In this document: positions 1-42,568 of the stretch, piece by piece
Position numbering within the stretch: position 1 is the first letter of the stretch
How the letters are laid out: every line of letters starts with the position of its first letter
Assembly: GCA_036172155.1 (NCBI GenBank)
Contig: JAVHSM010000033.1
Location: 1-42,568 of the forward strand
Direction of reading: 5' to 3'
Source: Candidatus Magasanikiibacteriota bacterium
GTDB taxonomy: Bacteria; Patescibacteriota; Patescibacteriia; Magasanikbacterales; GWA2-37-8
DNA length: 42,568 nt
Notes under the pieces: generated by a model
What the model saw: only the letters and a program-made list of their open reading frames with translations
Database searches by the model: none
What the model was told of the DNA's origin: nothing
Program-made: the position numbers and the translations under genes

Positions 1-52
1 ACCCACGCCTACTCTTTTGGAGAGAGCAGTACTACCATTATACTACGCCCCT
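1..52 (-). tRNA. tRNA-Trp(CCA), 5' part only (T-arm and 3' end lie outside the window)
   Basis: The reverse complement reads AGGGGCGTAGTATAATGGTAGTACTGCTCTCTCCAAAAGAGTAGGCGTGGGT. It has an acceptor 5' strand, a D-arm, and an anticodon stem GCTCT/AGAGT with loop CTCCAAA. The start (AGGGGCGUAG) and anticodon loop match E. coli tRNA-Trp. Confidence 0.75.
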
Positions 53-112
53 ATAATTATTTGCAAAAATAGTATATACTATTCGAAAGAACATGTCAAA
101 ATGCTTTTTTTA

Positions 113-895
113 CTATTTTACCACCTTATCTTTTTTAATTACCACCAAATACATCCATCCAACAAATATCAGAATCGCAAACAAATTCAAATACATATCC
201 GATGACGCTTGCATCATTATCAACGGTAAACTGACAGCAAACAAACCAATATTTAATATTTCTTTAAACTTCCAATCTAAATTGTTTCTCTTTGCCAATA
301 AGTAAAATACCCAACTAAACAATAAAATATTTAACAAATTGAATACCGCCAAAAATATAAATAGAACAAAGAAAGTGATAGCAGTAACGATCGTCAACAT
401 TTTATTACTAAAAATAATGTCGACAGTTTTCAAAGTACCCGTACGATCTGTTTTGAAATCGGAAAATCCTTTATAATCTTGGCTTTTTATTTCTTTGCTA
501 TCAGGATCGTAAAATTCAATTCTATCATTACTTAACAGTACTCCCGCTGTACTATCATTGGGAAGAAAACTTTTTACACCAACGGTATTGGTAACAGTAG
601 TATCAACCACCAAAGTTAAGCTATCATATTTTTTTATAAATGGTTGCGCTATTCCCGTGACGAATATTTTACCGCTTTTTAGCTCCGCTTGAAACTCCGG
701 TAAATCAGTAACAATCTGTTGTTTTATTTTTGGCGCTTCATTCCAAAATGTCAAACCGATAGAGATGGTAGACAAACCGGCCACAAAAAAAATCAACAGA
801 AAAAAATAGCCCCAAGCCCAGTTGGTATTGTTTTTCTGGTTGCGGAGCCATTTAAAATTATACAAACTATTGTATAACGAGTTAAAAAAACTCAT
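113..895 (-). CDS. hypothetical polytopic membrane protein
   Basis: 260-aa ORF with an ATG start at 895, 8 nt downstream of the rpmG stop. It has an N-terminal TM segment (WAWGYFFLLIFFVAGLSTISIGL) and several C-terminal hydrophobic helices. I recognise no catalytic motif. Confidence 0.6.
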   Translation of the reverse strand: MSFFNSLYNSLYNFKWLRNQKNNTNWAWGYFFLLIFFVAGLSTISIGLTFWNEAPKIKQQIVTDLPEFQAELKSGKIFVTGIAQPFIKKYDSLTLVVDTTVTNTVGVKSFLPNDSTAGVLLSNDRIEFYDPDSKEIKSQDYKGFSDFKTDRTGTLKTVDIIFSNKMLTIVTAITFFVLFIFLAVFNLLNILLFSWVFYLLAKRNNLDWKFKEILNIGLFAVSLPLIMMQASSDMYLNLFAILIFVGWMYLVVIKKDKVVK

Positions 896-903
896 AACCT
901 AAC

Positions 904-1056
904 TTATTTTGTTTCTTTGTGGGCGAAGTGCTTTTTGCAATTTTTGCAATGTTTCTTCAAGTCCAAACGCGTCTTGATTTTTTTGTTGCGAGTGGTAAAA
1001 TGATCCACTTGATTGCAATTGGTACACTCCAATTTTACTAATCTTTCTTGTGACAT
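904..1056 (-). CDS. rpmG: 50S ribosomal protein L33
   Basis: Absent from the ORF track because it is shorter than 60 aa. ATG at 1054-1056 (reverse complement) and TAA at 904-906. The translation is MSQERLVKLECTNCNQVDHFTTRNKKIKTRLDLKKHCKNCKKHFAHKETK, with the CxxC...CxxC zinc ribbon and KETK C-terminus typical of L33. Confidence 0.85.
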   Translation of the reverse strand: MSQERLVKLECTNCNQVDHFTTRNKKIKTRLDLKKHCKNCKKHFAHKETK

Positions 1057-1078
1057 ATGTATTTTAATTAAATTACTT

Positions 1079-1348
1079 TGGTGGGCAGAGAAGGATTCGA
1101 ACCTTCGAAGGCGGAGCCAACAGATTTCACTTATCCATAAGTTTCCTTACGGCATGGACTATATCTTTACCCTTTTACGGGTACTCTGGTATCTAGTCTC
1201 TACGGCGCTCCCCGAACATTTCGGAGTTCCCACGGTATTAGCACCCCCATTAGCTTTCACCGTTATCCCAGAGAGTTCATCCTAGGGTTTCCCCTAAGAG
1301 CTGCAATTGTTCACAGTCTGTCCCAGTTAACCACTTTGGTATCTGCCC
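1079..1348 (-). tRNA. tRNA-Tyr(GUA), type II with a long variable arm and encoded CCA, interrupted by a group I intron
   Basis: The 5' exon (1348->1313) is GGGCAGATACCAAAGTGGTTAACTGGGACAGACTGT. The 3' exon (1127->1079) is AAATCTGTTGGCTCCGCCTTCGAAGGTTCGAATCCTTCTCTGCCCACCA. Joined, they give an 85-nt tRNA with acceptor GGGCAGA/TCTGCCC, discriminator A, anticodon stem ACAGA/TCTGT and loop CTGTAAA. The segments CAGACUGUAAAUCUG and CUUCGAAGGUUCGAAUCCUUC are nearly identical to E. coli tRNA-Tyr. Confidence 0.8.
1128..1312 (-). ncRNA. group I self-splicing intron (IC3-like, no ORF) in the tRNA-Tyr anticodon loop after U35
   Basis: RNA-sense features: P1 pairs exon CUGU with intron GCAG (U.G at the splice site). 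P2 is CUUAGGG-GAAA-CCCUAGG. P3 is CUCUGG/CCAGAG. P4 is ACGGU/ACCGU. P7 is GACUA/UAGUC inside GUAGAGACUAGA, which I recall as identical to the Azoarcus tRNA-Ile intron. P8 is ACCC-GUAAAA-GGGU. P9 is CCAU...AUGG with a UAAGGAAAC motif. The last nucleotide is G (omega-G). Confidence 0.75.
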
Positions 1349-1356
1349 AATTTTTT

Positions 1357-1965
1357 TTATAAAGAACGAGCCAAATCACCACAAAAACACAAAATTTTCT
1401 CTAACAATTTTTTATCTCCGTAGCGAACATGGAGTAAACCATGCGGCATTGATCTTCTGCCTCGATTAACAGCTGGACGTACGTGCGGTTTTGTAAATTG
1501 CACTTTTTCAGCGTTTAATTGAAACGACCAATATTTTATAAGAGCATCGATATCTTGATCCTCAAAACAATATAGATAGAATCTAAGTTTATTTTCTTTC
1601 ACTCGACAGATTTTTCTCAAAAACTTTAAAAATAATTTTATCACCAATTCATCTGAATTGGCAAAATCTACCGTGACTCCTGTTTTTGCTCCCTCTCCGT
1701 AATATAACATAATAGCCGCTATCAAAAGTTCTCTATCCTTTACATTTAAACTCTCTTTAAAATTAAAGGATGGTTTTTTTCTATCGAACAAAATCTTATT
1801 TTGTTCTGATAAACTTTTGGTAGGAACATTTTGACGTCGTAACGAACTGTATATTTGTTTTAAAGATAGACCAGAAATAAACGAAATCTCTTTACCCATT
1901 TTTCCGACAAGATACAATTCTTTAACTAATCTTTCCTGTTCTTTAGTGATAGTTTTTTTTGGCAT
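1357..1965 (-). CDS. free-standing HTH plus LAGLIDADG-like protein (putative homing endonuclease or maturase relative)
   Basis: 202-aa ORF with an ATG start. The N-terminus has an HTH-like segment (GKMGKEISFISGLSLKQIYSSLRR). The central LIAAIMLYYGEGAK followed by VTVDFANSDELVIKLFLKFL fits the pattern of a LAGLIDADG helix, beta strands and a helix. The stop codon is 8 nt from the tRNA-Tyr 5' end. The family assignment rests on motif resemblance only. Confidence 0.45.
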   Translation of the reverse strand: MPKKTITKEQERLVKELYLVGKMGKEISFISGLSLKQIYSSLRRQNVPTKSLSEQNKILFDRKKPSFNFKESLNVKDRELLIAAIMLYYGEGAKTGVTVDFANSDELVIKLFLKFLRKICRVKENKLRFYLYCFEDQDIDALIKYWSFQLNAEKVQFTKPHVRPAVNRGRRSMPHGLLHVRYGDKKLLEKILCFCGDLARSL

Positions 1966-2026
1966 ATAATAACTGATAATGGTCAGTTACATTATACCAC
2001 GGAAATTTTAAAAGGACAAAATCTAG

Positions 2027-2099
2027 AGCCGACTTAGGGATTCGAACCCTAGACCTACGGTTTACAAAACCGTTGCTCTACCAACTGAGCTAAGTCGGC
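2027..2099 (-). tRNA. tRNA-Thr(UGU)
   Basis: The reverse complement is GCCGACTTAGCTCAGTTGGTAGAGCAACGGTTTTGTAAACCGTAGGTCTAGGGTTCGAATCCCTAAGTCGGCT. It forms a cloverleaf with acceptor GCCGACT/AGTCGGC, anticodon stem ACGGT/ACCGT and loop TTTGTAA. No CCA is encoded. Confidence 0.9.
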
Positions 2100-2112
2100 G
2101 TTTTTTCTCCAG

Positions 2113-2185
2113 AGCCGTTGTCGGGAATCGAACCCGAGACCTTTTCCTTACCATGGAAATGCTCTACCATCTGAGCTACAACGGC
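2113..2185 (-). tRNA. tRNA-Thr(GGU)
   Basis: The reverse complement is GCCGTTGTAGCTCAGATGGTAGAGCATTTCCATGGTAAGGAAAAGGTCTCGGGTTCGATTCCCGACAACGGCT. The anticodon stem is TTTCC/GGAAA with loop ATGGTAA. No CCA is encoded. Confidence 0.9.
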
Positions 2186-2190
2186 GTTGT

Positions 2191-3105
2191 TTATATTTTA
2201 TCAATACGACCCTTGAAATCAGTTAGTTTTGAATTTTCCGGATTTACCAAACGCAAACTATTAAAAGCTTCGGCGGCCAATTTCTTATCTTGACATAGTA
2301 TAGCAGTTTCTATCAGTAAGTCAAGATATTTGGGGTTCTGAGGTTCTAGTTCCACTGCCTGCGATACCGCCTCTTTGGCCACTTGTGGTTGGTTGACCTT
2401 CAAAAGCAATTCCGCTAGATGGGAAAACCGTGGTGAAAGCGAATCATTAGCCACCACCGCCCTTTGATAATACTCTATGGCTTTATCTATATTATTTTGT
2501 GATTCCGCCATTTCAGCCAATTTGGCCATCACCGCATCGTTGCCGGGTTCGAGTTGGAGTAAAAAATCAAAAGTTTGTTCAGCCTCCTCTGTCGCCCCTT
2601 TGCTGAGATATACTTCACCCAAACCACGATAGGCGCCGGCTGATTTGGCATTCATTTTTATGGCGGCAATAAAAGCCTGCTCGGCTTGATCAAAATTATT
2701 CAAATGCAAGCTGTGTTCTCCATCTTGCACCAAAGTCTTTATTTTATTTTCCTTTTCTTCCACGGTCATCGCGCTCTGTTCTTGTTTGGTTTTTATCATC
2801 TGTTCATGGTGCAACAGACGCTCAATCTTGCCAACATAGACACGAAATTGAAATTGCAATTTGCGCCAAACCAAATCAAGCGGTTTCAATTTAGCCACAA
2901 ATTTAGCTCTAGCTTCTTTACTTTGCATCTCGACGCGCTTGGATATAATCTCGTGTTTTTTACGAGCGGTTTTTTCTTGAGGCAGAGTTTCCACATCCAA
3001 ATTGGACAATTGTAACAACTTTTGCCAGACAATAAAACCAATAATTCCCAAACAAATCAAGATAACGATGATAAACAAGATATTTAACATAAAATTAACA
3101 GGCAT
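2191..3105 (-). CDS. membrane-anchored TPR-repeat protein
   Basis: The ORF-track start at 3162 is a GTG inside tpiA. ATG codons at 3105 or 3090 give MPVNFMLNILFIIVILICLGIIGFIVW, an N-terminal TM segment. The C-terminal half has TPR-like repeats (AEQAFIAAIKMNAKSAGAYRGLGEVYL, AEQTFDFLLQLEPGN, AIEYYQRAVVAND). Confidence 0.7.
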   Translation of the reverse strand: MPVNFMLNILFIIVILICLGIIGFIVWQKLLQLSNLDVETLPQEKTARKKHEIISKRVEMQSKEARAKFVAKLKPLDLVWRKLQFQFRVYVGKIERLLHHEQMIKTKQEQSAMTVEEKENKIKTLVQDGEHSLHLNNFDQAEQAFIAAIKMNAKSAGAYRGLGEVYLSKGATEEAEQTFDFLLQLEPGNDAVMAKLAEMAESQNNIDKAIEYYQRAVVANDSLSPRFSHLAELLLKVNQPQVAKEAVSQAVELEPQNPKYLDLLIETAILCQDKKLAAEAFNSLRLVNPENSKLTDFKGRIDKI

Positions 3106-3853
3106 TGTGCACAATTTGTAGCCAACTGTCAAGCTTGGCAGAGGCACCGCCAACCAATGCACCGCTAATACTCGGCTGTTTCATAAAATCCGCGACATTA
3201 TCCCCTTTTACACTACCTCCATACAACATAACTATTTGCACATCTGGCTCCAAAATTTTAGCCATGCCAGATATTAATTGACACATCTTTTCTGCTTCTA
3301 AAGGGTCGCAGTGGTTGCCAGTGCCAATCGCCCACACCGGTTCATAAGCAATAATTAACTTGGTTTTGGCTTTCCATTTTAAACCGTCCAAGGCCGCTCT
3401 TAATTGAATTTCAACTATCTCTTTGACTTTCCCATCTTTTCTTTCTTTATCGGTTTCTCCCACGCACAAAACCGGTGTTAAACCTAAATTTAAAGCTGTC
3501 CCCATTTTTTGTCTGACTTCATGATTACTTTCATGAAATAAATGACGGCGCTCGGAATGTCCAACCAAAGTATATTTTGCTCCAGCCATTTTATACATCA
3601 CTGCCGACACTTCGCCGGTAAATCCACCTTTGTCTTCCCAATGAATATTCTGTGCTCCGCAATCTATATTGGTATTTTTTAATATTTGAACAACACTCTG
3701 AAACGACAAAGCCCCGGGAAAAACAGTCATTTTAATTTTACTTGAATTTTTTTTGGAAACTTTTTTTAGCCCTTTGGCCAAAACACTGCTTTCATCAAAA
3801 TTCAAATACATTTTCCAATTGGCAAACAAATATACTTTTTTGGAAACAGACAT
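3095..3853 (-). CDS. tpiA: triosephosphate isomerase
   Basis: 252 aa with the ANWKMY, VGHSERR and AYEPVWAIGTG signatures. Confidence 0.95.
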   Translation of the reverse strand: MSVSKKVYLFANWKMYLNFDESSVLAKGLKKVSKKNSSKIKMTVFPGALSFQSVVQILKNTNIDCGAQNIHWEDKGGFTGEVSAVMYKMAGAKYTLVGHSERRHLFHESNHEVRQKMGTALNLGLTPVLCVGETDKERKDGKVKEIVEIQLRAALDGLKWKAKTKLIIAYEPVWAIGTGNHCDPLEAEKMCQLISGMAKILEPDVQIVMLYGGSVKGDNVADFMKQPSISGALVGGASAKLDSWLQIVHNAC

Positions 3854-3859
3854 ATATTT

Positions 3860-5149
3860 TTATTTTAAATTGCCGATTAAATCTTGTTTTTTTATCGGAC
3901 CGATAGCCACCACTCGCACTTGATTCCAATCGAAAATTTTAGAAGCAACGCGCTGGATATCCCGAATAGTTACTTTGTTTATTTTTTGCAATACTTGTTC
4001 ATAGGTTTCCATTTTATTGGCCAACCAAAATTGTTTGGCATACCATTCAGCCTGAGCGCTACATTCTTCCATGGCCAAAGTCATACGGCCGGAAAGATTG
4101 GACTTGGCATCGGCCAATTCTTTTTTTGAAACTGGTTGCTCACAAATTTTTTGTAATTCCTCTCTAATAACTTTCAGTGCTTCCGACAAACGCGATGGAT
4201 CTAGTCCGGCCTGTATGTAGGCCGTACCAACATCGCGATAATTACTGGAACCGGAACGCACCATATAGGCCAGCCCGCGTTTTTCACGCACTTCTACAAA
4301 CAACCTAGAGCTCATACCACCACCCAGTATATTCAATAAGACAAGCAAAGCATAACGATCCGGGTGATTACTATACAAACCGGGGAAACCGGCAATGATA
4401 TGCGCTTGGTCCAATTTTTTTTCTTTTACCTCTACCCGCTGATCCAATGTTTTTTGTTCTTTTGGCCAAACAAATTTTTCAAAATTATTCTTATGAATAG
4501 TTTTTTTGCTTTTATTTTTTCCAGCGTCAGGACTTAAAAAATACTGTAAATATTTTTTGATATTTTTATCAATACTACCGGCGACCACTAACACCATGTT
4601 GTCAGTTTTGTAGGCCGCCTGATAATAATTCCATAATTCTTCGCGTGAGATACCACGCACAGTTTGTTCACTACCGCCTTCATCTCTACCAAGTGGGCAA
4701 TCGCCAAACAATAATTTTTCATAAAGCAAACCGATACCCATCGTTGGATTATCTTCATACATGCGCAACTCTTCGACGATCACTCCTTTTTCTTTTTCAA
4801 TTTCCGCCGCGTCGAATTTGGAGTTGAAAAGCATATCCGAGATCAAATCAAAAGCAATCGCCTGTTTACCGCTGGCAATTTTTACATAATAACCGGTATA
4901 ATCTTTGCTGGTAAAAGCATTATAGTCTGCTCCGGAAGCATCCAAAATACGCGAAATATCTTGAGCAGTCGAACGCTTGGATGTGCCCTTAAACATCAAA
5001 TGCTCGACAAAATGCGAAGCACCGGAAATTTTGGCATGCTCATAGCGAGAACCAACCGGCACCAATACCAACACGGTGGTGGCTTTTGCACCTTTGAGTG
5101 GAACGGTTATTAGAGTAATTTTATTTTTTAATTTTGATATTTTGTACAT
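3860..5149 (-). CDS. M16 family (pitrilysin/insulinase-like) zinc peptidase
   Basis: 429 aa with the inverted zinc motif HFVEH (HxxEH) near the N-terminus and the usual two-domain length. Confidence 0.85.
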   Translation of the reverse strand: MYKISKLKNKITLITVPLKGAKATTVLVLVPVGSRYEHAKISGASHFVEHLMFKGTSKRSTAQDISRILDASGADYNAFTSKDYTGYYVKIASGKQAIAFDLISDMLFNSKFDAAEIEKEKGVIVEELRMYEDNPTMGIGLLYEKLLFGDCPLGRDEGGSEQTVRGISREELWNYYQAAYKTDNMVLVVAGSIDKNIKKYLQYFLSPDAGKNKSKKTIHKNNFEKFVWPKEQKTLDQRVEVKEKKLDQAHIIAGFPGLYSNHPDRYALLVLLNILGGGMSSRLFVEVREKRGLAYMVRSGSSNYRDVGTAYIQAGLDPSRLSEALKVIREELQKICEQPVSKKELADAKSNLSGRMTLAMEECSAQAEWYAKQFWLANKMETYEQVLQKINKVTIRDIQRVASKIFDWNQVRVVAIGPIKKQDLIGNLK

Positions 5150-6525
5150 AAATATTCTTTCAATTCAGATATATTAATTCTATCTTGCGCCATAGTATCA
5201 CGATCACGCACGGTCACTTTTTTGTCTTCCAATGATTCAAAATCCACCGTCACACAATATGGTGTGCCGATTTCATCTTGGCGGCGATAGCGCTTGCCGA
5301 TGCTTTGAGTCTCGTCATAATCCACCGAAAAATCTTTGCGCAAAACATTCGCCAAATCGCGCGCTACGCTAGACAATTCTTCTTTTTTGGAAAGTGGTAA
5401 AATCGCCACTTGAATTGGTGCCAATTTTTTTGGAAATTTCATCACTACCCGAAAGTCAGTTTCACTTTCTTTGGCTTCGCCCGCCGTAGCCTTGGCAGAG
5501 GAAGGCACATCTTCCTCGGTATAGGCTTCGAGCAATAGCACCAGCAACATACGATCAATACCAAAAGTTGGCTCAATCACATGTGGTAAAAACTTTTCAT
5601 TGGTTTCCGGATCAGTGTAATGCAAATCCTGCCCACTCACTTTTTCATGACGAGACAAATCAAAATCAGTACGATAAGCAATACCGTGTAATTCTTTGAC
5701 GCCAAACGGATATTTATATTCAATATCCACTGTGCGCTTACTGTAATGCGCAAGATCGGCACCTTCGAGTTCATGCCAAACCAAATTATTCATATCAATC
5801 TGCATAATATCTTGCCACCAACGCTTTATTTCTCCCAGCCACATTTCAAATATTTTTTCCCAATCTTTTGGGTTAATAAAATATTCAAATTCACCAATTT
5901 CAAATTCGCGAGTACGAAAAATGAAATTGCCAGGGGTAATTTCATTGCGGAAACATTTACCAATTTGCGCAATACCAAATGGCAAACGACGACGTGTTGA
6001 ATTTAAAACATTTTTAAAATTTACAAACATTCCGGCGGCAGTTTCCGGACGCAAATAGGCGGTAGTCGCGCTATCTTCATTAGTGCCCAAAAAAGTTTTA
6101 AACATTAAATTAAAACTCTTTGGATCGGTCAAATCTCCGTCACATTCCGGACAGCGAACTTCTGAAATAGTTTTTGGCTGACCTTTATTATATTCCGGTT
6201 TTAAGCTTGCCGCTTCGAGCAGATGATCGGTACGAAAACGATGATGACATTTTTTACATTCCACCAACAGGTCGCTGAAATTTTGCAAATGTCCGGAGGC
6301 TTCCCAGACTTTCGGATTCATAATAATAGCACTATCGAGTGGCACCATATCCGCGCGTTCCTGTACAAAAAATTTCCACCAAGCTTTTTTGATATTTTGT
6401 TTGAGCAGATGTCCGAGCGGACCATAATCCCAGCTATTGGCCAAACCACCATAGATTTCACTACCCGGAAAAATAAACCCTCTCCTTTTACAAAGCGAAA
6501 CTACCTTTTCTAAATCTTTAGGCAT
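5128..6525 (-). CDS. glyQS: glycine--tRNA ligase (alpha2 type)
   Basis: 465 aa. The N-terminus reads VVSLCKRRGFIFPGSEIYGGLANSWDYGPLG, and FRNEITPGNFIFRTREFEIGEFEYF is the class II motif region. Confidence 0.95.
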   Translation of the reverse strand: MPKDLEKVVSLCKRRGFIFPGSEIYGGLANSWDYGPLGHLLKQNIKKAWWKFFVQERADMVPLDSAIIMNPKVWEASGHLQNFSDLLVECKKCHHRFRTDHLLEAASLKPEYNKGQPKTISEVRCPECDGDLTDPKSFNLMFKTFLGTNEDSATTAYLRPETAAGMFVNFKNVLNSTRRRLPFGIAQIGKCFRNEITPGNFIFRTREFEIGEFEYFINPKDWEKIFEMWLGEIKRWWQDIMQIDMNNLVWHELEGADLAHYSKRTVDIEYKYPFGVKELHGIAYRTDFDLSRHEKVSGQDLHYTDPETNEKFLPHVIEPTFGIDRMLLVLLLEAYTEEDVPSSAKATAGEAKESETDFRVVMKFPKKLAPIQVAILPLSKKEELSSVARDLANVLRKDFSVDYDETQSIGKRYRRQDEIGTPYCVTVDFESLEDKKVTVRDRDTMAQDRINISELKEYLCTKYQN

Positions 6526-6526
6526 A

Positions 6527-7075
6527 TTAAATAGTATTTATTTCGGCTTCTTTCTTTTCGCCGATATCTTTAATTTTATCACCGTATTCCTTCACCATTT
6601 TTTCCAAATCTTCAAACATTTTAAATTTTTCATCTTCACTAATAGATTTGGATTCCTCCTCCGCTTCCACTAATTCGCGAATTTCTTGACGAACTTTGCG
6701 CTCCGACACGCGTGCATTTTCCAATTTTTCGTGTAATACTTTGGTCAATTCGCGACGGCGTTCAGTGGTCAAATCCGGTAAGATCACTCTGATCAAACGA
6801 CCATCATTCACTGGACTCACACCAATACCCGAATCACGAATACCTTTTTCTATTGCCCCCAACACCGTTTTGTCCCACGGCTCGATATTGAGCGTCTTGG
6901 CATCGGCTATCGAGATCGAAGCCATAGCTTTGAGCGCCTGATAAGTACCGTAAGCTTCCACCGAAATATCTTCCACCATTGCCACCGAAGCGCGACCGGT
7001 ACGCAAGCCGATAATATCTTTTTTCAAAAATTCCAACACCTTCTCAAAGTCATCTTTAAAATCATTGATATTCAT
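6527..7075 (-). CDS. frr: ribosome recycling factor
   Basis: 182 aa with LRTGRAS and LPDLTTERRRELTK segments in a typical RRF layout. It lies directly downstream of glyQS. Confidence 0.93.
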   Translation of the reverse strand: MNINDFKDDFEKVLEFLKKDIIGLRTGRASVAMVEDISVEAYGTYQALKAMASISIADAKTLNIEPWDKTVLGAIEKGIRDSGIGVSPVNDGRLIRVILPDLTTERRRELTKVLHEKLENARVSERKVRQEIRELVEAEEESKSISEDEKFKMFEDLEKMVKEYGDKIKDIGEKKEAEINTI

Positions 7076-7086
7076 ATACGATTAAT

Positions 7087-8175
7087 TTATTGATCTAATG
7101 TGAAAAAACCCATTGAGACCACATTGTCTTTTTCTAAATTTATCAGCAAACTCACCGGAATAGTATTGGTCGGCAATTTCTTGGTCACCCAATTTTTTCC
7201 ACCATCGGTTGTTTTATAAAATGTTGAACGCACATGAACATTCTTGTCTCCCAAAATTGTACCGGTGTAATACATTTCATTTTGATTTTTACTATTGATA
7301 TCAAAGGCGTATATATTCACACTGCCCGGAGGAGTAATCAATTTGAGATCTGTCCAAGTCGCACCGGCATCATCAGATCGTAAAATACCATACTTTGACA
7401 CCCAAAAGATACTATCTTTTTTGGCGGGATTTAAAACCAATCGATAAAATTTATAAGCATCGGCAAAAGCATCGAAACCGGCCGACATATCTTTCCAAGT
7501 TTTGGCGGAATCGTCCGAACGATACAGACCGCCATTATACGCGGCCGCGTACACTCGCCCCGGATTAAATTGATCGGCAACTATATACTGTATTTGAAAT
7601 CCAAACCGCTTGGTAACACGCCAACTTCTGCCATCATTATTGCTAATCAAAACATCACCACCCAATTCGACGGCATATACTGTACTGGTGGTAGCAAAAT
7701 CTACCGCCAAGGATACTACTCGTTGATCCGAACGCTCTTCGGTATAAACCGTCTTCCATGTACGCAAACAATCTTCGGTTTTAAAAATATGCGCTCCATC
7801 ACTCACAAAAACATTACATTTATCTTTTGGGTCAACAGCTAGACCATAAACAAAAATTGAACCCAGCGATGAGGCCGATTGCCAACTTTGGCCATTATCG
7901 TAAGTATAATATAATCCCTGACCGCGCGAGGCCAAATAAATAGCTTTCGGGTCGCTAGGATCAGTGTGCAAACGATACACTTTTATACCAGAAATGCTTT
8001 TTACTCCGGCGACCGTGGGCACGGCCATTATCGGCAGCCAACTCTCACCTTTATCCGCCGATTGATACATACCCATCGGACCTTGCTGGGTACTACCACT
8101 AAGTTTTATACAACCTTGACCGGTCGTAATCAACATGGTCATCACAGCGGCTATTGTCAAAAATATTTTACGCAT
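7087..8175 (-). CDS. lipoprotein with BNR/Asp-box repeats (Ycf48-like beta-propeller)
   Basis: Signal peptide plus lipobox (LITTGQGC). Six SxDxGxxW-type repeats: SADKGESW, YDNGQSW, NNDGRSW, SDDSAKTW, SDDAGATW, TTDGGKNW. Confidence 0.75.
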   Translation of the reverse strand: MRKIFLTIAAVMTMLITTGQGCIKLSGSTQQGPMGMYQSADKGESWLPIMAVPTVAGVKSISGIKVYRLHTDPSDPKAIYLASRGQGLYYTYDNGQSWQSASSLGSIFVYGLAVDPKDKCNVFVSDGAHIFKTEDCLRTWKTVYTEERSDQRVVSLAVDFATTSTVYAVELGGDVLISNNDGRSWRVTKRFGFQIQYIVADQFNPGRVYAAAYNGGLYRSDDSAKTWKDMSAGFDAFADAYKFYRLVLNPAKKDSIFWVSKYGILRSDDAGATWTDLKLITPPGSVNIYAFDINSKNQNEMYYTGTILGDKNVHVRSTFYKTTDGGKNWVTKKLPTNTIPVSLLINLEKDNVVSMGFFTLDQ

Positions 8176-8209
8176 ATTTTATTATAAAATTGAGTTTAAA
8201 AAACTTATT

Positions 8210-9109
8210 TTAAAATTTTGTTAAAAGTTCTTCGATCGCCAAGCGCGGATTTACATTACCGGTCAATAAATTTTTGGTATTTTTTATATTATCAATCATC
8301 ATCTGATATTTTTTACCAATATTTTTATCCGTCAACATCTTTTGGCGTGCCAACATCACCCATAAATCCAAGATCGGATCAAGTTTTTCTTTGGTTTTTA
8401 CTACATTACCTTTTTCACTCAAAACATCTTCCATCATTTGCCAGCGTCTAAATATTGGCGCATTCAAAATTTCCAACCACCGTTTTTTTTCTTGTTCACA
8501 ATCTTTTAAAAGATCGGCGTTTTCCAATAGTTCTTTGGCCTTGCCCGGACGCCCCCATGACCATTCCACAATTTCTTTTATTTTATTTTTATCACTGGAC
8601 AAACTTTCCAAAAAACTTTCCACCACCGTCTCTGCGACCGGCGCAAATTGAAACAACTGACAGCGTGATCGAATAGTCGGTAACAATTGCCCATCATTTT
8701 CCGTTAATAAAAAAATTATACTTTTTTGCGGTGGTTCTTCCAAAATTTTCAAAAGAGCATTGCCGGATTCTTCGTTGAGCAGTTCAGCTTCATCGATAAT
8801 CGCCACCTTATAACCATTTAGCCATGAACGATTTTGCATTTTCTCGCGCAATTCACGCGCTTGCTCCACCGAAATTTCCTTTTTCTTTTTATCGGTTTTT
8901 TCATCAACCCCACGACACAAATAATAATAATCAGGATTCGTAGGTAATTTTTCCACCGGCACATTCAATATCTCCGCAGCCAATAAATTGGCCAAAGTGC
9001 GTTTACCGATCTGGCTAGTCCCGACAAAACAATAGGCGTGCCCTAACTGACCATTTTTTATGGCTAATTTAAAAAATGATAAGATGTGCGGTTGGCCAAC
9101 AAATTGCAT
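8210..9109 (-). CDS. holB: DNA polymerase III delta' subunit
   Basis: Contains GHAYCFVGTSQIGKRTLA (P-loop-like), IIDEAELLNEESGNALLKILEEPP and TIRSRCQ. The track start at 9154 is TTG, so I prefer the ATG at 9109 (MQFVGQPHI). Confidence 0.85.
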   Translation of the reverse strand: MQFVGQPHILSFFKLAIKNGQLGHAYCFVGTSQIGKRTLANLLAAEILNVPVEKLPTNPDYYYLCRGVDEKTDKKKKEISVEQARELREKMQNRSWLNGYKVAIIDEAELLNEESGNALLKILEEPPQKSIIFLLTENDGQLLPTIRSRCQLFQFAPVAETVVESFLESLSSDKNKIKEIVEWSWGRPGKAKELLENADLLKDCEQEKKRWLEILNAPIFRRWQMMEDVLSEKGNVVKTKEKLDPILDLWVMLARQKMLTDKNIGKKYQMMIDNIKNTKNLLTGNVNPRLAIEELLTKF

Positions 9110-9162
9110 AAAGTTACAATTATCATAACAAAAAAAGACTGGTTTGGCAACCAACCAAAAAA

Positions 9163-9186
9163 ATATCCCCTTTTGTAAGGGGATAT
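9163..9186 (-). terminator. intrinsic terminator downstream of the 879-aa gene
   Basis: Perfect 10-bp hairpin ATATCCCCTT-TTGT-AAGGGGATAT. It is followed by a T-run on the minus strand and is also flanked by an A-run. Confidence 0.7.
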
Positions 9187-9224
9187 TAAAAATGTTATTT
9201 TTAAAATTGGAGACCAGGTTTCAA

Positions 9225-11864
9225 TCAATTATTTCTATCGGCGAACAAAGACAATCTTTGCATTAGTAAATTGCTAATATCCAAGACTGTCTTGGCGACT
9301 TCTCTTTGTGAATCATCGGCTTCACCACTGGCGATTACACTGTTAGCCTTAGATTGTATTTTCATTATCGTGCCAAGTTTTTTTTCATAATCTTTTGAGT
9401 TTTCGACATTTTCCACCATACCAGCTTTTTGAACTGCTTCTACCGCCCCGCCAGAAGCATATAACAAACGATCGTTCGTACCTAATTCTTCTGTTGTGTC
9501 GTTCTTTTTGTCCAAATTCGGCAATGTACTTAACAAATTATCTATTTTATATTGAACATCACCAACATTGGCCTCCAGATTTTTTGATCGGTTATCGACT
9601 GTACTCCCAGAAACTACTCTATTTTTATTAGCGGCAATTTTTAAATCCTGTTCGTTCCAATTGTCGTCGGCTAAAATTCTGTCGTGCAAACCATACGCTA
9701 TCGCTATCCATTCCTTTTCTTTTGGAATTGTCGCAGATTCAGCAATTAAGTCTAACGCCCTCTTGGCTTCTGCCAAAAGCTTTTTCTTTTTAGTATTTGG
9801 CATATTGGGAGATTCTGCAACTTGCTCTAATATAGAAATTGCACCATTACCATCTGCAAACAAAGATCTTCTTACACTGTTCTCATCTCCATTATCAGTT
9901 CGAAGATAAGAATTTTTTCTAGGCAACTGACCCAAAAGGGATTCCATTGTATATTTGGAATAATCATTAGCTGCAACCTTTGGTTGGCCTTTTTCAGGAG
10001 CAGGCGAAACAACAGCCTCTGGAGTAGCAGTAAAAGTTTCCACTCCCAGATCAACAGGCCTGTGTCCTTTTTTATGACTTGGTTTTTCGTGTGTTTGTCC
10101 ACCGCCACCACCAACTACCCCAAAACCTTCCGGCATCATTTTATCAGGACGACCAAAACCAGCCGGAACACCGGATGGAGTAAAGGCGTTTGGTAAAGCA
10201 TTCACTGCTACTCTGGTAAACGGAGTCATTGAGGCAGGTTTTGGAGATTCCGCCTTTTTACCAGGCAAACTCATTCCACTCATACCGCCGGATCTTTCTG
10301 GAGCGGTAGCGCCAGTTTTATTTGGTTCTGGACGTACTTGAGACATATCTGTCGATTCAATACCAAGTTTGACCAATGAAAACAAAGCTAAAAAACCAGC
10401 TATTTTGGCCAGATTTTTGGTATTTTCAGCTGATTTCTTTTGTTTCATCTCTCTTACCAAAGCGGCAAATTCCAATTTGGCTTTTTCGTTATTCTCTAAG
10501 AGTTGTGGATTTTCATTATAAAAATAGACCAAAGTGTCTGTAAAATTTTTGATATCATTACCGAGCCTGTCCAATTCTTCATCAACTTGATTTTTTTTAC
10601 CAAGTTCATACCAGCTCAATCCTTTTCTTATCGACATTTGCGTATCAAAAGATGATTTTGTCATTGCCAAATCATTTCTAATTTGTTCTATCTGAGCTTT
10701 TACCCCTTCTAAACCTGACATTTTATCCGCATCCGACACACCGGCTCTATTTTCTGTTCCTTCGACCACTTGAGGTCTAAAAGCCGACGCCTTTACCAAA
10801 TCTTCCGCCGGAATTGCCGCCAGCATTTCATCCGCCTCGGCAGTATCTAGCCACTCACGCGCTACTTGTTGAGATATTTCGTTATTTGACCCATATACTT
10901 CTTGGGTCAACAACGGTAAAATATCCACAAGACCTTCTGTGTTAGATAAAATATTTTGAATTTCAGCGTTTTTATCAGCGATCTTTTCTTGAAATTTAGT
11001 TACGAAAAAAGAATATTTATCACCTTTCACAAATCTCATCAAAAAATTCGATCTTTTGTTTTCATCTACAAATTTTTTTAAATCTAATTCAATTTTCAAA
11101 CGCTCTCCTAGTAAACTTTCCAACCTGCCAACTTTATTTTCTCTTGTTTTTTCATTGAGATCAATTCCTATTTCACCAGTGTCAGTATGGCTTTCCAACC
11201 ATTCATCAACACGCCTATCGGAATTATCTTCTAAGACCGCATTGTTTGATTCCACCAAAGCTAAATTTGTAAACGGTTCTTCGTCTGAGACATCAACTAA
11301 AGATCCTGCTGGTAATAAATCTTCTTCGGCTTGCTCTCCTTCTCCACCCTCAAACGCTCTTAGACGCGCCCCCGCTTCACTTGTAGCTGGTGCCTGAAGA
11401 CCGGCTTCTGCAATTTTGCCTCGACTAATATGTTCTTTTCCAACTATTCCACGAAGTGTCTTTACTTGCTGTGCCTCGTATTGCGCGATAGCAATATTCA
11501 CCACATTAAACATATGGTCAGCGCCTTGTTGAACTTTTTTCTCAGAAGCAACACCTCTAGTTTCAGTCACAAAATCACTAACCGCCTCCTGAGTGCTCGG
11601 TAAAGCTAAAACATAATTTCTAGTAGATTCGTCTAAAACTCTCAGACTTTTAGCTAATGCCGCAATTTGCTTATATTGTGGAGAATCTTTTTTTAAATGC
11701 AAGACAGCATCACCGGAAAATTCTTGAAACATTCCAAACAGACCACCTTCGCTACGCTGGCGATCTGTTTTAGCTGCATCTCTGGCAGTTCCCAAGTCTC
11801 GTTGATTGTTATCTGAAACTGGGTGAAAATTGCCGACACCTCTTCTAAGGTTTGTTTTGGACAT
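9225..11864 (-). CDS. large orphan protein with one central TM segment and coiled-coil/low-complexity regions
   Basis: 879-aa intact ORF with an ATG start. There is a single hydrophobic helix (IAGFLALFSLVKLGI) near residue 490, followed by a P/G/S-rich linker (GFGVVGGGGGQTHEKPSHKKGH). I recognise no enzyme motif. Confidence 0.7.
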   Translation of the reverse strand: MSKTNLRRGVGNFHPVSDNNQRDLGTARDAAKTDRQRSEGGLFGMFQEFSGDAVLHLKKDSPQYKQIAALAKSLRVLDESTRNYVLALPSTQEAVSDFVTETRGVASEKKVQQGADHMFNVVNIAIAQYEAQQVKTLRGIVGKEHISRGKIAEAGLQAPATSEAGARLRAFEGGEGEQAEEDLLPAGSLVDVSDEEPFTNLALVESNNAVLEDNSDRRVDEWLESHTDTGEIGIDLNEKTRENKVGRLESLLGERLKIELDLKKFVDENKRSNFLMRFVKGDKYSFFVTKFQEKIADKNAEIQNILSNTEGLVDILPLLTQEVYGSNNEISQQVAREWLDTAEADEMLAAIPAEDLVKASAFRPQVVEGTENRAGVSDADKMSGLEGVKAQIEQIRNDLAMTKSSFDTQMSIRKGLSWYELGKKNQVDEELDRLGNDIKNFTDTLVYFYNENPQLLENNEKAKLEFAALVREMKQKKSAENTKNLAKIAGFLALFSLVKLGIESTDMSQVRPEPNKTGATAPERSGGMSGMSLPGKKAESPKPASMTPFTRVAVNALPNAFTPSGVPAGFGRPDKMMPEGFGVVGGGGGQTHEKPSHKKGHRPVDLGVETFTATPEAVVSPAPEKGQPKVAANDYSKYTMESLLGQLPRKNSYLRTDNGDENSVRRSLFADGNGAISILEQVAESPNMPNTKKKKLLAEAKRALDLIAESATIPKEKEWIAIAYGLHDRILADDNWNEQDLKIAANKNRVVSGSTVDNRSKNLEANVGDVQYKIDNLLSTLPNLDKKNDTTEELGTNDRLLYASGGAVEAVQKAGMVENVENSKDYEKKLGTIMKIQSKANSVIASGEADDSQREVAKTVLDISNLLMQRLSLFADRNN

Positions 11865-11943
11865 AAAATTTTATTTATAAATTGATTACTTTTTTTAGTG
11901 TATCATATTTTTAAAAAATCGTCAAAGTTTTGCACAGACGGTA

Positions 11944-11974
11944 TTGACAATTTTTATAAACATGCTAGTATAAA
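11944..11974 (+). promoter_or_regulatory. putative sigma70-type promoter for the GC-rich locus
   Basis: TTGACA at 11944-11949. It is followed by TAGTAT (16-nt spacer) or TATAAA (19-nt spacer), in an AT-rich divergent intergenic region. Confidence 0.4.
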
Positions 11975-12016
11975 ATGTTTTGGCAACAGCCGCGTAGTGC
12001 GGCAAAGGAGACACCG

Positions 12017-12343
12017 ATGGTGAGCATGGCTGGTTTGGCCTTCGTTCACCATGGGGTGACGAGCCATTACGAGGCGCAACAATACAGGAATGCTCGAAAT
12101 TTTTTCGAGCAACAAGGCGGCACGCAGTTCCTTGAGGACTGCGAACAAATAGCCGCCAACAACGAATTGGCTAGGCTATTTCTAGCCAATCTGTGGTACT
12201 TCTATGGACAGCTCTTCAATTCCGTTACTGCAATCAAAAAGGCAGATAAGGAGTGGTCACAGCTGGAAATGGAAGAAACCGCAGTCGGCCAGTGGGCGGC
12301 CATCATGCGTGCAGAAGCACGCGTTAGCGACCGTGTCGCCTAA
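12017..12343 (+). CDS. small GC-rich hypothetical protein (108 aa), or alternatively part of a structured RNA
   Basis: ATG at 12017 is preceded by AAGGAGA with a 5-nt spacer. The frame is open for 108 codons, and the predicted helical protein (…NELARLFLANLWYFYGQLFNSVTAIKK…) has no motif I recognise. My hand count of the first 60 nt gives 35 G+C, well above the flanks. The sequence contains several perfect hairpins, so coding status is uncertain. Confidence 0.45.
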   Translation: MVSMAGLAFVHHGVTSHYEAQQYRNARNFFEQQGGTQFLEDCEQIAANNELARLFLANLWYFYGQLFNSVTAIKKADKEWSQLEMEETAVGQWAAIMRAEARVSDRVA

Positions 12344-12474
12344 CAAGTAGCGTGGGTCGGATTCAATCCGATACCACACTCAATTCATCAGGAGGTGAAC
12401 AAGCGCCGGAGGTTCTTGGCGCTTCCCAGCACCTCCCTCCCAATAAATTCAAGAGAGAACTGAATTTATCAGGT
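12344..12474 (+). other. hairpin-dense 3' region of the GC-rich locus
   Basis: Contains TCGGA-TTCAA-TCCGA (12357-12371). There is a nested pair: GGAGGTG (12391-12397)/CACCTCC (12430-12436) enclosing AAGCGCC (12401-12407)/GGCGCTT (12418-12424). There is also ATAAATTCA (12443-12451)/TGAATTTAT (12461-12469). Confidence 0.5.
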
Positions 12475-12507
12475 AAAAAAATCCCCGACACAATCGAGGA
12501 TTTTTTT
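12475..12507. terminator. bidirectional intrinsic terminator
   Basis: AAAAAAATCC (12475-12484) pairs with GGATTTTTTT (12498-12507). A/T runs on both sides sit between the convergent 12017..12343 (+) and GT4 (-) genes. Confidence 0.7.
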
Positions 12508-13741
12508 ATTGTTTTATTGTTTCCCAAGTTAGACGCGCCGTTTCATCCCAAGAATATTTTTTTACCTGTTCCAATCCCAAACTAATTTTATTTTTTCGAT
12601 ATTCACCATCATTGATCAATTCAAATATTTTTAAACCAATATCATTGATGTCAAATGGATTAACATATTCGACTGCTCCTCCCCCCACCTCGTCCAACGC
12701 GCTACCTTTACTCGCAACCACTGGCACCCCCACGGCCATTGCCTCCAAAACCGGAATACCAAAACCTTCATACAAAGAAGGAAACACAAACACTTGTGCA
12801 TTTTTCAAAATATTCACCAGATCATCTGAACTCACAAACCCAGGTAAAATAATATCTTTTTTAAATATACTTTGCTCAATTGTCTGCTTCACCTTTTCAT
12901 AACCAGCCCCCGGTTTTCCTACCAAGATCAATTTCAAATCCGGCATTTGTTTTTTTACAATCTCAAAGGCCTGTACAATTCTTGCGGTATTCTTTTTTTC
13001 TTCCAAACGACCAATAGATAAAATATATTGACCATAAATACAAGAAATTCCTCGGCTCCTTTCAGTCGCTCGGAATGACAGTTGGCTGATGGGTTTTTCT
13101 AAATTAAATTTTTTGGTATCATAGGCTAACGGGATGACTTTTATTTTACTGACAAGGGATTGCTTCACCTTCGGCTCGCAATTACAGTCACCGACTGGAT
13201 TCCCGCTGGAGTTTATCCTCGCGGAGCGGGGGTGGGAACGACACTGACAATCAGCGTGAATTACATTATGACAGTAATATTTTAATAATTCTTTTTTATT
13301 AAATTCAGTGGAAGTCAAAATCAGTTTGGCTTTTTTGACGACCAAACGATTCATCCATTTCAAATACTGACAACCAAAAAATCTGTATACGGAAGGATAG
13401 GCTTCAAAAGCGCTATCATGCACCATCACCACCGAATTTTTTGGCGCAAAAAATGGCAATAGTTGCCCCGGTGAAAAATAAACATCCGGCGGATTGCGCC
13501 ACAATTCATACGCCAACCGAAATTGGCTCCACATTTTTTTAAAAGGCCAAACCAAAATTTTCACTTCCCAATTATTTGGCAATTGCGCCAATTCCGGTAT
13601 TAAAACATTATTGGAATACAAAACAACCCTCGTATCTGAAGGTATTTTTTTTTTTAATTCCTGAATAATCTGAAAACAATACTCCTCCACCCCGGTACGG
13701 TGAATTTTGTTGGCGTGCGTTGCATCAATACCGACTAACAT
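12506..13741 (-). CDS. GT4-family (GT-B fold) glycosyltransferase carrying in-frame repeat insertions
   Basis: 411 aa. The C-terminal domain has SIGRLEEKKN, FVFPSLYEGFGIPVLEAMAVGVPVV and typical EX7E-type spacing. The frame stays intact despite two repeat-derived segments. Confidence 0.85.
   Translation of the reverse strand: MLVGIDATHANKIHRTGVEEYCFQIIQELKKKIPSDTRVVLYSNNVLIPELAQLPNNWEVKILVWPFKKMWSQFRLAYELWRNPPDVYFSPGQLLPFFAPKNSVVMVHDSAFEAYPSVYRFFGCQYLKWMNRLVVKKAKLILTSTEFNKKELLKYYCHNVIHADCQCRSHPRSARINSSGNPVGDCNCEPKVKQSLVSKIKVIPLAYDTKKFNLEKPISQLSFRATERSRGISCIYGQYILSIGRLEEKKNTARIVQAFEIVKKQMPDLKLILVGKPGAGYEKVKQTIEQSIFKKDIILPGFVSSDDLVNILKNAQVFVFPSLYEGFGIPVLEAMAVGVPVVASKGSALDEVGGGAVEYVNPFDINDIGLKIFELINDGEYRKNKISLGLEQVKKYSWDETARLTWETIKQ
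13047..13079 (-). repeat. short palindromic repeat (GTCATTCCGAGCG...CGAGGAAT family) in frame inside the GT4 gene
   Basis: The reverse complement GTCATTCCGAGCGACTGAAAGGAGCCGAGGAAT is almost identical to the intergenic copy at 26307-26340. It is translated as LSFRATERSRGIS. Confidence 0.8.
13168..13250 (-). repeat. composite palindromic repeat insertion in frame inside the GT4 gene
   Basis: In gene sense it reads ...CTGTCGTTCCCACCCCCGCTCCGCGAGGATAAACTCCAGCGGGAATCCAG plus TCGGTGACTGTAATTGCGAGCCGAAGG. It is translated as HADCQCRSHPRSARINSSGNPVGDCNCEPKV, in the linker between the two Rossmann-like halves. Confidence 0.7.
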
Positions 13742-13770
13742 AATAAAATATTATTGATGATTAAATTAAG

Positions 13771-13804
13771 GGATCCTTCTGTGCCTTTGGCGGATCAGGA
13801 TGAC
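13771..13804. repeat. degenerate member of the palindromic repeat family
   Basis: GGATCCTTCTGTGCCTTTGGCGGATCAGGATGAC has GGATC...GGATGAC termini like the GGAATC/GGAATGAC ends of the other copies. Confidence 0.45.
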
Positions 13805-13837
13805 ATTTGGCGACAGTGCCGTGCCTTAAAATATATT

Positions 13838-13978
13838 CAGAAGACAAACGATTAAACATATGTATTTTGAAACCGCCACGGAACTTTTGCCTCGCGGCAA
13901 AAGTGAGTGAGAGTGCGATTTTGTTACAACAAAATCGACACATGTTTCAAAATATATATGTTTAATCGTTTGTCTGAA
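13838..13978. repeat. MITE-like element with ~35-bp imperfect terminal inverted repeats enclosing two internal hairpins
   Basis: The left arm CAGAAGACAAACGATTAAACATATGTATTTTGAAAC (13838-13873) matches the reverse complement of the right arm GTTTCAAAATATATATGTTTAATCGTTTGTCTGAA (13944-13978). Internal hairpins are TTTTGCC-TCGC-GGCAAAA and CGATTTTGTT-ACA-ACAAAATCG. Confidence 0.65.
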
Positions 13979-13993
13979 AAAAACAAAAAAATA

Positions 13994-15001
13994 TTATTTT
14001 GTCGCCAAAATACTGCGTTTATAGCTATCCAAATTCTCCAACGCAATCCCCGTCCCTTTGGCCACACACAACAAAGGCTCGTCGGCCAAATAAGTCGGCA
14101 CCCCAGTCGCCTGTGCCACCAATTCATCCAAATTACGCAACAGCGAAGATCCGCCCGACATAATAATACCTTTATCCATCACATCAGCCGATAATTCTGG
14201 TGGAGTATTATAAAGTACATCTTTGATAGCATCAATCAATTTACTCAATTCGTGTTGCAACGCTTCGGTAGTGTCATCAGAAGTGACTGTAATAATACGC
14301 GGCAAACCATTCACCATATCACGCCCTTTCACTTCCATAGTGAGAGGCTTATCCATAAACATCGCCGACCCAACTCCGATTTTGACATCTTCAGCCGTGC
14401 GTTCACCAATCGCCATATTATATTTCTGACGAATATGATCCATAATAGCCCGATCAAACTTCATACCACCCACGCGCGCCGAACCGCTCGAAACAATTCC
14501 ACCCAGCGAAATCACAGCGATCTCAGCCGTACCACCCCCGATATCAATAATCATATGTCCTGAAGCCGCGCCAATTGGAATATCCGCGCCAATCGCCGCT
14601 ACTATCGGTTCTTTGATAATATAAGCCGCGCGAGCGCCAGCGGCAATAGTCGCATCTATTACTGCGCGTCTTTCAGTCGAGGTGATACCGGCTGGAACAG
14701 CTACCATCACTTCCGGTCGAAACAAGCGTGCTCCACCCAAAGCTTTATTGATAAAATATCGCAACATCGCTTCGGTGATTTGATAATTGGCAATCACACC
14801 ATCTTTGAGCGGACGCTCGGCGACAATAGTATCGGGTGTGCGCCCCAACATATCTTTGGCTTCCAAACCAACCGCCAAAACTTTGCCGTCAATTTTCGAG
14901 ATCGCCACCACACTAGGTTCATTCAAAATGATGCCTTTTTTGGGTACATACACCAACACATTTGTTGTTCCCAGATCAATGCCAATTTTCTTTATAAACA
15001 T
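13994..15001 (-). CDS. mreB: rod shape-determining protein MreB
   Basis: 335 aa with GIDLGTTN, IDIGGGTAEIAVISLGG and MSGGSSLLRNLDE actin-fold motifs. Confidence 0.95.
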   Translation of the reverse strand: MFIKKIGIDLGTTNVLVYVPKKGIILNEPSVVAISKIDGKVLAVGLEAKDMLGRTPDTIVAERPLKDGVIANYQITEAMLRYFINKALGGARLFRPEVMVAVPAGITSTERRAVIDATIAAGARAAYIIKEPIVAAIGADIPIGAASGHMIIDIGGGTAEIAVISLGGIVSSGSARVGGMKFDRAIMDHIRQKYNMAIGERTAEDVKIGVGSAMFMDKPLTMEVKGRDMVNGLPRIITVTSDDTTEALQHELSKLIDAIKDVLYNTPPELSADVMDKGIIMSGGSSLLRNLDELVAQATGVPTYLADEPLLCVAKGTGIALENLDSYKRSILATK

Positions 15002-15002
15002 A

Positions 15003-16439
15003 TTAATTCGTCAACTTTACATTAAATTCCTTATCTTCCTTCAAATCGGTCGTCACATCATACCGGCTGTCACCATACTTATCCGGACTTTCTCCGGGGT
15101 TTGCCGACACTATTTTTTTACCAAAATCCAAGCCCAAAGTCAATGCAGTATCGTTGGTACCTATTTGTTTTTGAATTGTCAATTCATATAATCCATTTTT
15201 TATTTGACCGACAATATTTTCCGGTAAATAATACGAAAAACTCAGCTCGCCGGTATGTCCAGGTTCGATAGCAATAAAGGTACCAAACCACTGCCGGCCA
15301 TTTTCCACACCCTGATCAACCGACCCTGGTTTGGTTGATTTTTCCATATCCATTGCGCCGGTCACACCTATCAGTTTACTACCCAACGGAACAAACACAC
15401 GTGCGTAGTCGCGATAGCGAGAAGTGCGCCAATCAAACTTGCCTTTGTGTGTAAATTTCATTTTGGCGGTGGCAATAAATTTGTCTGTTCCAGTGGCGAC
15501 AATACTGTAATCCAATTGACGAGTAATAACCACATCAGTTTTCAAAGCTCCCAAATTTGCATCTGCCCACAATAGATAGTCACCGGTATTTGAAAGCATT
15601 TTTCCCGCCCAATCTTTTTTGACAAATATTTCTTGCTCGCTATTATCCTGTGCGTACATCGCAATCTGTTTTTCTTTTAACATTTCTTGTAATAAATCAT
15701 AATACGCGTGCCAGTTTTTAAAGATATCAAAACGCATATCGGTCACCAGACCATATGCCAAATCACGCAACATATTTTTTCTTTGAGCAAATTCCAAACC
15801 GTGCTGGGCGTATCCATACTCTACTTCATACTCTAACTTTTCGGTAAAGTTTTGCGCGTTAAATTCTTGTTTGTTAATAGTGATAGGACCGTGAATTTTC
15901 AAAATTTGTTCGATCACTGTCGGAGTGAACCCAACTACTGCGTCGATTTTATCGACATTATCCGCTCCGCCTTGTTTCAAAAATAATTCAATGGACTTTT
16001 GCGCCGACAAAGAAAAATCCGGCGACCAGTTGCTATCGCGGAAATACCAGCGTGACACTTTCAAATATTTTGCAAGTGGCAAAGGTGGAATCGAATCAAA
16101 ATTTTTCTTACCGGTATTATCCAAGATTTCAGTCCCTTCCACTTTTAACATCTTGGGTGTACCCTTGTCCATTTGCACTAACGCATAGGCGCCGATAAAA
16201 CCACCGCCGGGACGCATTTCAGTATTGTTTAAAAACAAAATTAAATAAGTGCGCGGTTTATCAAAACCAAAAATGGTTTGCAATAAATTTTTTTCATCCG
16301 AATTGTTTAATACTCGATTGGAAACTTCCGTCACTACTGTTTTTTGTAAATTTCCCGAACGCCAAGACCAATAGCCAAAAACAGCCAGCCCCGCCAGACC
16401 GACTAATATTACGATTAAAATTATTTTCAACATCTTCAT
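15003..16439 (-). CDS. DUF4012-like membrane-anchored envelope protein
   Basis: 478 aa with an N-terminal TM segment. The LNNTEMRPGGGFIGAYALV motif is as I remember for DUF4012 proteins. Translationally coupled to the upstream GT2 gene (ATGA overlap). Confidence 0.5.
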   Translation of the reverse strand: MKMLKIILIVILVGLAGLAVFGYWSWRSGNLQKTVVTEVSNRVLNNSDEKNLLQTIFGFDKPRTYLILFLNNTEMRPGGGFIGAYALVQMDKGTPKMLKVEGTEILDNTGKKNFDSIPPLPLAKYLKVSRWYFRDSNWSPDFSLSAQKSIELFLKQGGADNVDKIDAVVGFTPTVIEQILKIHGPITINKQEFNAQNFTEKLEYEVEYGYAQHGLEFAQRKNMLRDLAYGLVTDMRFDIFKNWHAYYDLLQEMLKEKQIAMYAQDNSEQEIFVKKDWAGKMLSNTGDYLLWADANLGALKTDVVITRQLDYSIVATGTDKFIATAKMKFTHKGKFDWRTSRYRDYARVFVPLGSKLIGVTGAMDMEKSTKPGSVDQGVENGRQWFGTFIAIEPGHTGELSFSYYLPENIVGQIKNGLYELTIQKQIGTNDTALTLGLDFGKKIVSANPGESPDKYGDSRYDVTTDLKEDKEFNVKLTN

Positions 16440-17923
16440 ACGGCTCGCTTTTTAACTGACACATTAAAACCTAAATATTTTCCAAGCATTAAATGCGTCA
16501 TGGCATCAATACACGGCATCGCGGAAAATAGAATCAAAGAAACCGGCACGAGCACCCACTGCAAAAGCATAAATAAATATTTGTAATGTGGATGACTTTG
16601 GGGACGCGGCGGCAAAATAAGCATACTAATAATCGCCGATAAAAACAAACCCAGAGTAGCTAAAGTCATCAAATTTTCCAAGACATGAGGAGCATTAAAA
16701 AACAAGGCACTTTGACGGATGTCATTTCCAGCCACCCACAACGGCAACCTACCTAGCACGGTAAGCAATATTGCCACCACCGCCCAGCTCCACTTACCTT
16801 CCCATTCATGAAACAGCATCACTATTTTTTTCCAGCGGCCAATTTCTTTATGTTTTTTATATTGCCACAACAAATAAGGAATATTTTCCGTCCCCCATGC
16901 CCAACGTCTCTGTTGAAAATATAAATTCTTCAAACTCTTCCACAAATTTTCATCACGCACGGTATCCATAGAAACCGGAATGTACAACGGGGTAACTTCA
17001 TAGTCACCACCATAATGCAACCAACATTGAAAAAATATTCTGGAATCTTCACTAACTATGTCTTTGGCATGACCACCACACTCGAGTGCCGCTTTAAAAC
17101 TCATACTATGAGAAGAAAAAGTGACCAAATTATCCAAACGCGCCAAAGAAAACAACATCCAAAAACTGGTACCAAAAGCCATCACACGCAAGACCGATGG
17201 CGATTCCCACATATTGTTGTTATACAGAGTAACTGGCTGAAAAGAACTGCGTTCCGGCCGTGGATGGCTACAATACATATAGTTGAGATGCGCAAAATAT
17301 TGCGGGTGCACAATCGTATCCACATCAAAAACCGAGATGATAATATCTTTGTAATCCCAACTGCGAGCGTCGGCATATTTTTTGAATTCCAATTCGGCAT
17401 AGTGAATGTTGGATCCTTTGCCGGGAATTTCATCAGTTAGATTATCGGGATGAGTATAATATATGATATCGGCAAATTTTCCAGAAAAAAATTCTTTGAC
17501 ATTCTTTTGGACATTATCCCAGTTGGATTGACGACGGGCTTCTCCGGAAAAGACTACATACAATTTATCAGTGGGGTAAGTAGATTTCAACAACGCTTCC
17601 AGTGTGGCTTTTACTACATCAGAATTTTCATTGGCCAACGGTAAAAAAATTACATTCTTTTTTTGTTTCCAAACTGGAAACTCATCTTTTAGACGCGCCA
17701 ACCAATCAATTTTGATGGCCTGGCGAAAACGATTCCAAGAAAAAATCAGATAAAATGAAAAATAAACCACTCGCAATACCCAATATACATCAAAAATAAT
17801 AATGGCGTAGATCATCGCCAAAGGAAAGAAAAAAGATAAAAATACACAGACAACCAAAGTCAACCAGATACTTAATCCCGGTAAAATTTCATATAAACGA
17901 TAGCGTTGATAATCTGATAACAT
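16436..17923 (-). CDS. processive family-2 glycosyltransferase (cellulose/chitin-synthase-like), polytopic
   Basis: Contains FDVDT and the QQRRWAWG (QxxRW) motif, with N- and C-terminal TM bundles. The track start at 17995 is a TTG inside the upstream gene. The ATG at 17923 (MLSDYQRY) follows that gene's stop. Confidence 0.8.
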   Translation of the reverse strand: MLSDYQRYRLYEILPGLSIWLTLVVCVFLSFFFPLAMIYAIIIFDVYWVLRVVYFSFYLIFSWNRFRQAIKIDWLARLKDEFPVWKQKKNVIFLPLANENSDVVKATLEALLKSTYPTDKLYVVFSGEARRQSNWDNVQKNVKEFFSGKFADIIYYTHPDNLTDEIPGKGSNIHYAELEFKKYADARSWDYKDIIISVFDVDTIVHPQYFAHLNYMYCSHPRPERSSFQPVTLYNNNMWESPSVLRVMAFGTSFWMLFSLARLDNLVTFSSHSMSFKAALECGGHAKDIVSEDSRIFFQCWLHYGGDYEVTPLYIPVSMDTVRDENLWKSLKNLYFQQRRWAWGTENIPYLLWQYKKHKEIGRWKKIVMLFHEWEGKWSWAVVAILLTVLGRLPLWVAGNDIRQSALFFNAPHVLENLMTLATLGLFLSAIISMLILPPRPQSHPHYKYLFMLLQWVLVPVSLILFSAMPCIDAMTHLMLGKYLGFNVSVKKRAV

Positions 17924-17933
17924 GATATGGAAA

Positions 17934-18305
17934 TTATTTTTTAGAACCACCAATATTGGCCGGAGCACTATAACGGGCGTTAACATATTGTCCAATTGGA
18001 ACAGTTTGAATTTTTTTTAATAAATCTAGCGACCAATCATCTACCGCCAACACCGGAATCTGCAAAGTATAGGCCAGAGCATTGAACATAGTAGTCGCAA
18101 TTCTAGTAGCCGTAAATTTTCCCACCCCCACTCTGACGGCCAAGCCGCGCAGAGTGGACAACTGTTTATTTTCCTGCGACAACAATCGATCCAAAGAGGA
18201 CAAAACACTTCCATCCGACGCGAATTCATGTTGAACCCAAATAGTATCCAAGCAATATTTGAAGATAATTTTTTGGTCTTGTGAATTATCAAGAAACAGA
18301 TACAT
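17934..18305 (-). CDS. tsaB: short TsaB-like protein (N-terminal half of the t6A protein TsaB/YeaZ)
   Basis: 123 aa. VGVGKFTATRIATTMFNALAYTLQIPVLAV parallels the GPGSFTGLRIG...A..L..P motif of TsaB. About half the usual length. Confidence 0.5.
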   Translation of the reverse strand: MYLFLDNSQDQKIIFKYCLDTIWVQHEFASDGSVLSSLDRLLSQENKQLSTLRGLAVRVGVGKFTATRIATTMFNALAYTLQIPVLAVDDWSLDLLKKIQTVPIGQYVNARYSAPANIGGSKK

Positions 18306-18307
18306 AT

Positions 18308-18904
18308 TTAACCAAGGTTTAATTCATCAACCGCCATCGTGTGTTTGCCTTCAAAAATGGCATACAAAAAACGATCACCAATTTCACGTCTTTCCGAAAA
18401 TTCTTTTTCATCCAATATGGTATAGCGAACTGCTCGGTTTAAAAACTTTTCAAAATCACGGATAGCTTTGGCTGTCGGTATGGCTTTGATATCACCCACC
18501 AACAAGATATCGGTACCAACATCCGGTGCACCGGTAAAAAAACCGGTTAATATCATGACTTTGATATTACCACCACGTTTTTTTAATAATTCAATAAAAT
18601 TCTTTTCCTCCATTACCTGAGTTTTTTCGAGCAACGCACCCAGTTCATCATGCAAGAAAAAGTCCTGATTTAATTTGTAATATTTTGACCTCTCGGTACC
18701 CACTTCTTCTTCTTTGGATTGTCCAAATTCTACCTGTTTCAAAATACCGATGCTTTCTAGATTGGCCAATTCACGCCGCACGGCATTGAGCTGGATTTCG
18801 ATCAAACGAGAAAGTTCGCGCACAAAAAAAGCCCGCTCATGATTTCCGTAAAACAATCGTAAAAGTTTTATTCTGGTAGATGAACCAAAAAGGTGTTCAA
18901 GCAT
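18308..18904 (-). CDS. winged-helix transcriptional regulator with a C-terminal nucleotidyltransferase-like domain
   Basis: ArsR-like wHTH from the ATG at 18904 (MLEHLFGSSTRIKLLRLFYGNHERAFFVRELSRLIEIQLNAVRRELANLESIGIL). The C-terminus has DILLVGD. The track start at 18937 is TTG. Confidence 0.6.
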   Translation of the reverse strand: MLEHLFGSSTRIKLLRLFYGNHERAFFVRELSRLIEIQLNAVRRELANLESIGILKQVEFGQSKEEEVGTERSKYYKLNQDFFLHDELGALLEKTQVMEEKNFIELLKKRGGNIKVMILTGFFTGAPDVGTDILLVGDIKAIPTAKAIRDFEKFLNRAVRYTILDEKEFSERREIGDRFLYAIFEGKHTMAVDELNLG

Positions 18905-18985
18905 ATTTATAAAATTATGAATCCTTATTTTAACCAAAAAATCAACTAGACTAATGGCATATAATATAGTATACTACAAGCAATT

Positions 18986-21250
18986 ATGGAATTCAAGCTT
19001 CAATTACACGAATTTTTTATCGAAGGTGGCAATCGGGAGAAATCCCATGTTTTATTACACATTACCGAGCCTTCCACACCCGAAGAAAAACAAAAGGGGT
19101 ATTTTTTTGCTGTTTGTGAATTAAACAATGCCGGTACCAAAGATATTATCAATTTACAAAATACAGTTGATGAAATAGAATCTCGCTACTACGAAGCGCC
19201 TGAAAGCATCGGTGAAAATTCGTTGGAGACAGTTTTGAAAAAAATCAATCGTGAAAATTTGACATTAAATCAAGAAAATTTGATCAAACATTGTGTAGTC
19301 GGCATTGTGCGTGATCAACAGATTGTTTTTTCATTTTGTGGAAAACCAAAAATGCTCTTATTTTATAAGACAAAGGAAGACATATACAAAAAGATGGATC
19401 TGGTACCGACCGATAGTGATGAAGAAGAAAATCGTTTTTTCTCACAGATTGTCGAGGGTAAAATTTCACCAAACGATTTATTGTTTATTGCCACCCCACA
19501 ATTAAAAGAATACTTTGGAGACGATCGCCTACAAAAAATTATTACCTCTCGCCCCTCGCGCCAAAGCGCCCAACATATCGAGCGTGTGTTATCGGATATT
19601 CACAACGAGATATCCTTCGGCGGACTAATCATCCAGTTGAGCGAGTTACCAATGGCAGTTGGAGACGGTATCAAAAAACGACCGACATTAAAAGGTGGTT
19701 CTGTCAAATCATTGCACAACTTATTTGCCACGGAAAAAAATACCGCCAACACCATGTCACCATCAATTTTTCCAAAAATAAACCAACGAATAAGTGCCGC
19801 TTTTCAAAATGAATCATCCGAACAAAACCAGCTGGAAATACCGTTGTCGCCAACCATACCGGCTGAAATCAATTCCACTCATCTACGCCAATATCAAGGA
19901 AGAAAAGTTTCACCGCCTGAAACCGACCACTACATGCAACTCATCAAAACTGTCGGCCAAACAACTTGGTTGTGGCTACAACATATCGCCGGTTTTATTT
20001 GGTTGATCTTTATTATTATTTTCAAAACTATTATTGTTATTGGACATTTTCTTTCTTTACTATTCTTTGTCGTCAGCAACTACCAAAATCGTCGCCGTAA
20101 TATTTTAGATAATTGGACAAAACAGTGGTATGGTTTCAAAAGTTATATTCGACATCTACCAAAAACTACCAAAATATTTTTTAGTTTGAGCTTTCTAATA
20201 TTAATTATTTTTGTTTCTAGCGTCATTACTATTCGTGCCAATCAATTGCGCCAAGAACAAGAAAAGCGCGTTCAAGAAAACATTCGACAAATCATCGCCC
20301 ACAAAAATGCAGCAGAAAGCGCCGTTATCTATAGAGATGATGCCACCGCTCTAAACGAATCTCAAGCCGCCAAACAACTCATTATCCAACTGGATTGTAA
20401 AAAATACAAAAAGGAATGTGAAGATTTTAATCAAGAAATAAACGGCATTTTATCTCAAATAAGAAAAGAAGCCATAGTTAATCCGGATTTAGTATATGAT
20501 TGGAGCAAAGATCACACATCCTTATTCAATTTAGCCAAGATAAATAATCAGATTTTGGCCATTTCATCCAGTTCATCAAAAATAGCTGTGTTTGACCTAT
20601 TGACCAAGCAATCCAAAAACATTGACACAAAAATCAACAACCTCAAAGACATCACTGTCCCCAAAGAAAATGATTACGCGGCTATTTTATATGATGATAA
20701 TAATATAATTTTATATAACCCGAAAGATGAATCATTCAAACAAGGTAACATTTCTTTTCCAAAACCGACCGCCAAAATATCTAGCCTAATAATATACAAC
20801 CGTCGACTTTACAGTTTGGATATTACCAATAATCAAATTTACAAACACGAAAATATCAAAGACGGCTTTGGTCCGGGAAAAGAATGGATCAAAGATCTTT
20901 CGGTTGATGTAAAAAATGGCGTCTCGATGACCACCGACGGTGATATGTTTATCAGCAAAACCAATGGCACCATAGAAAAACTAACAGCTGGCAACAAACA
21001 GCCATTTGAAATCTCCGGCCTTGATCCTGCTCTAAAAAACGGTAGTGAAATTTGGACATACACAGACAAACAATTTGTCTATTTACTCGACGGAGCCGGC
21101 AAACGCCTAATTGTTCTACAAAAAGACGGCCACCTCAAAGAACAAATCACCACCACTGTCTGGAAAAATCCAACCGGCATGATTATCGATGAACAAAATA
21201 AAACTGCCTTTATTTTGGACAGCAACAAACTTTATCAGATAAACCTGTAG
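18986..21250 (+). CDS. large hypothetical membrane protein (degenerate PP2C/SpoIIE-like N-domain, TM pair, coiled coil, repeat-rich C-terminus)
   Basis: 754-aa intact ORF with an ATG start, divergent from the wHTH gene. Two long hydrophobic helices lie around residues 325-410. The C-terminal segments alternate strand-like repeats (…ILYDDNNIILYNP…, …IIYNRRLYSLD…, …FVYLLDGAGKRLIVLQ…, …AFILDSNKLYQINL), suggesting a beta-propeller. Confidence 0.65.
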   Translation: MEFKLQLHEFFIEGGNREKSHVLLHITEPSTPEEKQKGYFFAVCELNNAGTKDIINLQNTVDEIESRYYEAPESIGENSLETVLKKINRENLTLNQENLIKHCVVGIVRDQQIVFSFCGKPKMLLFYKTKEDIYKKMDLVPTDSDEEENRFFSQIVEGKISPNDLLFIATPQLKEYFGDDRLQKIITSRPSRQSAQHIERVLSDIHNEISFGGLIIQLSELPMAVGDGIKKRPTLKGGSVKSLHNLFATEKNTANTMSPSIFPKINQRISAAFQNESSEQNQLEIPLSPTIPAEINSTHLRQYQGRKVSPPETDHYMQLIKTVGQTTWLWLQHIAGFIWLIFIIIFKTIIVIGHFLSLLFFVVSNYQNRRRNILDNWTKQWYGFKSYIRHLPKTTKIFFSLSFLILIIFVSSVITIRANQLRQEQEKRVQENIRQIIAHKNAAESAVIYRDDATALNESQAAKQLIIQLDCKKYKKECEDFNQEINGILSQIRKEAIVNPDLVYDWSKDHTSLFNLAKINNQILAISSSSSKIAVFDLLTKQSKNIDTKINNLKDITVPKENDYAAILYDDNNIILYNPKDESFKQGNISFPKPTAKISSLIIYNRRLYSLDITNNQIYKHENIKDGFGPGKEWIKDLSVDVKNGVSMTTDGDMFISKTNGTIEKLTAGNKQPFEISGLDPALKNGSEIWTYTDKQFVYLLDGAGKRLIVLQKDGHLKEQITTTVWKNPTGMIIDEQNKTAFILDSNKLYQINL

Positions 21251-21253
21251 ATT

Positions 21254-21367
21254 AAAAACAAAGCGGGGTGGTAATTACTTTTGAGCGGGTTATGAGGCCG
21301 AGGCCCCATCCTTTCGCCTTCGCAGGCGAAAAAAGCGAAAAAGTCATTACCACCCCTCTTTGTTTTT
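21254..21367. repeat. multi-hairpin repeat element, copy 1, at a convergent gene junction (probable bidirectional terminator)
   Basis: The outer stem is AAAAACAAAGCGGGGTGGTAAT/ATTACCACCCCTCTTTGTTTTT. The conserved core (21283-21344) is AATTACTTTTGAGCGGGTTATGAGGCCGAGGCCCCATCCTTTCGCCTTCGCAGGCGAAAAAAGCGAAAAAGT. Copy 2 is at 26786-26894. Confidence 0.8.
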
Positions 21368-21445
21368 AAGAAAATTACTAGATAAACATCTATAAGAAAT
21401 AAAAAATCTCCCGTTTAAAAGCGAGAGATTTTTTAATTGAAATTA

Positions 21446-21847
21446 TTATTTCAAAGTAACTTTACCACCAGCTTCTTCGATCTTTTTCTTCATTGCTTCG
21501 GCTTCGTCTTTCTTCAAACCTTCTTTGATCATTTTTGGAGCAGCATCTACCAAAGCTTTGGCATCAGCAAGACCCAAACCGGTCAAATCTTTTACCGCTT
21601 TGATCACATTGATCTTATTTGCTCCGAAATCAGTCAATTCAACGTTGAATTCTGTTTTTTCTTCAGCAGCGGTAGCAGCTGGAGCGGCAGCAGCCATCAT
21701 CATAGCTGGAGCGGCGGCGGAAACGCCGAATTTTTCTTCCAAGATTTTGACCAATTCGGCCAAATCCAAAACGGACATTTTTTCTACTTGTTCCACCAAA
21801 GCTTTGAACTTCTCAGGAACAACTACATCTTTTTTTTCTTCTGACAT
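21446..21847 (-). CDS. rplL: 50S ribosomal protein L7/L12
   Basis: 133 aa with an Ala-rich hinge ([20 protein letters not shown]) and a C-terminal domain reading [24 protein letters not shown]. Confidence 0.95.
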
Positions 21848-21862
21848 AAGTTTATGGGTTAA

Positions 21863-22381
21863 TTAAGCTTTCGCTTCTTTAATATTATTAAGTACATTCA
21901 CCAAATTGCGCAAATTGCCGGCAAGCACATTGACGAAACCGGATACTGGCGCATTGAGTGTGCCAACCAATTGACCAAGTAATTGTTGTTTGCTTGGTAA
22001 GCCGGCCAAATGTTTCACACTGCCAACATCAATAAATTTACCTTCGAGCACGCCTCCAAAAATAATGACGGATTCGTGATCTTTGGCAAAAATACTGACA
22101 ACTTTTGCAGCCGCGATTTCATCTGGACCAGACAAAGTAACGATACCACCATCAAATGCTTTTGGATCGGCAGAAACGCCCAAATCCTCAAACACTCTTC
22201 TTACCAATGTTTTCTTGGCTACCTGTACCTGCACTTTTTCCGCTCTAGCTTGTGCGCGCAAAATTTCAAAGTCGGTAACTTTTAACCCGGTAAAATTGGC
22301 AAAAACGGCGCCTTTACTTTCTTTCAAACCACCAGTCAAGGACTCGATAGTCTGAGCTTTTTGTTGTTTTGTTTTTGGCAT
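21863..22381 (-). CDS. rplJ: 50S ribosomal protein L10
   Basis: 172 aa directly upstream of rplL, with typical L10 N-terminal features (KGAVFANFTGLKVTDFEILR). Confidence 0.93.
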   Translation of the reverse strand: MPKTKQQKAQTIESLTGGLKESKGAVFANFTGLKVTDFEILRAQARAEKVQVQVAKKTLVRRVFEDLGVSADPKAFDGGIVTLSGPDEIAAAKVVSIFAKDHESVIIFGGVLEGKFIDVGSVKHLAGLPSKQQLLGQLVGTLNAPVSGFVNVLAGNLRNLVNVLNNIKEAKA

Positions 22382-22537
22382 AATCTTTTAACAAAAAAAT
22401 CTGTGTTTCCACAGACAAATAATACGGTACAAATCGACTATTTTCCACTGTCATTCCCGCGAAAGCGGGAATCCAGTGTCAAATTTTGTACCTCGGCAGG
22501 TAATTAAGCCCCATAAGGGACGCCTGCTGTCTATGGT
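22382..22537 (-). promoter_or_regulatory. rplJ 5' leader (candidate L10-leader-type autoregulatory RNA) containing a palindromic repeat copy
   Basis: About 155 nt lie between the predicted promoter and the rplJ ATG. In RNA sense it has a GC-rich stem region (CAGCAGGCGUCCCUUAUGGGGCUUAAUUACCUGCCGAGG). I cannot verify a match to the Rfam L10 leader by eye. Confidence 0.3.
22450..22473. repeat. short palindromic repeat (GTCATTCCCGCGAAAGCGGGAATC)
   Basis: The stem CATTCCCGC/GCGGGAATC forms a perfect palindrome. The same termini are seen in the copies at 36999-37022, 26307-26340 and elsewhere. Confidence 0.85.
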
Positions 22538-22543
22538 GGCTAT

Positions 22544-22572
22544 ATATTAAACAATTGTTGGGGTTTTGTCAA
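22544..22572 (-). promoter_or_regulatory. sigma70-type promoter of rplJL
   Basis: On the minus strand, TTGACA (22567-22572) and TAATAT (22544-22549) are separated by a 17-nt spacer. Confidence 0.55.
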
Positions 22573-22620
22573 TAGGATGGGTGAACTTTCGCAAGATCAA
22601 CTATCAACCACGACCCAATT

Positions 22621-23334
22621 TTAGCTAATCACTGTGCCTATAATCTCATTCTCACCTTTTAATACTCTGTCCAATTCTTTTAAATTATTTCCATTCATCA
22701 CCACCACTTTCAAACCAAGCTTCTCTGCCTCTTTGCTGGCAATCGGATCAAATGGTAGGTTCGCACCAGGCACCCATTTACTACCGACAATTTTTCGAAA
22801 ATCTTTCCAACCAATATTTTCTATTTTTTTGGCATCGGCGAATTGATTTGGATCTTTGTCATAAACATATTCAATGTTGGACAAATTTATTACTGTCTTG
22901 GCACCATATTTTTTGGCCAACATCACAGCATCAAAATCGGTCGAGTGCCCCGGTTTCCAACCACCGGAAAACAATAGTGCCTTATTCCATTTTATTTTAT
23001 CGGTTTCTTTTTTTAAAACTTCTTCTTGAGACAGACTGCCAAACAACATTTTCATAAAACTAGCATTGAAATGCGTAGTATAAATCCCGATCCAATCCAA
23101 ATCAACATTTTTATTTACGCCCACCACTTTTGCCGCCGTCTGATATTCACGACATACTCGCCCACCGCCACAAACAATCACAAACCGATAACCGGCTTTT
23201 ACCTGATCCAAAATAAATTTTTTAAAATCTTTTAAAAATTCCAAATTAAACCCAGCGCTGCCGTTGATCATAGATCCTCCTAATGACAATACGACAATTT
23301 TATTTTTCACAGTATTATTTATTAAAAATCCCAT
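22621..23334 (-). CDS. pyrH: archaeal-type uridylate (UMP) kinase
   Basis: 237 aa. SLGGS, VIVCGGG, SGGWKPGHSTDFDAVMLA, VYDKDP and GTVIS align motif for motif with archaeal UMP kinases such as the Pyrococcus enzyme. Confidence 0.8.
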   Translation of the reverse strand: MGFLINNTVKNKIVVLSLGGSMINGSAGFNLEFLKDFKKFILDQVKAGYRFVIVCGGGRVCREYQTAAKVVGVNKNVDLDWIGIYTTHFNASFMKMLFGSLSQEEVLKKETDKIKWNKALLFSGGWKPGHSTDFDAVMLAKKYGAKTVINLSNIEYVYDKDPNQFADAKKIENIGWKDFRKIVGSKWVPGANLPFDPIASKEAEKLGLKVVVMNGNNLKELDRVLKGENEIIGTVIS

Positions 23335-23653
23335 TCAAAATCCAGCTCACTACCGACATGGTCAAAGCACCCCAAAAAGCCGGCCAAAAACCAGCCACCC
23401 CAAAACCTTTGACAATAGTAGCGGCTAGCCAAAACAACAGCGCGTTGATTATCAGTGTGAACAAACCTAATGTTAAAATATTTACCGGCAAAGTCAACAA
23501 TATCAAAACCGGACGAATTAAAGCATTGATCAAACCCAAAACCAAAGCCGCTATCAAAGCTGTATAAAAACTCTGAACACTAATACCCGGCACCAAATAA
23601 GCCACTGCCATCAATGATAACGCACTAAATAACCAACGCAAAAGTAATGACAT
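23315..23653 (-). CDS. phage holin family IV-like (DUF360/YvlD-type) 4-TM membrane protein
   Basis: 112 aa with four hydrophobic helices. The pattern LVLGLINALIRPVLILLTLPVNILTLGLFTLIINAL is characteristic of this family. Confidence 0.7.
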   Translation of the reverse strand: MSLLLRWLFSALSLMAVAYLVPGISVQSFYTALIAALVLGLINALIRPVLILLTLPVNILTLGLFTLIINALLFWLAATIVKGFGVAGFWPAFWGALTMSVVSWILNGIFNK

Positions 23654-23733
23654 ATTTTTATTTTTTTAAGATTTATAGAGTTGAGTAAAATAAATTTATT
23701 TATTTTCGAAACTCGACGAAATTGCATGATCCT

Positions 23734-23925
23734 TTAGGATCTTAATTCCTTAATTTTATTTTCCATTTTTTCCAAATAATTTTTCAGATCTTTGACAATC
23801 TTCGACCCCTCCTCAAATTTAGAAATTCCCTCCTCCAAATCCACTTCTTCTTTCTCAAACCACTCCACAATTTTTTGAAGTTCTTGATAAGATTTGGCAA
23901 AGTTAAATTTTTTATCAGCAGTCAT
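23734..23925 (-). CDS. xseB: exodeoxyribonuclease VII small subunit
   Basis: The ATG at 23925 gives MTADKKFNFAKSYQELQKIVEWFEKEEVDLEEGISKFEEGSKIVKDL, the canonical XseB pattern. The track start at 23961 is TTG. Confidence 0.85.
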   Translation of the reverse strand: MTADKKFNFAKSYQELQKIVEWFEKEEVDLEEGISKFEEGSKIVKDLKNYLEKMENKIKELRS

Positions 23926-24026
23926 AAATTTATATAAATTATTGCGAGCAAAGCAATGCAATTCAACTATTATAATATGTCATAAATTGTTGTAGATATT
24001 TTTCAATGAGTGAACATTGAAAATTA

Positions 24027-24111
24027 CTGTCATTTCGACCGAGCCTCGCGGCGAGTGGAAAAATCCCTTCTGTTATTTTAAGGGATTCCTCGGCTTCGCT
24101 CGGAATGACAG
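24027..24111. repeat. composite inverted pair of palindromic repeats forming an ~85-nt imperfect hairpin between xseA and xseB
   Basis: CTGTCATTTCGACCGAGCCTCGCGGCGAGTGGAAAAATCCCTT ... AAGGGATTCCTCGGCTTCGCTCGGAATGACAG. The termini CTGTCATT/AATGACAG are inverted. Confidence 0.8.
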
Positions 24112-24141
24112 TGATTTTCACAGCGAGAGAATGAAAAATAT

Positions 24142-25341
24142 CTACAATAATTTACCTTGTTTAATACTTTTATCCTTCGGATCAATCACTTTACCGAACA
24201 CAACTCCTTGCCCCAATTCTACCACAAATTCACTCCCCATGTCCAACTGCTTAGAATCCCGAATCAAAGCCCCATTCAAACCACGCACCAAGCTGAACCC
24301 CCGCTTCAAAACCTGTTTGGGATCAACATTTTTAAATAATCTTTGCGCGCTTTGCACAAACGCCATCCGTTTATCCAATTCATTTTTTAAAACCTGAGGC
24401 AAACGACCAAAATTATCCAGCAAAACACGACATTTTTGCAATGGTGTTTCTAACACTGAACTAATTGTATAAAAACTTTGTTCAACCAAACGACGCTGGC
24501 GTAAAATTTTATTTTGCATTGAACCAAAAATGTGTTCAAGAGAAAAATCCAATTCGGAAATAAAATCTTTTTTATCCGGTACGACAATTTCCGCCGCATT
24601 GGACGGTGTCGATGCCCGGACATCAGCTACAAAACCACACAACGATTCATCGCGTTCGTGCCCCACTCCACACACTACCGGAATTTTACTACCATATACC
24701 GCTCGCACTGTTAATTCATTATTAAACGCCGCTAAATCTTCAAGCGATCCGCCACCGCGAATCAAAACTAGCACATCACATTGAGTGTCGTGTGTATTAA
24801 AATAATTAAACGCTTGCGTAATTTCAACTACCGCCTGCTCTCCTTGTACGGATACATTTAATAAATTTATTTCCACACCACTCCAACGATTATTCAAAAT
24901 TCTCACAAAATCACCAAAAGCAGCGCTATCTCGCGAAGCGATTACCCCAATTTTAGCCGGCAATTCCGGTAGCTTTCTTTTCCGCTCTATTGCAAACACC
25001 CCTTCTTCTTCCAGCTTTTTTTTCAAAAGTAAATACGCTTTTTTCAGACTCCCCTCACCCACCAATTCCACTTTTTGCACCGTCACACTAAACCGTCCGC
25101 TTTTGTCATGCACTTTGGGATAACCCAGCACTCTTATTTTCATTCCATCTTCGAGCGGTTGTGTTAAATTAAAAACAGTGGCAAAACAATTTACCACTGA
25201 TTTGTCATCTTTGAGATCAAAAAAAATCCATTTGCCTTGAGAAATTTTATATTGCGAAACTTCTCCTTCAATGATAAATTCACCGGCAATAATTCCATTG
25301 ACCTGTTCAATAAATTCAGATACAGACAATATCGGCAACAT
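24142..25341 (-). CDS. xseA: exodeoxyribonuclease VII large subunit
   Basis: 399 aa with an N-terminal OB fold. IRGGGSLEDLAAFNNE and VGHERDESL motifs are present. Confidence 0.93.
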   Translation of the reverse strand: MLPILSVSEFIEQVNGIIAGEFIIEGEVSQYKISQGKWIFFDLKDDKSVVNCFATVFNLTQPLEDGMKIRVLGYPKVHDKSGRFSVTVQKVELVGEGSLKKAYLLLKKKLEEEGVFAIERKRKLPELPAKIGVIASRDSAAFGDFVRILNNRWSGVEINLLNVSVQGEQAVVEITQAFNYFNTHDTQCDVLVLIRGGGSLEDLAAFNNELTVRAVYGSKIPVVCGVGHERDESLCGFVADVRASTPSNAAEIVVPDKKDFISELDFSLEHIFGSMQNKILRQRRLVEQSFYTISSVLETPLQKCRVLLDNFGRLPQVLKNELDKRMAFVQSAQRLFKNVDPKQVLKRGFSLVRGLNGALIRDSKQLDMGSEFVVELGQGVVFGKVIDPKDKSIKQGKLL

Positions 25342-25342
25342 A

Positions 25343-25945
25343 CTAACCGATTAAAAATCTCACCAAAAAATCTATAATCGGACTCAAAAGATCAAACAAA
25401 AAGAAGACAAAAAATAATAAAATCATAAAACCATAACGGTCCAAAAACGCACGCACATTGTAAGCTGAGTGTGGCAATAGCGCATACAAAATTTTCGAAC
25501 CATCCAATGGCGGAATTGGTAGCAAATTGAACACCATCAGCACCACATTGGCCATCACGATAATACTAAAAAACTCCGCAAACACAGTAGTGGAAAATAG
25601 ACGAGTCAAAATAGCAAAACAAAGCGCCAATAAAAAATTGGCCATCGGTCCGGCGATACCTACTAATGCCGGCCCCCATTTTTGATTTTTCAAATTATAA
25701 GGATTGTATGGCACCGGCTTGGCATAAGCAAATAAAAATCGTCCGCCAGTCAACAAAAATAGACCCAGCGGCATCAAGATAGTACCCCACATATCAACGT
25801 GGGCGCGCGGGTCGACAGTCAGACGTCCGGCGTATTTGGCTGTGGGATCACCTAGCTGGTAGGCCATCCAACCGTGCGCATATTCATGAATAATCGCCGA
25901 TGGAATAACCACTATAAAGTAAAATAATAGAGAAACAAAACTCAT
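25343..25945 (-). CDS. site-2 protease family (M50) zinc metalloprotease
   Basis: 200 aa and polytopic. HEYAHG (HExxH) lies in the first TM region and NLLPIPPLDG is downstream. Confidence 0.85.
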   Translation of the reverse strand: MSFVSLLFYFIVVIPSAIIHEYAHGWMAYQLGDPTAKYAGRLTVDPRAHVDMWGTILMPLGLFLLTGGRFLFAYAKPVPYNPYNLKNQKWGPALVGIAGPMANFLLALCFAILTRLFSTTVFAEFFSIIVMANVVLMVFNLLPIPPLDGSKILYALLPHSAYNVRAFLDRYGFMILLFFVFFLFDLLSPIIDFLVRFLIG

Positions 25946-25979
25946 ATACAGGTTAAAAAGTTCTTAAATCAGCTTTCTA

Positions 25980-26008
25980 TTGACAAAAAGCTATTTATTG
26001 ACTATAAT
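25980..26008 (+). promoter_or_regulatory. consensus sigma70 promoter of rpmB
   Basis: TTGACA (25980-25985), an exactly 17-nt spacer, then TATAAT (26003-26008), 44 nt upstream of the rpmB ATG. Confidence 0.75.
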
Positions 26009-26051
26009 TTCATCATCAATTATATCCCATTACCTTTAAATAATCAATCTT

Positions 26052-26225
26052 ATGAGTAAATCTTGTACAGTTTGCGGTAAAACCAGCGCCCGTGCCAACC
26101 ATGTCAGTCACAGTAAGCGCCGCGTACCACGCCGCCAACACCCAAATCTTCAGCCTTTGTTGATAGGTACCAAGAAAGTAAAAGCCTGCTCTTCTTGCCG
26201 ACGCACGACTTCCAAAAAAGCATAA
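26052..26225 (+). CDS. rpmB: 50S ribosomal protein L28
   Basis: Absent from the ORF track (57 aa). The translation is MSKSCTVCGKTSARANHVSHSKRRVPRRQHPNLQPLLIGTKKVKACSSCRRTTSKKA. The C.VCGK...N.VSHS..R..R...PNLQ pattern is typical of L28. Confidence 0.85.
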   Translation: MSKSCTVCGKTSARANHVSHSKRRVPRRQHPNLQPLLIGTKKVKACSSCRRTTSKKA

Positions 26226-26233
26226 GCAAACCA

Positions 26234-26265
26234 AATTCCTTCCATATTATTGGGAGGATTTTTTA
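26234..26265 (+). terminator. intrinsic terminator after rpmB
   Basis: AATTCCTTCC ... GGGAGGATT forms an imperfect stem followed by TTTTTT. Confidence 0.5.
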
Positions 26266-26294
26266 TTGCCTATTTATTTTAAATAAGCTATAAT
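26266..26294 (+). promoter_or_regulatory. sigma70-type promoter of the thioredoxin-fold gene
   Basis: TTGCCT (26266-26271), a 17-nt spacer, then TATAAT (26289-26294). Confidence 0.6.
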
Positions 26295-26306
26295 TAAAAG
26301 TACATT

Positions 26307-26395
26307 GTCATTCCGAGCGACTGAAAGGAGTCGAGGAATCCCCTAACTGTCATTACCGTGCAAGCTTGTCCTCGACCTGATCGGGGACGGGAATC
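26307..26395. repeat. two tandem palindromic repeat copies that make up most of a 5' leader
   Basis: GTCATTCCGAGCGACTGAAAGGAGTCGAGGAATC (26307-26340) and GTCATTACCGTGCAAGCTTGTCCTCGACCTGATCGGGGACGGGAATC (26349-26395). Confidence 0.8.
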
Positions 26396-26409
26396 TAAAA
26401 AATATACAT

Positions 26410-26769
26410 ATGAAAAAAGCACTTCCTTATATTATAACCATTGCCGTTGTCGCTTTCGCAATTTGGGTCGTATTTATACCAAGCAAAGCTTCTGGAATAC
26501 CAAAAGAAGCTGTGCTGTTTGTCGGCGAAGGCTGCCCACATTGTAAAATCGTAGAAGATTTTATTGCCGCCAATGGCGTGGATAAAAAAGTTCAATTTAC
26601 CATCCAAGAAATTTGGCACAATCAAGACAACGCGATTACTTTTGCCAAGGTTTGGAAACAATGCGGTTTAAGTACCGTAGAAGGTATGGGTGTACCACTC
26701 TATTGGGATGGCGCCAGTTGTTATAGCGGACAAGACGAAATCATGAATTACTTCAAAACCAAATTATAA
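26410..26769 (+). CDS. membrane-anchored thioredoxin/glutaredoxin-fold protein (CPHC active site)
   Basis: 119 aa with an N-terminal TM segment (YIITIAVVAFAIWVVFI). VLFVGEGCPHCKIVEDFI is a CxxC redox motif in a thioredoxin-fold context. Confidence 0.75.
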   Translation: MKKALPYIITIAVVAFAIWVVFIPSKASGIPKEAVLFVGEGCPHCKIVEDFIAANGVDKKVQFTIQEIWHNQDNAITFAKVWKQCGLSTVEGMGVPLYWDGASCYSGQDEIMNYFKTKL

Positions 26770-26785
26770 AAAATAAAAGTTAATT

Positions 26786-26894
26786 AAAAAACACATAGGT
26801 CATAATTACTTTTGAGCGGGCTATGAGCCGAGGCTCATCCTTTTGCCCTCGCGGGCAAAAAAAGCGAAAAAGTTGTTATGACCTACGTGTTTTT
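26786..26894. repeat. multi-hairpin repeat element, copy 2, at a convergent gene junction
   Basis: The outer stem is AAAAACACATAGGTCATAA/TTATGACCTACGTGTTTTT. The core (26814-26873) is AATTACTTTTGAGCGGGCTATGAGCCGAGGCTCATCCTTTTGCCCTCGCGGGCAAAAAAAGCGAAAAAGT. Confidence 0.8.
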
Positions 26895-26917
26895 GTTTTT
26901 TAGATTAAGCGTTAAAT

Positions 26918-27523
26918 TTATTCCAACAAACCATCAATATTCACATCGTACAAAATCTGTTCCTGTACCAAGCGATAATTCCAAATTTCATCTTCTTTAA
27001 ACCAAATTTTCATTTCTCTCAAAGCTTCTTCCGGTTTGTCTGAGCAGTGGATTAAATTGCGCACTGCGCGACCATCCAAATTGGACAAAGCATACGAATC
27101 AAGAGTCAAATCACCGCGTAATGTGCCAACATCCGAAGTCAAAGGTTCAGTACCACCAACAATTTTTTTCACAATACCAACCGCTTGATTTCCTTCCCAC
27201 ACCATCGCTACCACTGGACAACATGTCATATATTTTACCAAAGCACGCACAATATCTTTGCCATACTCAATCGCTTCTTTTTCTATTGCCATACCAGCGG
27301 CTTCACGATTCTTTACCACGATACCACCTTTATCTGTATACCATTTATCATCTTTACTATAATGTGTCCAAAGCATGTCTTCGGTTGGAATAGTCATCTT
27401 CAAAGCGACCAATTTCAAACCGGCTCGTTCAAAACGTTTGATAATATCACCAATCAATGATCTTTGAATACCGTCCGGTTTAATGGCGACAAAAGATTTT
27501 TCTTTAAAAACTTGAATTCCCAT
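26918..27523 (-). CDS. ndk: nucleoside diphosphate kinase-like protein (long form)
   Basis: FVAIKPDGIQRSLIGDIIKRFERAGLKLVALKM, PVVAMVWEG and NLIHCSD align with Ndk motifs. At 201 aa it is longer than the usual ~140-150 aa. Confidence 0.8.
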   Translation of the reverse strand: MGIQVFKEKSFVAIKPDGIQRSLIGDIIKRFERAGLKLVALKMTIPTEDMLWTHYSKDDKWYTDKGGIVVKNREAAGMAIEKEAIEYGKDIVRALVKYMTCCPVVAMVWEGNQAVGIVKKIVGGTEPLTSDVGTLRGDLTLDSYALSNLDGRAVRNLIHCSDKPEEALREMKIWFKEDEIWNYRLVQEQILYDVNIDGLLE

Positions 27524-27583
27524 ATAATTTAATTAAAAATAAATTTGGCTTAATTCTAATGAATTTTGGCAAAAATGTCAATA

Positions 27584-27940
27584 TCAAATAAATACCGCAA
27601 AACGAAAAGATACCTTTTTATTTATTTTGTCATAAACTACCAATAGACCCACCAAAACCAAGCCTGTTTCCGATAGATTGCGTTTGTAGCAATATTTCCG
27701 AATAGTTTTTTCCAATTTGTGCTTTTTGGCAGGTGTGATAGCCAAATCCGTCGCCAACTCCCCTGCCATGCGTGTTTTGACTTCTACAAAATAAAAATCT
27801 TCTCCTTTTTGCGCGATAATATCAATTTCACCGACAGTAGAATAAAAATTTTGTTCTTTAATAAAAAACCCGTGCCGCTGTAAAAAGGCACAGGCTTGAT
27901 TTTCGCCCCACTGTCCAAAAGTTTTTCCCCTCCCCTGCAT
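27584..27940 (-). CDS. yraN: YraN family (UPF0102) endonuclease-like protein
   Basis: GENQACAFLQRHGFFIKEQNFYSTVGEIDIIAQKGEDFYFVEVKTR matches the YraN signature (GE.A...L...G......N.....GEIDII......FVEVK.R). Confidence 0.8.
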   Translation of the reverse strand: MQGRGKTFGQWGENQACAFLQRHGFFIKEQNFYSTVGEIDIIAQKGEDFYFVEVKTRMAGELATDLAITPAKKHKLEKTIRKYCYKRNLSETGLVLVGLLVVYDKINKKVSFRFAVFI

Positions 27941-27942
27941 AT

Positions 27943-28356
27943 TTATTTTTTACTTTTTGGCAGATATTTTTCCATTTCTATTCTTTTGGCTTGATCATTT
28001 TTTATTATTGGCAACCGTTTGCGCGCATAAAAAAATATTTTGAGCGTCCACCATACAAATAACACTATCCACAAGACCAACCAAAAACGCCAAGCCAAAA
28101 ATGCGACTTGCTGTTGGCGGAAAAACATCCATAACAACCCAAACAAACCGGTGATAATCAATAAATTACCGGCACGACGCAATATTTCTTTGCGACTATC
28201 GTTTTTATTTTGATTGTAAGCGCGCAAAATTTTAGCAACCAAACCGGCTAAAACCAAGACCAAAAAACCAACAATCCAAAACCACTTTACTCCCCCGACA
28301 GCAATAAACGGCTGATAAAACCAATACGATATCCTCCAAACATTTTGAATTTGCAT
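27943..28356 (-). CDS. hypothetical membrane protein
   Basis: 137 aa with an ATG start and three or four hydrophobic helices. It is tightly packed between neighbouring genes. Confidence 0.55.
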   Translation of the reverse strand: MQIQNVWRISYWFYQPFIAVGGVKWFWIVGFLVLVLAGLVAKILRAYNQNKNDSRKEILRRAGNLLIITGLFGLLWMFFRQQQVAFLAWRFWLVLWIVLFVWWTLKIFFYARKRLPIIKNDQAKRIEMEKYLPKSKK

Positions 28357-28359
28357 AAA

Positions 28360-28908
28360 TTAAATTTTCTTAAATATCAAACAATAATGATAATCACTAA
28401 CCGATATATTTTCCATTAGGCTCAATCCGCATTGCGTGGCTATTTCCGTAAATTTCTTTGGATCAACCATACTTTCTACCGATGGCCCCAAGGTACCGAG
28501 TTTTTTTGTCCAATCTACTACTATTACTTTGCCACCATCTTTAAGCAAGCGTACCGCCTCATTCAATGCTCCAGCTTTATTTTTTAATCCGGACATCACA
28601 TTCATATAAAAACACATGTCCAAACTTTTTTCCGGAATCGGCGTTTTGTTCACCATCTCAATATCCGACCAGACGGTCTGAATATTATCCATAGATTGCG
28701 AACAAACCCAGCCGTTGATATTTTCCAAAACATCTTTGAGGATATCGACAGCATATACCAAACCGGTTTTATCCACAATGCGCGCGGCGGGAAAAACAAA
28801 ATGCCCAGTGCGACCACAACCCATGTCGGCCACTCTCATGCCTTTGGTTAATCCAATTTTAGTAAAAATACTAAATGGGTCGATCAATGCCCGTCCCGCA
28901 TGTAACAT
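28360..28908 (-). CDS. class I SAM-dependent methyltransferase
   Basis: VADMGCGRTGHF (motif I) and GGKVIVVDW (post-II region) are present. The track start at 28932 is TTG. The ATG at 28908 follows the upstream stop. Confidence 0.7.
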   Translation of the reverse strand: MLHAGRALIDPFSIFTKIGLTKGMRVADMGCGRTGHFVFPAARIVDKTGLVYAVDILKDVLENINGWVCSQSMDNIQTVWSDIEMVNKTPIPEKSLDMCFYMNVMSGLKNKAGALNEAVRLLKDGGKVIVVDWTKKLGTLGPSVESMVDPKKFTEIATQCGLSLMENISVSDYHYCLIFKKI

Positions 28909-28909
28909 A

Positions 28910-29152
28910 TTATCTAATAAAAATTTTACCAACCGTGCCCATTAAAAATCCCTGAAACAAATTGGTAATCAACAAAAAACCAATAAAAATCGCCAATATA
29001 CCAAGTAATTTGTACATCAAACGACTACCGCCACTAGTACCCAAATTTTGTTCTGCCCAAGCGATGGTACCAAAGTTTTGCAAAAACCACTCGGTTTTCA
29101 AAACTAGCAACACACCAATCAATACACAAACTGCTCCGACAAAATAATTCAT
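28910..29152 (-). CDS. small membrane protein
   Basis: 80 aa with an ATG start and two clear hydrophobic helices. It is positioned in an operon. Confidence 0.5.
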   Translation of the reverse strand: MNYFVGAVCVLIGVLLVLKTEWFLQNFGTIAWAEQNLGTSGGSRLMYKLLGILAIFIGFLLITNLFQGFLMGTVGKIFIR

Positions 29153-29176
29153 AACAATTATTTATTTTCCAATTTG

Positions 29177-29259
29177 TGCCCAGGAGAAGAGTTGAACTTC
29201 CATGGCCTTGCGGCCGCTACCACCTCAAGGTAGTGCGTCTACCATTTCGCCACCTGGGC
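29177..29259 (-). tRNA. tRNA-Leu(GAG), type II
   Basis: The reverse complement is GCCCAGGTGGCGAAATGGTAGACGCACTACCTTGAGGTGGTAGCGGCCGCAAGGCCATGGAAGTTCAACTCTTCTCCTGGGCA. The anticodon stem is CTACC/GGTAG with loop TTGAGGT. The long variable arm is GCGGCCGCAAGGCC. Confidence 0.9.
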
Positions 29260-29269
29260 TAATTATAAA

Positions 29270-30034
29270 TTAAAACTTCCTATTCCTCCCCACAATCATA
29301 TCTATTTTCCCATGAGCCAGTTTTATTTTGACTTTTATTTCTTTGGATACTTTGCCATCGGCCTCCACAGTAAAGGGCGTATTAGACATTATCTCCATTT
29401 CCTCAAAAGGAAAGATGCTAGGGTCTTCATATTTATATCCCCACCACCCCTGTTTTGTCAATGGCCGAATAAATGCTTCCAACTTGCCATCTTGCGGATG
29501 TACCATTTGATTGGACGGATCTTTTTTGTCTTTTTTCCAGTAAAAAGGCTGAAGATTACATACCACCACTTCCATTTTTTCTTTGGTCGTTACGGAAAAT
29601 CTTTCATCATAAATTACTTTTAATTGTGCCGGTTGTACATGTAATTGTGAAACGAAATAACGGTTGTTCATCCAACCAACATCCATACTTTCTTTTCGTC
29701 TTTTGGACAGCACATCACACGCGGATAAACCTTCGGGGATACCAAGCACCTGCGCGATGGTATTATCCGGACCAATAGGCAAAAAACCAAACACACAATT
29801 ACAGGTAGCGGCGCGCGACAAAACATTTCCAAAGGTGGCGTCATTGCCAACGATCACGACTGTTTTGGCTCCGCGTCGAATTTCATCGTCAATTATTTGT
29901 TTGGGATCAATAAAATTATTCAAACGCAAAATCTTTCCGGCAATACCATAATCAGTCAGGCACACCTCCATGGCTTTGACTACCGAGTCATGCTTTTTTT
30001 GACGCAAAAAATTGTCATAGAGATAAACATACAT
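29270..30034 (-). CDS. diacylglycerol/lipid kinase catalytic-domain protein (YegS/LCB5-like)
   Basis: 254 aa. VVIVGNDATFGNVL sits at the position of the GGDGT motif, and the overall layout is that of a DAGK catalytic domain plus an accessory beta-domain. Confidence 0.55.
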   Translation of the reverse strand: MYVYLYDNFLRQKKHDSVVKAMEVCLTDYGIAGKILRLNNFIDPKQIIDDEIRRGAKTVVIVGNDATFGNVLSRAATCNCVFGFLPIGPDNTIAQVLGIPEGLSACDVLSKRRKESMDVGWMNNRYFVSQLHVQPAQLKVIYDERFSVTTKEKMEVVVCNLQPFYWKKDKKDPSNQMVHPQDGKLEAFIRPLTKQGWWGYKYEDPSIFPFEEMEIMSNTPFTVEADGKVSKEIKVKIKLAHGKIDMIVGRNRKF

Positions 30035-30067
30035 ACCGTTGCGCTGTAATTAAAAATCCAATACAAT

Positions 30068-30541
30068 CTATTGAGCCATTTCTGTTTGTTCTTCGCCGCG
30101 ACGAGTCACGCGTGGTCTAGATGTTTTGGCCTCGGCGCCTTCGATGCCTGGCATTGAAACTTTTCCAAACAACAATGCGCCCGGTTCTACCGACAAAACT
30201 CTACATTCGATATCTCCCAAAATTTTGGCGGTCGAAGTAAGCTCGATGGTTTCTCTAATTTTCAAATTACCTTTCACTTCACCGGAAATTTTGGCGGTAC
30301 CGGCACGAACATTGGCCATAATTTTGGCGCCAATTTCTATCGATAAAAATCGACTGGTATGGACACTACCCGAAACAGTACCTTTGACGATTATATTACC
30401 TTCGGAGGCAAAATCACCCTCTACATTTACCGACGGTCCTACCACGGTCTCCACTTCATCCACTCTGTCGCCAGCTACCGGATCGGCTTGCACAACCTCT
30501 TCTTCGACTACATTTTTTGGAGTGGATTTGTTGAAAATCAT
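30068..30541 (-). CDS. bactofilin (polymer-forming cytoskeletal protein)
   Basis: 157 aa with beta-helical repeats (VEGDFASEGNIIVKGTVSGSV, IGAKIMANVRAGTAKISGEVKGNL, AKILGDIECRVLSVEPGALLFGKV). Confidence 0.8.
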   Translation of the reverse strand: MIFNKSTPKNVVEEEVVQADPVAGDRVDEVETVVGPSVNVEGDFASEGNIIVKGTVSGSVHTSRFLSIEIGAKIMANVRAGTAKISGEVKGNLKIRETIELTSTAKILGDIECRVLSVEPGALLFGKVSMPGIEGAEAKTSRPRVTRRGEEQTEMAQ

Positions 30542-30625
30542 AATAATAAATTAAATAATTAGTGTTACTATTTTACAAGAAATGAGTAAAAAATACAAGT
30601 TGGTAATTTATGTGAATTTATTTGA

Positions 30626-32242
30626 CTAAACTTTTCCCGATACACTAGCCGGCGGTTTTAACGGCAACCAAAAGCCAAATTCACTACCTTTTCCAAGACC
30701 AGAACTATGCGCCCAAACTTTACCACCGTGTGCTTCGATAAATTTACGACACACATACAACCCCAGACCAGTACCGGTAACATTGGTATTTTTGATGTTG
30801 TCACCACGATAAAATTTCTGGAAAAAATTGGCTTCATCTACTTTACCGAAACCGAAGCCGTGGTCGTTGACAGTCAATTTAATACCACCGTCACTTGCTT
30901 TTAAATTAATTTTAACACTGCCGTCATCAGAATATTTAATAGCATTGTCTACAAAATTAAATACCACATGTCTAATTTTTTCTTCATCACCGATCATATT
31001 TAAAGCTGGTGTTTTTTTCCAATCACATTTGAGGCCTTTGTCTTGCGCGCGTTTACACAATTCAAACATTACCCCATCAACCATGTGAGCAACGTCGAAC
31101 TCAGCAAAATTATATTTGGTGCGACCTTGTTCAATGCGCGAGATATCTAAAAATTCATCTACTAATTTAATTAGATGTTCATTACTGTCATCCATATTTC
31201 CCAATATTTTGGCAGTGTTTTTGGTGATTTTTCCATAACCACCGTCTTTAATAAGTTCAATATATCCTTTCAAAATTGAAAGCGGAGTACGTAGTTGGTG
31301 AGAAGCAATGGAGAGAAATTCGGTTTTTTGTTTGTCTAGTTCTTGTAATTTTAAATTCGCGATTTCCAAAGAATCGGCCATTTTAGTTATTTCTTCTCTT
31401 CTGTTTATTTCAGTACGTACTGATTTTATCAGCACCACCCCTAACGCGGCGAAAATAACCGCAAAAACTACACGTATTAAAACATCCCACAAACTCTCTG
31501 AAAAGAAAATTTCCATTACGGCAAAAAATTCAGCCAAACCAACCATAACTTCGGTCACCACCGCTTTTTTGCCAAGTAAATGATGCCGACTCACCGCATA
31601 AAACAACATAATTGGAAAAACCAAACCGGAAACATAAGCAAATGGAAATTTGGTATCAATATGATAAGCAAACAAATAAGCTGAACCACCAATAAAAATC
31701 ACAATGGCAAAAGCGATAAAAACATAAATAGTTTGTAATCTGGTAATTCGATCCTTAGTCTTTAAAAAGAATTTAAATACATTGGCAAAAAATAACCCTG
31801 TACCCAAAAAGAAATAACCCAAAAATATCGTGTGTAAAATTCTCGCCTGAGAGTGTACCCCCCAAGAATAATAATAAATACCATCCACAAAATAATGTGA
31901 CTGGCTCAGAAAGAAAAAAGCAAAAGCTAAAATGTAGTTAATTTTTAGAAGAACTTTTTGTTTTTCATTTTGTTGAGTAAAAATCAAACTAAAATGATGC
32001 ATCAAGGGTGGCATAAAAGCTACCCCCATATAGACAAATCTATCCCAAAAAAGAGCGGCTTGTATATTACTGCGCGACACAAACATCATAAAGGTACCAA
32101 ACATCCAAAACAACATACTCACATTAAAACCAAACAAAAGTTGATTCATGCGCAAACGATAATTTTGAAACAAAACGAACAATCCAAAAAACAAACCGAA
32201 CAAACTACAAGTTAAAGGTAAAATAGTATATATATCAAACAT
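30626..32242 (-). CDS. sensor histidine kinase with an N-terminal multi-TM sensor region
   Basis: 538 aa with about 7-8 TM helices. H-box is SIASHQLRTPLS, N-box is VVFNFVDNAIKYS, G1 is DHGFGF and G2 is GTGLGLYVCRKFIEAHGG. Confidence 0.9.
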   Translation of the reverse strand: MFDIYTILPLTCSLFGLFFGLFVLFQNYRLRMNQLLFGFNVSMLFWMFGTFMMFVSRSNIQAALFWDRFVYMGVAFMPPLMHHFSLIFTQQNEKQKVLLKINYILAFAFFFLSQSHYFVDGIYYYSWGVHSQARILHTIFLGYFFLGTGLFFANVFKFFLKTKDRITRLQTIYVFIAFAIVIFIGGSAYLFAYHIDTKFPFAYVSGLVFPIMLFYAVSRHHLLGKKAVVTEVMVGLAEFFAVMEIFFSESLWDVLIRVVFAVIFAALGVVLIKSVRTEINRREEITKMADSLEIANLKLQELDKQKTEFLSIASHQLRTPLSILKGYIELIKDGGYGKITKNTAKILGNMDDSNEHLIKLVDEFLDISRIEQGRTKYNFAEFDVAHMVDGVMFELCKRAQDKGLKCDWKKTPALNMIGDEEKIRHVVFNFVDNAIKYSDDGSVKINLKASDGGIKLTVNDHGFGFGKVDEANFFQKFYRGDNIKNTNVTGTGLGLYVCRKFIEAHGGKVWAHSSGLGKGSEFGFWLPLKPPASVSGKV

Positions 32243-32295
32243 AAAAAATTTTATTATTAAATATATTATACCACAAAATAATCAGTATAAAAAGC

Positions 32296-32330
32296 AAACA
32301 CCCCGGATCTTACGACCCGAGGTGTGCCTT
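32296..32330 (-). terminator. intrinsic terminator after the GC-rich oxidoreductase gene
   Basis: ACACC...GGTGT outer pairs plus CGG/CCG inner pairs. On the minus strand the hairpin is followed by GTTTGCTTTTT. Confidence 0.5.
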
Positions 32331-32357
32331 TTTGGCATGTTTGAACTCCTTATCGTC

Positions 32358-33593
32358 TTAGAGACGACGAGTGTTACTGGCGAAGGCAATCACAGATTGC
32401 GATACCTCCACCGAAGTTTTATTATGCACACGCTCGACGAAAGCGTGCACATCTGGCCACTTCATTTCTTCCCAAAATGAAACCGGCGGCTGGGGCGCAA
32501 ACCCCAACGCTGGAAAATGGTTTTTACACCATTCCAACGCTTCTAGCGGGATATTTGTCCCCGCCAGATGCCCTTGCCATCCGTAAACTGCCCGAGTGAT
32601 TGTCTCGCCCGTACAGCCCCACAGAACATGATGACCACCAGCACCAACATCAGCGAGAAATTTACCACCGAATTGGCCAAATGATTCCGGCAAAACTTGA
32701 TCAGTGAACTGACCACAACCGGAAATCAGAACCAGACGGTTCTTATTCCAATCGGGGTGTTCATGACAGGCCGCCGGAGTGGTCATATCAAGCACAAGTG
32801 TCCCGACAGGAATCTCACTAGGAGCGAGATCCATACCGGTAGTGGCTACAATCACAAGATCACTCTTATGCTGGTGACACGCCACACTCTTATCTTGATG
32901 AATTTCCACAAGACTACCCCTCACACGATCGCGCAGATCGTTTAGGCGGGTTGCGTTGGCTTCGTTTCCCTTTCCTACGAGTTGGATACTCGATGGATTG
33001 AGACTAGGAAGAGCGCGGGCAATCGCATCACCAATGGCACCGTTGGCGCCAATGACAGAAACTCGAAAACCATTTTCAAAACCGGCACGACGAATGGTTT
33101 CAAGTACCAAAGCCGCCGTACCAGAGTCTCCATGAGTGGTTGAGATTGTTGAATCTGTTTTCACCCACGGATTATTGTTTAAGAATTTCTGTCCATGATT
33201 GGTGGCCACCTTTGTTAAAGCACCCCAACCAACGGTGATATGAACCCTGTCTCTTTTTGCTTCAGCAATGGCGGCGAGTGCCACTACTTCGGCCCAAGTA
33301 TACGCCCGTTCACTCTTACAGGCGGCCAAGAATTCTCCGGCCAAGATTGGAATAATATAGAAATCAACCCAAACTGGCTGTCCTTGACCGTCCGTCGGAA
33401 TGACGGGGAAACTAAACCAATTGATAGCTTCAGGATCTTCGCCTTCCTGAGGCCATTTCTTACCAAGAGCATCTAGGCGCCGACCAATGAGGTCGGTGGA
33501 AAGATACCCGTCGATAAGTGCGTGTGCAATAAAGGCCACACGCGGCCAACTTTTTTCCGGCCAATTTGACCGGTTCGGGCGCGCAATGCGCAT
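32358..33593 (-). CDS. GC-rich NAD(P)-binding oxidoreductase of the COG5322 type (the family that includes cyanobacterial acyl-ACP reductase)
   Basis: 411 aa with an ATG preceded by AAGAGGAGG. Its motif order parallels Synechococcus Aar as I recall it: FIAHAL (LIGHL), FYIIPILAGEFL (YIESCFLPEML), GWGALTKV (ALGGFTSI), TTHGDSGTAAL (TTGNTHTAY), VSVIGANGAIGDAIARAL (VAVVGATGDIGSAVCRWL) and DLVIVATTG (DFIVWVAS). A 60-nt sample at the 3' end has 30 G+C. Confidence 0.5.
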   Translation of the reverse strand: MRIARPNRSNWPEKSWPRVAFIAHALIDGYLSTDLIGRRLDALGKKWPQEGEDPEAINWFSFPVIPTDGQGQPVWVDFYIIPILAGEFLAACKSERAYTWAEVVALAAIAEAKRDRVHITVGWGALTKVATNHGQKFLNNNPWVKTDSTISTTHGDSGTAALVLETIRRAGFENGFRVSVIGANGAIGDAIARALPSLNPSSIQLVGKGNEANATRLNDLRDRVRGSLVEIHQDKSVACHQHKSDLVIVATTGMDLAPSEIPVGTLVLDMTTPAACHEHPDWNKNRLVLISGCGQFTDQVLPESFGQFGGKFLADVGAGGHHVLWGCTGETITRAVYGWQGHLAGTNIPLEALEWCKNHFPALGFAPQPPVSFWEEMKWPDVHAFVERVHNKTSVEVSQSVIAFASNTRRL

Positions 33594-33693
33594 GTTGCCT
33601 CCTCTTTGCCTTGTGGCAAAAAAACTGTTGATGACCCGATGATGAAAACAAAAAATATTATATCCATCATCCGGACATCAAATTATATCCGAA

Positions 33694-34059
33694 TTAATCA
33701 CGAAATCTTCCCAAATTAATATCCAACGCTTTAAAAACTAAATTTAAAGTTTTAATTTTTAATTCTCCTTTTTTTGCTACCAACAATTCACGCGGTACAG
33801 TAAAAATTTTGTGAAGCATACAAATACCATCTACACCAACACCCAATTCATCCTTATTTATTAAAACTTCATTGGCAAAAACTTCATCATCTTTTTTATA
33901 AGGTTTAATTAGAACGCATACTACTGTAGGCAAACCATCATTGAGAATATTATCTTGCAAAATTAAAACAGTTTCTTTTGAGCCACTCTCTCTTTCATAC
34001 AAAAAAACATCACCACGACGAACAGCACCACAATACATTTTATCAAAATTAAATTCCAT
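33694..34059 (-). CDS. mazF: type II toxin, MazF/PemK family
   Basis: 121 aa. RRGDVFLY, ETVLILQDNILNDGLPTVVCVLIKPY and GICMLHKIFTVPRELL follow the MazF/PemK pattern. It starts 1 nt after the upstream small ORF. Confidence 0.7.
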   Translation of the reverse strand: MEFNFDKMYCGAVRRGDVFLYERESGSKETVLILQDNILNDGLPTVVCVLIKPYKKDDEVFANEVLINKDELGVGVDGICMLHKIFTVPRELLVAKKGELKIKTLNLVFKALDINLGRFRD

Positions 34060-34060
34060 A

Positions 34061-34258
34061 CTATTGTCTTTTTCTACTAACTTCCCTGAGTTTATCTTCT
34101 ATCTGTTCAATTTCACGTTTACGTTTATAATCCAAAATACATTCGACCAAAAAATCACTACGTTTGCCATGAGGAAAAGTTTTACGAAAATATGCGGCCA
34201 AACTTTTGGGAATTTTAATAACTAAACGCTCAATAATGTCTTCGTTGGCATTTTTCAT
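34061..34258 (-). CDS. antitoxin (RHH/CopG-like)
   Basis: 65 aa. LVIKIPKSLAAYFRKTFPHGKRSDFLVECI has a ribbon-helix-helix-like pattern. It is directly coupled to the toxin gene. Confidence 0.6.
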   Translation of the reverse strand: MKNANEDIIERLVIKIPKSLAAYFRKTFPHGKRSDFLVECILDYKRKREIEQIEDKLREVSRKRQ

Positions 34259-34307
34259 ATTTATTAAAAGCTCATATTTACTACTAAATTAACACTACAC
34301 CAATACA

Positions 34308-34340
34308 GGTGCACTGTAAAGGTGCACTATTAAATAGTGT
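34308..34340 (-). promoter_or_regulatory. candidate toxin-antitoxin operator
   Basis: Direct repeat GGTGCACT (34308-34315) and GGTGCACT (34321-34328), each with the palindrome GTGCAC. The adjacent near-palindrome CACTATTAAATAGTG lies 50-80 nt upstream of the antitoxin ATG. Confidence 0.5.
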
Positions 34341-34346
34341 GGATAA

Positions 34347-34370
34347 ATAAAAAAACAGGCTAACGGCCTG
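34347..34370 (-). terminator. intrinsic terminator after pyrD
   Basis: Hairpin CAGGC-TAACG-GCCTG (34356-34370), followed by a T-run on the minus strand. Confidence 0.6.
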
Positions 34371-34383
34371 ATATTTTATACAA

Positions 34384-35472
34384 TTAAGCATTTTCCCCTA
34401 TCGCCCCCTCAATACTTTTAAAACCGTCATTTTTAATTAATTCAATCAAACCTAAATTTATTTTTCTTATAGCCAATGGGCCATTATAAATAAACCCAGT
34501 AATCATTTGCACAGCACTAGCCCCGCATTTTATTTTATCATAAGCGTCTTGCGCTGAAAATATACCACCCACTCCGATAATTTTCAGTTTCTGACCGGAA
34601 CGACGATAAATTCTTTTGATAATTTCATTACTTTTATCAGTCAATAATTTTCCGGAGATTCCACCTGGGTGATTCAATTTTTCCGACTCGCTCACAGACT
34701 TAATACTACTGCGATTTTTTATCAGATTTGTAGCAATAATCGCCGCCACATTATTGGCCGCGCAAATATCGGCAATTTCATCATACTGTTCCATGGTCAT
34801 ATCCGGGCCAATCTTTATGAAAATATCAATTTTGGAATTTAATTTATTTTTTAAATTATTTATTTTTTCCGTCAATTCTTTAATAAAAGAAACTTGCGCG
34901 AACTGATCACAGCCGGCGACATTCGGACAGCTGACATTGAGAGTAATATAATCGGCATAAGAAAACAACATTTCAAAACTACGAATATACTCCGCGGTCA
35001 TTTCCGACAATGACAGTCCGGTGGTCGGCGCGATACTCAAACCAAGCGGAATCGCGCGTTGTTTTAATTTTTTCAATTTCTCAACTACTTTTTTTGCTCC
35101 ACAATTGGCCAAACCATAATATACAATCAAACCTTTATCTTTTGGTATCCGCCACAAACGTGGTTTGGGATTGCCTGGCTGTTCGCTATATGTGATAGAT
35201 CCCAGCTCGGCATAGCCAAATCCGAGCATCGAATACGCCAACGGTGCCGTAACATTTTTATCAAAACCAGCCGCCAAGCCAACCGGATTTCCCAATGTTA
35301 AATTACCAATTTTTACCGACAAAATCTGATCGTTAATATTTAAATAATTTTTTATTAATTTGGCCAAAAGCTTTACCCGACTAACCAAAGATAAACCGCC
35401 AATCACAAAATGATGTATCTTTTCCGGATCAGTCTTGAACAAAATCGGACGGATTATTTTTTCGTACAGCAT
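34384..35472 (-). CDS. pyrD: dihydroorotate dehydrogenase (quinone), class 2
   Basis: GLAAGFDKN, LNVSCPN and IGVGGIFSAQDAYDKIKCGASAVQ motifs. The ATG at 35472 (MLYEKIIRPILFK) follows the argS stop. The track start at 35523 is TTG. Confidence 0.9.
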   Translation of the reverse strand: MLYEKIIRPILFKTDPEKIHHFVIGGLSLVSRVKLLAKLIKNYLNINDQILSVKIGNLTLGNPVGLAAGFDKNVTAPLAYSMLGFGYAELGSITYSEQPGNPKPRLWRIPKDKGLIVYYGLANCGAKKVVEKLKKLKQRAIPLGLSIAPTTGLSLSEMTAEYIRSFEMLFSYADYITLNVSCPNVAGCDQFAQVSFIKELTEKINNLKNKLNSKIDIFIKIGPDMTMEQYDEIADICAANNVAAIIATNLIKNRSSIKSVSESEKLNHPGGISGKLLTDKSNEIIKRIYRRSGQKLKIIGVGGIFSAQDAYDKIKCGASAVQMITGFIYNGPLAIRKINLGLIELIKNDGFKSIEGAIGENA

Positions 35473-35480
35473 ATTTATTT

Positions 35481-37199
35481 TTACATCTCCTCTACCGTAT
35501 CTATCGTCAGTATATTTAAACAATTTTGTAATACTTGTTTAACAGCCAGACACAAAACCAATCGGGCTTTTACCAAATTTTTATCTTCACTACTCAAAAC
35601 CTTATGTTTGGCATAAAAATCGCTAAACGCTTGCGCAACATCAAAACTATATTTGACCAAAACCGATGGATTATAATTGGCAAAAGCCTTTTTGAGAGCC
35701 TCACCATAATCTCCCAACATCAAAATCAATTGCTTTTCTTCCGGTGAATTCAGCAAATTAAAATCTACATTTTTGGACAATTTACCCTTACGCAAGATAC
35801 TGTTGATACGGGCTATCATATACAAAACATACGGACCGGTAAAACCTTCAAATTTAGTCGCCGCCGCAAAATCAAAGATGATAGTTTTGTCCGCTTCGTG
35901 TTTGAGAAAATCAAATTTTATAGCTGCCATTGCTACCGTCCAAACGGTTTTTTCTATTTTCTTTTTATTCCAATCGGGATGACGCCTCTCTGTTTCCTGC
36001 AAAATTTTCCCATATACTTCATCACGCACATCATCATATAAAATTACTTTGCCGGTTCGCGAAGACATCTTTCCTTCTGGTAACATTACCAAACCATGTC
36101 CTATGTGAGTCATCTTGTAATTATAACCGGCTTTTTGCAAAACTCTAAAAAGTTGTTTAAAATAAAAATTTTGTTCACTACCAGTAAGAGTAATACTCTC
36201 AGAAATATTTTTATACTTTTTATTTTTTGCCACCGCCAAACCCAAATCACTGGTGAGATACAAACCGGCACCATTACTTTTGCGCAACAAAGCAATATCC
36301 AAATTTTCAGCTGTCAAATCCAAAATGATTGCCCCACCCTCGCCTATGGTCGCTATTTTATTTTTTAAAAGTTCATCGACAATTTTTTGGCCGGCATCTT
36401 TGACATCTTGTTCGTAAAAAGTGTAATCCAATTTCAAACCCAATTCTTTGAAGGCTTTATCAAATCCATCAATACTCCACTGTCTGGTTTTCTTAAACAA
36501 TGTCCAAATACTTTTATCGCGCGCTTCCAATTTTTTTTGCATCGCAAAAGATTGCTCTTTTTCCTCCGGATGGGACTCCAAATAAATACTGGCTTCCGCA
36601 TAAATTTCTCCCAACCATTTTTGTTCTTGGCCTTTTGGCGGTTTTTCGTTGGCATGAAATTTTAGCAAACACCAAAGACATTTCGCCACATGTGCGCCAA
36701 AATCATTGAGATAATTTATCGGGCTAATCGACACACCATTGACTGAAAAAATATTCGTTAGCGCATTGCCCAAACAGATATTGCGCAAATGGCCAATGTG
36801 CAATTCTTTGTGAGTGTTGTTGCTGGGAAATTCGATAATTACTTTTTTACCTTTTTGCGAATTATTAATACCATATTTTTTTCCTTGCTTTTGAATGTTG
36901 CTAATAATATTTTTGGCTATAATTCCAGAATTAAGAAAAAAATTCACATATGGTCCAAAAGCTACAACCCTAACTACTAAATTGCCATTTTTATTTTTGT
37001 CATTCCCGTGCAAACGGGAATCTATCACAGCCACTACCCCCTTCGCGCACTCCACCGGATTTTTTCCCTGCAATTTTGTTAACTCAAAACATCCAAATGC
37101 CAAATCACCCATCTCCGGTTTTGGCACAGGAGATAATTTTATCTCACCTTTTACTCCGGCGTCTTGTAGTAGTTTTATAATTGATTCTGATGCCTGCAT
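35481..37199 (-). CDS. argS: arginine--tRNA ligase, with an in-frame repeat insertion in the N-terminal domain
   Basis: 572 aa with HIGHLRN and a C-terminal DALR-type anticodon-binding region ending in the EEM-like terminus. Confidence 0.93.
   Translation of the reverse strand: MQASESIIKLLQDAGVKGEIKLSPVPKPEMGDLAFGCFELTKLQGKNPVECAKGVVAVIDSRLHGNDKNKNGNLVVRVVAFGPYVNFFLNSGIIAKNIISNIQKQGKKYGINNSQKGKKVIIEFPSNNTHKELHIGHLRNICLGNALTNIFSVNGVSISPINYLNDFGAHVAKCLWCLLKFHANEKPPKGQEQKWLGEIYAEASIYLESHPEEKEQSFAMQKKLEARDKSIWTLFKKTRQWSIDGFDKAFKELGLKLDYTFYEQDVKDAGQKIVDELLKNKIATIGEGGAIILDLTAENLDIALLRKSNGAGLYLTSDLGLAVAKNKKYKNISESITLTGSEQNFYFKQLFRVLQKAGYNYKMTHIGHGLVMLPEGKMSSRTGKVILYDDVRDEVYGKILQETERRHPDWNKKKIEKTVWTVAMAAIKFDFLKHEADKTIIFDFAAATKFEGFTGPYVLYMIARINSILRKGKLSKNVDFNLLNSPEEKQLILMLGDYGEALKKAFANYNPSVLVKYSFDVAQAFSDFYAKHKVLSSEDKNLVKARLVLCLAVKQVLQNCLNILTIDTVEEM
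36999..37022 (-). repeat. short palindromic repeat inside argS, translated in frame
   Basis: The plus strand reads GTCATTCCCGTGCAAACGGGAATC. In gene sense GAT TCC CGT TTG CAC GGG AAT GAC encodes DSRLHGND of VIDSRLHGNDKNKNG. Confidence 0.8.
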
Positions 37200-37203
37200 A
37201 AAT

Positions 37204-38406
37204 TTATTTCACTTTTACAAACCAACGACTACCTTTTTGCACCACATCTCCTTTTTTTACAGTATGCACATAGTCTTTTACTTCCACTTTTATTTCATTT
37301 ATTTTTACTCCGCCTTGATCAATTACCTGACGAGCTTCGCCTTTGCTTTTACAGACTTTTGCTTCCACCAACAAAGTAGCAATATTATAAATACTTGGTT
37401 CCACTTCCGGCATTTCGTCCGGCTGTTCTTTTTTGGAAAAGGTCGCCACAAAATATTCCTGCGCTTTTTTAGCTTCTTTTTCTCCCAAAAATGTTTTTAC
37501 AATTTCACTGGCCAAACATAATTTGATATCACGCGGATTCACACCAGCTTTCATTTCTTTTTCTATTTTATCTATTTCGTCCATTGGTACGACAGTGCAA
37601 AGTTCAAAACCTTTGACAATCATACTATCCGTCCAACTCATCACTTTTCCAAACATATCTTCTGGCGTATCACCTAGCGCGATCATATTTCCTTCACTCT
37701 TACCCATTTTTTTACCACTACTATCCACCAATAATTTTGTGGTCAAAACAAATTTTTCTTTATTTTTTAAATCTTTCATCAGATCACGACCAGCCAACAT
37801 ATTGTATGTTTGATCATTACCACCAACTTCACCATCGACATCCATCGCCACACTATCGTAGGCTTGCATCACCGGATACAAAAATTCATGCAAAAAAATT
37901 GGTTTGTTTTCCTCTTTTCTTTTGGCAAACATGTCACGCTCCAACAATCTATCCACAGTAAAATGAGAAGTCAATTCCAACACACCACCAAAATTTAATT
38001 TTCCCAACCACTCACCATTATATTTTAACTCTACCGGATTATCTCCTTCAAAATTTAAAATAGTACTGGCCTGTTTTTGATAATTTTTGGCATTAGTCAA
38101 AACCTGTTCATGAGTTAATTGCACACGCACCGAAGTTTTATCCGTCGGATCACCAATCATACCGGTATAATCACCAATCAACATAATAACTCTGTGACCA
38201 AGATCCTGAAACTGACGCAATTTCATCATCGTGATTGCATGACCAATATGCAAAGTCGGCGCAGTCGGATCATAACCGGTATATAAAGTAAGTTGCCTTC
38301 CTTCTTTTAAACGCGTTTCCAAAAATTCTTTTTTTGGATAAATATTTTCTACCCCGCGAGAAAGTAATTCCTGAATTTTTTTGTCATTAGTAATTATTTT
38401 TGGCAT
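37204..38406 (-). CDS. tyrS: tyrosine--tRNA ligase
   Basis: 400 aa with LHIGHAI (HIGH), KMGKS (KMSKS) and a C-terminal S4-like domain. Confidence 0.95.
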   Translation of the reverse strand: MPKIITNDKKIQELLSRGVENIYPKKEFLETRLKEGRQLTLYTGYDPTAPTLHIGHAITMMKLRQFQDLGHRVIMLIGDYTGMIGDPTDKTSVRVQLTHEQVLTNAKNYQKQASTILNFEGDNPVELKYNGEWLGKLNFGGVLELTSHFTVDRLLERDMFAKRKEENKPIFLHEFLYPVMQAYDSVAMDVDGEVGGNDQTYNMLAGRDLMKDLKNKEKFVLTTKLLVDSSGKKMGKSEGNMIALGDTPEDMFGKVMSWTDSMIVKGFELCTVVPMDEIDKIEKEMKAGVNPRDIKLCLASEIVKTFLGEKEAKKAQEYFVATFSKKEQPDEMPEVEPSIYNIATLLVEAKVCKSKGEARQVIDQGGVKINEIKVEVKDYVHTVKKGDVVQKGSRWFVKVK

Positions 38407-38411
38407 ATTTT

Positions 38412-39545
38412 TTATTCTTGTTTTTGAATAATTGGTAATCTAATTTCAAACACGGTACCATGTTCCAAACTTTCGTCAAATTCAACTTCGTTGGCTTTTT
38501 CTATTGTTGATCCATATTGAAAACGAATCATTCCATCACTAACGGTTTTGGTGGACACATACAACTCTCCACCAACCGATGCCAAACGAGTATCAAAATC
38601 CGCTAATCCTTTGCCTGTACTACCTGTTCCCGATGCCCCTTCGTGAAAAATATAAATCTCTTTTTCTTTTCCTGTTATTTCATCTATTTCTTTATAACCT
38701 TTTTGTAAAAATTTTGGTCTTATTCCTTTTCCATTGTCCACAATACGAATCACTAACCAATCTCCTTTTATTTCAACTGCTTGGGTCACTGTGGTCGCTT
38801 CCACTCTATCTTTTAGCGCATTACGCAAAGCATTTAACACAAAATTACCAACCAGTCCACTATTGCCACCAATCTTTTTATCCTTCAGCTCCATATTTAA
38901 ATTACCCCAAACTTCGTTTGAAACTAAATTTATTTGAATACCATTAATTTTTTTATAAGCCGAACCTGCTTTTGTAGAAAATACCCTTATACTTTCTAAT
39001 TCTCGTGTATTAAAATAATCATCAACTCCTTTGAGCGCGTCCACATCTGTTCCTGTTTGAAATTCAGAAGATATTTTTTCCTTTGAAACCATACGCAACA
39101 ACATATCTTCCACGACAACAAAATACCGATCCCAAACATACAATAAATTTTTTAATAATTCAAAATTTATTTCATCACCTTCATGAACATAGTCTAAAAT
39201 AAGCGACAAATTACCTTCTACACCGTTGGCAATAGCCCCCAAATCGTGTTGACAGCGCGCGATTGATTCCTCATTACTTCTTAAAAAATTAAACAAACCA
39301 AAAATTTTAGTTATTTGCTGTTCATTTTGTAAAAATAATTCATCGATCGCAACTTGATCATTTATTTGAATATTTTTCTTAACCTGAGAAATAAAACTAT
39401 CATTGTGGCGATTATTTAAAAAATTTAATACTGTTAAATAATCAGAAGCTTTATCTTTTAGTTCTTGCTCTTTTTTGCGATTCATTTCTGCTGATACCTG
39501 TTCCCCAACTGACAACACCCCTATATCATTTGTATCACCACTCAT
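38412..39545 (-). CDS. soluble histidine-kinase-like protein (GHKL ATPase domain)
   Basis: 377 aa with no TM segment. The candidate H-box is ARCQHDLGAIANGV, the N-box is GNFVLNALRNAL, G1 is VDNGKGI and G2 is GTGSTGKGL. Confidence 0.65.
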   Translation of the reverse strand: MSGDTNDIGVLSVGEQVSAEMNRKKEQELKDKASDYLTVLNFLNNRHNDSFISQVKKNIQINDQVAIDELFLQNEQQITKIFGLFNFLRSNEESIARCQHDLGAIANGVEGNLSLILDYVHEGDEINFELLKNLLYVWDRYFVVVEDMLLRMVSKEKISSEFQTGTDVDALKGVDDYFNTRELESIRVFSTKAGSAYKKINGIQINLVSNEVWGNLNMELKDKKIGGNSGLVGNFVLNALRNALKDRVEATTVTQAVEIKGDWLVIRIVDNGKGIRPKFLQKGYKEIDEITGKEKEIYIFHEGASGTGSTGKGLADFDTRLASVGGELYVSTKTVSDGMIRFQYGSTIEKANEVEFDESLEHGTVFEIRLPIIQKQE

Positions 39546-39562
39546 ACAATAATAAAAAATAA

Positions 39563-42193
39563 TTAAAGTTGTGCTTCTATTTTATCCAATTTTGCTTGTG
39601 CCTCGGATAATTTTTGATGTTCTTTTTCCACGACAGCTGGCGGAGCATTTTTTACGAATTCTTCGTTAGCCAACTTATTTTCCAAACCATTAATAAATTT
39701 AGTCAAAGATTCGAATTCTTTTTGCAGACGTTCTTTTTCTTTATCCAAGTCAATCGCTCCGGATAATTCAACATATATTTCGACATCACCCTCTACAAAT
39801 CCGGCTGAAGTTTGAGATTTTTGAGCTTTTTCAAGAATTTCCAGACTTTCTAAACGCGCCAGAGATTTAATAATTTCTGAATTTTCTTTGATTAAATTTA
39901 ATTTTTTGCCGGCGCCAATCATGGCTTCCAATTTGAAAACCGGTTCAATTTTATTTTCGGCACGCAAAACGCGGATGCCGGTGACGATATTTCTTATGGT
40001 TTCAAATTGTAAAAGAGATTCCTCCACTACGGTCGGAATGACAGCAGATGGCCATTTTTCAACCATTAAAATTTTATCTGCCCCATAGACTTCGCTCCAA
40101 ATCTGTTCAGTCACAAACGGTATGAAAGGATGCCATAATTTCAAAATGGTATTTAAAATATAATTTAAAATTTCTTCTTTGCCACTTTCCACTTTGGCAA
40201 TTTCCAAATACCAATCCGCAAATTCAGCCCAAGTAAAGGTGCGTAAATTTTCAACTGCCAAAGAAAAATCAGAACGATCTAAAAGTTTTTCCGTTTCAGC
40301 TTTTACTATTTCTAATTTAGATAAAATCCACTTGTCAGACAATGTTTTGGCTTTAGGTTTTAAAATATTTTTATCAGCTTTTTCAATCTGTAAAAAAACA
40401 TAACGAGAAATATTCCAAAGTTTATTAACAAAATTACGCGATCCCTCTATTTTTTCTTTATAAAAAGCTGAATCATTTCCAGGTGAAATACCGGACAACA
40501 AGCTTAAGCGCAGAGCATCACAACCATATTCTTTTATAGCATCAAGTGGGTCAATACCGTTATTGGCTGATTTAGAAAATTTCTTCCCATGCTCATCACG
40601 TAACATGCCGTGTATATACACTTCTTTAAACGGAATAGCATCGACAGCATAGGTGGTCATCAAAATCATTCTAGCCATCCAAAAGAAAATAATTTCATTA
40701 CCCATCTGCATCCAACTAGTCGGATGATATGCACCTATATCCTTAAGATCATCAGGCCAACCCAAAGTAGAAAAAGTCCAAAGACCAGAACTAAACCAAG
40801 TATCCAAAGTATCTTCATCCTGAGACCAACCTTCGCCTTCTGGTGCTTTTAAATCACAATAAATTTCTTCACCTTTATACCATACTGGCACGCGATGTCC
40901 CCACCAAATTTGACGAGAAATACACCAATCACGAAGATTATCTATCCAATTTAAATAAACTTTTTCAAAGCGTTCTGGGGTAATTTTAATTTTTTGATTA
41001 ATATCTCCATTGTGACCAACAGTTACCGCTTCTTTCATTAAATCTTTAAGACTCTTATTTTTACTTGGAATAATTTTGTTAACATCTACAAACCACTGAG
41101 TCAAAGGCAAGGCTTCAACCACATCCCCAAAACGATCTGAAGTACCAACATTTTGTTTTATATCCTCTTCTTTTATTAATAAATTATTTTCTTTTAACCA
41201 TTCAACAAATTTTATACGAGCTTCTATCACGGTTAATCCAACATATTTGTCACCAGCAGCAGCCAACATTTTTCCATCTGTTCCGATTACCGGAACTAAA
41301 TCTATTGGTGTGCCTTGAGCTTTTTGTTTGGAATACATTTCGTAATCAATCGCGCTATGAGCTGGTGTCACACCCAAAGCTCCAGTTCCAAACTCAATTT
41401 CAACACCATCGTCGGCAATAATTTTTATATTCAATGGTTTTTGTGCCCCGACATCAACTACAAAAGTTTGACCAATATATTTTTGATAATGTTCATCTTT
41501 TGGGTTCACAGCCACAGCGGTATCACCTAATTTAGTTTCAGGACGAGTAGAGGAAATAACAAGCGGAAAATCTTTAGAATATTTAAATGTATACATCTTA
41601 GCATCACGCTCGATATGCACCAGTTCATCATCAGAACAAGTAGATTGTCCTTTGACTGACCAATTCACTACTCGATAACCACGATAAATTAAACCATGAT
41701 CATACATTTTTTTAAAAACAATGTTTACCGCTAAACTACGTTTATCATCAAAAGTATAAGCCAAACGAGACCAATCACAACTAGTCCCCATTTTTTTAAT
41801 TTGATTTAAAATAGTAGCCTTGGAACTCTCGGCAAATTCACGAATGATATCTAATAATTTTTCACGGCCATATTCTTCTCGAGGGTGGAGATGACCATGT
41901 TTGATCAAATCTTTTTCAACTTTAGCTTGAGTAGCAACAGCAGCATGGTCTGTACCTGGTAATAATAGTGCTTTTTTACCTTTCATACGCTGATAACGTA
42001 TCATCGTGTCCATCAAGGAATTTTCCAAAGCATGTCCAAGATGTAAAACACCGGTAACATTTGGTGGTGGGAAAAGAATAGAAAACGGCTCTCCTGTTAA
42101 ATTGTCTGGATTAAAAAACCCGCTTTCTTCCCAGCGTTTGTATATTAGATCCTCATATTTTTGGGGTTCGTAAGCTTTAGGCAATTCTCTCAT
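39563..42193 (-). CDS. valS: valine--tRNA ligase
   Basis: 876 aa with PPPNVTGVLHLGHA (HIGH), KFSKSANN (KMSKS), a CP1 editing domain and a C-terminal coiled coil. Confidence 0.95.
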   Translation of the reverse strand: MRELPKAYEPQKYEDLIYKRWEESGFFNPDNLTGEPFSILFPPPNVTGVLHLGHALENSLMDTMIRYQRMKGKKALLLPGTDHAAVATQAKVEKDLIKHGHLHPREEYGREKLLDIIREFAESSKATILNQIKKMGTSCDWSRLAYTFDDKRSLAVNIVFKKMYDHGLIYRGYRVVNWSVKGQSTCSDDELVHIERDAKMYTFKYSKDFPLVISSTRPETKLGDTAVAVNPKDEHYQKYIGQTFVVDVGAQKPLNIKIIADDGVEIEFGTGALGVTPAHSAIDYEMYSKQKAQGTPIDLVPVIGTDGKMLAAAGDKYVGLTVIEARIKFVEWLKENNLLIKEEDIKQNVGTSDRFGDVVEALPLTQWFVDVNKIIPSKNKSLKDLMKEAVTVGHNGDINQKIKITPERFEKVYLNWIDNLRDWCISRQIWWGHRVPVWYKGEEIYCDLKAPEGEGWSQDEDTLDTWFSSGLWTFSTLGWPDDLKDIGAYHPTSWMQMGNEIIFFWMARMILMTTYAVDAIPFKEVYIHGMLRDEHGKKFSKSANNGIDPLDAIKEYGCDALRLSLLSGISPGNDSAFYKEKIEGSRNFVNKLWNISRYVFLQIEKADKNILKPKAKTLSDKWILSKLEIVKAETEKLLDRSDFSLAVENLRTFTWAEFADWYLEIAKVESGKEEILNYILNTILKLWHPFIPFVTEQIWSEVYGADKILMVEKWPSAVIPTVVEESLLQFETIRNIVTGIRVLRAENKIEPVFKLEAMIGAGKKLNLIKENSEIIKSLARLESLEILEKAQKSQTSAGFVEGDVEIYVELSGAIDLDKEKERLQKEFESLTKFINGLENKLANEEFVKNAPPAVVEKEHQKLSEAQAKLDKIEAQL
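40017..40042 (-). repeat. shortened palindromic repeat inside valS, translated in frame
   Basis: In gene sense GTCATTCCGACCGTAGTGGAGGAATC encodes (A)VIPTVVEES. It has the same GTCATTCCGA...GGAGGAATC termini as the 26307-26340 copy. Confidence 0.55.
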
Positions 42194-42252
42194 ATCTAAA
42201 TTTAGCTTAAATTAGCTATTTCATTTAAAAATTAATTTTTTATGACACTAAT

Positions 42253-42281
42253 ATTCTACCTAATTTTATATAATATAGCAA
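42253..42281 (-). promoter_or_regulatory. possible promoter of the valS operon
   Basis: On the minus strand, TTGCTA (42276-42281), a 17-nt spacer, then TAGAAT (42253-42258). The region is very AT-rich, so a chance match is plausible. Confidence 0.3.
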
Positions 42282-42419
42282 GCAAAATTTATTTATGTGT
42301 AATCATAAAAATAAACCATACAGTAAGCCATCCTAGCTATTTTTAAAGTCTGAACTATAATGGTCTGGGAAAACGAGACAACCCATTAAGATACAATTCG
42401 GTGATATAATAGATCAACT

Positions 42420-42555
42420 ATGGGTTTAGAGGCCATTTACCCCAGATTTAAGCCAAATACGAGCCAATCCAACCAACAATACCGCAAGTATCCATATCTT
42501 TTGAAAGGCCTTAAAATTATCCGACCGAACCAAGTGTGGGGCACCGACATTGTTT
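42420..42555 (+). pseudogene. IS3-family transposase (integrase-core) fragment
   Basis: MGLEAIYPRFKPNTSQSNQQYRKYPYLLKGLKIIRPNQVWGTDIV* matches the conserved ...GL.AI.P......YPYLL....I.RPNQVW.TDIT... segment of IS3/IS150 OrfB. There is a stop 5 codons upstream and a premature stop right after TDI. No OrfA or inverted repeat is visible before the window ends. Confidence 0.6.
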
Positions 42556-42568
42556 GAGCGCGCAAGCG

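What the first reader, a model, noticed from the sequence alone, without database searches (positions are those of the whole stretch)
1079..1348. tRNA-Tyr(GUA) split by an Azoarcus-like ORF-less group I intron after U35
Seen in sequence:
- The two flanks at 1313-1348 and 1079-1127 join into an 85-nt type II tRNA with acceptor GGGCAGA/TCTGCCC, discriminator A and loop CUGUAAA.
- The joined tRNA is almost superimposable on E. coli tRNA-Tyr around the anticodon and T arms.
- The 185 nt between the flanks carry a full small group I core: P1 CUGU.GCAG with a U.G pair, a P2 GAAA hairpin, P3, P4, P7 GACUA/UAGUC inside GUAGAGACUAGA, P8, P9 and a terminal G.

Established knowledge: bacterial tRNA group I introns are classically known in tRNA-Leu(UAA), tRNA-fMet, tRNA-Ile(CAU) and tRNA-Arg(CCU).

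Inference: I am not aware of a described tRNA-Tyr example. If this is the only tRNA-Tyr gene, the organism would depend on self-splicing for all Tyr decoding. The tRNA also sits immediately upstream of rpmG, so it is probably co-transcribed with a ribosomal protein gene.
Basis: partly seen in the sequence, partly recalled or inferred. Interest (0 to 1): 0.7.

Follow-up and report, generated by a model that had tools for sequence, protein, structure and literature searches.

The report
Self-splicing intron inside tyrosine tRNA gene
The tyrosine tRNA gene of this ultra-small (CPR/Patescibacteria) bacterium is interrupted in its anticodon by a 185-base group I intron of the self-splicing type, conserved at the same spot in at least 63 related species and usually flanked by a gene that looks like a mobile DNA-cutting enzyme.

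Summary
Bases 1348-1313 and 1127-1079 join into an 85-nt tRNA-Tyr(GUA). The 185 nt between them (1312-1128) reach the Rfam group I intron gathering score (53.3 bits, E 7e-11).

The same intron sits at the same site, after U35, in 63 GTDB species genomes, all apparently Patescibacteria. In 59 aligned sequences, 96% of the proposed pairs form and 46 of 71 pairs show compensatory changes. All tRNA stems are included, so the spliced tRNA is under selection.

This is a new member of a known kind: a small, ORF-less tRNA anticodon-loop group I intron in a host tRNA and at a position (35/36) absent from the reviews I could read.

ORF 1965-1357 encodes a helix-turn-helix domain plus an uncharacterised domain. 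In relatives the same slot is empty or holds PD-(D/E)XK, LAGLIDADG or HNH-like genes, so it is probably a hotspot for free-standing homing endonucleases. Self-splicing, sole-copy status and nuclease activity remain untested.

The parts
1313..1348 (-). tRNA-Tyr(GUA) 5' exon (36 nt), ending in anticodon-loop C32 U33 G34 U35. Its last four bases, CUGU (1316-1313), form the 5' strand of P1.
   Evidence: ARAGORN on the joined exons. The CTGT columns are invariant in 59 homologues.
1128..1312 (-). ORF-less group I intron, 185 nt. Helices in window coordinates (5' strand / 3' strand): P1 3' strand (guide sequence GCAG) 1304-1301; P2 1298-1292 / 1287-1281 with L2 GAAA 1291-1288; P3 1273-1268 / 1189-1184; P4 1263-1259 / 1236-1232; P5 1255-1253 / 1242-1240; P6 1230-1229 / 1205-1204; P6a 1226-1222 / 1214-1210; P7 1198-1194 / 1161-1157; P8 1182-1179 / 1172-1169; P9 1152-1146 / 1141-1135 with L9 GAAA 1145-1142; terminal G at 1128.
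   Evidence: RF00028 at 53.3 bits, E 7e-11. Helix map. Covariation in P2, P3, P4, P5, P6a, P8 and P9, with P1, P6 and P7 invariant. The MFE fold recovers all helices outside the pseudoknot. No same-strand ORF above 33 aa.
1079..1127 (-). tRNA-Tyr 3' exon (49 nt). It starts with A36 A37 and carries the 3' strand of the anticodon stem, the long variable arm, the T arm, the acceptor 3' strand, discriminator A and an encoded CCA (1081-1079).
   Evidence: ARAGORN. blastn against E. coli tRNA-Tyr. All tRNA stems are 99-100% paired with compensatory changes.
1357..1965 (-). ORF202: an N-terminal helix-turn-helix domain plus a conserved, uncharacterised C-terminal alpha/beta domain. Its stop codon lies 8 nt before the tRNA-Tyr 5' exon. 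It is a candidate free-standing homing endonuclease, or a derivative of one.
   Evidence: 343 homologues, and every source name among the 120 listed is a CPR/Patescibacteria lineage or unclassified. All 7 independent orthologue contexts abut an intron-split tRNA-Tyr. Relatives have the same slot empty or filled by PDDEXK_5, LAGLIDADG or HNH-like genes. It is a clean indel between close relatives. The HTH resembles that of phage endonuclease families. No Pfam or PDB match for the C-terminal domain.
1991..2019 (-). Promoter-like site (TTGTCC, 17-nt spacer, TG-TATAAT) between tRNA-Thr(UGU) and ORF202. It lies inside the inserted cassette.
   Evidence: Consensus scan only. The corresponding sequence is present in L004 and absent from the 29-nt empty spacer of L067.
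2026..2099 (-). tRNA-Thr(UGU), the upstream neighbour. In relatives that lack the ORF it lies 18-62 nt from tRNA-Tyr.
904..1056 (-). rpmG (ribosomal protein L33). It starts 22 nt after the tRNA-Tyr 3' end and is probably co-transcribed.
   Evidence: Pfam PF00471, E 4.5e-12. No terminator-like site on this strand.

Best explanation
**What it is.** Window 1348-1079 (minus strand) is a functional tRNA-Tyr(GUA) gene whose anticodon is split between U35 and A36 by a 185-nt ORF-less group I intron. The intron has the small, tRNA-type (IC3-like) architecture.

**How it is made (inferred).** The locus is probably transcribed as part of a tRNA-Thr / tRNA-Thr / ORF202 / tRNA-Tyr / rpmG unit.

**How it splices (inferred from the family mechanism).**
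- The intron folds into P1-P9, with the P3/P7 pseudoknot.
- The last four exon bases, CUGU, pair with the guide sequence GCAG, which puts a U.G wobble at the 5' splice site.
- An external guanosine attacks after U35.
- The terminal G at 1128 then occupies the G site, and the freed 3'-OH of U35 attacks the 3' splice site. This joins GU to A and recreates the GUA anticodon.
- The tRNA anticodon stem holds the two exons together.

**How it is inherited.** The intron is old and mostly co-inherited with its tRNA across Patescibacteria.

**The neighbouring gene (less certain, about 0.55).** ORF202, immediately upstream, is most likely a free-standing homing endonuclease gene or a derivative of one. 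It occupies a slot that different endonuclease families have invaded repeatedly. It may have helped spread this tRNA-Tyr allele, with or without the intron as its immunity determinant ('collaborative' or intronless homing).
For: **Identity of the locus (shown).**
- RF00028 scores above its gathering threshold.
- The joined exons are called tRNA-Tyr(gta) and are 84% identical to E. coli tRNA-Tyr across the junction.

**Conservation.**
- The pattern scan found the intron upstream of a GAAATC 3' flank in 63 GTDB species genomes.
- After removing the intron, 70 of 73 loci held (58 of the 63 GTDB loci) give a tRNA-Tyr(gta) call. The other three (L056, L060, L065) gave no call; two of them are cut by a contig end. 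Intron length ranges from 182 to 237 nt.

**Structure and selection.**
- 96.4% of pair cells form and 46 of 71 pairs have compensatory changes.
- The acceptor, D and anticodon stems are 100% paired; the variable-arm and T stems are 99.4-99.7% paired. All five carry many double changes.
- P2, P3, P8 and P9 covary strongly. The P1 pairs, the U.G pair and P7 are invariant.
- Slid controls give 35-48% paired.
- L9 is GAAA in 57 of 59 sequences and L2 is GNRA in 57 of 59.

**Inheritance.** Exon and intron divergence are correlated (Mantel r = 0.43, 0 of 2000 permutations reach it).

**Transcription context.** ORF202, the tRNA and rpmG are separated by 8 and 22 nt, with no terminator-like site on that strand.

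**ORF202 as a homing-endonuclease-like gene.**
- All 7 orthologue contexts fetched by protein precede an intron-split tRNA-Tyr.
- About 34 of the 63 intron loci carry it, ending -3 to +13 nt from exon 1.
- In other species the same slot holds:
  - a PDDEXK_5 endonuclease gene (E 2.5e-27);
  - an HTH plus LAGLIDADG gene (E 7e-14);
  - an HNH-like gene;
  - zinc-ribbon genes with a PD-(D/E)XK-like motif;
  - or nothing, in 10 species with an 18-62 nt spacer.
- L004 and L067 are close relatives that differ by a clean roughly 645-nt cassette, which carries its own promoter-like site.
- Paralogues sit just upstream of intact tRNA-Trp and tRNA-Thr genes.
- hhalign against the slot's LAGLIDADG protein gives E 4e-5. 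It aligns the HTH, and LIAAIMLYYGEGAK with LIGILLGDGNL.
Against: **On the intron.**
- Self-splicing has not been shown. No transcript or in vitro data could be examined.
- P1 is only 4 bp and P10 is weak, as in other tRNA introns where the anticodon stem substitutes.
- P1 and P7 never vary, so they give no covariation evidence either way.
- The genome outside this contig was not available, so a second, intact tRNA-Tyr cannot be excluded.

**On ORF202.**
- The C-terminal domain has no significant match to any solved nuclease fold. Best Foldseek values against the PDB are E 1e-2 and TM 0.35-0.39.
- It has no Pfam family, even in distant members.
- BFVD matches to phage endonuclease and LAGLIDADG models are weak (E at best 1.4e-3, TM at most 0.37).
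- hhalign probability is only 69%.
- The family is well conserved and mostly intact, which would also fit a domesticated host function.
- No CPR-specific set of intron-less tRNA-Tyr loci was obtained to test whether the ORF needs the intron.
Confidence: 0.88

Rival explanations
1. The intron is real, but splicing in vivo depends on a protein cofactor. ORF202, encoded 8 nt upstream and probably co-transcribed, would be a dedicated maturase or RNA chaperone for this intron rather than a DNA endonuclease.
For: - ORF202 orthologues abut the intron-bearing tRNA-Tyr in all 7 contexts fetched by protein.
- The family is well conserved, with 27 invariant columns, and is mostly intact. This fits a function selected by the host.
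- Established knowledge: LAGLIDADG proteins can act as group I intron maturases.
- The window's own P5 region is a shortened variant of the receptor-like motif seen in relatives.
Against: - At least 20 species carry the same intron with no ORF202 nearby. In 10 of them tRNA-Thr and tRNA-Tyr are only 18-62 nt apart.
- Paralogues sit upstream of intron-less tRNA-Trp and tRNA-Thr genes.
- The N-terminal domain is a DNA-binding-type HTH.
- In other species the slot holds bona fide DNA endonuclease families.
Confidence: 0.1
2. ORF202 is neither a nuclease nor a maturase. It would be a helix-turn-helix regulator, or another housekeeping or defence-related protein, that happens to be encoded next to tRNA genes in CPR genomes. 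The intron would then be purely vertically inherited and immobile.
For: - Only the HTH is recognisable.
- No nuclease fold or motif was detected by Pfam or by Foldseek against the PDB.
- Exon and intron distances are correlated, consistent with vertical co-inheritance.
- The family is very large: 3249 clusters at 50% identity.
Against: - Presence is sporadic among close relatives, with a precise cassette indel.
- Unrelated endonuclease genes replace it at the identical position.
- The HTH is of the type found in phage homing endonuclease families (phrog_7545, 8446, 7168).
- The weak fold matches and the hhalign alignment both point to LAGLIDADG-type endonucleases.
Confidence: 0.25
3. The locus is a decaying, non-functional tRNA-Tyr copy inactivated by an intron insertion. 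The working tRNA-Tyr would lie elsewhere in the genome.
For: Only 42.6 kb of the genome is available, so a second copy cannot be excluded. Standard tRNA finders do not call this gene.
Against: - Every tRNA stem is 99-100% paired across 59 species, maintained by many compensatory double substitutions.
- The splice-site bases, the guide sequence, P7 and the terminal G are invariant.
- The gene keeps its syntenic place between tRNA-Thr and rpmG.
- A study of complete CPR genomes needed the intron-containing tRNAs to account for all amino acids (PMC8172020).
Confidence: 0.02

Closest known systems
[quoted passage not shown]
   Same: - Both are small (205 nt versus 185 nt here) and ORF-less, and both are inserted in a tRNA anticodon loop.
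- Both have P1-P9 only, with no large peripheral domains.
- Both have a very short P1 with U.G at the splice site, and GNRA loops on P2 and P9.
- The anticodon stem holds the exons together in both.
- From my memory of the Azoarcus sequence, not tested here: the GUAGAGACUAGA stretch at P7 is shared.
   Different: - The host tRNA is Tyr rather than Ile.
- The position is inside the anticodon (35/36) rather than after it (36/37).
- The host phylum is Patescibacteria rather than Betaproteobacteria.
- J8/7 to P7 reads AAGAUAUAGUCC, the general Rfam consensus.
- Self-splicing has been shown for Azoarcus and not here.
[quoted passage not shown] 1990; Kuhsel et al. 1990; Paquin et al. 1997)
   Same: - Both are ancient and mostly vertically inherited.
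- Both are ORF-less and interrupt the anticodon itself after a U that forms the U.G pair.
- Both are conserved at one site across a whole phylum.
- Both show sporadic gain or loss.
   Different: - The insertion is between U34 and A35 of UAA, versus U35 and A36 of GUA here.
- The host lineage differs.
- No endonuclease-gene slot next to the tRNA-Leu gene is mentioned in the reviews I read.
Synechocystis PCC 6803 tRNA-fMet intron with I-Ssp6803I (a PD-(D/E)XK homing endonuclease specific for the tRNA-fMet anticodon region; Bonocora and Shub 2001, cited in PMC3984707)
   Same: - A tRNA anticodon-loop group I intron is associated with a homing endonuclease.
- Three relatives of this locus (L026, L040, L075) carry a PF11645 (PDDEXK_5) gene next to the tRNA-Tyr gene. 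From memory, PF11645 is the Pfam family of I-Ssp6803I.
   Different: - In Synechocystis the endonuclease gene lies inside the intron. Here the intron is ORF-less and the endonuclease-like genes are free-standing, just 5' of exon 1.
- The window itself has ORF202, not a PDDEXK_5 gene.
Collaborative (trans) homing: free-standing endonuclease plus ORF-less intron, for example F-CphI with cyanophage psbA and mobE with nrdB in phage Aeh1 (described in PMC3984707)
   Same: The geometry is the same. [quoted passage not shown] The ORF is sporadically present among relatives.
   Different: - The known cases are in phages and protein-coding genes. This one is in a cellular (CPR) genome and a tRNA gene.
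- The cleavage site and activity of ORF202 are unknown.
- Paralogues beside intron-less tRNA genes suggest the intron may not be required.
Phage T4 SegB (free-standing GIY-YIG homing endonuclease in the tRNA gene cluster; PMC2330249)
   Same: A free-standing endonuclease gene is embedded among tRNA genes and promotes inheritance of the tRNA region. The ORF202 paralogues upstream of tRNA-Trp and tRNA-Thr have the same layout.
   Different: The protein family and host differ, and activity has not been shown here.

Membership tests
Group I intron (Rfam RF00028) | Score at or above the curated gathering threshold of the covariance model | tested here: met
   53.3 bits against a threshold of 50, E 7e-11 for the window. 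Homologues score 38-57 bits, so many fall below the threshold.
Group I intron (Rfam RF00028) | P1 formed by the 5' exon end and an internal guide sequence, with a U.G wobble at the 5' splice site | tested here: met
   CUGU/GCAG with U36.G45 in pre-tRNA numbering. All four pairs are identical in 59 of 59 sequences. Because they are invariant, there is no covariation evidence.
Group I intron (Rfam RF00028) | Terminal G (omega-G) as the last intron base | tested here: met
   The G at window 1128 precedes AAATC and is an invariant column in 59 sequences. The scan pattern required this G, so its invariance in the set is partly by construction.
Group I intron (Rfam RF00028) | Conserved core of P3-P8 and P4-P6 domains with the P3/P7 pseudoknot, supported by covariation | tested here: met
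   - Pairs with compensatory changes: P3 4 of 6, P4 2 of 5, P5 2 of 3, P6a 4 of 5, P8 3 of 4, P9 6 of 7, P2 7 of 7.
- P6 and P7 are invariant.
- Overall 96.4% of cells are paired, against 35-48% in slid controls.
- Parts of P7 and J8/7 were fixed by the search pattern, so their invariance is partly by construction.
Group I intron (Rfam RF00028) | Guanosine-dependent self-splicing that yields ligated exons | not testable with these tools
   Needs an in vitro transcript with GTP and Mg2+, or junction-spanning RNA reads.
Subgroup IC3 (small tRNA-type group I introns such as Azoarcus and Anabaena) | Compact architecture without P2.1, P5abc, P7.1/7.2 or P9 extensions, with GNRA loops on P2 and P9 for tertiary docking and insertion in a tRNA anticodon loop | tested here: inconclusive
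   - The architecture matches.
- L9 is GAAA in 57 of 59 sequences and L2 is GNRA in 57 of 59.
- A strict 11-nt-receptor-like motif ([C/G]CUAAG ... UAUG[G/C]) occurs in only 17 of 59 sequences, and in a shortened form in the window.
- No subgroup-specific model or reference alignment was available, so the assignment rests on resemblance.
Bacterial tRNA-Tyr | GUA anticodon, class II long variable arm, A73 discriminator, cloverleaf with standard stems | tested here: met
   ARAGORN calls tRNA-Tyr(gta) for the window and for 70 of 73 loci. Identity to annotated E. coli tRNA-Tyr is 84%. All stems are 99-100% paired with compensatory changes.
LAGLIDADG homing endonuclease (for ORF202) | The alpha-beta-beta-alpha-beta-beta-alpha LAGLIDADG fold with the motif helix ending in a catalytic acidic residue, and a match to Pfam LAGLIDADG models | tested here: not met
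   - No Pfam LAGLIDADG hit in 35 members or in 10 distant relatives.
- High-confidence models (pLDDT 91) have the topology alpha-beta-alpha-beta-alpha-beta-beta-alpha and no significant PDB match.
- Only weak leads remain:
  - the MLYYGEGAK motif aligned to LIGILLGDGNL by hhalign (probability 69%, E 4e-5);
  - BFVD matches to phage LAGLIDADG and endonuclease models at E 1e-3 to 1e-2.
Free-standing homing endonuclease gene (functional class, for ORF202) | - Sporadic presence or absence at one precise intergenic site next to a conserved target.
- A DNA-binding module.
- Site-specific cleavage of the ORF-less allele. | tested here: inconclusive
   - Sporadic distribution and a clean cassette indel are shown.
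- The same slot is used by PDDEXK_5, LAGLIDADG and HNH-like genes.
- The HTH module is shown.
- Nuclease activity and the target site cannot be tested here.

The most novel reading that the evidence does not exclude
ORF202 would be the founding member of a large, unrecognised family of free-standing homing endonucleases with a new catalytic fold. The family has at least 3249 clusters at 50% identity, has no Pfam family and no solved-fold match, and sometimes occurs as a tandem double domain. Its members would insert immediately 5' of tRNA genes in CPR bacteria.

At tRNA-Tyr it would cooperate with the ORF-less anticodon intron. The intron would split the endonuclease's target and protect the carrier, so that gene, intron and tRNA allele spread together. 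That would be collaborative homing operating in cellular genomes on an essential tRNA. It would help explain why a phylum with minimal genomes keeps an intron in its tyrosine tRNA gene, which may be its only one.
Probability: 0.3. Interest if true: 0.75.

Novelty: new member of a known kind. Interest (0 to 1): 0.5.

Why it matters
**Annotation.**
- Standard tRNA finders miss this gene.
- The Rfam gathering score misses many of its homologues (38-57 bits).
- CPR genomes will therefore often appear to lack tRNA-Tyr, which biases completeness and 'missing tRNA' inferences.
- A covariance model built from the 59-sequence alignment would fix this.

**Biology.**
- If this is the sole tRNA-Tyr gene, all tyrosine decoding in these minimal-genome organisms depends on RNA self-splicing. 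That would make the ribozyme essential.
- It also extends the tRNA group I intron repertoire. The reviews I could read list only Leu, fMet, Ile and Arg hosts. This adds a new isoacceptor, a new position inside the anticodon (35/36) and a new phylum.

**Mobile-element evolution.**
- At least four endonuclease-type families, plus an uncharacterised one, occupy the 18-60 nt spacer 5' of the split tRNA gene in different species.
- This gives a natural system for studying turnover of homing endonuclease genes, and possible trans-homing, in cellular genomes.
- It also points to a large protein family with no assigned function.

Tried and rejected
- **ORF202 as a LAGLIDADG enzyme.**
  - The GEG motif suggested it.
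  - Pfam, PDB sequence profiles and Foldseek on both the full-length and the C-terminal models gave no support.
  - Only weak hhalign and BFVD leads remain.
- **A phage origin.** The intron pattern has 0 matches in IMG/VR viral contigs.
- **A control set of intron-less tRNA-Tyr loci.**
  - The metagenome scan returned 120 loci, and none has ORF202 in the Thr-Tyr slot.
  - Most are ordinary bacteria with the Thr-Tyr-Gly arrangement and a wide GC range. The comparison is therefore confounded by phylogeny and not decisive.
- **Remnants of ORF202 in intermediate-length spacers.**
  - No ORF202 remnant was found in the intermediate-length spacers. Only L062 gave an N-terminal HTH hit.
  - Six of the nine spacers examined (L026, L040, L075, L027, L033, L042) turned out to hold other endonuclease-type genes. 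L058 holds a 107-aa ORF with no Pfam hit, and L037 has no ORF.
- **The literature.**
  - The 2025 preprint on Patescibacteria tRNA introns is not held, and no published version or description was found.
  - A 2017 cyanobacterial 'group I intron' paper reports 22-49 nt inserts that cannot be group I introns and was disregarded.
- **ARAGORN's intron mode.** It labels the unspliced gene tRNA-Ser(tga) with a 185-nt intron at position 35. I rejected this because it ignores the group I splice-site rules.
- **Naming the source organism.** The Magasanikbacteria assignment rests only on the record titles of the nearest loci.
Full report
**1. The observation**

All features lie on the minus strand. Reading 1348 down to 1079 gives a 36-nt 5' exon, GGGCAGATACCAAAGTGGTTAACTGGGACAGACTGT. 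It is followed by 185 nt and then a 49-nt 3' exon, AAATCTGTTGGCTCCGCCTTCGAAGGTTCGAATCCTTCTCTGCCCACCA.

- ARAGORN calls the joined 85-mer tRNA-Tyr(gta) with a normal cloverleaf, a long variable arm, discriminator A and an encoded CCA.
- blastn of the joined sequence against 5,426 E. coli genomes hits annotated tRNA-Tyr genes at 84% identity over nt 25-85. That alignment runs straight across the proposed junction.
- The 185 nt reach the Rfam group I intron gathering score: RF00028, 53.3 bits against a threshold of 50, E 7e-11 for the whole 42.6-kb window.
- Default ARAGORN and the Rfam tRNA model do not see the gene. ARAGORN's intron mode miscalls it tRNA-Ser.
- No other tRNA-Tyr lies in the window.
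- The intron has no same-strand ORF above 33 aa.

**2. Anatomy**

Helices were mapped.

- P1 is CUGU (the last four exon bases) paired with GCAG, with U35 of the tRNA in a U.G wobble at the splice site.
- P2 has 7 bp and a GAAA loop.
- P3 is CUCUGG/CCAGAG.
- P4 is ACGGU/ACCGU.
- P5 is a short helix.
- P6 and P6a are present.
- P7 is GACUA/UAGUC, forming the pseudoknot with P3.
- P8 has 4 bp.
- P9 has 7 bp and a GAAA loop.
- The last intron base, at 1128, is G.

An unconstrained MFE fold of the intron alone recovers P2, P3, P4, P5, P6/P6a, P8 and P9 exactly (-56.2 kcal/mol, z = -2.4). P10 is at best 2-3 bp. This matches the tRNA introns described in the literature, where the anticodon stem holds the exons together (Zaug et al. 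1993, cited in PMC3984707).

**3. Relatives**

Proteins of the window have homologues only in CPR/Patescibacteria metagenome-assembled genomes. The nearest loci carry Magasanikbacteria titles.

A pattern built from the intron core plus the first exon-2 bases (GAGACTAGA...AAGATATAGTCC...GAAATC) matched 63 of the 185,579 GTDB species genomes.

- Record titles name Magasanik-, Moran-, Yanofsky-, Doudna-, Peri-/Peregrini-, Lipton- and Lloydbacteria, among others.
- The pattern fixes 27 bases, so 63 is a lower bound.
- It has no match in IMG/VR viral contigs.

After removing the insert at the same position, 70 of 73 loci held gave an ARAGORN tRNA-Tyr(gta). The three exceptions (L056, L060, L065) gave no Tyr call; two of them are cut by a contig end. 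Intron length is 182-237 nt.

**4. Covariation**

I aligned 59 distinct pre-tRNAs and scored my structure on the alignment.

| Measure | Result |
|---|---|
| Pair cells forming standard pairs | 96.4% |
| Pairs with changes on both sides | 46 of 71 |
| Cells with changes on both sides | 663 (178 expected from shuffles) |
| Slid-register controls | 35-48% paired |
| Shuffles reaching the observed values | 0 of 500 |

- P2 (7 of 7 pairs), P3 (4 of 6), P6a, P8 (3 of 4) and P9 (6 of 7) covary.
- P1, P6 and P7 are invariant, so they say nothing either way. P7 and J8/7 were partly fixed by the search pattern.
- Every tRNA stem (acceptor, D, anticodon, variable, T) is 99-100% paired, with numerous compensatory double changes. 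The spliced product is therefore under selection as a tRNA, which rules out a decaying copy.
- L9 is GAAA in 57 of 59 sequences and L2 is GNRA in 57 of 59.
- A strict 11-nt-receptor-like motif in P5 occurs in 17 of 59 sequences. The window has a shortened variant.
- Exon and intron divergences are correlated (Mantel r = 0.43, 0 of 2000 permutations reach it). The intron has therefore mostly travelled with its tRNA.

**5. Mechanism**

This section is inferred from the established group I pathway.

- An external guanosine attacks after U35 at the U.G pair of P1.
- The terminal G then replaces it in the P7 G site.
- The 3'-OH of U35 attacks the 3' splice site, joining ...CUGU to AAAUC... and restoring the GUA anticodon.
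- The splice site falls between anticodon positions 35 and 36. From my own knowledge, the tRNA-Leu(UAA) intron lies at 34/35 and the Ile and Arg introns at 36/37, each after a U.
- In GUA, U35 is the only U within the anticodon.

The context is compact. ORF202 stops 8 nt before exon 1, and rpmG starts 22 nt after the CCA. Promoter-like sites lie upstream of tRNA-Thr(GGU) and upstream of ORF202. No terminator-like site lies on this strand. Co-transcription is plausible but rests only on consensus scans.

**6. The neighbouring gene**

ORF 1965-1357 (202 aa) lies between tRNA-Thr(UGU) and tRNA-Tyr.

*Family.*
- It has 343 homologues, and every source name among the 120 listed is a CPR/Patescibacteria lineage or unclassified.
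- Its N-terminal 60 residues are a helix-turn-helix. They resemble HTH_23 and resolvase-type domains and the DNA-binding modules of phage HNH and homing endonuclease PHROGs.
- The C-terminal 135 residues are strongly conserved, with invariant G90, G92, K94, D100, N103, H179 and R181 and nearly invariant E91, D105 and D184.
- They match no Pfam, NCBIfam or PDB sequence family.
- AlphaFold models are confident: pLDDT 91.7 for the full length and 91.4 with pTM 0.85 for the domain.
- Foldseek finds no significant solved structure. The best match is E 1e-2 with TM 0.35-0.39.
- BFVD gives only weak matches to phage endonuclease and LAGLIDADG models (E at best 1.4e-3).
- A profile search of 1.84 billion representatives finds 3249 clusters at E <= 1e-3. 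Some contain two copies of the domain, and none of ten sampled has a Pfam hit outside the HTH.

*Position.*
- All seven orthologue contexts fetched by protein, at 45-100% identity, precede an intron-split tRNA-Tyr.

| Thr-Tyr slot in the 63 GTDB loci | Species |
|---|---|
| ORF202-family gene ending -3 to +13 nt from exon 1 (includes one frameshifted and one truncated copy) | about 34 |
| PF11645 PDDEXK_5 endonuclease gene (E 2.5e-27) | 3 |
| HTH plus double LAGLIDADG gene (PF14528, E 7e-14) | 1 |
| HNH-like gene | 1 |
| Zinc-ribbon protein with a PD-(D/E)XK-like C-terminus | 2 |
| No ORF; tRNA-Thr and tRNA-Tyr only 18-62 nt apart | 10 |

- L004 and L067 are close relatives. L067 has a 29-nt spacer whose two halves match the two ends of L004's 673-nt spacer. 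The ORF, with its promoter-like site, is therefore a clean cassette indel.
- More distant paralogues (26-36% identity) sit immediately upstream of intact tRNA-Trp, tRNA-Thr(UGU) or tRNA-Thr(GGU) genes.
- hhalign of the family against the L062 LAGLIDADG protein gives E 4e-5 at 69% probability. It aligns the HTH, and LIAAIMLYYGEGAK with LIGILLGDGNL.

*Reading.*
- The slot is a hotspot for free-standing homing endonuclease genes, and ORF202 is most likely one of them or a derivative (probability about 0.55).
- Its fold does not pass a LAGLIDADG membership test.
- I could not decide whether the intron serves as its immunity determinant (collaborative homing, PMC3984707) or is irrelevant (intronless homing, as for T4 SegB in a tRNA cluster, PMC2330249).
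- The metagenome control set of 120 intron-less tRNA-Tyr loci has no ORF in the slot, but it is mostly non-CPR.

**7. Comparison with the literature**

- Reviews from 2014 list bacterial tRNA group I introns only in tRNA-Leu, fMet, Ile and Arg, from cyanobacteria and alpha- and beta-proteobacteria (PMC3984707, PMC4033280).
- The tRNAscan-SE 2.0 paper adds fMet and Ile2 cases only (PMC8450103).
- Lui et al. [quoted passage not shown] They do not name the tRNAs (PMC8172020), and their supplements hold nothing on it.
[quoted passage not shown] It may already cover this intron.
- I found no accessible description of a tRNA-Tyr group I intron or of the flanking endonuclease slot.

**8. Verdict**

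- It is a new member of a known kind: a tRNA anticodon-loop group I intron with a new host tRNA, insertion position and phylum.
- It is widespread and ancient in Patescibacteria, and practically important because annotation pipelines miss it.
- The less expected element is the endonuclease-gene slot and the large uncharacterised ORF202 family.
- Not shown: self-splicing, sole-copy status, and any nuclease activity.

Noticed in passing
window 1357-1965 (-): A 202-aa ORF ends 8 nt before the tRNA-Tyr 5' exon. It has an N-terminal helix-turn-helix and a conserved C-terminal domain with no Pfam family and no solved-fold match (pLDDT 91). The domain family has at least 3249 clusters at 50% identity, and some members carry two copies.
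   Followed up: yes
L040 (upstream of 2690), L075, L026; L062; L042; L027, L033: In other species the spacer between tRNA-Thr(UGU) and the intron-split tRNA-Tyr holds unrelated endonuclease-type genes. These are PDDEXK_5 (PF11645, E 2.5e-27), HTH plus LAGLIDADG (PF14528, E 7e-14), HNH-like, and zinc-ribbon plus PD-(D/E)XK-like. In 10 species the slot is empty, with an 18-62 nt spacer.
   Followed up: partly
L014 2475-2852, L043 6220-6687, L050 7460-7822, L067 4649-4957, L068 906-1403, L073 5486-5890 and 6491-6985: Distant paralogues of ORF202 (26-36% identity) lie immediately upstream of intact, intron-less tRNA-Trp(CCA), tRNA-Thr(UGU) or tRNA-Thr(GGU) genes in the same orientation. The family therefore tracks the 5' flanks of tRNA genes, not only the intron.
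   Followed up: partly
L006 4913-5190 (GCA_007376295.1, Parcubacteria Gr01-1014_13): A second split tRNA in a relative. tRNA-Thr(GGU) is interrupted after GGT by about 203 nt, and the joined exons are nearly identical to the window's intact tRNA-Thr at 2112-2185. RF00028 scores only 14.8 bits (E 0.18), so this is either a divergent group I intron or another kind of insert.
   Followed up: partly
L014 3620-3825, L006 4636-4836, L068 2845-3064 and others: Clear homologues of the tRNA-Tyr intron score below the RF00028 gathering threshold (38.4, 47.0 and 49.1 bits). Routine Rfam annotation will therefore miss many of them, and those genomes will appear to lack tRNA-Tyr.
   Followed up: partly
L004 spacer (673 nt) versus L067 spacer (29 nt): These close relatives differ by a precise cassette of about 645 nt, made of a promoter-like site plus ORF202. 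The two halves of the empty 29-nt spacer match the two ends of the filled spacer.
   Followed up: partly
window 1079-1081 versus L008, L006, L011 and others: The 3' CCA is encoded in the window's tRNA-Tyr and in some relatives but not in many others (the sequence ends ...CCCAC followed by other bases). CCA addition must therefore be enzymatic in part of the clade.
   Followed up: no
window 1-52 (-): A tRNA is truncated by the contig end (Rfam tRNA, 33.5 bits). By synteny with L004 and L008 it is probably tRNA-Trp(CCA), following the DUF1189 gene.
   Followed up: no
window 22385-22554 (-): A ribosomal protein L10 leader (RF00557, 56.8 bits). This is an ordinary feature of the rplJL region.
   Followed up: no
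L013, about 89 nt upstream of tRNA-Tyr exon 1: A 79-aa ORF whose sequence looks like a small GIY-YIG (URI-type) nuclease lies just upstream of the tRNA-Thr/tRNA-Tyr pair. The motif was read by eye and not scanned.
   Followed up: no

Follow-up and report, generated by a model that had tools for sequence, protein, structure and literature searches.

A protein-coding gene of Candidatus Magasanikbacteria whose predicted transcript also appears to be a conserved structured RNA

What should one make of a short, G+C-rich and hairpin-laden locus in an otherwise AT-rich bacterial contig, which has its own promoter and terminator and an open reading frame of 108 codons, and for which a preliminary description, made from the sequence alone, could offer only a choice between a foreign small ORF and an undescribed large structured RNA? 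The window analyzed here (the whole 42,568-nucleotide stretch of contig JAVHSM010000033.1, assembly GCA_036172155.1) contains one such locus, the predicted transcription unit of which spans positions 11978-12507 of the plus strand (approximately 530 nt, with a transcription start predicted at around 11978) and is laid out as follows:

11917-11937, unstranded: conserved intergenic motif AATCGTCAAAGTTTTGCACAG, found by aligning 16 upstream regions
11925-11897, minus strand: divergent promoter of an 879-aa orphan gene, TTGACG-17-TACACT, found by promoter scan
11944-11971, plus strand: sigma-70-type promoter, TTGACA, 16-nt spacer, extended -10 element TG-c-TAGTAT
11978-12016, plus strand: 5' UTR, with a conserved 5' end (A/C)UGUUUUG, a hairpin at 11989-12003 and then the Shine-Dalgarno (SD) sequence
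12005-12011, plus strand: SD sequence AAGGAGA, 5 nt ahead of the ATG at 12017
12017-12343, plus strand: CDS of a 108-aa helical-repeat (TPR-like, predicted) protein, based on homologues, dN/dS and AF2
12384-12506, plus strand: conserved 3' RNA domain, based on covariance model R1, identity and covariation
12474-12508, plus strand: bidirectional terminator (A-run, hairpin, T-run), found by inverted-repeat scan

The promoter (TTGACA-16-TAGTAT), the bidirectional terminator and the SD with its 5-nt spacing are thus present where the preliminary description had placed them, and most of these elements are not peculiar to the window: an ATTGAC -35 element and a -10 element of the TGnTAnnAT type, at the same spacing, are kept in nearly all of the 16 homologous upstream regions aligned, while the AATCGTCAAAGTTTTGCACAG motif, when read on the minus strand, holds the -35 element TTGACG of the divergent promoter serving the 879-aa orphan gene. 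The sharp rise in G+C content that had first drawn attention to the locus is also there when judged against the immediate flanks (0.50-0.52 over 12000-12450 vs. 0.30-0.40), but it does not hold up as a unique sign, because comparable local peaks are seen inside the neighboring 879-aa gene and in mreB.

Homologues of the locus were found at 16 distinct syntenic loci (gathered partly by DNA-pattern scans for the 3' domain, whose 61 genome hits were for the most part due to chance), sharing the gene order holB (delta' subunit), large orphan gene, this gene, GT4, mreB and DUF4012. Where labelled, the genomes in question are assigned to Candidatus Magasanikbacteria, apart from one contig binned as “Gammaproteobacteria”. 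The family has so far been seen solely in a sub-lineage of the genomes placed in this candidate taxon (CPR/Patescibacteria). Identical contigs were obtained from the samples SRR25490531, SRR25490533, SRR25490536 and SRR25490538. The third codon positions of the window ORF are G+C-rich (GC3 of 0.59 vs. 0.25-0.45 for eight other window genes), and so are those of all the homologues (0.47-0.69). Because the same synteny and a high GC3 recur in all homologues, a foreign origin is not supported, and this part of the earlier proposal was rejected.

The other part of that proposal, the small ORF, has fared much better, as comparative sequence evidence indicates that 12017-12343 is a real, conserved protein-coding gene under purifying selection. 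The protein search returned an identical protein (P0001) and homologues P0002-P0015, so that the family amounts to 15 protein clusters in all among billions of sequences, with a between-clade identity of approximately 30% at the aa level. The frame extends without interruption for 108-159 codons in each of 16 diverged sequences, dN/dS is 0.19-0.35 in 11 of the 12 pairs compared (dS being saturated in the twelfth), all 12 pairs have their greatest change at the third codon position, the SD and ATG are kept in all 16 loci, and, between the window and homologue L001, indels within the ORF are multiples of three, whereas those after the stop codon are not. The window protein is a C-terminally shortened member of a family whose usual length is approximately 155 aa, the ORF being shortened in the window clade. 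The plausible helical protein of no recognized family suggested at the outset is likewise in agreement with the AF2 models, which, from a shallow alignment of 12 sequences, reached a pLDDT of 93.3 (154-aa form) and 93.8 (108-aa form) and depict stacks of eight and six helices, respectively. No family above threshold was found for the protein in Pfam and NCBIfam, E was never below 0.07 in a sequence-profile search of the PDB, and structural comparison by Foldseek with PDB and viral entries turned up nothing more specific than helical-repeat proteins (E of at least 0.026; TM-scores of 0.2-0.5, up to 0.54 when normalized by target length), the best of which were designed helical repeats, kinesin light-chain TPR domains and BcsC repeats. 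The modelled stacks of antiparallel helix pairs may resemble those of TPR/Sel1 proteins, although no TPR-type Pfam model is matched. The predicted pI spans 5.3 to 9.8 across the family, and the protein is therefore not consistently basic or RNA-binding-like.

Acceptance of the ORF does not dispose of the hairpins. All of those listed in the preliminary description were found again at their coordinates by sequence reading and an inverted-repeat scan, and the predicted folds add several more; those upstream of the 3' domain are:

11989-12003, plus strand: 5' UTR hairpin GCCGC-GUAGU-GCGGC, directly ahead of the SD
12017-12023/12046-12052, extending to 12014-12023/12046-12055, plus strand: start-codon hairpin, in which AUGGUGA pairs with UCACCAU
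12046-12059, plus strand: family-conserved hairpin UCACC-AUGG-GGUGA (10 pairs, 6 with compensatory change)
12091-12111, plus strand: 9-bp CDS hairpin over the codons for A-R-N-F-F-E-Q, from the inverted-repeat scan
12123-12143, plus strand: CDS hairpin, from MFE/centroid structures and inverted repeats
12159-12197, plus strand: CDS hairpin with a 9-bp core at 12166-12190, from MFE/centroid structures and inverted repeats
approximately 12191-12288, plus strand: long irregular CDS helix, from MFE/centroid structures
12307-12322, plus strand: CDS hairpin, from MFE/centroid structures and inverted repeats
12323-12345, plus strand: hairpin at the end of the CDS (perfect repeat at 12327-12339), from MFE/centroid structures and inverted repeats
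12352-12377, plus strand: 3' UTR hairpin GUGG-g-UCGGA-uucaa-UCCGA-ua-CCAC, from the MFE fold

The suspicion that there are more hairpins than chance would give was borne out: the predicted transcript has an MFE of -214.4 kcal/mol vs. -157.6 +/- 6.4 in dinucleotide shuffles (z = -8.85, with 0 of the 100 shuffles folding as well), the L001 transcript reaches z = -8.9, and z is -6.7 for the ORF alone and -5.1 for the 3' UTR without its terminator. Homologue ORFs, when compared with dinucleotide shuffles at 10 loci, gave z of -2.3 to -7.7. With synonymous-codon shuffles, which keep both the protein and the codon usage, the window ORF is an extreme outlier and the lowest of the 37 ORFs in the window (z = -6.97; median -0.74, sd 1.56), and the homologue ORFs fall at -2.05 to -6.6 relative to their own shuffles in 16 of 16 loci, vs. 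a mean of -0.23 (sd 1.23, minimum -3.1) for 20 control segments from five neighboring genes. A few other places in the window fold unusually well too (a minus-strand half-tiling being among the scans made); a second structured ORF, at 32358-33593, has a similar 5' layout of a hairpin followed by an SD and nothing further in common, and the 3' domain was looked for there and is absent.

The fold also seems to be maintained through sequence change. The consensus of 13 long homologues comprises 137 pairs, 85% of them canonical, and has an energy of -185 vs. -87 +/- 5.6 in column shuffles (z = -17.6, against a null that ignores the tree), with 55 compensatory pairs where the shuffles have a mean of 23 and a maximum of 35. 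The 5' UTR hairpin is kept with other letters (GCUGC/GCAGC in L001, GACUGU/ACAGUC in L007) and shows compensatory change in four of four pairs of the consensus alignment. At the residues aligned to 12091-12111 the long homologues have a hairpin written in other codons (CCAGGA/UCCUGG; Arg AGG instead of CGA), and the matching consensus helix (columns 131-136/140-145) is 91% paired, with 3 compensatory pairs. The CDS hairpins of 12123-12345 contain pairs common to the window and L001, some of them compensatory, while the 3' UTR hairpin 12352-12377 has an L001 counterpart of almost wholly different letters that is likewise two-part (GCCAC-au-UGAAC-uaa-GUUCG-ag-GUGGC), with 6 pairs altered on both sides. 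Around the start codon, 12014-12059 can form two mutually exclusive hairpins that have the strand UCACC(AU) at 12046-12052 in common, and all three strands shift together in L001 (AUGGUGG / CCACCAU / GGGGUGG).

The best-conserved part of the locus, however, is the non-coding 3' domain, with a mean pairwise identity of 0.78-0.81 vs. 0.41-0.60 for codon positions. Its elements within the window are:

12391-12397/12430-12436, plus strand: hairpin A, GGAGGUG/CACCUCC, enclosing AAGCGCC/GGCGCUU (12401-12407/12418-12424)
12437-12441, plus strand: anti-SD-like CUCCC
12443-12469 (12443-12451/12461-12469), plus strand: hairpin B, with the invariant CAAGAGAGAA (12450-12459) in its loop and closing pair
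12474-12508, plus strand: the terminator

The CAAGAGAGAA motif is invariant in 16 of 16 loci, whereas the hairpin B stem covaries; every locus likewise has two C-rich strands in succession, C(A/C)(C/U)CUCC and then CUCC. Pairing within the domain is 94.4% (36-58% for slid partners), its covariation score of 0.153 exceeds the 0.087 of shuffles (0 of 500 as high), and one of the covariations, GGAGGUGC/GCACCUCC to GGAGAUGC/GCAUCUCC, proceeds via a synonymous Arg codon change. Covariance model R1 gave one strong match in the window (116.8 bits) and no extra copies there, and pattern scans of genomes found exactly one copy per locus and never one apart from the ORF. The domain is kept in all three shortened homologues, and the window copy, whose RNA measures approximately 530 nt vs. 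603-621 nt in long homologues, is a derived form in which the ORF ends early (108 vs. approximately 155 aa) and the 3' domain is complete. The exact conformation of the domain is unsettled, because RNAalifold, when applied to the domain alone, prefers pairing the inner GGAGG with the second CCUCC.

None of this corresponds to a known RNA family. No family was found in Rfam at the gathering threshold (RNase P, SRP, 6S, OLE, ROOL, GOLLD, riboswitches and others), in accordance with the earlier statement that the locus is not an RNase P RNA, tmRNA, SRP RNA or group II intron, and permissive searches added only terminator-driven chance matches, apart from a local one to RF00023, while our literature search on structured RNAs of Magasanikbacteria/Patescibacteria yielded nothing relevant. 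The RF00023 match (12123-12190, 12.1 bits, E = 0.006-0.011, model positions 56-140 of 374) deserves a comment, as it lies over pseudoknot 1, the resume-codon region (AAAUAGCC-GCC-AAC-AAC-GAA) and helix 5, comes with GGGGUGACG at 12053, and would suit a locus that, like tmRNA, is both structured and coding. Every defining test nevertheless failed: the match falls well short of the gathering score (47), ARAGORN finds no tmRNA (only three tRNAs elsewhere in the window), reading of the sequence reveals neither acceptor/T-arm pairing nor a CCA end nor an acceptor partner for GGGGUGA, the “tag” frame would span 63 codons, and the matched stretch is not conserved in L001, with no tmRNA match at all in L007. 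The match is therefore taken as chance and tmRNA identity as ruled out, a divergent tmRNA being barely conceivable.

What emerges, judging from the comparative and predicted-fold evidence, is that the same RNA is both a protein gene and a conserved structured RNA, with dense secondary structure running from the 5' end to the terminator, and that its sequence is under dual constraint, because the fold is upheld by G+C-rich synonymous codon choice and compensatory substitutions. The original either/or was wrong in that both the coding gene and the RNA fold are real; its ORF and its undescribed structured RNA (no Rfam family, covarying structure) both stand, although not as alternatives. The same goes for the outcome once expected of a plain protein gene, namely synonymous-biased substitution with no compensatory changes in the stems: the substitutions are indeed so biased, and yet the stems do carry such changes.

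The best explanation, to which we would give roughly even odds, is a coding mRNA whose conserved fold acts in cis on its own translation and stability. The 5' hairpin directly before the SD, together with the compact RNA body, might protect the RNA; in the window clade, a start codon locked in a hairpin that rivals the family-wide UCACC/GGUGA hairpin could constitute a two-state switch (the AUG is predicted to be paired with a probability of 0.95-0.97 in this clade); and the 3' domain would supply anti-SD-like C-rich strands, CACCUCC and CUCCC, for which two partners are available: the SD-like GGAGGUG at the ORF end and, over a long range, the true SD. Hairpins and anti-SD strands together would keep translation low or conditional. 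In the MFE structures of the window and L001, the SD GGAG does pair with a 3' CUCC, and the consensus SD:CCUCC helix is 94% paired with 0 compensatory pairs, the covariation being uninformative here because both strands are constrained anyway; the predicted probability of SD pairing with the 3' C-rich strands is, however, uneven (0-0.82, and at most 0.03 in 6 of the 16 homologues). There are precedents for such an arrangement: the UCCCCUG motif in the 3' UTR of Staphylococcus aureus icaR pairs with the SD of its own mRNA (PMC3868564), and, in Bacillus subtilis, the ribosome-binding site is repressed by anti-SD-like sequences that lie hundreds of nt further downstream, a kind of sequence normally depleted from genes (PMC12697547). 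As in these cases, the locus described here has a C-rich anti-SD-like motif in the 3' part of an mRNA that is able to pair with its own SD, and the motif has been conserved despite the selection that usually operates against motifs of this type. Unlike in these cases, the pairing is a predicted and uneven one, two C-rich and two extra SD-like strands are nested, and folding extends over the whole CDS; the sequences are unrelated, and the host is a CPR bacterium.

Regulation in cis does not obviously explain why the whole CDS should be folded or why the CAAGAGAGAA of hairpin B is invariant. In a possible, though less probable, reading, the folded RNA, or a processed 3' fragment of approximately 120 nt (12384-12507), also acts in trans, which would make the RNA bifunctional. 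It could be a riboregulator, with the exposed anti-SD-like CCUCCC and CAAGAGAGAA pairing with other mRNAs, or a scaffold or decoy for a protein or the ribosome. Dual-function RNAs of this general kind are known, such as RNAIII of S. aureus (about 514 nt, with many hairpins), which encodes delta-haemolysin and pairs with the SDs of its targets through C-rich loops, as well as SgrS/SgrT and SR1/SR1P; sRNAs that originate from 3' UTRs would be a further parallel. The similarity lies in an approximately 0.5-kb structured RNA that encodes a protein and has a C-rich 3' domain by the terminator; the differences are that the ORF here fills most of the RNA (108-159 codons vs. 26-43), that structure lies inside the CDS, that there is no homology and that the trans role is a candidate only. 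In its favor are a 3' domain that outdoes the protein in conservation between clades (0.78-0.81 at the nt level vs. approximately 30% at the aa level) and is retained where the ORF has shortened, the invariant CAAGAGAGAA over a covarying stem, the sRNA-typical combination of structured hairpins, single-stranded conserved motif and terminator, and a whole-RNA z near -9, as one would sooner find in functional RNAs than in mRNAs. Against it, the promoter scan of the window found no internal promoter upstream of the 3' domain, the 42-kb window contains 13 complements of the AAGAGAGAA loop where 10.3 would be expected, which is no enrichment, and the fact that the domain never occurs apart from the ORF would fit a cis role equally well. 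If this reading were true, the locus would represent a bifunctional CPR RNA of approximately 530-620 nt with an RNA function at least as important as that of the protein, a view to which the clade with a shortened ORF and a retained RNA lends itself.

The remaining readings would each dispense with one of the two constraints or with the strand. That this is an ordinary protein gene, the folding of which is a by-product of composition or codon bias, is improbable: the coding signature is clear, and the other well-folding places in the window show that unusual folding is not confined to this locus, but shuffles that keep the protein and codon usage still leave all 16 homologues at -2.05 to -6.6, when neighboring genes, including the G+C-rich mreB, lie at about -0.2, compensatory and codon-family changes have kept the helices in place along the alignment, and the best-conserved part of the locus is the non-coding 3' domain. 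Attribution of the structure to the opposite strand, as an antisense RNA, or to single-stranded DNA appears more doubtful still; the consensus energies are nearly equal (-185.0 sense vs. -183.7 antisense), the antisense folds better in 7 of the 16 single sequences and the terminator is bidirectional, and yet the sense structure holds 139 G-U pairs vs. 73 C-A cells, the promoter (conserved and close to consensus), the SD and the ORF all face the plus strand, and no minus-strand promoter-like site enters from the 3' side in the window, leaving only read-through from GT4. A large non-coding RNA with an untranslated ORF is the least plausible of the three, even though known structured RNAs show comparable fold z-scores and covariation and the start codon and, partly, the SD are predicted to be paired in the window clade; it is contradicted by the dN/dS values and third-position bias, the window/L001 indels in threes, the universal SD and ATG, the confident AF2 models obtained from a shallow alignment and a frame that has stayed open in 16 diverged sequences.

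RNA viruses and some few short dual-function sRNAs are well-known cases of overlapping protein and RNA constraints, whereas conserved structure over an entire bacterial chromosomal CDS is, to our knowledge, rare, and we know of almost nothing on the RNA biology of the CPR lineage to which this locus belongs. Both the protein family and the RNA are undescribed. The locus offers a compact model for conserved anti-SD elements located 3' of a gene, for a putative start-codon switch backed by three-way coordinated substitution, and, in the window clade, for a lineage in which the protein shrank and the RNA did not. It also carries a caution for annotation: a conserved ORF and a functional RNA do not exclude each other.

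All the hairpins that a preliminary description of this DNA had listed were recovered by reading the sequence over 11700-12700 and scanning it for inverted repeats, and the promoter, Shine-Dalgarno sequence (SD) and terminator that it had assigned to the small gene (12017-12343, +) were likewise found in place.

Elements of the small-gene locus, including its conserved 3' domain (12384-12506)
11944-11971 (+): promoter, TTGACA, 16-nt spacer, TAGTAT, with TG ahead of the -10; near-consensus, conserved
12005-12011 (+): SD, AAGGAGA, 5 bases upstream of the ATG at 12017
12474-12508: terminator, A-run/hairpin/T-run
3' domain: hairpin A, GGAGGUG(C)/(G)CACCUCC
3' domain: inner hairpin
3' domain: second C-rich strand, C(C)UCCC
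3' domain: hairpin B, with a covarying stem and an invariant CAAGAGAGAA motif across the loop, then the terminator

Searching with the protein sequence recovered an identical 108-aa product from four short contigs, plus one relative (56% identity); profile searching gave only seven family members when run exhaustively over 1.84 billion cluster representatives, and eleven through a word index. The members' contigs, together with conserved DNA-pattern scans of genomes and metagenomes, gave 16 distinct loci with the small gene. Where the flank suffices, these share the gene order holB, large orphan gene (leftwards), small gene (rightwards) and GT4, mreB and DUF4012 (leftwards), and the labelled ones are assigned by their record titles to Candidatus Magasanikbacteria, apart from L050, a homologous locus on a contig (CAZXEV010000007.1) binned as “uncultured Gammaproteobacteria bacterium”, which is probably a mis-binned Magasanikbacteria contig. 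Judged by sequence comparison, the small ORF bears the clear coding signature of a real gene, as one of the two earlier alternatives had it: an SD and then an ATG stand at the aligned start in 16/16 loci, indels between the window and L001, its closest relative, are multiples of three within the ORF and single bases past the stop codon, and, of 12 pairs tested, 11 give a dN/dS of 0.19-0.35 and one is saturated in dS, while all 12 change most at the third codon position. The structure prediction recommended in the preliminary description (AlphaFold2, with a 12-sequence alignment) gave a confident helical repeat, of eight helices for the usual 154-aa form (pLDDT 93.3, pTM 0.86) and six for the window's 108-aa form (pLDDT 93.8); the protein has no relatives in Pfam, NCBIfam or PDB sequences, and Foldseek returned weak, generic TPR-like or designed-repeat matches and nothing else. 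The window, L001 and L006 (another homologous locus) form a group with an early stop, their ORFs spanning 108-116 codons from the aligned start vs. the usual 152-159.

That the hairpins are far denser than chance would give holds for the whole predicted transcript (11978-12507), whose minimum free energy (MFE) is -214.4 kcal/mol vs. -157.6 +/- 6.4 in dinucleotide shuffles (z = -8.85); the ORF alone reaches z = -6.7 and the 3' UTR without the terminator z = -5.1, and L001 folds just as exceptionally (z = -8.9; ORF -7.7 to -7.8). When only synonymous codons were permuted, with protein and codon usage kept, all 16 ORFs beat expectation (z -2.05 to -6.6; window -5.6), whereas 20 control segments from five neighbouring genes averaged -0.23 (sd 1.23, minimum -3.1), and the focal ORF is the extreme value among the 37 ORFs of the window (z -6.97, median -0.74). 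An RNAalifold consensus from a codon-aware alignment of 13 long homologues comprises 137 pairs, 85% canonical (only 34-42% in partner-shifted controls), of which 55 show compensatory changes vs. a mean of 23 and a maximum of 35 in 40 column-shuffled alignments, these scoring -87 +/- 5.6 against the native -185 (z = -17.6). The 5' hairpin, for instance, reads GCCGC/GCGGC in the window, GCUGC/GCAGC in L001 and GACUGU/ACAGUC in the distant relative L007; the 9-bp hairpin at 12091-12111 consists of the codons of A-R-N-F-F-E-Q, at whose residues the long homologues form CCAGGA/UCCUGG via the other Arg codon family; and L001 retains the 3' UTR hairpin of 12352-12377 with nearly every base different. 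The same RNA is selected both for the encoded protein and for its fold, so that both halves of the earlier choice between a small ORF and an undescribed structured RNA stand, and only their being alternatives does not. The G+C jump noted earlier is real (0.50-0.52 over 12000-12450 vs. 0.30-0.40 adjoining), although similar peaks occur within neighbouring genes, and the foreign origin proposed for it fares badly: GC3 is 0.59 in the focal ORF and 0.47-0.69 in all homologues vs. 0.25-0.45 in eight other window genes, an excess at synonymous sites that points instead to selection on the stability of the RNA.

The best-conserved part of the locus is non-coding, as the 3' domain, built from SD and anti-SD mimics, has a pairwise identity of 0.78-0.81 vs. 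0.53, 0.60 and 0.41 at codon positions 1, 2 and 3. Its alignment is 94.4% paired (36-58% with slid partners), with a covariation score of 0.153 vs. 0.087, reached by 0/500 shuffles. Hairpin A overlaps the coding sequence of the long homologues: its 5' strand there doubles as the codons AGG-AGG-UGC (Arg-Arg-Cys), and the stop codon falls inside the hairpin. In two of the loci (L013 and L015), AGG has become the synonymous AGA, and the 3' strand carries the matching C-to-U. In the three shortened homologues the domain is still complete, now within the 3' UTR, which places the constraint there on RNA: one clade trimmed the protein and kept the RNA. Searched with a covariance model, each locus yields exactly one strong copy of the domain (window 12384-12506, 116.8 bits), and two collection scans did not find the motif away from the small gene.

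As sense and antisense folding are nearly equal, the fold might be thought to belong to the opposite strand; there are, however, about twice as many G-U as C-A cells (139 vs. 73), and the conserved near-consensus promoter, the SD and the ORF all point to the plus strand, so that the mRNA strand is favoured. Rfam at gathering thresholds, the search suggested at the outset, has no family at the locus, and permissive searches gave terminator look-alikes and one local tmRNA match (12123-12190, 12.1 bits, E ~0.006-0.011) spanning pseudoknot 1, the resume-codon region and helix 5, where the stretch reads AAAUAGCC-GCC-AAC-AAC-GAA, with GGGGUGACG upstream. This is a chance resemblance: ARAGORN detects no tmRNA, the acceptor/T-arm/CCA pairing is absent, the stretch is not conserved in L001, and L007 lacks the match.

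Elsewhere in the window, several features were recorded in their own right. ORF 32358-33593 (-), 411 aa, G+C ~0.50, without a Pfam match, is a second exceptionally folded coding sequence (synonymous-shuffle z -3.2 to -5.6 in all four 309-nt segments; minus-strand tiles -7.4 and -4.2); a PemK/MazF-like toxin gene stands directly upstream of it (companion interval 33694-34059, -), and the ORF has a 5' hairpin just ahead of its SD, as in the focal gene, and nothing comparable to the latter's 3' domain. Folded mRNAs might thus recur in this genome, for instance as a shield against an endoribonuclease toxin. The inverted repeat at 13842-13975 (32-nt arms, 97% complementary, 70 nt apart; minus-strand tile z = -7.6) looks like a small MITE-like insertion in the 252-nt GT4-mreB spacer, which in relatives is only ~2-13 nt. 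The GT4 glycosyltransferase (12506-13741, -) has 411 aa vs. 364-370 in four relatives; by its sequence, the surplus appears to be a Cys/His-rich stretch (…HADCQCRSHPRSARINSSGNPVGDCNCEPK…), perhaps a structured element inserted in frame (tile at 13081, z = -3.7; control segment GT4_1, z = -3.1). A match to the group I intron family (RF00028, 53.3 bits) sits beside a 202-aa ORF (intervals 1135-1339, -, and 1357-1965, -) whose mRNA is also fairly structured (z = -3.15), and a tRNA (1-52, -) is cut by the window end. The tile 20929-21255 (-), antisense to the 3' end of ORF 18986-21250 (+), folds unusually well (z = -6.3), and just downstream (21315-21433) lies a weak terminator-like match to the 3'-domain model (17.8 bits). 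The divergent 879-aa gene (9225-11864, -) has no Pfam match and counterparts of ~720 to 1,000 aa; its promoter region (11917-11937, AATCGTCAAAGTTTTGCACAG, with a minus-strand TTGACG) is conserved together with the small gene's promoter, which suggests joint regulation of the two.

The fold would probably act on the mRNA's own fate. At minimum free energy, the SD's GGAG pairs with a 3' CUCC in both the window and L001, the consensus holds a five-pair SD:CCUCC helix stacked beside hairpin A, and the start codon of the window clade has a predicted pairing probability of 0.95-0.97. The start region may, moreover, be a two-state switch, as AUGGUGA at the start codon and GGUGA at 12055-12059 compete for one partner, UCACC(AU) at 12046-12052, the pairing with GGUGA being the family-conserved hairpin; in L001 all three strands have changed in concert (AUGGUGG / CCACCAU / GGGGUGG), as such a switch would require. 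There are precedents: the 3' UTR of icaR pairs with its own SD (PMC3868564), and the ribosome-binding site is repressed by anti-SD-like sequences a long way downstream, of which genes are normally depleted (PMC12697547). The weak points of such action in cis are that the probability predicted for SD:3' pairing varies across homologues from 0 to 0.82, that RNAalifold prefers another pairing for the isolated 3' domain, that SD and anti-SD sequences make informative covariation impossible, and that neither the folding of the whole coding sequence nor a reader of the invariant motif is accounted for; a truly bifunctional RNA, with a trans-acting or partner-binding role besides coding, therefore stays a serious rival.

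Structured or dual-function mRNAs and 5'/3' SD:anti-SD pairing are already known kinds. The protein family and its RNA have no entry in Pfam, NCBIfam or Rfam, and no published description of either was found in the full-text literature; what is new is the combination of a whole chromosomal coding sequence with a conserved fold, an ultra-conserved 3' domain, and a protein trimmed while its RNA was kept.

What the first reader, a model, noticed from the sequence alone, without database searches (positions are those of the whole stretch)
13047..13250. Palindromic repeat elements inserted in frame into an intact glycosyltransferase gene (RPE-like behaviour)
Seen in sequence: a family of short palindromic elements has GTCATTCC... 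/ ...GGAATC(C) termini. Copies occur at 13047-13079, 13168-13250, 13771-13804, 22450-22473, 24027-24111, 26307-26340, 26349-26395, 36999-37022 and 40017-40042.

Two copies lie inside the GT4 ORF without breaking the frame:
- One adds LSFRATERSRGIS just before the conserved SIGRLEEKKN segment.
- A composite copy adds about 30 residues (HADCQCRSHPRSARINSSGNPVGDCNCEPKV) in the inter-domain linker.

The copy at 13047-13079 differs by a single base from the intergenic copy at 26307-26340, which argues for recent spread.

Established knowledge: in-frame colonisation of protein genes by palindromic elements is known for Rickettsia palindromic elements.

Inference: this appears to be an analogous system in a different lineage.
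Basis: partly seen in the sequence, partly recalled or inferred. Interest (0 to 1): 0.65.

Follow-up and report, generated by a model that had tools for sequence, protein, structure and literature searches.

The report
Known hairpin repeats inside Patescibacteria genes
Short hairpin-forming DNA repeats of an already described family (the "CGTC-tagged REPs", which include the small Rickettsia palindromic elements) sit in frame inside a glycosyltransferase and two tRNA-synthetase genes of a groundwater Magasanikbacteria genome, adding floppy loops without breaking the proteins: a real case, in a phylum not on the family's published list, of a known phenomenon.

Summary
The window carries a family of hairpin repeats, YTGTCATTCC…GGAATCC. 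The motif GTCATTCC-N6-30-GGAAT occurs 6 times against 0.05 expected.

Two sites in the intact GT4 gene (12506-13741, minus strand) carry such elements. Close orthologues lack them. AlphaFold's only low-confidence segments coincide with the inserts.

- Copy 40017-40042 is in frame in ValRS.
- Copy 36999-37022 is in frame, antisense, in ArgRS.
- Copy 22450-22473 is an insert in the L10 leader.

The linker "composite" is nested: an 87-nt insertion splits an older element directly after GTCAT.

The kind is already described (Di Nocera et al. 2013, PMC3733652) as CGTC/TGTC-tagged REPs. Rickettsia RPE-6 and RPE-4 are its CGTC-1 and CGTC-4 families. That paper lists in-frame REP peptides (VIPAKAGI, CHSRESGNP, DSRLRGND). 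The first is the exact translation of the window's L10-leader copy. The others are close to the ArgRS and orthologue inserts.

The 24-nt core is nucleotide-identical to repeats in Neisseria and Sphingopyxis. So this is the same superfamily, not an analogue, in a phylum (Patescibacteria) absent from the published list. How the elements move remains unknown. Interest is modest.

The parts
12506..13741 (-). Intact GT4-family glycosyltransferase gene (411 aa) that hosts the inserts
   Evidence: ORF. Pfam Glycos_transf_1, 2.9e-32. Orthologues are mostly 362-373 aa, in conserved DUF4012-mreB-GT4 synteny. AlphaFold mean pLDDT 88.4.
13043..13081 (-). Site-2 insertion: 39 nt net, encoding LSFRATERSRGIS (residues 221-233). 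The 34-nt REP proper is 13047-13080.
   Evidence: Absent from all close orthologues. 33 of 34 nt identical to 26306-26339. pLDDT below 50 over exactly residues 221-233. About 5x extra contig depth in metagenomes.
13157..13273 (-). Linker composite (residues 157-195). Outer REP is TGTCAT (13268-13273) plus TGCGAG…GCAATCC (13157-13180). It is split by an 87-nt inner insertion (13181-13267) that contains a 46-nt family member, GTCGTTCCCACC…GCGGGAATC (13198-13243).
   Evidence: Codon alignment with L001, which has only the outer element, and with insert-free L083/L089. Other contigs in the same metagenomes carry the 46-nt unit with 4 mismatches. Mean pLDDT 51-58 over residues 161-190.
13767..13820 (-). 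GTCATCCTGA…AAGGATCC-type relative, between GT4 and mreB
   Evidence: About 30x the flanking depth, and contigs break there, in runs X1-X4.
22450..22473 (+). 24-nt CGTC-1-type REP, GTCATTCCCGCGAAAGCGGGAATC, inside the L10 leader and antisense to the mRNA
   Evidence: The Rfam RF00557 alignment shows a 39-nt insert that contains it. Folds at -9 kcal/mol, z = -5.1. Orthologous copies in L002 and L084 show a G-C, G·T, A-T series. Core identical to Neisseria and Sphingopyxis repeats.
24027..24111 (.). Inverted dimer with tags outside (HH): 24027-24064 (+) and 24084-24111 (-), intergenic between xseB and xseA
   Evidence: The 26-nt arm is identical to L084 11135-11160 at a non-orthologous site and to copies in three IMG/VR viral contigs.
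26306..26395 (+). Tandem pair: the 34-nt REP (26306-26340) and a 47-nt relative (26349-26395), intergenic
   Evidence: No Pfam family in the flanking ORF 26410-26769.
36999..37022 (+). 24-nt REP in frame, antisense, in ArgRS (gene 35481-37199, minus strand), encoding DSRLHGND
   Evidence: 24 of 24 nt identical in the orthologue L086, although the genes are 76% identical at nucleotide level. Absent from L088. Falls in a loop with an 8-residue gap relative to PDB 2zue.
40017..40042 (-). 26-nt REP in frame, sense, in ValRS (gene 39563-42193, minus strand), encoding VIPTVVEES
   Evidence: Absent from the closest orthologue (L086, 89% aa identity). Present in diverged form in L088. Other orthologues carry their own versions in the same variable loop.

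Best explanation
These are CGTC/TGTC-tagged REP elements: small non-autonomous hairpin repeats.

Anatomy:
- An unpaired 5' tag, (Y)TGTC.
- A stem that begins with A-T, A-T (ATTCC…GGAAT).
- A variable interior.
- A short 3' tail (CCA, CCC or CTx).

The same superfamily includes Rickettsia RPE-6 and RPE-4 and Neisseria dRS3.

Behaviour in this groundwater Magasanikbacteria (Patescibacteria) genome:
- The elements have multiplied to many sites.
- Copies persist where they are tolerated: intergenic spacers, an unstructured spacer of the L10 leader, and variable surface loops of proteins.
- About 93% of the sampled DNA lies in ORFs, so roughly half of the detected copies lie inside genes.
- Only copies that keep the frame and contain no stop codon survive there. 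They are translated into short disordered loops (CHS…, SFR…, VIP…, or DSR…GND when antisense).

Shown here: family membership by sequence features, insertion status, presence/absence among orthologues, multicopy status, and loop location.

Inferred: that the elements are mobile DNA copied in trans, probably as single-stranded hairpins, by an enzyme not encoded nearby and still unidentified for this superfamily; and that the inserts are translated and near-neutral.
For: Family features:
- T at position -1 in 23 of 25 copies, giving TGTC; CT or TT in the two positions before GTCAT in 22 of 25.
- The stem starts with AT. The 24-nt copies have 8-bp stems and 4-nt loops.
- Tails are CCA, CCC or similar.
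- All five dimers seen have their tags outside: window 24027-24111, L099, L100, L102, L104.
- These features match the CGTC definition in PMC3733652.

Same sequences elsewhere:
- The published REP peptides VIPAKAGI, CHSRESGNP and DSRLRGND are, respectively, the exact translation of the window's L10-leader copy and near-matches to the L002 GT4 insert (CHSRENGNP) and the ArgRS insert (DSRLHGND).
- The 24-27-nt core is identical in Neisseria gonorrhoeae and in Sphingopyxis. The latter carries an in-frame dimer in ileS.

Insertion status:
- GT4 alignments.
- ValRS and ArgRS alignments.
- L10 leader.

Spread:
- 33 of 34 nt identity between a coding and an intergenic copy.
- An identical 26-mer at non-orthologous sites in two genomes.
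- Independent elements in the same GT4 loops in 5 of 19 (linker) and 3 of 19 (site 2) orthologues.
- A nested insertion.
- Element density is patchy between related genomes: 0 to 7 strict hits per locus; 7 in the 42.6-kb window, 0 in several loci of about 20 kb.
- Extra contig depth at the elements in four metagenomes.

Tolerance: AlphaFold shows low confidence only at the inserts.
Against: - No mobilising enzyme was found. There is no transposase Pfam family in the 21 window ORFs scanned, nor in the precomputed Pfam lists of about 110 kb of related loci.
- No target-site duplication or clean empty-site junction could be defined. Net insert sizes (21, 39 and 9 nt) differ from element lengths.
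- No insert-free allele was seen in the metagenome contigs.
- No RNA or protein data exist to show translation.
- The 26-, 34- and 46-nt forms have 5-bp closing stems with internal loops. They lie outside the 8-9 bp stem and 4-5 nt loop ranges of the four published CGTC families, so their family assignment rests on shared termini.
- The ArgRS copy is 24 of 24 nt identical across orthologues whose genes are 76% identical. This fits nucleotide-level constraint or conversion better than neutral decay.
Confidence: 0.85

Rival explanations
1. The hairpins are kept by selection for a function at DNA or RNA level rather than being merely tolerated selfish DNA. Candidate functions are a protein-binding site, an mRNA stabiliser or attenuator, a recombination target, or an uptake signal. 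On this view coding copies are constrained as nucleotides.
For: - The ArgRS copy is 24 of 24 nt identical between orthologues with 76% nucleotide identity and 56% third-position identity. Only 3 places in the gene have a fully identical 8-codon window.
- The L10-leader copies show a G-C, G·T, A-T compensatory series.
- The same 24-27-nt sequence is conserved across phyla.
- Di Nocera et al. argue that many REPs act as RNA elements.
Against: - Copy number ranges from zero to many between close relatives.
- The host genes are unrelated.
- Both orientations occur relative to transcription: of the 11 coding copies found by the strict scan, 8 are sense and 3 antisense.
- The ValRS copy has diverged at 6 of 26 positions between orthologues.
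- The longer forms fold no better than shuffles.
- Density, about 1 copy per 4-6 kb, is far below that of uptake sequences.
Confidence: 0.2
2. The copies did not arrive by transposition. They arose or were homogenised in place, by template-switch (fold-back) replication errors or by gene conversion from other copies at sites that already resembled the element ends.
For: - The insert-free linker of L083/L089 already reads GGTCAT|TTCCTC, which resembles joined element ends.
- The ValRS element adds only 9 nt net, and its 3' half aligns loosely (12 of 21 nt) with the sequence of the element-free orthologue.
- No target duplication was seen.
- The inner GT4 insertion sits exactly after GTCAT of an older copy.
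Against: - 33 of 34 nt identity between the GT4 site-2 copy and an intergenic copy 13 kb away, at a site where every close orthologue has nothing similar.
- Other empty linkers (L091, L093, L100) lack GTCAT.
- Alignment inside variable loops is unreliable.
Confidence: 0.1
3. The extra GT4 segments are ancestral loop sequence lost in relatives, or an assembly artefact, and their resemblance to the repeats is coincidental.
For: The sites are variable loops in which length differs among orthologues anyway.
Against: - The nearest orthologues (84% and 71-74% aa identity) lack the segments, while more distant ones carry different elements at the same places.
- 33 of 34 nt match to an intergenic copy.
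- Chance expectation for the motif is 0.05 against 6 observed.
- Contigs from four separate runs reproduce 12400-13794 with no differences.
Confidence: 0.03

Closest known systems
CGTC-tagged REP superfamily (Di Nocera, De Gregorio & Rocco 2013, BMC Genomics 14:522, PMC3733652), especially family CGTC-1 (= Rickettsia conorii RPE-6, Neisseria dRS3)
   Same: - Unpaired CGTC/TGTC tag.
- Stem beginning with A-T, A-T.
- 8-bp stem and 4-nt loop in the 24-nt copies.
- CCA-like tail.
- Dimers with tags outside.
- In-frame intragenic copies giving VIPAKAGI, CHSRESGNP and DSRLRGND-type peptides, including in aaRS genes.
- No adjacent transposase.
- The 24-27-nt core is nucleotide-identical to Neisseria and Sphingopyxis copies.
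   Different: - The host phylum, Patescibacteria/CPR, is not among the five phyla listed for CGTC repeats.
- Most copies here are longer forms (26, 34, 46 nt) with a 5-bp closing stem and internal loops, outside the published stem and loop ranges.
- A large share of copies is intragenic.
- Nesting of one element in another.
Rickettsia palindromic elements in the original sense (RPE-1 type; Ogata et al. 2000, as summarised in PMC10969869)
   Same: Repeats that insert in frame into unrelated housekeeping genes, add a peptide segment and leave the protein intact.
   Different: RPE-1-type elements are about 100-150 bp and encode a conserved peptide of 30-50 residues. The elements here are 24-46 nt and encode 8-15 residues. 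Only the short RPE-4 and RPE-6 belong to the same sequence superfamily.
GTAG-tagged REPs / REPINs mobilised by RAYT tyrosine transposases (Nunvar 2010; Bertels & Rainey 2011, PMC3116915)
   Same: Short tagged hairpins, inverted dimers as a common unit, patchy copy number, conserved 'master' sequences, and occasional intragenic copies.
   Different: The tag is TGTC, not GTAG. No RAYT or Y1 transposase gene was found near any copy. Association with a transposase is reported as absent for CGTC repeats in general.
MITEs (TIR plus target-site duplication, typically under 500 bp per PMC10969869)
   Same: Non-autonomous, multicopy, able to form in-frame fusions.
   Different: Much shorter, no recognisable target-site duplication, G+C-rich in an A+T-rich genome, with a single asymmetric tag instead of two equivalent TIRs.

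Membership tests
CGTC-tagged REP superfamily | Unpaired terminal tetranucleotide CGTC (TGTC or CCTC accepted variants) | tested here: met
   T precedes GTC in 23 of 25 copies, giving TGTC.
CGTC-tagged REP superfamily | Stem of 8-9 bp whose first two pairs are A-T, with a loop of 4-5 nt | tested here: inconclusive
   Met by the 24-nt copies: ATTCCCGC/GCGGGAAT with a GAAA or CAAA loop. The 26-, 34- and 46-nt copies keep the AT-first 5-bp stem, but then have internal loops and larger interiors.
CGTC-tagged REP superfamily | Short unpaired 3' tail, consensus CCA | tested here: met
   After …GGAAT the tail reads CCA, CCC, CTC or CTA. In the table the two bases after …ATC are 'cc' in 11 of 25 copies. 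The CCA tail occurs at 22450, in the inner GT4 unit and in L002.
CGTC-tagged REP superfamily | Dimers predominantly with tags outside (HH) | tested here: met
   Five of five inverted dimers are HH: window 24027-24111, L099, L100, L102, L104. Two head-to-tail tandem pairs also occur: window 26306-26395 and the L002 GT4 linker.
CGTC-tagged REP superfamily | Sequence identity or near-identity to described members | tested here: met
   GTCATTCCCGCGAAAGCGGGAATCCAG is identical in Sphingopyxis ileS. The 24-nt core is identical in N. gonorrhoeae. The encoded peptides match Additional file 3 of PMC3733652.
CGTC-tagged REP superfamily | No dedicated flanking transposase | tested here: met
   None in the 21 window ORFs scanned, nor in the precomputed Pfam lists of the six related loci fetched with them. 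Whole genomes were not examined.
Rickettsia palindromic elements, RPE-1 type | About 100-150 bp palindromic unit encoding a conserved peptide of roughly 30-50 residues | tested here: not met
   Units here are 24-46 nt and encode 8-15 residues. Only the composite reaches 117 nt, through nesting.
Rickettsia palindromic elements, RPE-1 type | In-frame insertion into unrelated functional genes, at surface-exposed positions | tested here: met
   GT4, ValRS and ArgRS. Low-pLDDT loops.
GTAG REP / REPIN-RAYT system | GTAG (GTGG) tag at the foot of the hairpin | tested here: not met
   The tag is TGTC.
GTAG REP / REPIN-RAYT system | A RAYT (Y1 HUH transposase) gene in the genome, typically flanked by the REPs | not testable with these tools
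   Only 42.6 kb of this genome is available. No Y1_Tnp family appears in the scanned ORFs or in the related loci.
MITE | Terminal inverted repeats plus target-site duplication | tested here: not met
   No duplication could be identified at the GT4, ValRS or nested junctions. The ends are asymmetric (tag versus tail).

The most novel reading that the evidence does not exclude
CGTC-type REPs may not be mobilised by a dedicated transposase. Instead they may be copied by a widely conserved host or phage-borne function and carried between phyla by phages.

This would explain several observations:
- 24-27-nt units are nucleotide-identical in Patescibacteria, Alpha- and Betaproteobacteria.
- The 26- and 34-nt units of this 38% G+C genome recur in 57-60% G+C phage contigs, including inside a terminase gene.
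- A copy can stay 24 of 24 nt identical inside diverging ArgRS genes.

The very small CPR gene sets, with closely related element-rich and element-free genomes, could then be used to pinpoint the long-sought mobilising factor by gene co-occurrence.
Probability: 0.12. Interest if true: 0.7.

Novelty: new member of a known kind. Interest (0 to 1): 0.33.

Why it matters
- It extends the CGTC-tagged REP superfamily, and its habit of living in frame inside essential genes, to the Candidate Phyla Radiation. In these tiny, gene-dense genomes coding loops are almost the only space left.
- For annotators: odd Cys/His/Arg-rich segments (CHS…GNP, SFR…ES, VIP…GI, DSR…GND) in CPR proteins are repeat-derived loops. 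They are not metal-binding motifs, frameshifts or chimeras.
- Different elements hit the same two GT4 loops and the same ValRS loop independently in different lineages. Such repeats therefore mark structurally permissive sites.
- The unsolved question, what copies CGTC repeats, may be easier to attack in genomes of under 1 Mb that differ sharply in element load.

Tried and rejected
1. The genome-contig scan with the GT4 alignment picked universal GT4 motifs (RLE[EK]KKNT, PSLYEGFG). Orthologous DNA came instead from the look-up of encoding contigs and from a metagenome scan with the N-terminal domain.
2. A strict hairpin scan (8-nt arms) missed most copies, because the longer forms have internal loops. 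A generic 5-bp-arm scan was no better than shuffles in this A+T-rich DNA. The tagged motif was decisive.
3. Search for a target-site duplication or a clean empty site: nothing convincing.
4. Search for a transposase: none in the 21 window ORFs scanned, including the ORFs next to the 24027-26395 copies, and none in the related loci.
5. Population polymorphism: only assembled contigs were available, and no insert-free allele was seen.
6. RNA evidence: no RNA run holds the gene.
7. Rfam: no family covers the hairpins themselves.
8. Literature search by literal sequence failed or found nothing.
9. The idea that the 26- and 34-nt forms are CPR-specific was suggested by the lack of real plasmid hits. 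It was rejected when exact and near-exact copies turned up in high-G+C viral contigs.
10. An uptake-signal reading was considered and set aside: copy density is low, and it is the closing stem and its flanking tag and tail that are kept while the interior sequence varies freely.
Full report
**What is there.** The window (42,568 bp, 38% G+C) comes from a Candidatus Magasanikbacteria (Patescibacteria/CPR) genome. Its ValRS is 89% identical to that of Magasanikbacteria RIFOXYD2_FULL_36_9. Near-identical contigs occur in four groundwater metagenome runs. The gene at 12506-13741 (minus strand) is an intact 411-aa GT4-family glycosyltransferase. It lies in conserved synteny (DUF4012, mreB, GT4) with its orthologues.

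**The repeat family is real.**
- GTCATTCC occurs 7 times against 1.13 expected.
- GTCATTCC-N6-30-GGAAT occurs 6 times against 0.05 expected, and no shuffle exceeds 1.
- 13047-13080 and 26306-26339 agree at 33 of 34 nt.
- Across the window and about 340 kb of related loci, 25 clear members share a 5' T before GTC (23 of 25). Most have CT or TT in the two positions before GTCAT (22 of 25). They also share a stem beginning ATTCC…GGAAT and a short tail, often CC.
- The 24-nt copies fold into an 8-bp stem with a 4-nt loop (-8 to -9 kcal/mol, z about -5). The longer copies keep only the 5-bp closing stem and score no better than shuffles.

**Both GT4 segments are insertions.** The 120 best homologues listed are mostly 362-373 aa long. 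In a 31-sequence alignment the window protein has two private segments.
- *Site 2.* Codon alignment with orthologous DNA shows a 39-nt net insertion, CTGTCATTCCGAGCGACTGAAAGGAGCCGAGGAATTTCT (window 13043-13081). It encodes LSFRATERSRGIS at residues 221-233. Every close orthologue reads …GGT CAA | AAT ATT… at that point.
- *Linker.* The insert is nested. The 84%-identical orthologue L001 carries one element, TGTCATTGCGAGCCACAGGCGAAGCAATCC, encoding CHCEPQAKQS. In the window that element is split directly after GTCAT by 87 nt (13181-13267). These 87 nt contain a 46-nt family member (13198-13243). Other contigs of the same metagenomes carry that member with 4 mismatches.
- *Structure.* AlphaFold (mean pLDDT 88.4, pTM 0.85) gives a confident two-domain model. 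Its only low-confidence stretches are residues 161-190 and 221-233, which are the inserts.

- 40017-40042 is in frame in ValRS (VIPTVVEES, sense), and 36999-37022 is in frame in ArgRS (DSRLHGND, antisense).
- *ValRS.* The closest orthologue (L086) lacks the element, while L088 has a diverged copy at the same spot. Other orthologues carry their own versions in the same variable loop: VIPTEAAGRVEES, VLPNECEES and, in another frame, CHSELVSES.
- *ArgRS.* The copy is 24 of 24 nt identical in L086, although the two genes are 76% identical at nucleotide level. L088 lacks it. It falls in a loop of the N-terminal domain.
- *L10 leader.* Copy 22450-22473 lies within a 39-nt insert in the spacer of the L10 leader (RF00557). 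Orthologous copies in L002 and L084 differ by a G-C, G·T, A-T series at one stem pair.
- 24027-24111 is an inverted dimer with its tags outside. 26306-26395 is a tandem pair.

**Recurrence in orthologues.** Among 19 GT4 orthologues with DNA in hand, five carry elements in the linker: the window, L001, L002 (two in tandem), L084 and L085. Three carry them at site 2: the window, L102 and L104. The last two are inverted dimers read through in frame. The elements differ in type and exact position. That points to independent hits on the same permissive loops. The one exception is the outer linker element, which the window shares with L001.

**Distribution.**
- Element load is patchy: 7 strict hits in the 42.6-kb window and none in several 20-kb loci.
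- About 11 of the 25 members lie in credible genes, although ORFs fill about 93% of the DNA. Intergenic density is therefore more than tenfold higher.
- The loci were chosen through GT4 and ValRS, so these proportions are biased.

**What it is.** Di Nocera, De Gregorio and Rocco (2013, PMC3733652) described two superfamilies of tagged REPs.
[quoted passage not shown] It has a 3-nt tail near CCA, mostly dimers with tags outside, and intragenic copies. No associated transposase is known.
- *Known members.* They equate CGTC-1 and CGTC-4 in R. conorii with RPE-6 and RPE-4, and CGTC-1 in Neisseria with dRS3.
- *Peptides.* Their table of intragenic copies lists VIPAKAGI, SFPRKRES, CHSRESGNP and antisense DSRFRGND/DSRLRGND. 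These occur in Rickettsia, Sphingomonas, Coxiella and Chlorobium, and in GlyRS-beta and IleRS of Erythrobacter.
- *Match to the window.* GTCATTCCCGCGAAAGCGGGAATC (22450-22473) translates to VIPAKAGI. ArgRS has DSRLHGND. The L002 GT4 has CHSRENGNP.
- *Direct test.* The 37-nt stretch around 22450 finds 41 PLSDB records and 202 places, in Neisseria, Azospirillum, sphingomonads, Legionella and Cupriavidus. The core is identical in N. gonorrhoeae. In Sphingopyxis indica it forms part of an in-frame dimer in ileS (RHPRESGDP…DSRFRGND).

The elements are therefore members of this known superfamily, not a merely analogous system.

**What is not covered by the published description.**
- Patescibacteria are not among the five phyla listed for CGTC repeats. 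Neither that paper nor a 2025 REP survey (PMC12306157) mentions them. My literature searches found no report for CPR. Absence from the searched library is not proof.
- The 26-, 34- and 46-nt forms fall outside the stated stem and loop ranges.
- These longer forms are not CPR-specific. They have no real match in plasmids. However, the exact 26-mer and 31-of-34-nt relatives of the 34-mer occur in IMG/VR contigs of 57-60% G+C. One of these (L108) is a genuine phage contig with nine members in 12.6 kb, two of them inside its terminase ORF.

**Mechanism.**
- *Shown:* multicopy status, presence/absence among orthologous sites, nesting, dimer architecture, conserved master sequences shared between genomes, and loop location.
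- *Inferred:* copying in trans as a hairpin by an unidentified enzyme, translation of the inserts, and near-neutrality.
- *Against a simple cut-and-paste picture:* no target duplication was found. Net insert sizes do not equal element lengths. One empty linker already reads GTCAT|TTCC.
- *Other gaps:* no transposase was found in the window or in the related loci (and the Pfam lists). No insert-free allele and no RNA data were available.

**Verdict.** The novelty is that of a new host lineage and some new detail for a known kind of element.

Noticed in passing
window 1135-1339 (-): Rfam group I intron match (RF00028, 53.3 bits against a gathering score of 50, full model length). It lies between two ORFs and about 700 bp from two tRNA-Thr genes. 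ARAGORN finds no tRNA at the site, so the host gene of the putative intron is unclear.
   Followed up: partly
window 21252-21369 and 26787-26894; also 13842-13975: A second, unrelated repeat type: long A+T-rich hairpins with arms of 27-32 nt, 89-97% complementary and 54-70 nt apart. The first two hairpins share an 83%-identical 48-nt core and each starts just after an ORF end. They could be terminator-like elements or small MITEs.
   Followed up: no
window 13767-13820: The GTCATCCTGA-type element between GT4 and mreB has about 30 times the flanking contig depth in four groundwater runs, and contigs break there. It must be very abundant in that community, probably across several genomes.
   Followed up: partly
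L108 1536-3850 (IMG/VR contig, 57% G+C); L109: Phage contigs (terminase large subunit; tail tube protein) carry the same 26-nt unit exactly and 34-nt units that are 31 of 34 nt identical. L108 has nine family members in 12.6 kb, two of them inside the terminase ORF. Phages may carry these repeats between lineages.
   Followed up: partly
L106 (Sphingopyxis indica plasmid pMC4, ileS): An isoleucyl-tRNA ligase gene contains an in-frame inverted dimer of the 24-nt unit (RHPRESGDP…DSRFRGND). One arm is identical over 27 nt to the window's L10-leader copy.
   Followed up: yes
window 36999-37022 compared with L086 15233-15256: The ArgRS copy is 24 of 24 nt identical between orthologues whose genes are 76% identical (56% at third positions). 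Fully identical 8-codon windows occur at only three places in the gene. This hints at nucleotide-level constraint, conversion or re-insertion.
   Followed up: partly
window 33694-34059 (-): A MazF/PemK-like toxin ORF (Pfam PF02452, 1e-9) lies among housekeeping genes. No antitoxin partner was looked for.
   Followed up: no
window 9225-11864 (-) and 18986-21250 (+): Two large ORFs (879 and 754 aa). The 754-aa ORF has no Pfam family; the 879-aa ORF was not scanned here. Their syntenic counterparts in the related loci (768-858 aa and 755 aa) have no Pfam hit on record either. They appear to be lineage-specific proteins of unknown function.
   Followed up: no
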